This document shows positions 1-64,000 of a DNA stretch of 64,000 bases, in pieces. How positions within the stretch are numbered: position 1 is the stretch's first letter; the number at the start of each line of letters is the position of its first letter. This DNA is from Eledone cirrhosa (Eukaryota): contig CAXHJY010001316.1 in assembly GCA_964016885.1 (NCBI GenBank), forward strand, positions 1 to 64,000. Direction: 5' to 3'. The translations under genes were made by a program, and so were the position numbers. The notes under the pieces were generated by a model that made no database searches, was not told the DNA's origin, and saw nothing but the letters and a program-made list of their open reading frames with translations.

Positions 1-6425
<6,425 letters not shown>

Positions 6426-6738
6426 ACGCATAAGTTAAGGAGGTATCGTTTAAGGTAATCCACCTAGAGGTTAAGAGTTCTGTGGATAGTTTTAACGTTT
6501 TCCATTGTTTGACTTAACAGGAAGTTTCCTCAGACGGGTGGCCCGGGTGGCCAGTTTAAGAAAGTTCCTAGATAAACGGTTGTTGGAGTAACAATAGTAA
6601 ATGATGGAAGAATGACGTGGTCGGCTCTACAGTAGGGTTTATTTAAAGTATCAACAATTGTTTCATTTGTCCGGTGTGTGTAATATATTTTACTAGATTT
6701 TTATCTATCTATATCTTTTTGATAACAATAATAATAAT

Positions 6739-6925
6739 AATTGTTTTTACTTTTGGCACAAGGCCAGCAATTACGCAGTACATCACTGGTACTTTATTTT
6801 ATCGACGCCGTAAGGATAAAAGGCAAAGTTAACACTGGCGGGATTTTAACTCAGACCATAAAGGACCATAACTCTTTGCTGCAAAGCATGGCGTCCGACC
6901 CTCTACCGATACTGCCAATCCACCG
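6739..6925 (-). mobile_element. tRNA-derived SINE (family S1), full length
   Basis: Minus strand: CGGTGGATTGGCAGTATCGG head, GAGTTAAAATCCC B-box-like motif, TTTGCCTTTTATCCTTACGGCGTCGATAAAATAAAGTACCAG core, (ATT)n tail; many similar copies in the window. Confidence 0.85.
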
Positions 6926-6979
<54 letters not shown>

Positions 6980-7290
6980 TCGACACGAGAGTGCAAGAGA
7001 AGGAGAGGGAGAAAATTAACCGATACCAAGACTTAAAGTGGGAGGTAAAAAGGATTTGGAATTGCCATGAAGTCAAAGTGGTCCCGATTGTCATAGGCGC
7101 ACTAGGTACTATCTCAAAAAGTTTCCAGGGATGGTTAAAGAAAATTGGCCCCGCCCCGCTTTTTGGAATACTTCAAAAGGCATGCTTGCTGGGAGCAGTA
7201 AGAACCCTCCGATACGTCCTGAATATCTGAGGCTGCAGGTAGTGGCTTGATATTCATTTCAACAAACTTTCCAGTTAACTAACATCAATG
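6980..7290 (+). mobile_element. 5'-truncated RLE-type (restriction-like endonuclease) non-LTR retrotransposon 3' end
   Basis: EKEREKINRYQDLKWEVKRIW..VVPIVIGALGT..LQKACLLGAVRTLR, typical C-terminus of R4/Dong/NeSL-like ORFs. Confidence 0.8.
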
Positions 7291-7325
7291 ACTGAGACTC
7301 AAATAGTAATAACAACAATAATAAT

Positions 7326-7920
7326 AATGTGTAAGCATTTTGACCTGCCCCATCAAAAGAATTGGTGGGAGCATCAACCACCTCCCATACTTGAAATAGA
7401 TCACATCTCAATCTTGTGGAACTTTAGCATCCAAACAGACCGAAAAATAGATGCAAATAGACCTGATATAATACTGAAGGACTTTAAAAAGAGGGTATGC
7501 CTGCTAATTGATATGTCCGTTCCAATAGACAAGAATGTATCTATAAAAACATTTGAAAAATTGAGCAAGTATAGAAATTGGAAAAATGATAGAAATTGGA
7601 AAAATGTGGAAATTGAGAACTAAAACAATACCAGTGGTTGTAGGAGCTCTAGGAATGATACCTAAGGGGTCTAATGATTACTTATCACAAATCCCAGGAA
7701 CCCGCGTATAGGAGAAATACAAAAGATAGTACTAATGGGAACTGCCCATATACTAAGGAAGATTCTGTCAATATAAGTACATCACACGTCTAAACACCTA
7801 AAGATGCATGTGTGAGTATATATGTTCTTTCTTGAATATGGCGGACCTTGTTGTCTCTTGAGGTCACTGGTTGTGACTTGGTGATAACTCGTATGAACAT
7901 AAAGCAAGACAAATGCAGCT
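7326..7920 (+). mobile_element. Second RLE-type LINE 3' fragment, frameshifted
   Basis: WWEHQPPPILE..ILWNFSIQTDRKIDANRPDII..CLLIDMSVP..EKLSKY (RPD...D..K-Y endonuclease motif), then TIPVVVGALGMI and LMGTAHILRKILS in shifted frames. Confidence 0.85.
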
Positions 7921-7932
7921 GTAATAATAATA

Positions 7933-7970
<38 letters not shown>

Positions 7971-8302
7971 GGTGTGCAATGTTGTTTAGTATTTTGTAAA
8001 TTATTTCAGTATTGTATAATTTATAATTTTTTCTTAACCCCTTTTTTCAGATATTTCACCAATACACTTCATCTATATGACGACATATAGATAAATATAT
8101 TTATAGGTATCTCAATATTTATTGATTTATCTATATAGGAATTAAAACATAGATGTAGGTCTATGTATATATGGGTATACGAATATATGTACCTTTCGGG
8201 CATTTTTACACCTTTACCCATTCTTTTATTTATATGGTTTAAATATATGCCTATGTATGTATGTATGTATGTATGTATGTATGTATGTATGTATGTATGT
8301 GT

Positions 8303-8336
<34 letters not shown>

Positions 8337-8484
8337 CTGTGTGTGTGTGCGTATGTGTGTATGTGTGTGTGTGTGTGTGTGAAAGGAGTTTAATATTGTA
8401 GTATTTTATAATTTGATAATGTAGAAGATGAGATGTTGATCAATGTGTATATATATATAGAGGTATATTTTATAGGTATATAAA

Positions 8485-9538
8485 TCTACTATATAGATGG
8501 CAATTTCTGTCTGTGTATCTGTGTATAACCAGTTGACGCCTGCACCAGTGATCCAATCATGATGAAACTTACACACATGTTTAGCTAATATTCAAAAACA
8601 GGACTGGCTAATTGGATTTCATTAAAAATAATGGAACGCCTAGGGACATCTTTACAATGGAGGAGGAAAGAGACGTTTCAGTGAGCGAGGAGGAAGTGAA
8701 GATACTACTACACTATGTTAAACACTCCCTCCCACTACTCCCCCTCCTCCTCCCACAACTCAGTCCTCCAAAACGAGGCAACAACTTATTTTTTTTGTTC
8801 TTCATTCTGTAGAGAAAGCGAGAGAGGGGATGAGAGAAAGGGGCATAAGAGAGAAAGAGAGGGGATGAGAGAGAGATGGGAATGAGAGAGAGAGAGGGAG
8901 AAATAGAGAGAGATGGGTATAAGGGAAGAGAGAGAAAGAAAACAGAAAAATGATAGCATAGTTGGATAACTAACATTTATTTATTTTTAAAACATTTCTT
9001 AACGTTACTTCTCTTTCTCTCTCTCTTCCACAAAAGTCGTAATGAGACTGTGTGTGCAGGCGCGCGTTAGTGTGCCGGCTTTCTTAAATTAGAGACAAGT
9101 GTGTGTATGTGTTTATCACCGTACTTAAGTTAGAGACATATATATGTTTGTGTGTGTTTATCACCGTATTCAAGTTAGAGACATATACATGTTTGTTTGT
9201 TATATATATATATCGTTAACTTTAGAAAGAAAATAGCCTTCATATTTTGTTTGAATTTCAGAGGTTCTGATTGTGCAAAAAAAAGAAATGGATAAATAAA
9301 ATCTAAATTTTATATTTTTGGTCATGCCCTTTTCACTGACAACATACCTAATGATTCTTCCATAACAAATCACCACTGGACACAACTAATATTTTTATCT
9401 ACATGATTTGCTTTAAACAAACGACAATAAATATTCTGCTATAATTACTACTTTAGTTAAAATTCAGCAATCATATTTCAATGGTCAAATATTGTAACTT
9501 TAATAAAATACCCGGGACTCACCGGGTAGCTCAGCTAG
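8485..9538 (+). mobile_element. Probable non-autonomous Helitron
   Basis: A|TC 5' end (TCTACTATATAG) followed by CTGTCTGTG; 3' GC hairpin ACCCGG-GACTCA-CCGGGT, then CTAG|T at 9535-9539; no target duplication seen. Confidence 0.6.
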
Positions 9539-9757
9539 TATATTTCTAGATATGTGTGTGTATATATATAGATATATAAGAAAAGTTCCAAATATATCTA
9601 CCGGTAAATTAATAAACCCCTTTTCCAAAAAGATATGCAAACTACAATTATAGTTATTTGTAGTGTTTCTTTTCTTTTTATATAATTGACACATTATAAC
9701 TTTGCAAGAACAACAATCGAGGTGGAAGTGAAAGTAAAAATACAAATAACATCATTC

Positions 9758-10005
9758 CAGTCAAATAAGCAGATTCCAACTAAATAAGTCCTAAATATCT
9801 ATAGCTAGTGATAGTCACGGCTGGAACGCTTTCAATAATAGACCTGCTCAACTATGGCTAATATAAAAATAAAAATAACTACATAATTTCAGTCAAATAA
9901 GCAGATTCCAACTAAATAAATCCTAAATATCTATACCTAGATACGTCTAAGTGATGGGCACGGCTGGAAGGCTTTCAATTATAAACCTGCTCAATCATGG
10001 CTAAC
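9758..10005. repeat. Tandem duplication of a ~130-bp unit
   Basis: CAGTCAAATAAGCAGATTCCAACTAAATAA..CACGGCTGGAA..ACCTGCTCAA..ATGGCTAA occurs twice. Confidence 0.8.
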
Positions 10006-10568
10006 ATTGATGATCCACAATAAATACTTCCCTGCTGCGTGTGAGGATAAAATCAATTTTCTCTAACAATCGGACTACGTAGAGTAGCGCCTCTAACAAA
10101 ACACAGTAAACGTGAGGTATAGCTTACTCTGTCTTTTTGCCTGTATCTACCATTTCATTATGGACAATGACCTCCATAAAACACTCTTCTCGCTAGTACA
10201 GCCGCCAGAAATGTATTGCTATTACCACTGTTACTGTAGCAAATATCGATTATGGACAAGAATGATGTAAAAATATTCGCTGGTGTTTGTAATAGAGATC
10301 ACGTTTGCTAAGACAAATATATATACACGTATAGGGACATGTATACACGCATGCACACACACATACAAGCATAGACATACACACACGTATATACAGGCAT
10401 AGACATACACACATATACAGGCAGAGACATACACACACGCACAAACGTAAATATAATACAAAATATTTCCGAAGTATGTCATGTTTACCAATGTAAAACA
10501 TGTTCACATACTCTTTATGTAATGGAGACCACGCCTCCCCCCCCCTCTCTCTCTCTCTCTCTCTCTGT

Positions 10569-10611
<43 letters not shown>

Positions 10612-10701
10612 TAATATTGACGGTTGCGAGAATGAGTTTTCAAATCCACATAACTTAAATATATATATATAATTTTTTTTACTTAAAAAATACTCTCTCT
10701 C

Positions 10702-10741
<40 letters not shown>

Positions 10742-10745
<4 letters not shown>

Positions 10746-11836
10746 ATATTGATTTTAACTCGAATCACCCACTTTCCATGATCAAATCGGTTCCCCGTAG
10801 TATTTCTCTCGGAATCTCTCGCCTATCGTCTGAGATTTTCAGTGAACATGCTGAATACTATAATAACGCATTAAGAAATGCAGTCCACAGGGATACAATA
10901 GAATACATTGATAAGAATCTCCATAACACACATAGCTGCACACGAAATCAAAGAATATATAACCGGGGTACAGAAATACAAGCGCACACACACAGTACCA
11001 CCAGACATATTAATAGTAGAATATCATCACCAAACTCAAATAAATCACGTTGTAGAAAGTATATCTGGTATAATCCCATTTTTAATGCTTCGATTAGTAC
11101 AAAACTATCTCTTTTATTCTTTAAGTTAATTAACAAGCATTTCCCAAGTTCCCATAAATACAGTAAGATTCTAAACTCTAAGACTATTAAGCTATCATAC
11201 TCCACCGCACCAAACCTTGAAGCACACATAAAAAAAAAACTTAACTTAAAGCAATTATTAAACAACACTACAAAACAAAATAGTTTAGTAACAGATGAGC
11301 ATAACGTAATATCGGTCACCCAACCACCAAATGGTAGACGGGTATTACACAACCCACCTGAACTGTTACCCCAACCTATCCATGGTATACCTGCTACCCA
11401 CAACAAAAGCTGCAACTGCCACCTACCTGAAAGATGTCCATTGAAGAATAAATGCCTAAAATCCAACATTGTTTATCAATGCACTGTCGAATCGAACGAC
11501 CAGAAATGGTATTACATCGGGTCTACCACTACCTCCTTTAAATTTCGCTGGTATCGTCATCGATTTTCGATTAAACATCCTAAACACCGTCTTGTGACTA
11601 CTCTCGCCAATAAGACCTGGCAACTCCAAGAATGCAACCGGCAGTTTACCTTGAAATGGGATAAACTATCCAGCGCTGGTGCATATCGGAGTGGATTGAA
11701 GTACTGCAGATTATGCAACCTTGAACTCTTTTATATCTTAAAATCCAAAAACAAATTACTAAATGACAGAATCGAGCGATCGTTATACTGCAACCACAAA
11801 CTGAAGGCTAAATTCTCTCACTATAAAATAACTTAA
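10742..11836 (+). mobile_element. Penelope-like element (Neptune-type) ORF C-terminal part: RT thumb, Cys-rich linker, GIY-YIG endonuclease; 5'-truncated at a (TA)n run
   Basis: YIDFNSNHP..IKSVP thumb; IWYNPIFN..INKHFP..TIKLSYST; CNC..CPLKNKC linker; NIVYQC..YYIGST..FKFRWYRH..CRLCNLE..LLN..CNH GIY-YIG domain. Confidence 0.9.
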
Positions 11837-12020
11837 CATTCGAACCCGGGATTACAACATCGCTTTCTCGCTAACTAATTCATCTCACCAACTACTTCCT
11901 AACTATATCCCTCACCCCCAGACTACAAGACAATACCCTGCTTATCATTATAAATGGGTACTTGAGTGCGATTTGTAGACTACAACTATGAACTCGATGT
12001 ACACCCATCTCGTAACCTTC

Positions 12021-12055
<35 letters not shown>

Positions 12056-12535
12056 CAACTATTAACCTGCTCTCTGTGGCAATAAATAATCCCAATCTTG
12101 ACTATATCAATACAATTCCTAAGGGCTGTCACATTGAGAGTAAACAGTATAATAAAACCCCTACCACAACATTTTGATTAAGCTATCTGTATTCTTCAAA
12201 CCACTCTCTCCCGTTTCTCCAACCCAACCCCTACATCTCTCTCTCTCTCCTCCTCTCTCTCTTTCCCTCTCTCTTCCTTTCTAGTCTATCTTCTCCAATA
12301 ACTTCCTTTAATAAATACAAGGGTATTTACATTTTAACCATTCTGCTCTGAGGAAGCGGTAGGGGCAGCATTTGAAAATTGAGTTTCTGCAATCAAATAA
12401 TCACCAATTTGCACAGTTTCTTCAACTATTCTTCCATAACTGGTTGAGTAACCCCTCACCGTACGTCAACTCTATCTAGTGTAGTAATTAACCATTACTG
12501 CATTCAGGATAATCCTAACCCATTTCTTGCATAAC

Positions 12536-12582
<47 letters not shown>

Positions 12583-12621
12583 GGTATAGAAAACATTGTA
12601 GCGAAAAGCCAACAGTATTCC

Positions 12622-12663
<42 letters not shown>

Positions 12664-12804
12664 ATGTTTTATTGTTTTCCGGGATTTATTTTAACCTACA
12701 ACATTTTCAACATATGGATTACATTGAGTTCATGCAGACTAGACCCCACAACTGGATATTTCTGTGTATATATATACATACACACAAACACACACACATC
12801 GTCA

Positions 12805-12935
12805 AATATAAGCATGGCAGTTTGTGTGATTAAGAATTTCGATTGACCACGACGTAGCTACTGCCTTGTATTGTTTCCATTATCTTCTAACTGTAGCCTC
12901 AGGTTGACCAATACTGTGAACGGAAGTCTGGGTAT
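12805..12935 (+). mobile_element. Degenerate SINE of a different family
   Basis: GCATGGCAGTTTGTGTGATTAAG head and TCTTCTAACTGTAGCCTCAGGTTGACCAA body resemble, from memory, a cephalopod tRNA-SINE; heavily decayed. Confidence 0.35.
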
Positions 12936-13800
12936 AAGCTAGAAGATATACTGTTTATAGATGAGAGATGAAGCAAGAAGAATCGTAGGTGAAACTCTTA
13001 GTAACAAGATATTTTGTTTCGTTTACATTGTATTTTTTTCTTTTCATTAATGGAACTATAAAATTTGTAAAACATTCTAGAAGTTTAGCAAATAATAACT
13101 ACATGTTCACACGTATCGATACAGATACATTCGTATATGCACACATACTACTAAAAAACGATTATTTATAACTAGCTGGCCCCTTGACGTAAACAATGAT
13201 AGCTAATTGTAATATCTATACATAATATAAAAAAAGAGATGTTTGTTGGTTGGTTCCTTCGCGATACAAACATACACACAACTGTAACGAATCTTAGAAC
13301 GCTGGACTTCTATAGTTTCTCCCCGCCTTCCTCTATCATCATATAGGTGTGTGTGCATTAGACAGCCCTTTCTTCCTCAGTCGACGTAATCACCTCTTCC
13401 TTCGTCAGTCATCTCTAGTGTGTGACGGATAAATACACAAGGCTATTATATATATATAAATTATATTGAATATTTGTTACCGTTAACAAATATAGGAATT
13501 AGTAGTGCATACTATAGTAGAAACAGGAAACAGACTGAATCCGTCTGAGGAACTGACATACCGGAGGAACTGTACAGAAACAGGCTACTAGATCAGCCGA
13601 AATAAACTACGCAAACACACACATATATGTATGAACTTGTGTATACTCACGCACAAACACACATACACATATATATATATATATAGTGGTAGAGGGAGAG
13701 AGGGGGGGGTACGAGATGTGAGTAGTAAAGATCAGTAAAATAAACTTAGTTTTCTAATCTTAAAGGTAGAAGAAATTATAAGGGCAGATAATACCTGTTT

Positions 13801-14165
13801 AATAATTGTTTCTACTTTTGGCACAAGGCCAGCAATTACCCAGTACATTACTGGTACTTTATTTTATCGATCCCGTAAGGATGAAAGGCAAAGTTAACCT
13901 TGGCGGGATTTGAACTTTTGATTTAGGTAGAAGGCCAACACATTTGGGGGAAAAGGAAAGTCGATCAAATCGACCCCAGTGCATTACTGGTACTTTATTT
14001 TATCGACCCCGTAAGGATGAAAGGTAAAGCTAACAACGGTACTATTTGAATTCAAGACATTAATGGTTGTAACGCAGTAAAGATTCTGCCAATTCAACGT
14101 CCTAAATAATAATTGTTTCTACTTTTGGCCCAAAGCCAGCAATTAACCCAGTGTATTACTGGTAC
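13801..14165 (-). mobile_element. Cluster of three partial S1 SINE copies
   Basis: S1 core and tail at 13801-13915, 13922-14097 and 14108-14165; CGTCCTAAATAAT duplicated around the last copy. Confidence 0.8.
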
Positions 14166-14271
14166 GTCCTAAATAATATTAACAATAATATCTCTCTCTT
14201 TTTCTCATATATATATATATATATATACAATGATATTAAATAACTGGAAACTATATTTATAAAACCATATT

Positions 14272-14332
14272 AATTCTATTATATATATTTCAAGGTACCA
14301 AAAACTTTGGTACGCTTTCATCAGATAAAATA
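14272..14332 (-). ncRNA. Minimal type I hammerhead ribozyme, family A
   Basis: Minus strand: TATTTTAT-CTGATGA-(AAGCGTACCAAAGTTTTTGGTACCTT)-GAAA-TATATA-TA-ATAGAAT. Confidence 0.75.
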
Positions 14333-14831
14333 CAAAGTGTGTTTTATAAATTTTGACATAGCCAAGGAAACATACCTTATCAGTTGAATTTTCCTTGGAT
14401 AGTCAATACATCGATATGTCCAGTTCCTGGGTGTGTTGTTAGTCCTCCGAGAAACTGGAAATCATGTGAGCTAGAACAAACGAATTTCAGCGTCATAGCA
14501 CACGCTTGTATCCCATTGGTCAGTTGTGAGACCCATTCTCAGTCAAAAGTCTATAGAAATTCTTCTGAAGCAGGTCAACCTGCTATAGTTGTTTTTGTCA
14601 GAATGTTTAAGTACAGCTGACCTCCTTCACTGTGTTGGTAGTCGTAGAAGTGTTAAGAGGTCAGCTAGCAGGGCAACTTTAGTGTGCTGCTGCTATGGTC
14701 TGAAGAATTTATGTGTGTAGACTGGCATCTGTCCTGCCACCATTTCACGTGGTGGGGGAGGCCAAACAAATAAAGAATGCGTGTGTGTTACAACCAATAT
14801 TAAAAATTTAGAAAAATGTAAACTGAAGTAG

Positions 14832-15200
14832 AAAACCTGTGTGTCAGAATCGAGAAGTGTAAAGAATTACAATTCTTATTCTAGCATAGAGTACGTACGT
14901 GTGATTGTCCGTCAGCGTGCACCGTTGCGCGTGCACACGTATAAACCCAGGCTCGGTGTATTCACCTATTCATGTCCACACAGTCTAACAAAAGATGGGT
15001 GCGTTTTAAGAACAAATGAGGGAAAAGTGGAGTGAAAAATAAAATACCAAAAACCTGTGTGTCAAAATCGAGAAGTAAAGGGCTACAATTCCTATTGCAG
15101 CATAAAGTACACATGCGTGTATGTCAACGCACACCGTTGCAAGCACACATGCACAAACACAGGCTCAGGTGCATTCCCATATTACGTCTACACAGTCACA
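14832..15200. repeat. Diverged tandem duplication, ~217-bp period
   Basis: AAAACCTGTGTGTCA.AATCGAGAAGT..CAGGCTC.GTG.ATTC at ~14832 and ~15049. Confidence 0.7.
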
Positions 15201-15308
15201 CACACGCATATATATACACATAGCTCCATATACGCCCACATGTGGATACACCCACACGGACACAGGGTCAAAGTCACCTCTGGAGGTGGGATGAGGGGTA
15301 AGTGGTAG

Positions 15309-15368
<60 letters not shown>

Positions 15369-15369
15369 G

Positions 15370-15429
<60 letters not shown>

Positions 15430-15553
15430 CAGAAGGGATATTCAGTTTGTTGGTAATTCAACAAATATAAATGTTTATAACTGATTCAGGGATAACTTGC
15501 ACCGTTAAGGTATATTCTCGTTGGTTATATCAACATTTATAAAACACACTTTG

Positions 15554-15614
15554 TATTTTATCTGATGAGAGCGTACCAAAGTTTTGGTACCCTTGAAATA
15601 TATATTATAGAATA
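15554..15614 (+). ncRNA. Minimal type I hammerhead ribozyme, family A
   Basis: TATTTTAT-CTGATGA-GAGCGTACCAAAGTTTTGGTACCCTT-GAAA-TATATA-TT-ATAGAATA. Confidence 0.75.
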
Positions 15615-15746
15615 AATATGGTCTCATAAATATAGTTTCCATTTATTGATATCATTGATATTATACTCCAGAAATCTGTCGAGTGCTTCGAATCAGTTAT
15701 AAATATATATATTTGTTGAATTACCAACAAATTAAATATTCGTTTG

Positions 15747-15792
<46 letters not shown>

Positions 15793-15830
15793 AAAATACA
15801 AATATTAATAAAATGTTCTTTTGATCAATT

Positions 15831-15887
15831 ACATTTTATTATACATATTTCGGAGGTACAACAGTACATCCTCATCAGACAAAATAT
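15831..15887 (-). ncRNA. Minimal type I hammerhead ribozyme, family B
   Basis: Minus strand: ATATTTTGT-CTGATGA-GGATGTACTGTTGTACCTCC-GAAA-TATGTA-TA-ATAAAATGT. Confidence 0.8.
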
Positions 15888-17218
15888 AATGATACATCAC
15901 ATACCCTGAGATGTTAAATGGTTAAGATTTAATCAAGGGAGTGATTAACCTAAGAGAAAATTCAACATTTATACCCTAATAATGAGAAAATGGGAAAACG
16001 TAATAAATTCAATAGACAATGTGTGAATAAGAAAAAAACATTGCTTAACGTGACAGCTATAGAGATTTTAAAATGTATGATACTACAATTTATGTTTATC
16101 TAGGAAATATCTCATGAATTATAACAGTCAATGAGGGCCGCTGGGAGAGGATTTAGAGAGAGGGAAAGATAAAGGGGGGTAATATATGCAGAAAGAGATT
16201 TTTTTCCAAAAGCTAAACGGTTAAGTTTCAAAATATTTAATTTATGTTATTTTAGGGTGAAGAATCAAGATTTAAGGTTTTTTTTAAAAGTTGCTGGTTA
16301 TTTATATTTATTAATTTTATAAATTCTATAAGTGTGTTAACATTTCTAAACTTCTGAATTTTATGAGGGTAATATTTAAAGTATTTACCTGGCCAGCGAA
16401 AGGAAAATTTACACTGTTGAATATTTTCCTAAATGTAAACTTTAACGAAGATAATCTATAAAAATGTCAACATTTTCAGTATGTAAAGCTTATGAAATAC
16501 TTATTGTTAGAAATATTTAAATAACGATTATGTATATAGATATATATTAATGAGCCAGTATATTTTAGGTAAATGATAACGAATATAAAGTAATAGATTG
16601 AAGCATGCTAAAGTTAAATTGATACCTATATATATATAACAAGGTGTAAATGCATTAATTATTCATAGTTCAAAATAAATAATAATCTAGAAATTTAGAA
16701 GTTATCTAAAGATTATGTATATATAGATAAATATTAGGAATTAGTGATACAGTATACTTTAGGTAAATGATAACGATTATAATCTTATATAAAGGATTTC
16801 GACGCGTTACAGTTAAATACATACATATATATAAGAAAAACAATAATAAATGCATGGATAATTCAGAGTTCAAAATAAGGTCCATAATAATTTATAGTTT
16901 GTATATTTGCTCTATATTTGAATCATGGATATAAAAATACGATAGGTATATTTAAAAACTTACAAAAGATAATTACATACATATTATAAATAAGTAATCG
17001 AAAATGTAAACACAGGAAAGATTCATAGTTAAAAATAATTTTCGTAAAAATATAAGGGTTGGATATTTAAACTAGAATTTAAAACTTAGATAGGAAAATA
17101 AAGATAGAGAAATAATGGTATGGATCAGAGTTAATAATATTACGTTATGTATATCAATGTGCCGGCATGTTATTGAACAAATGTCGAGCGTTATTTCTTC
17201 TATAGATAGTTATAAGAT

Positions 17219-17400
17219 AATTGTTTCTACTTTAGGCACAAGGCCAGCAATTATCCAGTGCATTACTGGTACTTTATTTTATCGACCCCGTAAGGATGAA
17301 AGGCAAAGTAAACCTCGGCGGGATTTGAACTCAGACTGTAAAGGGACGTAACTATGCTGGAAAGCATGGCGTCCGACTCTCTACCGATACTGCCAATCCA
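17219..17400 (-). mobile_element. S1 SINE, full length, with target-site duplication
   Basis: Complete head, core and tail; TAAGATAAT on both sides. Confidence 0.88.
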
Positions 17401-17445
17401 TAAGATAATGCAATATTAACATCTCAGGGTATGTCATGTATCATT

Positions 17446-17502
17446 ATATTTTGTCTGATGAGGACGTACTGTTGTACCTCCGAAATATGTATAATAAAAT
17501 GT
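17446..17502 (+). ncRNA. Minimal type I hammerhead ribozyme, family B
   Basis: ATATTTTGT-CTGATGA-GGACGTACTGTTGTACCTCC-GAAA-TATGTA-TA-ATAAAATGT; 9-bp stem I including G-U pairs. Confidence 0.82.
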
Positions 17503-17643
17503 AATTGATCAAAAGAACATTTATTTTATTAATATTTGTATTAATATTTGTATTTTAATATTAATAACTCTGGAAAATTATTTTACCGTAGAGTGCTTCC
17601 AATCTACTGTAAAACTCATTCTCTGATATACTCATTGATATAC

Positions 17644-17681
<38 letters not shown>

Positions 17682-17720
17682 GAGGGGAAGAGTTACAGAG
17701 ATACAGAAATAGAGAGATAG

Positions 17721-17793
<73 letters not shown>

Positions 17794-17989
17794 TTATATT
17801 AAATTATTGGGGTTATAATTGAAAGGTTAATTATAGGAAAAGGGTTGCATTGATTGACGGAATGGATAAATAATTTACAGCATCAAATTACATTGTCATC
17901 ATCATCATCAACTATATCGCCATCAATATCTCTAACATGTTCATCATCATCATCCTCACCATCTATATCACCATCACCAACATCAATAA

Positions 17990-18229
17990 CAACCATAAGT
18001 ATAACAACAACAACAACATACAACAACAACAACAACTATAACAATAAACACAGCAGCAACAACAACAACAACAACAGCAACAAACAACAATAACAACAGC
18101 AACAAACAATAACAACAACAAACAGCAAACAACAACAATAGCAACAACAACAACAACATCAGCAGCAACAGCAGCAACAAGGGCAACAATAACAACAACA
18201 AAAATGAATGCAAATACAGCAGCAACAGC

Positions 18230-18305
<76 letters not shown>

Positions 18306-18392
18306 TCAGCAGCAACAGCAGCAACAAGGGCAACAACAACAACAACAAAAATGAATGCAAATACAGCAGCAGCAGCAACAACAACAACAAAA

Positions 18393-18425
<33 letters not shown>

Positions 18426-18852
18426 GCCAGGCAAGGTTATTTATGTTGTTAATTAATAAATTACAATCTTCAGTACACATACACACAGCATACACACATG
18501 TGCACACACATACACAGCATACACACATGTGCACACACACATACACAGCATACACACATGTACACACACATACACAGCATACACACATGTACACACACAT
18601 ACACACAGCATACATAGACAGACACACAGACACACACAGATATACACACACATACATACACACAGAGACACAGACACACACAGAGAGAGAGACACACACA
18701 CAGAGACACAGAGACACAGACACACAGAGAAACAAACACACCCACAGACACAGAGAGAGAGAGAGAGACACACACACAGAGACACAGACACACACACAGA
18801 GACACAGACACACACACACAGAGAGAAAGAAACACACCCACAGACACACACA
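17990..18852. repeat. (CAA/CAG)n then (CA)n/(GA)n compound microsatellites
   Basis: Direct reading. Confidence 0.9.
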
Positions 18853-18993
18853 GAATATACAAACACGACCACAAGTTTTCTGGCTTCACGTCGTGGCCAT
18901 TTGAGTTATAATACTATTATATTAGCAACTAATATTTGTTTGTGTCTAGAGAAATACTTGCGTTATCGTTTCAATCTGATTGAGATCAGTAAA

Positions 18994-21900
18994 CTATACT
19001 ATGGCTACCCTAATGATACAAGCCTATAGAGTGAGGAACCCTATACTATGGCTACCCTAATGATACAAGTCTATAGAGTGAGGAACCCTATACTATGGCT
19101 ACCCTAATGATACAAGTCTATAGAGTGAGGGACCCTATACTATGGCTACCCTAATGATACAAGTCTATAGAGTGAGGGACCCTATACTATGGCTACCCTA
19201 ACGATACAAGTCTATAGAGTGAGGAACCCTATACTATGGCTACCCTAATGATACAAGTCTATAGAGTGAGGAACCCTATACTATGGCTACCCTAATGATA
19301 CAAGTCTATAGAGTGAGGAACCCTATACTATGGCTACCCTAATGATACAAGTCTATAGAGTGAGGAACCCTATACTATGGCTACCCTAATGATACAAGTC
19401 TATAGAGTGAGGGACCCTATACTATGGCTACCCTAATGATACAAGTCTATAGAGTGAGGGACCCTATACTATGGCTACCCTAATGATACAAGTCTATAGA
19501 GTGAGGGACCCTATACTATGGCTACCCTAATGATACAAGTCTATAGAGTGAGGGACCCTATACTATGGCTACCCTGATGATACAAGTCTATAGAGTGAGG
19601 AACCCTATACTATGGCTACCCTAATGATACAAGTCTATAGAGTGAGGAACCCTATACTATGGCTACCCTAATGATACAAGTCTATAGAGTGAGGAACCCT
19701 ATACTATGGCTACCCTAATGATACAAGTCTATAGAGTGAGGAACCCTATACTATGGCTACCCTAACGATACAAGTCTATAGAGTGAGGGACCCTATACTA
19801 TGGCTACCCTAATGATACAAGTCTATAGAGTGAGGGACCCTATACTATGGCTACCCTGATGATACAAGTCTATAGAGTGAGGAACCCTATACTATGGCCA
19901 CCCTAACGATACAAGTCTATAGAGTGAGGGACCCTATACTATGGCTACCCTAATGATACAAGCCTATAGAGTGAGGAACCCTATACTATGGCTACCCTAA
20001 TGATACAAGTCTATAGAGTGAGGAACCCTATACTATGGCTACCCTAACGATACAAGTCTATAGAGTGAGGGACCCTATACTATGGCTACCCTAATGATAC
20101 AAGTCTATAGAGTGAGGAACCCTATACTATGGCTACCCTAATGATACAAGCCTATAGAGTGAGGGACCCTATACTATGGCTACCCTAACGATACAAGTCT
20201 ATAGGGTGAGGGACCCTATACTATGGCTACCCTAATGATACAAGCCTATAGAGTGAGGAACCCTATACTATGGCTACCCTAATGATACAAGTCTATAGAG
20301 TGAGGAACCCTATACTATGGCTACCCTAACGATACAAGTCTATAGAGTGAGGGACCCTATACTATGGCTACCCTAATGATACAAGTCTATAGAGTGAGGA
20401 ACCCTATACTATGGCTACCCTAATGATACAAGCCTATAGAGTGAGGGACCCTATACTATGGCTACCCTAACGATACAAGTCTATAGAGTGAGGGACCCTA
20501 TACTATGGCTACCCTAATGACACAAGCCTATAGAGTGAGGAACCCTATACTATGGCTACCCTAATGATACAAGTCTATAGAGTGAGGAACCCTATACTAT
20601 GGCTACCCTAACGATACAAGTCTATAGAGTGAGGGACCCTATACTATGGCTACCCTAATGATACAAGTCTATAGAGTGAGGAACCCTATACTATGGCTAC
20701 CCTAATGATACAAGCCTATAGAGTGAGGGACCCTATACTATGGCTACCCTAATGATACAAGTCTATAGAGTGAGGGACCCTATACTATGGCTACCCTAAC
20801 GATACAAGTCTATAGAGTGAGGGAACCCTATACTATGGCTACCCTAACGATACAAGTCTATAGAGTGAGGAACCCTATACTATGGCTACCCTAATGATAC
20901 AAGCCTATAGAGTGAGGGACTCTATACTATGGCTACCCTGATGATACAAGTCTATAGAGTGAGGAACCCTATACTATGGCTACCCTAATGATACAAGTCT
21001 ATAGAGTGAGGAACCCTATACTATGGCTACCCTAATGATACAAGCCTATAGAGTGAGGGACTCTATACTATGGCTACCCTGATGATACAAGTCTATAGAG
21101 TGAGGAACCCTATACTATGGCTACCCTAATGATACAAGTCTATAGAGTGATACAAGCCTATAGAGTGAGGGACCCTATACTATGGCTACCCTAACGATAC
21201 AAGTCTATAGGGTGAGGGACCCTATACTATGGCTACCCTAATGATACAAGCCTATAGAGTGAGGAACCCTATACTATGGCTACCCTAATGATACAAGTCT
21301 ATAGAGTGAGGAACCCTATACTATGGCTACCCTAACGATACAAGTCTATAGAGTGAGGGACCCTATACTATGGCTACCCTAATGATACAAGTCTATAGAG
21401 TGAGGAACCCTATACTATGGCTACCCTAATGATACAAGCCTATAGAGTGAGGGACCCTATACTATGGCTACCCTAACGATACAAGTCTATAGAGTGAGGG
21501 ACCCTATACTATGGCTACCCTAATGATACAAGCCTATAGAGTGAGGAACCCTATACTATGGCTACCCTAATGATACAAGTCTATAGAGTGAGGAACCCTA
21601 TACTATGGCTACCCTAACGATACAAGTCTATAGAGTGAGGGACCCTATACTATGGCTACCCTAATGATACAAGTCTATAGAGTGAGGAACCCTATACTAT
21701 GGCTACCCTAATGATACAAGCCTATAGAGTGAGGGACCCTATACTATGGCTACCCTAATGATACAAGTCTATAGAGTGAGGGACCCTATACTATGGCTAC
21801 CCTAACGATACAAGTCTATAGAGTGAGGAACCCTATACTATGGCTACCCTAACGATACAAGTCTATAGAGTGAGGAACCCTATACTATGGCTACCCTAAT

Positions 21901-22682
21901 GATACAAGCCTATAGAGTGAGGGACTCTATACTATGGCTACCCTGATGATACAAGTCTATAGAGTGAGGAACCCTATACTATGGCTACCCTAATGATACA
22001 AGTCTATAGAGTGAGGAACCCTATACTATGGCTACCCTAATGATACAAGCCTATAGAGTGAGGGACTCTATACTATGGCTACCCTGATGATACAAGTCTA
22101 TAGAGTGAGGAACCCTATACTATGGCTACCCTAATGATACAAGTCTATAGAGTGAGGAACCCTATACTATGGCTACCCTAATGATACAAGCCTATAGAGT
22201 GAGGGACTCTATACTATGGCTACCCTAATGATACAAGTCTATAGAGTGAGGAACCCTATACTATGGCTACCCTAACGATACAAGTCTATAGAGTGAGGGA
22301 CCCTATACTATGGCTACCCTAATGATACAAGCCTATAGAGTGAGGAACCCTATACTATGGGTACCCTAATGATACAAGTCTATAGAGTGAGGAACGCTAT
22401 ACTATGGCTACCCTAATGATACAAGCCTATAGAGTGAGGGACCCTATACTATGGCTACCCTAATGATACAAGCCTATAGAGTGAGGGACTCTATACTATG
22501 GCTACCCTGATGATACAAGTCTATAGAGTGAGGAACCCTATACTATGGCTACCCTAATGATACAAGTCTATAGAGTGAGGAACCCTATACTATCGCTACC
22601 CTGATGATACAAGTCTATAGAGTAAGGGACTTTATACTATGGCTACCCTAATGATAGAAGCCTGGATTGTGAGGGACCTATA
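18994..22682. repeat. 47-bp tandem satellite, about 78 units
   Basis: Unit CTATACTATGGCTACCCTAATGATACAAGTCTATAGAGTGAGG(A/G)ACC; period checked 19041->19088. Confidence 0.98.
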
Positions 22683-22924
22683 CCATAAAAATTAAAGAAT
22701 TCGTATAAATCACGCTATATGGAATAATAACATGACTTCGAGATGTTTCTCATATATATATATATATATTCCGTTTACCAATATATATATATATATATGT
22801 AGGAGGTGAGTTTTATTGTAGTACAATAAAGCAATGCAGATATCGGATAAGAAGCACTCTACAGTTTGTAGGACTGGAGTATACATAATATATAAGATAA
22901 AAAGATGGTTAAAGAAGTTCCATG

Positions 22925-22995
22925 TATTTTATTATGCGCATTTCAAAAACAAACATCATCATGCAATAATATTTATGTTTTCATCAGATAAAACA
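22925..22995 (-). ncRNA. Minimal type I hammerhead ribozyme, family C (left arm of hairpin)
   Basis: Near-exact reverse complement of 23141-23211. Confidence 0.75.
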
Positions 22996-23140
22996 GGAGA
23001 ACATGATATGAAGGCTAAAAAACACTTGTAGATAGTGCAGTTTTAAATCAACATATGTTGATGTGTTATATATATGTTGATATGTTGATTTAAAACTGCA
23101 CTATCCACAAGTGTTTTTTAGCCTTCATATCATGTTCTCC

Positions 23141-23211
23141 TGTTTTATCTGATGAAAACACAAATATTATTGCATGATGATGTTTGTTTTTGAAATGCGC
23201 ATAATAAAATA
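23141..23211 (+). ncRNA. Minimal type I hammerhead ribozyme, family C (right arm)
   Basis: TGTTTTAT-CTGATGA-AAACACAAATATTATTGCATGATGATGTTTGTTTTT-GAAA-TGCGCA-TA-ATAAAATA. Confidence 0.78.
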
Positions 23212-23381
23212 CATGGAACTCCTTTAACCATCTTTTGATCTTATATATTATATATATATATATATACCTATATATATATATATATACTATATATATATAT
23301 ATATATATTTACAGTTCACAAAGATTAGAAATTACTAGGTTTAATAAAAAAGTCAAGGGGTTGGCTTGCACAAAGTATTGC

Positions 23382-23499
23382 GGCTGTCTGTATGTTGGGC
23401 TGCCCTAGTTCCAGTTCCGGGGCTGTCTGTATGTTGGGCTGCCCTAGTTCCAGTTCCGGGGCTGTCTGTATGTTGGGCTGCCCTAGTTCCAGTTCCGGG
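23382..23499. repeat. 39-bp minisatellite, 3 copies
   Basis: GGCTGTCTGTATGTTGGGCTGCCCTAGTTCCAGTTCCGG repeated three times. Confidence 0.92.
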
Positions 23500-23594
23500 C
23501 AGCGTTATTATGTTTTATTTTCAACATTGTCACATTTGAGTTGGGGTTTATATTGTAGCAACACTAACATCGTTTGTTGTGAGCTGTACATGTG

Positions 23595-23668
<74 letters not shown>

Positions 23669-23758
23669 AGCCTTAAGCGATACTCCGATGTATATATACT
23701 ATGATTAGATCTTGTGATCTTGGTAGTTTTCAAGGGAAGCAGAATCCAATATTAATAA

Positions 23759-23808
<50 letters not shown>

Positions 23809-25199
23809 GTGTGTGTGTATGTGTGTATATGTATGTGTATGTATGTATGTGTGTGTATGTGGGTATGTGTGTGTATGTATGTGTGTGTGTATGTGTGTAT
23901 GTGTGTGTATGTATGTGTGTGTGTATGTGTGTATGTGTGTATGTGTGTGCGTATATGTATGTGTGTATGTATGTGTGTATGTGTGTATATGTATGTATGT
24001 ATGTGTGTGTATGTGTGTGTATGTGTGTGTATGTGTGTGCGTATGTGTGTGTGTGTATGTGTGTGTATACCTTGAATGCTGTGTAATTAAACTACGATTG
24101 GTGAAGTGGAAATATTTGGCTACCAATTTCTTCTACAATAGAACACTAATTAGATGTTCAAGTGACTGCAGTTGTAAAAGAATATTACGCTCTATTAAAA
24201 CATTTGTCACATATCACTGCACCTAAATACTCTTATTGTCGTTCTTGTAGTTGTCAATATCGTTATTATTATTAGTTGCAATAGAAGTAGCCATGTTTTT
24301 TATCGTGTGTTGTCCCTGCATTAGCGAGCACTACCAAGTGTGCCTTGAGTATGTGCAGTGTTGCTTATGATATTAATGATATAATGTGCGCAGCCCCTTT
24401 ACCACTGCACCCTAGGCCCAGATCCCAATAATTCTCTATCACCACATTCTTCTGTGACATTAGAGTCCTTGCCATTCTCTCCCTTTTCCGTTTTTTTTTC
24501 TCTTTTTTCTTTATATTTTCCTATTTTAAATATGTTAAGTATTTGTGCAATATTTCGTAGTTGTGTTATTTTCTGCATATCGTATATATTTGTAAGTATT
24601 GGCGTTCTGGTTATCTCTATATCTGTCTGGGTTTTAGTATTCCCAGTGGACCTTACAATTGTACGGATCATTTCATCATCTCCATTTCGGCAATGGTAAG
24701 TTTATCTGGACAGTCAAAGGGTCCAGAGAAGGAAGTAAAGTGGGTGGTTAGTGGGTAGAAGTAGAGAGGGAGGAGTTTGTGTATAATGGTCATAGGAATA
24801 GCGGGTGGTGGGGGTGAGGGCTTACAGGCTAAAGGAGTATTTTAAGAAAAAAATAAAATTTAAAAAAAATGGATTATATGGAAGTAAATTAGTAAATAAG
24901 ATAAAATAAGTAAAACATAAGGGTTTTAAAATAGGTAAAGTGGATATGGGTTGGTAACAAGTGAAAAAGTGTATGTATTATGTGTGGGCATATTGCGTAC
25001 ACACACGGTGGATAGACGAGGGGGTAAAGTATGCACACACAAGCACATTCATACACACATATACATACCCAAGTGCAGATTCACACATACATATACACAT
25101 ACACGTACACATACATACATACACACATACATACATAATACATACATACATACATACATACACACATACATGCACACATACATGCACACATACATACAA

Positions 25200-25940
25200 A
25201 GATGTCATCACGGTACTATCTACCTATGAGGCATGATGTAGTGGCCAAAACACTGTACAATACAGTTCGTAAAAAAGATAACACCGATAATAAAGACATT
25301 AAAAGCTACAGCAAAGTGGAAGACATCCATGTACATAATATAAAAGAGTACTGGTGGAATGTTCTAGTAAAAACCCCAATAAAATGCAGGCATAACAGAC
25401 CAGATATTATGATATGGGACATGGAGAAGAAGGCATGCACAGTAGTGGAGGTTAGATGTCCAGCAGATGCCAATATAATATAAAAGATTAGTGAAAAGGA
25501 GAATATTTATGCAGAACTGATGAGAAATCTGCAGATACTCCACCCTGATTACACTTTCAGATTTATGCCTGTGATTATTGGGACACTGGGGTATGTTAGT
25601 AACTGCCTCAATGCAAATCTTGAGAAGCTAGGATTCACAGGAACAGAAAGAACACAACTAGTTAGAAAATTACAAGTACAATCCATTAATGGAACAGTAA
25701 AAATATGTAAAACATTCCAAAAATTTTGCATCTAATAACTGCATATACACATCTACAGATACAAAGCATATACACATGCACACATACAACTCAAAACATA
25801 CACATCCACACATACAATAACATTCATATCTACACATGCATATCTACCTAGTTGTGTAAATTCCAATGAGAGAGTCTTGTGTCTATATTAGAAACCGACT
25901 CTCTCAAATTTTGTGAAATTATAAAACCAGAAGAAGATAC
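25200..25940 (+). mobile_element. RLE-type LINE 3' fragment with premature stop
   Basis: YYLPMRHDVVAK..YWWNVLVKTPIKCRHNRPDIMIWD..VVEVRCPAD; after the stop, EKENIYAELMRNL..MPVIIGTLG. Confidence 0.85.
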
Positions 25941-26307
25941 ACACATACATACACACATACATACACACACACACACACACACATACATACACACACATAC
26001 ATACATACACATTTACAAACCATGCATATATGCAGACACATACATACGCAGCATGACTTGGCACGGGTAACGACTCCGGAGCCATTCCTTGTTATAGACC
26101 TTCCAAGAAGAGATTTTATCTCGAAATATCAGGACTGATAAAAAAATAAGGTAAAACAAAACATCTTGTTTCGTCTTATTTTCTTCTTCTCCCATTTCCC
26201 ATCGTCGAGGCCTTCAATCTCCACATTTTCTATACCAATGCTTCAAGCAAACTACAACTTTCTTTTTATATATATATATACAGCATTATCAATAAAGCTA
26301 CTTCGCA

Positions 26308-26421
<114 letters not shown>

Positions 26422-26587
26422 GGAGAGAGAGAGAGAGAGAATGAGAAAATGCGAAGTAGCTTTATTGATAATACTGTGATACATATTTCACAAAGGAACG
26501 GCTGAGGGATTCAAGAACACACGCTTTGTCCGTTCCCTTGTCGTTTCTGTTTGGATTGCCTCGGCAACTAACCTTATTATATAAGAA

Positions 26588-26662
26588 GCTGTCTGATGAG
26601 GTCACGGCACTGGGTACACAGAATCGCGTGGCAACTGTTGTCATTGAAATATGTATCACAGT
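26588..26662 (+). ncRNA. Type I hammerhead ribozyme, family D (46-nt stem II region)
   Basis: GCTGT-CTGATGA-(46 nt)-GAAA-TATGTA-TC-ACAGT. Confidence 0.62.
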
Positions 26663-26787
26663 ATTATCAATAAAGGACTTTAACATCTGAAACTACTTCG
26701 CATTTTCTAATTCTATACATACTCCGTTTTCTTATGTGGAAAAAGTACGTTGAGTGCTTGAATTGAATTACATCAATATTTACCGTA

Positions 26788-28986
26788 ATACATATACATA
26801 TATACACACATATATACATATACATACACATATATACATACACATATACATATATATATATACATACATATACATATACATACATATACATATATATATA
26901 CATACATATACATATACATACATATACATATATACATACACATATATACATACACATATATATATACATACATACACATATATACATACATACATACATA
27001 AACACATATATATATACATACATAAACACATATACACATATATATACACATATACATATACACATATATACACACATATATACACATATATATACACATA
27101 TATATATACATATATATATATACACATATATATATACACATATATATATATACACATATATATATATACACATATATATATATACACATATATATATATA
27201 CACATATATATATACACATATATATATATACACATATATATATATACACATATATATACATATATATATACATATATATATACATATACATATACATATA
27301 TACATATACATATATACATATATACATATACATATATATATACATATACATATATATATACATATATATATATATACATATACATATACACAAATATATA
27401 TACATATATATATACATATATATATACATATATATATATACATATATATATACATATATATATACATATATATATACATATATATATACATATATATATA
27501 CATATATATATACATATATATATATACATACATATATACATACATATATACATATATATATACATACATATATACATACATATATACATATATATATACA
27601 TACATATATACATACACATATACATATATATATATTCATATATTAGTTTTGCGAGGTATTTTATCTGAAATCGTGTGTCGAAACAAATATTGTTATACTT
27701 GGGGAGGGTCATATTTGTGTAATATTGCCAGAATTAATAACAGAACACACTCACACACATATATATATATACATATATACACATATACATATATACACAT
27801 ATATATATACACATATATATATACACATATATATATACACATATATATATACATATATATATCCATATATATATATACATATATATATCCATATATATAT
27901 ATACATATATATATACATATATATATATACATATATATATATACATATATATATATACATATATATATATACATATATATATACATATATATATATACAT
28001 ATATACATATATATATATACATATATACATATATATATATACATATATATATATACATATATATATATACATATATATATACATATATATATACATATAT
28101 ATATATACATATATATATATACATATATATATACATATATATATACATATATATATACATATATATATACATATATATATATACATATATATATACATAT
28201 ATATATACATATATATATATACATATATATATACATATATATATACATATATATATACATATATATATACACATATATATACACATATATATACATATAC
28301 ATACATATACATATACATATATACATATATATATACATATATATATATATACATATACATATATATATATACATATATATATACATATATACATATATAT
28401 ATACATATATATATATATACATATATACATATATATATATATACATATATATATACATATATATATATACATATATATATATACATATATATATATACAT
28501 ATATATATATACATATATATATACATATATATATATATACATATATACATATATATATATATACATATATACATATATATATATATACATATATATATAT
28601 ACACATATATATATATACACATATACATATATATACATATATATATACATATACATATATATACATATATATATACATATACATATATATACATATATAT
28701 ATACATATACATATATATACATATATATATACATATACATATATATACATATATATATACATATACATATATATACATATATATATACATATATATACAT
28801 ACATACATACATATACATATATACATACATATACATACATATACATATATATACATACATATACATATATACATACATATATATACATACATACATACAT
28901 ATATATATATACATATATATATACATATATACATACGTATATATATACATATATATATACATACATACATACATATATATATATAC

Positions 28987-29030
<44 letters not shown>

Positions 29031-29046
29031 AATATATATATATATA
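26788..29046. repeat. (TACATA/TA)n compound microsatellites with a ~110-bp repeat island at 27640-27755
   Basis: Direct reading. Confidence 0.95.
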
Positions 29047-29120
29047 TATTTTTTTCTGGATAAACTTGAACCGTTAATACCTTCTTCCTGGATATGTCAA
29101 TATTTATAAAACAAACTTTG

Positions 29121-29181
29121 TATTTTATCTGATGAGAGCGTACCAAAGTTTTGGTACCCTTGAAATATATATTATAGAATA
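29121..29181 (+). ncRNA. Minimal type I hammerhead ribozyme, family A, inside a ~250-bp pLTR-like cassette (29070-29318)
   Basis: Same core as 15554-15614; flanks match 15500-15750. Confidence 0.75.
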
Positions 29182-29313
29182 AATATGTTTTATAAATATA
29201 GTTTCCATTTATTAATATCATTGATATTATACTCCAGAAATCTGTCGAGTGCTTCGAATCAGTTATAAATATATATATTTGTTGAATTACCAACAAATTA
29301 AATATCCCTTTCG

Positions 29314-29359
<46 letters not shown>

Positions 29360-30006
29360 TAAAATTAGTCCTTCATCAGTGATCTTCCAACCTTCATTGG
29401 TATTTCATCGCCTATACACACGCATGCATATATATATATATATATATGCGTGTGTATAAGTGTACATACACCACCTCATCTTCCTGTCTGCCCCGCGGCC
29501 TCACTATAACCCCTCCGCCCACACTATCTTTCTGTAATATTTAGGTGTTAATTATAGTCGGACACAGAATTAGTACTGGGTGAGTATTATACAAAAAAAA
29601 TCATCAGATATCAAACCACACACTATCTTTTATTAATATTATCATTATTATTATTATTATATATAAATAATTATATATATATATATATATATACACTTCG
29701 TTTTTGAATTTGCTTTGTAAGATTTCTTATCTGAAAACGTGTGTTGAAACAGATATTGTTATACTTTGGGAGGCTCATGCTGCCAATAAAAACACACGCA
29801 CCAAAATGATGTAGGACAGAACAAAGGGGAGACAAAAATAAGATACTGAGGAGGTGACAGAATGTGTGACGAAAGAACTTTGACAATATATATATAACCA
29901 TCCGGTTATCGAACCAACCAGCCAACGGGAAATTTATAATAAATTGAAGTGAAAAACAGCAGGTGCATGTGTTTTTATTGGCAGCATGACCCTCCCAAAG
30001 TATAAC

Positions 30007-30050
<44 letters not shown>

Positions 30051-30355
30051 TATATATGATACTGGAATGTAATTAGTCGGCAGTGATATATAATTGTTAC
30101 TGGTGAATTGCACTGTGGTGGTGAGTAGTGTTAATATTAACACGAGTGACATTGTGGTGCTTTTCACACCGATTAGTGAAGCTATAGTGTCTGGACCTTG
30201 AACAAGTTACTCACCTCTGGTGAATCGTTTGGAAGCTGAAATAATATAAATCATATCAAATCATATACACACCTCATTTAATATTGTCATCTCTATATAC
30301 ACCCCAAATGTTATCATAAATCATTTTATACTATACATGTTGTGTGTGTACTTGC

Positions 30356-30410
<55 letters not shown>

Positions 30411-31114
30411 TGTGTGTGTGTGTCTGTGTGTGTGTGTGTATGTGTGTATGTCTGTATGTATGTGTGTGTGTCTGCGTGTGTCTGCGTGTGTCTGCGTGTG
30501 TCTGTGTGTGTGTGTGTGTGTGTGTGTCTGTGTGTGTGTCTGTGTGTGTCTGTGTATGTCTGTATGTGTGTGTGTGTGTGTGTGTCTGTCTGGGTGTGTG
30601 TCTGTGTCTGAGTGTCTGTGTGTTTATTCGTGTGGCATTAGATGTTATATGTGTGTAGAAGCCTGTATACTTCCTCTTTTGCGTGAGTGTATGTGCTGTG
30701 TGTGTCAATATGTGTGTGTGTGTGTGTGTGTATGCTTATGTTTGTGTCTAATTTGATAGAGAGTATTTCTAAGATGTGTGTGGGTATGTGTGGTGGTGTG
30801 TATGTGGTGGTGTGTATGTTGGTATGTATGTGCTGGTGTGTATGTGGTGGTGAGTGTGGTGGTGTGTATGTTGGTGTGTGTGTGTGTGCTAGTGTGTATG
30901 TTGGTGTGTGTATAAGAGCACATATGTATGTTCATATATAGTTATGTATATGTGTCTAAGTTGCGATGATACAGATAATGCCTGAGTAATTTGTAGGCGT
31001 TTTCAGGAGAGCTTTACTTGATATAATTATTATTATAGTTATTTGCATTGGAGCTATTATATGTTCAATTGTTGAAATTTACTAATGCTTTGCACGTCAA
31101 CTACTAATCTTGTG

Positions 31115-31199
<85 letters not shown>

Positions 31200-31451
31200 T
31201 CAATAGTGGCTCTCTATTTTGTTTAGGGAAATGTACGCCAAGATAGATTGTAACTTTTAAGACATCCTGTATATATAATTTCATCTCTATGTAAATATAT
31301 ATTTTCCTTCGCTGTGACCCGTCTATTTCATTCTTACTGCTTCCTCTTTCTCTGTATCTTTCACCTCCCTTTACCCTCTCTAACAGTCACTCTCTCTGTT
31401 AGCCTCTTCCTCACCCTTCACTCACTCACTCTCTGCTACTCCCTCTCCTAC

Positions 31452-31712
31452 TTCCTCCCGTTTGACCTGTGCGTAATTCTTTTCTCGCGCACACTTGACC
31501 AGGTTGGTTGTTCCTTTTTCTCTCTCTTGTCTACGATTTCACAGAACTTATGTTCACCGAATTCAGGGACTAGACTCCTTCTTCCTCCCGTTTGACCTGT
31601 GCGGAATTCTTTCCTTGCTCACATTTCGACTAGGTTTGGTCTTTATTCTCTCTCGTCCACGATTTCACAGAACTTATATTCATAGAATTCTGAGACTTGA
31701 CTCCTTCTTCCT
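31452..31712. repeat. Diverged tandem duplication, ~129-bp period
   Basis: CTTCCTCCCGTTTGACCTGTGCG..CGATTTCACAGAACTTAT..GACTCCTTCTTCCTC occurs twice. Confidence 0.75.
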
Positions 31713-32010
31713 CACTTTTCGTTGCATTACCATATTTGATTGTTTACAGTCTCGCTCGTTCCCCTTATTTACGTGTCCCAACGACTTTCTTTAGCCGTTG
31801 CTCGCACCAACCGGAAGTATATGGTCTTTAAAGCGATGAAATACCAATGAAGGTTGGAAGATCACTGATATATATATATATATGTGCATATATATATATA
31901 TGTGCATATATATATATTACCAAAATATATAATTATATAATTACATAAATAAATATAATTATTTCACTCTCTTTACACCATCACTAATTAGATCCATACA
32001 ATTATATATT

Positions 32011-32200
32011 AATAATTGTTTCTACTTTTTGGCACAAGGCCAGCAAATTACCCAGTACATTACTGGTACTTTATTTTTATCGACCCCGTAAGGATGAAAG
32101 GCAAAGTTAACCTCGGCGGGATTTGAACTCAGAATGGCAAGGGCCGTAACTCTTTGCGTCAAAGCATGGCGTCCGACCCTCTACCGATACTGCCAATCCA
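32011..32200 (-). mobile_element. S1 SINE, full length, with imperfect TSD
   Basis: Complete S1; ATTATATATT(A/T)ATAAT on both sides. Confidence 0.88.
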
Positions 32201-32499
32201 CATTATATATTTATAATAATAGTCTATTTCTAACATTAATATGCTTTTTCTTATATTCCTTCCTTAAATTTTCCTATACTCTAATATTAATATTAACCTC
32301 TCTCTCTTCTTCCCTTAAAAAATAACACTAATAATTATTTAAATTTACCTAGCGTCTAAATGTAACGATCATTTTCAACTTTACGTTATCCTCATTAACA
32401 TATTCATCCTAAGATTTGAATTTCTTTCACTATTCAAACAGAACTTAAAACGATAAGTTCTTGTTTTTGGATATGTCACTATCTATAAAACAACGTTTG

Positions 32500-32560
32500 T
32501 ATTTTATCTGATGAGGGCGTACCAAAATTTTGGTATCCTTGAAATATATATAATAAAATA
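32500..32560 (+). ncRNA. Minimal type I hammerhead ribozyme, family A (best-formed copy)
   Basis: TATTTTAT-CTGATGA-GGGCGTACCAAAATTTTGGTATCCTT-GAAA-TATATA-TA-ATAAAATA; perfect 8-bp stem I. Confidence 0.82.
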
Positions 32561-32601
32561 AATATGGTTTTATAAAGATAGTTTCCATTTATTAATATTA
32601 T

Positions 32602-32648
<47 letters not shown>

Positions 32649-33084
32649 CATATACATATACATATACATATATATATATATATATATAGGAAAAAGAATG
32701 ACCCCGACGGCAGAGCTCAAGCCGTTTCGACGGCTAATTCTTGTGTATGTGTACACAGCTCTAGCTTCTCTAAGCAGTTTCTAATAAACAGATGTTAGAG
32801 ATACAATAAAAATAAGGTGACTATGAAATGAAAGGCAGGTTAATTTCTTGTATTGTTACCTCAAGATTAGATTTCACTATAAATATCAATGGCTCAAACT
32901 ACACAAACATATTTAGTTCTTCTTTTCCAGCTTCGGATGTCCTCTGTAATCTGGTGTTCTTCCGAAATTTTTACAAATGTTTATACAAATACGCCAGTCC
33001 TTTCAAATATATATATGACATAAACCTAAACATCGAGTCCTCACTTGGGTGAACTTACAGTAACTTCTTCGCGTTACACTCCCT

Positions 33085-33122
<38 letters not shown>

Positions 33123-33454
33123 CTTCTATAATTTTCGGCGAAGACAGGGTAGTGCGTGGCTCTAATGAACGTCAACCAGCGTGAAACAGCCTGTCTGCTG
33201 CTCTCCCTTCTTTCGCCGAAAAGAAGTAAGTGACACAGTAACTACTTTAAAATGATAGCGCCAGGTCTTCTAAATGTTTTTAATTAAACATACTGTATAT
33301 TGCCAAATATACTATACATGCATTCATGTATACATCGCTATTTCAAAGCCCCAATCTTAGTACCATCTTTTTGCTGGACCGGCAATCATCTACTGATTAT
33401 TACTGGAATTCTATAAGAATCTAGCTTCTATAATTTTCGGTGAATGCACGGGAG

Positions 33455-33544
<90 letters not shown>

Positions 33545-33844
33545 AGGTTATGTGTGAGCGAGTTCGTGCTTGTGGAGAAGTGTATGTTTATTCCCGTATA
33601 GGTGTGTGTTTGTACAGCCGTGTAAACATCCCTGGAATATTATGGATGTAATTATAATTTGCTTACCTTAGCACTGTTCCTGACAAACGCAAGAAATGTG
33701 TAGAAAGGAGTCCGCTCGTAGTCCAATGGCTGTCGCAGACGGATGCTGCCGCTGAAATAGAACAAAACAGACATTATTACTATATATATATATATATTGT
33801 AATAATAAATGTGAAGACTAAAATCCGAAGAGGGCTCGATACGG

Positions 33845-33886
<42 letters not shown>

Positions 33887-34144
33887 AACGAGTAGGACCC
33901 CGACGGCTGAGCTCAAGCCGTTTCGACGGCTAATTAAGTATTGAGTACTTTGGTGCGTTATGGTCCACCTGGTTCCTTACCACATTTCCTTCGTTATATA
34001 TATATATATATATATATATACAAACACGTACAGCAAATATTTATTATATGAACAAATTAAAGTTTAAGCAAAGAATCGTTGCTTTCGTCCTTAAGGAGGA
34101 AAGCAGTAATTATTTGCTTAAAATGTTCTTATAATATATATATA

Positions 34145-34180
<36 letters not shown>

Positions 34181-52895: not shown

Positions 52896-53475
52896 AAATT
52901 CACTCTTTATCACACTTTCATTTGTTCTTCTTCTCGGGGAAATTAGGTGTCTTTTGGGTGCCAAATACGACTCCGTTAAAGATTCAGGGACCTCGTTTCC
53001 GTTGCTTACTTCCCTTCATAATATTTGAGCTTGTCTATGTTCCTTTTCATAGACAACGGCGGTTGTTTACACCAATGTTCATGTAACTGGTTATTTTGTA
53101 TAAAAAACTCATTTCGTGTTTTTTTAAATAAATTATTTAATACTAGTTATTATCGCTCTTAATCTATTATTACTAGTATCTACCAATTACACATATCTTT
53201 CATAATAATATTTCAAAAATGGTATCAAAGATAATACTGTTTTTTATGCAATTCTATAATTGGACGATCTATTGTTGTTGATTTAATATTCCTTTTTTAC
53301 CTGGTCATATCGACACTGTTGTGGTTGTTGGTGGTGTTGTTGTTGGTGGTGTTGGTGGTGTTGTTGCTGTTGGTGTTGTTGTTAGCGTTGGTGTTGTTGG
53401 TATTGTGGTTGTTGTTGGTGTATATATTGTTATATGTATATATGTATGTATATGTATATGTATATATATATATAT

Positions 53476-53509
<34 letters not shown>

Positions 53510-53764
53510 ATTGCTACGTACGCGTCAAGAAACTGTCCTTCTTAAGGGGTCTCTTGATAAGCCTTATCAACCTCACAGCGATGATGCACTTCTAAAGTGT
53601 ATATTGCTGCAAACGGGACTTAATAGGGATATTTTTGTCTATTATTTCCTCATACTTTTAATTTGGAAAGGGAGGTGTGGGCGGAGAGAAATGTGCTGCC
53701 CACCATTACGTTTGCTACAAGGTGGGTCAATGTTGCAAGAATGGCCCTTGAGCATGCACATGTG

Positions 53765-54030
53765 GGCTGGTTTATTTAGAGGTGAGGGGGGCGCCCTCCT
53801 AGGGTGCTCTTCGAGCGTCAGGTGGTTTAGGATTAGTGGGGTTCGTACTTCACCCCTCGGTGGCCATATTGGCGAATTTTTCTTGTTTTAATTCTTTTGT
53901 TCATTGCTATTTCTTTGTTAATTTCTTTCTATTCGATTTCCGTGTAAACCCCCACTGAACCCGTCTATTGTATTGTCCCCTATATGTCGACCTTGGTGGC
54001 CAATAAATGAAACAATTATTATTATTATTG
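53765..54030 (+). mobile_element. 3' UTR-only LINE remnant
   Basis: GGCTGGTTTATTTAGAGG..CGCCCTCCTAGGGTGC resembles the UTR at 39720-39765; ends CCTTGGTGGCCAATAAATGAAACAATTATT. Confidence 0.5.
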
Positions 54031-54037
54031 TTATTAT

Positions 54038-54237
54038 GGCGGTGGATTGGTAGAAATTGGTAGAGCGTCGGACAACATGCTTCGCAGCATAAAGTTACGT
54101 TCCTTTATGTTCTGAGTTCTGAGTTCAAATCCGGCCAAGTTTAGCTTAGCGTTTCATCCCTACGCGGTCGACAAATAAAGTACATTAATGCACTTCCAAT
54201 TGCCGGCCGTGTGCCTATAGTAGAAACAATAATTATT
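54038..54237 (+). mobile_element. S1 SINE, diverged full-length copy
   Basis: GGCGGTGGATTGG head, GAGTTCAAATCC, core and tail. Confidence 0.8.
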
Positions 54238-54574
54238 AGTATGTCACTCGAAAACTGCATCACTACTTACATCTCTCTTTTCCTCTACAATTCTCTCATC
54301 ATTCATCTCTCATAACCACTGCTTCATCTCATGTAAATGTTCTAAAGTGATCAAAGAAGACAGTTGTCATCCCCAGTTGCTGGCTTATCTATTGGTGATG
54401 ACACAGCTGTGAAACGATATTTAAACACCCATAAACTTGCCAGTCTCTCAAAGTGTTGTGAAAATTGTACGTCTCTAATTTACGATGTGTGATGAACATT
54501 CATTTTGTGTGGCGTAACCAACGTACATTCATAAGTAAGATATGCCGCATGGGCAGTATAATCATGATAATTTG

Positions 54575-55392
54575 TATATATATATATATATATACATATA
54601 TACATGCATACAAACATATACATATACATACATACATATACATATATGTAGATACATTCATATACATATATATATATACATACATTCATATATACATATA
54701 TATATATACATGCATGCATACATATATACATATATATACATGCTTACATGCATACATATATACATATATACACATGCTTACATGCATACATATATACATA
54801 TATATATATACATGCTTACATGCATACATATATACATATATATATATACATGCTTACATGCATACATATATACATATATATACATGCTTACATGCATACA
54901 TATATACATATATATACATGCTTACATATAAATATAAATATACATGCATGCATACATATAAATATACATGCATACATACATATAAATATACATGCATACA
55001 TACATATAAATATACATGCATACATACATATAAATATACATGCATACATACATATAAATATACATACATACATACATATAAATATACATGCATACATACA
55101 TATAAATATACATGCATACATACATATAAATATACATGCATACATACATATAAATATACATGCATACATACATATAAATATACATGCATACATACATATA
55201 AATATACATGCATACATACATATAAATATACATGCATACATACATATAAATATACATGCATACATACATATAAATATACATGCATACATACATATATATA
55301 TATACATGCATATATACATATATATATATACATGCATATATACATATACATGCATATATACATACATATATACATGCATATATACATACACA
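54575..55392. repeat. TA/CA-rich array including a 24-bp minisatellite CATATAAATATACATGCATACATA
   Basis: Direct reading; 8-aa periodicity in the spurious ORFs. Confidence 0.9.
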
Positions 55393-55393
55393 T

Positions 55394-55980
55394 ATGGTGG
55401 CTGCCAACTCGTTTTCGAGTACGGCCACTACTTTATATCCATGTAGGAGAACCCCTACCGATGCGCTGAACGAATGTGACTTTTTAGTCCAGCCAGCGAC
55501 TTGAAAACTCTGGTACAAAGACTACACTTGTGACCATTATTGACACATAGTGCAGGGCCCATGGTACCATGTGATGACAAGTGCAGAGAGATCTCCAGAT
55601 ATAAAGCAATGCCTGTGCTGTGAAGCTTTTATAGTGAGCAAAGGCACTGCACAAAGCCAGTCCCACTCTCTTAACCAAGATGATATTTACCAAAAAGAAG
55701 AACAAGTCAACATCATTGGATACCATCAGGGTTTCAGGTGTTATATCAGAGTTTTCCTTCTCCTAGAATTCTGCCTTGACAAAGGGGTCATCTCTCCCGG
55801 TGATTTTGGATGGCTATTGAGTCTTAAGAGCTCCCTTGCCCTTTGACAGGTTTTGTTTTTAGTCCTGCAGGATGTCTAAAGTCACCCTCCTCACCAAGAA
55901 ACCTTGGTGGGGTTGCCAGTTTAGTCGCCAACGACCCGACCATGAGACAGGTTGTACTGGGATACATGTTACCAGTAGCA
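55394..55980 (-). mobile_element. Internally deleted (bipartite) RTE-like non-autonomous retroelement, longer copy
   Basis: Minus strand: RTE-type 5' UTR motif CTAGGAGAAGGAAAACTCTGA, followed within ~300 nt by C2H2 finger [23 protein letters not shown] and a microsatellite tail. Confidence 0.65.
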
Positions 55981-56249
55981 CATACATATATACATGCATA
56001 TATACATACATATATACATGCATATATACATACATATATACATGCATATATACATACATATATACATACATATATACATACATATATACATACATATATA
56101 CATACATATATACATACATATATACATACATATATACATGCATACATAGATATATACATGCATACATACATACATGCATACATACATACATACATGCATA
56201 CATACATATATATATACATATACATACATATATATATATATATACATAC

Positions 56250-56281
<32 letters not shown>

Positions 56282-56311
56282 ATATATACATATACATATA
56301 TATATATATAC

Positions 56312-56350
<39 letters not shown>

Positions 56351-56360
56351 CATATATATA

Positions 56361-56803
56361 TGGTGGCTGCCAACTCGTTTTCGAGTACGGCCACTACTTT
56401 ATATCCATGTGGGAGAACCCCTACCTATACGCTGAACGAGTGTGACTTTTTAGTCCAGCCAGCGACTTGAAAACTCTGGTACAAACACTACACCTGTGAC
56501 AATTATTGACACATAGTGCTGGGCCCATGCTACCATGTGACGACAAGTGCAGAGATCTCCAGATATAAAGCAATGCCTGTGCCGTGAAGCTTTTATAGTG
56601 AGCAAAGGCACTGCACAAAGCCAGTCCCACTCTCTTAACCAAGATGATATTTACCAAAAAGAAGAACAAGTCAACATCATTGGATACCATCAGGGTTGCA
56701 GGTGTTATATCAGAGTTTTCCTTCTCCTAGAATTCTGTCTTGACAAAGGCTAAGGGGTCATCTCTCCCGGTGATTTTGGATGGCTATTGACTCTTAAGAG
56801 CCC
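56361..56803 (-). mobile_element. Second, 5'-truncated copy of the bipartite RTE-like element
   Basis: Closely similar to 55394-55832; [23 protein letters not shown]. Confidence 0.65.
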
Positions 56804-56906
56804 CATATATATATATATACATATATATATACAAACATACAAATACATACATATATATATATATACAAACATACAAATACATATATATATATATATATAC
56901 AAGCAT

Positions 56907-56937
<31 letters not shown>

Positions 56938-57639
56938 CATATGTATATATATGTGTGTCTGTGTGTGTATACGTATGCATAGCTACACATAAACATACAC
57001 ACACTCGTACGTGTACACGCAAGCACAAAACAATCTACATAAAATATTCAGACACGATACAGATCAACAACCATAAAGCTCACCCAAACACAAACGGGTA
57101 GACACAGACACACATACACACACATAAAGGATTCATCGACACACTTGTATACACACACAAACAATAGAAAAAGTCACAGACACACGCGTGTATCTATACA
57201 CATACACTCATACAAAATATACACACATTCGCGCGTGCACATACACACTCACTCACACACATACACACACAAACTACATAAAAACTCAGATACATGCATT
57301 CACACACGCACACTTCCATCAAAGGTACACAAACAGCACACACATAGGCAATAACACACACCCTCCAAATGCACTCCATCTGTAACATCATATATGACAC
57401 AACTGGACTCCCTATCGTGACCTCCACCTTCGAACGCCGGACTACCCTAACCAGCCTTAAAAACATTATTTCCAAACTCCGTTGATCCAACCTTTCCTCT
57501 CTCCAAACTCTTCATTTCCTGAAGACTTATTTCGGATATTTCGAAACCCTCATTTACTTCTTTCCAAGCCTGAAACTATTAAGACTTTGTGTTTTGCATC
57601 TATGCATTAGTATTTATATAGGCAGCGTATTGGGGGAAG

Positions 57640-60600
57640 TGGTTAGAATGTCAGATAGAATGGTAGAGTGGTTAGAACGTCAGATAGAATGGTAGAGTGG
57701 TTAGAACGCCAGATAGAATGGTAGTCGTTAGAACGTCAGATTGAATGGTAGAGTCGTTAGAACGTCAGGTTGAATGGTAGAGTGGCTAGAACGTCAGATA
57801 GAATGGTAGAGTGGTTAGAACGTCTGATAGAATGGCAGAGAGGTTAGAACGTCAGATAGAATAACAGTCGTTAGAACGTCAGGTAGAATGACGGTCGTTA
57901 GAACGTCAGGTAGAATGACGGTCGTGAGAACGTCAGGTAGAATGACGGTCGTTAGAACGTCAGATAGAATGACAGTCGTTAGAACGTCAGATAGAATGAC
58001 AGTCGTTAGAACGTCAGATAGAATGGCACTCGTTAGAACGTCATATAGAATGTCAGTCGTTAGAACGTCAGATAGAATGACAGTCGTTAGAACGTCAGAT
58101 AGAATAACAGTCGTTAGAATGTCAGATAGAATGACAGTCGTTAGAACGTCAGATAGAATGACAGTTGTTAGAACGTCAGATAGAATGACACTCGTTAGAA
58201 CGTCAGATAGAATGTCAGTCGTTAGAACGTCAGATAGAATGTCAGTCGTTAGAACGTCAGATAGAATGACAGTCGTTAGAACGTCAGATAGAATGACAGT
58301 CGTTAGAACGTCTGATAGAATGACACTCGTTAGAACGTAAGATAGAATGACAGTCGTTAGAACGTCAGATAGAATGCCATCGCTAGAACGTCAGATAGAA
58401 TGACAGTCGTTAGAACGCCAGATAGAATGACAGTCGTTAGAACGCCAGACAGAATGACAGTCGTTAGAACGTCAGATAGAATGGCAGTCGTTACAACGTC
58501 AGATAGATTGGCAGTCGTTAGAACGTCAGATAGAATGACAGTCGTTAGAACGTCAGATAGAATGACAGTCGTTAGAACGTCAGATAGAATGGCAGTCGTT
58601 AGAACGTCAGATAGAATGACAGTCGTTAGAACGTCAGATAGAATGGCAGTCGTTAGAACGTCAGATAGATTGGCAGTCGTTAGAACGTCAGATAGATTGG
58701 CAGTCGTTAGAACGTCAGATAGAATGACACTCGTTAGAACGTCAGATAGAATGACAGTCGTTAGAACGTCAGATAGAATGGCAGTCGTTAGAACGTCAGA
58801 TAGAATGGCAGTCGTTAGAACGTCAGATAGAATGGCAGTCGTTAGAACGTCAGATAGAATGGCAGTCGTTAGAACGTCAGATAGAATGGCAGTCGTTAGA
58901 ACGTCAGATAGAATGGCAGTCGTTAGAACGTCAGATAGATTGGCAGTCGTTAGAACATCAGATAGAATGACAGTCGTTAGAACGTCAGATAGAATGACAG
59001 TCGTTAGAACGTCAGATAGAATGACAGTCGTTAGAACGTCAGATAGAATGACAGTCGTTAGAACGTCAGGTAGAATGACAGTCGTTAGAACGTCAGGTAG
59101 AATGACAGTCGTTAGAACGTCAGATCGAATGACACTCGTTAGAACGTCAGATAGAATGGCAGTCGTTAGAACGTCAGATTGAATAACAGTCGTTAGAACG
59201 TCAGGTAGAATGACAGTCGTTAGAACGTCAGATAGAATGGCAGTCGTTAGAACGTCAGATAGAATGGCAGTCGTTGGAACGTCAGATAGAATGGCAGTCG
59301 TTAGAACGTCAGATAGAATAACAGTCGTTAGAACGTCTGATAGAATGACACTCGTTAGAACGTCTGATAGAATGACACTCGTTAGAACGTCAGATAGAAT
59401 GACACTCGTTAGAACATCAGATAGAATGACACTCGTTAGAACATCAGATAGAATGACAGTCGTTTGAACGTCAGGTAGAATGACGGTCGTTAGAACGTCA
59501 GATAGAATGGCAGTCGTTAGAACGTCAGATAGAATGACAGTCGTTAGAACGTCAGATAGAATGCCATCGCTAGAACGTCAGATAGAATGACAGTCGTTAG
59601 AACGCCAGATAGAATGACAGTCGTTAGAACGCCAGACAGAATGACAGTCGTTAGAACGTCAGATAGAATGGCAGTCGTTACAACGTCAGATAGATTGGCA
59701 GTCGTTAGAACGTCAGATAGAATGACACTCGTTAGAACGTCAGATAGAATGGCAGTCGTTAGAACGTCAGATAGATTGGCAGTCGTTAGAACGTCAGATA
59801 GAATGACAGTCGTTAGAACGTCAAATAGAATGACAGTCGTTAGAACGTCAGATAGAATGGCAGTCGTTACAACGTCAGATAGATTGGCAGTCGTTAGAAC
59901 GTCAGATAGAATGACAGTCGTTAGAACGTCAGATAGAATGACACTCGTTAGAACGTCAGATAGAATGGCAGTCGTTAGAACGTCAGATAGAATGGCAGTC
60001 GTTAGAACGTCAGATAGAATGACAGTCGTTAGAACGTCAGATAGAATGCCATCGCTAGAACGTCAGATAGAATGACAGTCGTTAGAACGCCAGATAGAAT
60101 GACAGTCGTTAGAACGCCAGACAGAATGACACTCGTTAGAACGTCAGATAGAATGACAGTCGTTAGAACGTCAGATAGAATGACAGTCGTTAGAACGTCA
60201 GATAGAATGACAGTCGTTAGAACGTCAGATAGAATGGCAGTCGTTAGAACGTCAGATAGATTGGCAGTCGTTAGAACGTCAAATAGATTGGCAGTCGTTA
60301 GAACGTCAGATAGAATGACACTCGTTAGAACGTCAGATAGAATGACAGTCGTTAGAACGTCTGATAGAATGGCAGTCGTTAGAACGTCAGATAGAATGGC
60401 AGTCGTTAGAACGTCAGATAGAATGGCAGTCGTTAGAACGTCAGATAGAATGGCAGTCGTTAGAACGTCAGATAGAATGGCAGTCGTTAGAACGTCAGAT
60501 AGATTGGCAGTCGTTAGAACATCAGATAGAATGACAGTCGTTAGAACGTCAGATAGAATGACAGTCGTTAGAACGTCAGATAGAATGACAGTCGTTAGAA

Positions 60601-63600
60601 CGTCAGATAGAATGACAGTCGTTAGAACGTCAGGTAGAATGACAGTCGTTAGAACGTCAGGTAGAATGACAGTCGTTAGAACGTCAGATCGAATGACACT
60701 CGTTAGAACGTCAGATAGAATGGCAGTCGTTAGAACGTCAGATAGAATAACAGTCGTTAGAACGTCAGGTAGAATGACAGTCGTTAGAACGTCAGATAGA
60801 ATGGCAGTCGTTAGAACGTCAGATAGAATGGCAGTCGTTAGAACGTCAGATAGAATGGCAGTCGTTGGAACGTCAGATAGAATGGCAGTCGTTGGAACGT
60901 CAGATAGAATGGCAGTCGTTGGAACGTCAGATAGAATGACAGTCGTTAGAACGTCAGATTGAATGGCAGTCGTTAGAACGTCAGATAGATTGGCAGTCGT
61001 TAGAACGTCAGATAGATTGGCAGTCGTGAGAACGTCAGATAGATTGGCAGTCGTGAGAACGTCAGATAGATTGGCAGTCGTGAGAACGTCAGATAGAATG
61101 ACATTCGTTAGAACGTCAGATAGAATGACAGTCGTTAGAACGTCAGATAGAATGACAGTCGTTAGAACGTCAGATAGAATGACAGTCGTTAGAACGTCAA
61201 ATAGAATGACAGTCGTTAGAACGTCAGATAGAATGGCAGTCGTTAGAACGTCAGATAGAATGGCAGTCGTTAGAACGTCAGATAGAATGGCAGTCGTTAG
61301 AACGTCAGATAGATTGGCAGTCGTTAGAACGTCAGATAGAATGACAGTCGTTAGAACGTCAGATAGAATGACAGTCGTTAGAACGTCAGATAGAATGTCA
61401 GTCGTTAGAACGTCAGATAGAATGACAGTCGTTAGAACGTCAGATGGAATGACAGTCGTTAGAACGTCAGATAGAATGACAGTCGTTAGAACGTCTGATA
61501 GAATGACACTCGTTAGAACGTCAGATAGAATGACAGTCGTTAGAACGTCAGATAGAATGCCATCGCTAGAACGTCAGATAGAATGACAGTCGTTAGAACG
61601 CCAGATAGAATGACAGTCGTTAGAACGCCAGACAGAATGACAGTCGTTAGAACGTCAGATAGAATGGCAGTCGTTACAACGTCAGATAGATTGGCAGTCG
61701 TTAGAACGTCAGATAGAATGACAGTCGTTAGAACGTCAGATAGAATGACAGTCGTTAGAACGTCAGATAGAATGGCAGTCGTTAGAACGTCAGATAGAAT
61801 GACAGTCGTTAGAACGTCAGATAGAATGGCAGTCGTTAGAACGTCAGATAGATTGGCAGTCGTTAGAACGTCAGATAGATTGGCAGTCGTTAGAACGTCA
61901 GATAGAATGACACTCGTTAGAACGTCAGATAGAATGACAGTCGTTAGAACGTCAGATAGAATGGCAGTCGTTAGAACGTCAGATAGAATGGCAGTCGTTA
62001 GAACGTCAGATAGAATGGCAGTCGTTAGAACGTCAGATAGAATGGCAGTCGTTAGAACGTCAGATAGAATGGCAGTCGTTAGAACGTCAGATAGAATGGC
62101 AGTCGTTAGAACGTCAGATAGATTGGCAGTCGTTAGAACATCAGATAGAATGACAGTCGTTAGAACGTCAGATAGAATGACAGTCGTTAGAACGTCAGAT
62201 AGAATGACAGTCGTTAGAACGTCAGATAGAATGACAGTCGTTAGAACGTCAGGTAGAATGACAGTCGTTAGAACGTCAGGTAGAATGACAGTCGTTAGAA
62301 CGTCAGATCGAATGACACTCGTTAGAACGTCAGATAGAATGGCAGTCGTTAGAACGTCAGATTGAATAACAGTCGTTAGAACGTCAGGTAGAATGACAGT
62401 CGTTAGAACGTCAGATAGAATGGCAGTCGTTAGAACGTCAGATAGAATGGCAGTCGTTGGAACGTCAGATAGAATGGCAGTCGTTAGAACGTCAGATAGA
62501 ATAACAGTCGTTAGAACGTCTGATAGAATGACACTCGTTAGAACGTCTGATAGAATGACACTCGTTAGAACGTCAGATAGAATGACACTCGTTAGAACAT
62601 CAGATAGAATGACACTCGTTAGAACATCAGATAGAATGACAGTCGTTTGAACGTCAGGTAGAATGACGGTCGTTAGAACGTCAGATAGAATGGCAGTCGT
62701 TAGAACGTCAGATAGAATGACAGTCGTTAGAACGTCAGATAGAATGCCATCGCTAGAACGTCAGATAGAATGACAGTCGTTAGAACGCCAGATAGAATGA
62801 CAGTCGTTAGAACGCCAGACAGAATGACAGTCGTTAGAACGTCAGATAGAATGGCAGTCGTTACAACGTCAGATAGATTGGCAGTCGTTAGAACGTCAGA
62901 TAGAATGACACTCGTTAGAACGTCAGATAGAATGACAGTCGTTAGAACGTCAGATAGAATGACAGTCGTTAGAACGTCAGATAGAATGACAGTCGTTAGA
63001 ACGTCAGATAGAATGGCAGTCGTTAGAACGTCAGATAGATTGGCAGTCGTTAGAACGTCAAATAGATTGGCAGTCGTTAGAACGTCAGATAGAATGACAC
63101 TCGTTAGAACGTCAGATAGAATGACAGTCGTTAGAACGTCTGATAGAATGGCAGTCGTTAGAACGTCAGATAGAATGGCAGTCGTTAGAACGTCAGATAG
63201 AATGGCAGTCGTTAGAACGTCAGATAGAATGGCAGTCGTTAGAACGTCAGATAGAATGGCAGTCGTTAGAACGTCAGATAGATTGGCAGTCGTTAGAACA
63301 TCAGATAGAATGACAGTCGTTAGAACGTCAGATAGAATGACAGTCGTTAGAACGTCAGATAGAATGACAGTCGTTAGAACGTCAGATAGAATGACAGTCG
63401 TTAGAACGTCAGGTAGAATGACAGTCGTTAGAACGTCAGGTAGAATGACAGTCGTTAGAACGTCAGATCGAATGACACTCGTTAGAACGTCAGATAGAAT
63501 GGCAGTCGTTAGAACGTCAGATAGAATAACAGTCGTTAGAACGTCAGGTAGAATGACAGTCGTTAGAACGTCAGATAGAATGGCAGTCGTTAGAACGTCA

Positions 63601-64000
63601 GATAGAATGGCAGTCGTTGGAACGTCAGATAGAATGGCAGTCGTTGGAACGTCAGATAGAATGGCAGTCGTTGGAACGTCAGATAGAATGGCAGTCGTTG
63701 GAACGTCAGATAGAATGACAGTCGTTAGAACGTCAGATAGAATGGCAGTCGTTAGAACGTCAGATAGATTGGCAGTCGTTAGAACGTCAGATAGATTGGC
63801 AGTCGTGAGAACGTCAGATAGATTGGCAGTCGTGAGAACGTCAGATAGATTGGCAGTCGTGAGAACGTCAGATAGAATGACATTCGTTAGAACGTCAGAT
63901 AGAATGACAGTCGTTAGAACGTCAGATAGAATGACAGTCGTTAGAACGTCAGATAGAATGACAGTCGTTAGAACGTCAAATAGAATGACAGTCGTTAGAA
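57640..64000. repeat. 27-bp tandem satellite, about 235 units, runs off the window end
   Basis: Unit AGTCGTTAGAACGTCAGATAGAATG(A/G)C; translates as MTVVRTSDR repeats. Confidence 0.98.

What the first reader, a model, noticed from the sequence alone, without database searches (positions are those of the whole stretch)
22886..23252. Near-perfect ~370-bp hairpin made of two opposed hammerhead cassettes
Seen: arms of ~170 bp (22886-23056 and 23080-23252) are reverse complements around a ~25-nt AT spacer, with (TA)n close by on both sides. Each strand therefore carries one family-C ribozyme, and the element has no coding sequence. Known: PLE insertions often carry inverted pLTR copies. Inference: this is a minimal foldback retroelement whose transcript would either self-cleave or fold into dsRNA that masks the ribozyme and could feed small-RNA pathways.
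Basis: partly seen in the sequence, partly recalled or inferred. Interest (0 to 1): 0.75.

Follow-up and report, generated by a model that had tools for sequence, protein, structure and literature searches.

The report
Penelope hairpins fold at capped start
This hairpin is one of over two thousand back-to-back stubs left by a known kind of animal jumping gene (a Penelope-like element), likely made when its enzyme copied one RNA twice from a cut TA-repeat and ran off the RNA's capped start, which gives a testable account of how these elements build inverted ends.

Summary
The hairpin and both hammerhead motifs are real, but it is not a separate element. Each arm is the hammerhead-bearing pLTR of an autonomous Hydra-type Penelope-like element (801-aa ORF; 17,206 exact copies of one 27-mer). 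Opposed hammerheads in truncated Penelope copies are in print.

What the tools add: 2,345 hairpins fall in one size bin, against 516 and 99 in control bins, and nearly all fold at one site. 30 of 100 sampled copies stop there, and the next base is C 2,587 times against T 786, the expected trace of a copied 5' cap. None of 100 stops at the ribozyme cut. Junctions vary, this one is unique, and several subfamilies make hairpins, so most are made anew at insertion.

Seven A-to-G hyper-edited copies show that hairpin RNA did form dsRNA and was occasionally recopied; in one, both arms share 8 of 8 edits. Small-RNA use is untested; no usable RNA reads were served. The scan noted similar two-armed insertions, fixed fold points and edited hairpins in other parts of this genome.

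The parts
22773..22798 (.). (TA)n target microsatellite, left part
   Evidence: sequence
22799..22884 (-). 86-nt PLE tail, present on this arm only; in tandem copies it is the 5' leader that runs on into the ORF start; holds a small hairpin just behind the shorter end
22885..23056 (-). tailed arm: pLTR from the inferred transcription start (23056) through the hammerhead; carries all four internal mismatches
22925..22995 (-). type I hammerhead motif (CUGAUGA 22987-22981, GAAA 22944-22941, predicted cut after 22933)
23057..23079 (.). 23-nt junction, unique in the genome: TA-rich filler, a short duplication of the arm end, an 8-nt match to element sequence upstream of the fold point, and a G before the right arm
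23080..23251 (+). tailless arm: pLTR from the inferred transcription start (23080) to the shorter end
23141..23211 (+). type I hammerhead motif: stem I 23141-23148/23204-23211, CUGAUGA 23149-23155, long helix II 23156-23191, GAAA 23192-23195, palindromic helix III 23195-23202, predicted cut after 23203
23252..23310 (.). (TA)n target microsatellite, right part
   Evidence: sequence

Best explanation
The hairpin is a short two-armed insertion of an autonomous Hydra-type Penelope-like retrotransposon into a (TA)n repeat, likely formed when both ends of the cut target primed cDNA on one element RNA at two fixed sites about 86 nt apart, and both cDNAs likely ran off the capped 5' end of that RNA and were joined head to head. 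Shown: family, parent ORF, target, two fixed outer ends, one-sided tail, fixed fold point, C excess after it, separate origin of copies. Inferred: that the fold point is the transcription start, that the C comes from the cap, that priming is on both target ends. An mRNA from a tandem element would carry the start signals twice: priming on the 5' copy gives the 170/256-nt stubs, priming on the 3' copy gives the read-through and full-length copies. The hammerheads are passengers here; a read-through transcript would pair arm with arm and hide them. Such dsRNA is sometimes ADAR-edited and rarely recopied.
For: Parent: arm 98.8% identical to the end of L031, which holds an 821-codon open frame, 801 aa from its ATG region; in tandem copies L035 and L036 hammerhead, tail and ATG follow each other. 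Layout: of 100 listed 27-mer hits, 30 neighbouring pairs within 8 kb are divergent, 1 convergent, 4 same-direction. Fixed fold: 2,345 vs 516 vs 99 in 31-nt bins; 30 of 100 copies stop at the site (counted by eye) against about 6 of 100 departures over the 45 nt behind the ribozyme cut site (by eye). Cap trace: next base C 2,587, T 786, though the sense pLTR is 20% C and 38% T; an extra G marks capped full-length L1 insertions (PMC11702581, passage). Tail on exactly one arm in 48 of 50. Two cDNAs: in L032, L038, L039, L040, L042 the tailless arm reaches further upstream while only the other has the tail, so neither is a copy of the other (14 loci examined, picked by me). One RNA: L117 arms share 8 of 8 A>G changes among 34 overlapping A sites, none arm-specific. 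Separate origin: arm-to-arm distance 0.016 within a copy, 0.060-0.066 between; 0 of 169 columns separate tailed from tailless arms; haplotype concordance 0.976 vs 0.595 shuffled; this junction 1 match in 3.0 Gb. Internal RT starts and cutting of both strands were shown in vitro for a Poseidon element (PMC11167929, parts 1-2).
Against: No RNA evidence for the start site: the only RNA runs served were two metatranscriptomes (apparently one data set) with no contig over the pLTR end. 32 of 100 '+C' junctions can be read without a cap (20 as the partner's templated C, 12 as slippage) and about 12 more as longer microhomologies (by eye); A was not counted genome-wide and no control at another position was run. 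The commonest junction is a perfect palindrome that fold-back self-priming could also give. This copy's own junction has an 8-nt match to sequence upstream of the fold point, so one of its cDNAs may have read past it. L117's shared edits could come from an already edited genomic parent. In the nearest-neighbour test only 15 of 51 arms were strictly closest to their partner (16 ties), as young copies are near-identical. The 50 hairpins are the first 50 listed, all on contig C1. Unedited recopied hairpins would not be seen by my tests.
Confidence: 0.72

Rival explanations
1. One cDNA stops at the site and folds back on its own short palindrome (self-priming), copying itself to make the second arm, which is trimmed at a TA-like stretch and joined to the target.
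For: Perfect-palindrome apex is the commonest junction; palindromes at inverted junctions were read as self-priming in PMC3846280 (passage); the shorter end lies in a TA-like stretch that could pair with (TA)n; shared edits in L117 fit a DNA copy.
Against: In five loci, and in L117, neither arm contains the other; contig joints show a 30-50-nt tail piece joined to a full tailless arm; several junctions carry the extra base on both arms.
Confidence: 0.12
2. The hairpin is a non-autonomous foldback element that spreads through its own transcript.
For: Over 2,300 copies in one size class; 4 hyper-edited hairpins with same-strand A>G in both arms, and 3 with sense edits confined to the paired part, show that fold-back RNA has been a template.
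Against: Heterogeneous junctions, unique junction here, no left/right arm lineages, hairpins in several subfamilies; only 7 edited hits against more than 17,000 arms (the pattern catches only part of edited copies); no editing polarity in 51 hairpins, which were chosen by exact words and so biased against edited ones.
Confidence: 0.08
3. The fixed fold point is a reverse-transcriptase pause or an RNA processing site, not the transcription start.
For: No direct start mapping; 70 of 100 copies read through; no TATA-like box 25-35 nt upstream in L031 (sequence).
Against: C excess right after the stop; pyrimidine-A initiator-like context; it is 123 nt upstream of the predicted ribozyme cut, where 0 of 100 stop; PLE starts lie in the pLTR (PMC8557442, passage).
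Confidence: 0.07
4. Assembly or chimeric-read artefact.
For: This junction was not bridged by a listed contig of other runs.
Against: Thousands of loci, varied junctions, mismatched arms, one-sided tail, similar joints in another run.
Confidence: 0.01

Closest known systems
Hydra clade of C-terminal EN+ Penelope-like elements (Craig et al. 2021, PMC8557442; its table lists Hydra-1_Obim, 2,507 bp, (TA)n)
   Same: DKT, CxCx5C linker, CxxC before E and CxH after N, no CCHH, hammerhead, (TA)n target
   Different: Unit about 3.7 kb rather than under 3 kb; RWT for RWK; no tree against named Hydra proteins was built; tail 86 nt rather than the 30-40 given for PLEs
Opposed minimal hammerheads of truncated PLEs (Cervera and de la Pena 2014, PMC4209133)
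   Same: Two motifs 100-700 bp apart on opposite strands; palindromic helix III; long helix II
   Different: 12-bp helix II core; mostly A-U or G-U where G10.1-C11.1 is usual (1 of 79 G-C); no fixed fold point described in the parts read
Inverted 5'-truncated pLTR with one-sided tail (PMC3846280, PMC8557442); internal RT starts of Poseidon_Ac (PMC11167929)
   Same: Head-to-head layout, palindromic junction, two fixed ends, AT-rich target, uncut RNA as template
   Different: Here the inner ends are fixed too and carry a cap-like extra base; non-nested arms and shared edits favour two cDNAs on one sense RNA over self-priming on an antisense template
L1 twin priming and cap-derived extra G (PMC11702581, passages)
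   Same: Two primed cDNAs joined by end-joining; extra G at full-length 5' ends
   Different: In L1 the two cDNAs cover neighbouring parts of the RNA; here they overlap almost wholly and start at fixed internal sites
Non-LTR retrozymes (bioRxiv 10.64898/2026.07.22.740005) and MITEs
   Same: Non-coding, hammerhead-bearing, PLE-derived (retrozymes); short inverted repeat in TA (MITEs, recalled)
   Different: No tandem same-strand hammerheads; asymmetric ends and variable apex, unlike a MITE

Membership tests
EN+ Penelope-like element | Single ORF with RT and C-terminal GIY-YIG endonuclease in the parent | tested here: met
   L031 ORF with YRDD core and C-terminal IY..YFG, R, E, N pattern conserved in 11 homologues. 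Pfam gives no hit for this protein itself; RVT_1 and GIY-YIG each hit 1 of 12 aligned members weakly
EN+ Penelope-like element | pLTR by partial tandem, hammerhead in pLTR | tested here: met
   L035, L036, L051
EN+ Penelope-like element | Inverted 5'-truncated copy and one-sided tail | tested here: met
   48 of 50; 30 divergent vs 1 convergent pair
Hydra clade | DKT; CxCx5C linker; CxxC-E and N-CxH; CCHH absent | tested here: met
   alignment against section 11 of PMC8557442
Hydra clade | RWK motif; length generally under 3 kb | tested here: inconclusive
   RWT here, RWK/RWR in most homologues; unit 1315-5045 in L031
Hydra clade | Insertion into (TA)n | tested here: met
   flanks of 51 hairpins
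Hydra clade | Phylogenetic placement with named Hydra RTs | not tested
   no named reference proteins were fetched
Type I hammerhead ribozyme | Core CUGANGA/GAAA/NUH with three helices, structure kept among copies | tested here: met
   79 distinct motifs (found by a regular expression that fixes the core): stem I 7-8 of 8 pairs in 75; helix II variants keep pairing in 67 of 81 cells vs 0.39 expected, but only 1 two-sided change; no Rfam hit
Type I hammerhead ribozyme | Self-cleavage | not testable with these tools
   no assay; 0 of 100 genomic copies end at the cut site
Non-LTR retrozyme | Tandem units each with a same-strand hammerhead | tested here: not met
   one motif per strand
Self-propagating foldback element or MITE | Copies share one internal junction and symmetric ends | tested here: not met

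The most novel reading that the evidence does not exclude
These hairpins are genomic 'strong-stop' products of a Penelope enzyme: two reverse transcriptases copy overlapping parts of one capped RNA from both ends of a cut (TA)n. Thousands of apices map the transcription start to the base, and ADAR edits shared by both arms act as a molecular barcode showing a single RNA template. Hairpin dsRNA re-enters the cycle and writes RNA edits into inherited DNA.
Probability: 0.6. Interest if true: 0.68.

Novelty: new member of a known kind. Interest (0 to 1): 0.5.

Why it matters
How Penelope-like elements, the sister group of telomerase RTs, form their inverted ends is called an open question in PMC8557442. 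This family gives base-level predictions: the capped start, two RT start sites, two cDNAs on one uncut RNA. It also shows that over 2,300 near-perfect hairpins in this genome are by-products of one retrotransposon, easily mistaken for MITEs or miRNA precursors, and a source of edited dsRNA. The structure as such is known.

Tried and rejected
Rfam: no hammerhead hit; miRNA-precursor matches are all below gathering score and reflect the hairpin shape. DNA search of the own genome returned nothing because common words are skipped; patterns were used instead. Pfam did not recognise the parent protein. A truncation peak at the ribozyme cut site: 0 of 100. RNA support: only two metatranscriptome runs with a small share, nothing over the pLTR end, no evidence either way. 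ADAR polarity in this copy: none; its mismatches are G>A x3 and C>A x1 on the + strand of the tailed arm. G-interrupted TA flanks beside edited copies were rejected as evidence of longer edited RNA, since unedited hairpins sit in the same kind of flanks. My junction parser mis-anchored in about 17 of 51 rows, so its count of 41 distinct junctions is inflated; by eye roughly 16-18 of 50 are the plain palindrome. Retrozyme and MITE readings rejected (membership test). Earlier-findings look-ups by sequence and by words found nothing. Literature searches listed no paper on a cap signature at PLE fold points or on edits shared between PLE arms; they cover open-access PMC and bioRxiv only, and I saw most hits only as listings.

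Full report
1. Observation. The inverted repeat is there: arms 22880-23056 and 23080-23256, 97% complementary, 23-nt spacer, four internal mismatches, all on the left arm. Each strand has a CUGAUGA-helix II-GAAA core followed by palindromic AUGCGCAU and A at the cut position. Rfam does not see it. Among 79 distinct motifs from fetched loci stem I keeps 7-8 of 8 pairs in 75, and helix II variants keep pairing in 67 of 81 cells against 0.39 expected, nearly all by one-sided changes.

2. What it is. A 27-mer of the hammerhead has 17,206 exact matches in the 3.0-Gb own genome. Of the first 100 listed, 30 neighbouring pairs within 8 kb face outwards, 1 inwards, 4 the same way, with spacings from 51 to 7,477 bp. 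Longer pairs enclose an ORF: L031 has an 821-codon open frame and ends in a 98.8% identical arm. In tandem copies L035 and L036 the hammerhead runs through the tail into the ATG, so the arm is the pLTR and the tail is the leader. The protein has 25 homologues at 29-42% identity, the only named one from Argonauta hians, and shows DKT, YRDD, CxCx5C, CxxC-E and N-CxH without CCHH, the Hydra-clade features of PMC8557442 section 11. Pfam does not recognise it, and no tree with named Hydra proteins was made. Earlier scan notes call the host an octopus; I did not test that.

3. A fixed fold point. Outward pairs with a gap of 210-240 number 2,345; gaps of 160-190 and 260-290 give 516 and 99. This copy's gap is 247, just outside the peak bin, because of its spacer. 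In the first 50 listed peak copies (all contig C1), 48 have the tail on exactly one arm, outer ends are fixed and merge into (TA)n, and in 49 the apex lies at or within a few bases of the same ATAT; L051 is a tandem read-through copy. Of 100 sampled copies of the 18-mer next to this site, 30 stop there and 70 read on (by eye). The base after the stop is C 2,587 times and T 786 times, although T is nearly twice as common as C in the element. About a third of the C cases are ambiguous (20 partner-templated, 12 slippage, of 100, by eye); the rest would still outnumber T about two to one. A C at the cDNA end is what copying a 5' cap gives (extra G in full-length L1 insertions, PMC11702581 passage). 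I infer that the fold point is the transcription start. At the predicted ribozyme cut, 0 of 100 copies stop, in line with uncut RNA as template (PMC11167929).

4. Made anew, from two cDNAs on one RNA. This junction is unique in the genome at up to one mismatch. Arms within a copy differ by 0.016, between copies by 0.060-0.066; no column separates tailed from tailless arms; both arms share the subfamily haplotype (0.976 vs 0.595 shuffled), and several haplotypes match long copies. In five of 14 hand-picked loci the tailless arm clearly reaches further upstream than the tailed one, so neither can be a copy of the other; contigs of another run show short tail pieces joined to a full tailless arm. 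In L117 the two non-nested arms share all 8 A>G changes in their overlap, which fits one RNA molecule as template for both, or an edited genomic parent.

5. A read-through transcript would fold at -259 kcal/mol against -8.7 for the monomeric hammerhead; the palindromic helix III points to a dimer (duplex -12.5), which two motifs on opposite strands cannot form on one RNA (dimer dependence and low activity in PMC4209133). Prompted by earlier scan notes, I searched for edited copies and found 7, all hyper-edited. Four have A>G on one genomic strand in both arms (23+34, 14+21, 30+37, 12+16) with the tail almost untouched: hairpin RNA, edited as dsRNA and returned to DNA. Three have sense edits only. 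So hairpin RNA exists and is occasionally recopied, but 7 hits against more than 17,000 arms, and the junction evidence, make this the exception; unedited recopies would escape my test. This window's copy shows no editing. Small RNAs and the start site could not be tested; the RNA runs served do not cover the region.

6. Against the known. Opposed hammerheads 100-700 bp apart in truncated PLEs (PMC4209133), inverted pLTR with one-sided tail and palindromic junction (PMC3846280, PMC8557442) and internal RT starts (PMC11167929) are published. My six answered searches listed nothing on a cap signature at PLE fold points or on arm-shared edits. The scan has noted two-armed insertions, fixed fold points read as RNA starts, twin hairpins and edited hairpins in other pieces of this genome; these are unchecked notes, not independent support. 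Seen of each paper: PMC8557442 passages, section 11 and three supplement rows; PMC11167929 and PMC4209133 parts 1-2 of 4; bioRxiv 2026.07.22.740005 part 1 of 5; PMC3846280, PMC11702581, PMC13282606 passages; others as listings only. Supplements not seen (Hydra alignments, hammerhead families) may bear on clade placement and on the 'family C' label. The MITE description is recalled.

7. Verdict. Real; a new Hydra-type family in a known insertion layout. The value lies in the mechanism that thousands of copies record: capped start at the apex (inferred), two cDNAs on one uncut RNA (well supported), rare recopying of edited hairpin RNA (shown in the family, not in this copy). Interest 0.5.

Noticed in passing
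window 14324(-)/15562(+), 29129(+), 32508(+) and 15878(-)/17455(+), 34607(-): Two further hammerhead families, each with an outward-facing pair 1.2-1.6 kb apart; probably other PLE families.
   Followed up: no
window 45835-45882: 48-nt stub of the same family in (TA)n, starting about 5 nt before the predicted cut site.
   Followed up: partly
window about 20000-22690: 47-bp tandem satellite, copies about 95% alike, ending about 100 bp left of the insertion.
   Followed up: no
L035, L036, L051, behind each of the two element ends: Two small hairpins (ACTC..GAGT and GCTC..GAGC stems), each about 8 nt behind one fixed end; candidate RT start signals, weak in energy (-4 to -6 kcal/mol). Lead from earlier scan notes.
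   Followed up: partly
L112-L118: Seven A>G hyper-edited copies; edits favour a 5' T or A (45/78, 51/98) over G or C (12/49, 5/55). All seven hits were on the minus strand, which is unexplained (chance or search bias). L112 has the tail in antisense on the edited strand, so its route back into DNA is unclear.
   Followed up: partly
L037:699-7432: Nested insertion: the same family flanks another RT/GIY-YIG-like open frame of 344 codons in mirrored layout.
   Followed up: no
L031 ORF, about residues 590-650: Asn/Pro/Thr-rich insert of about 65 aa before the CxCx5C linker, absent from most homologues; N-rich inserts are described for rotifer PLEs (PMC3846280, passage).
   Followed up: no
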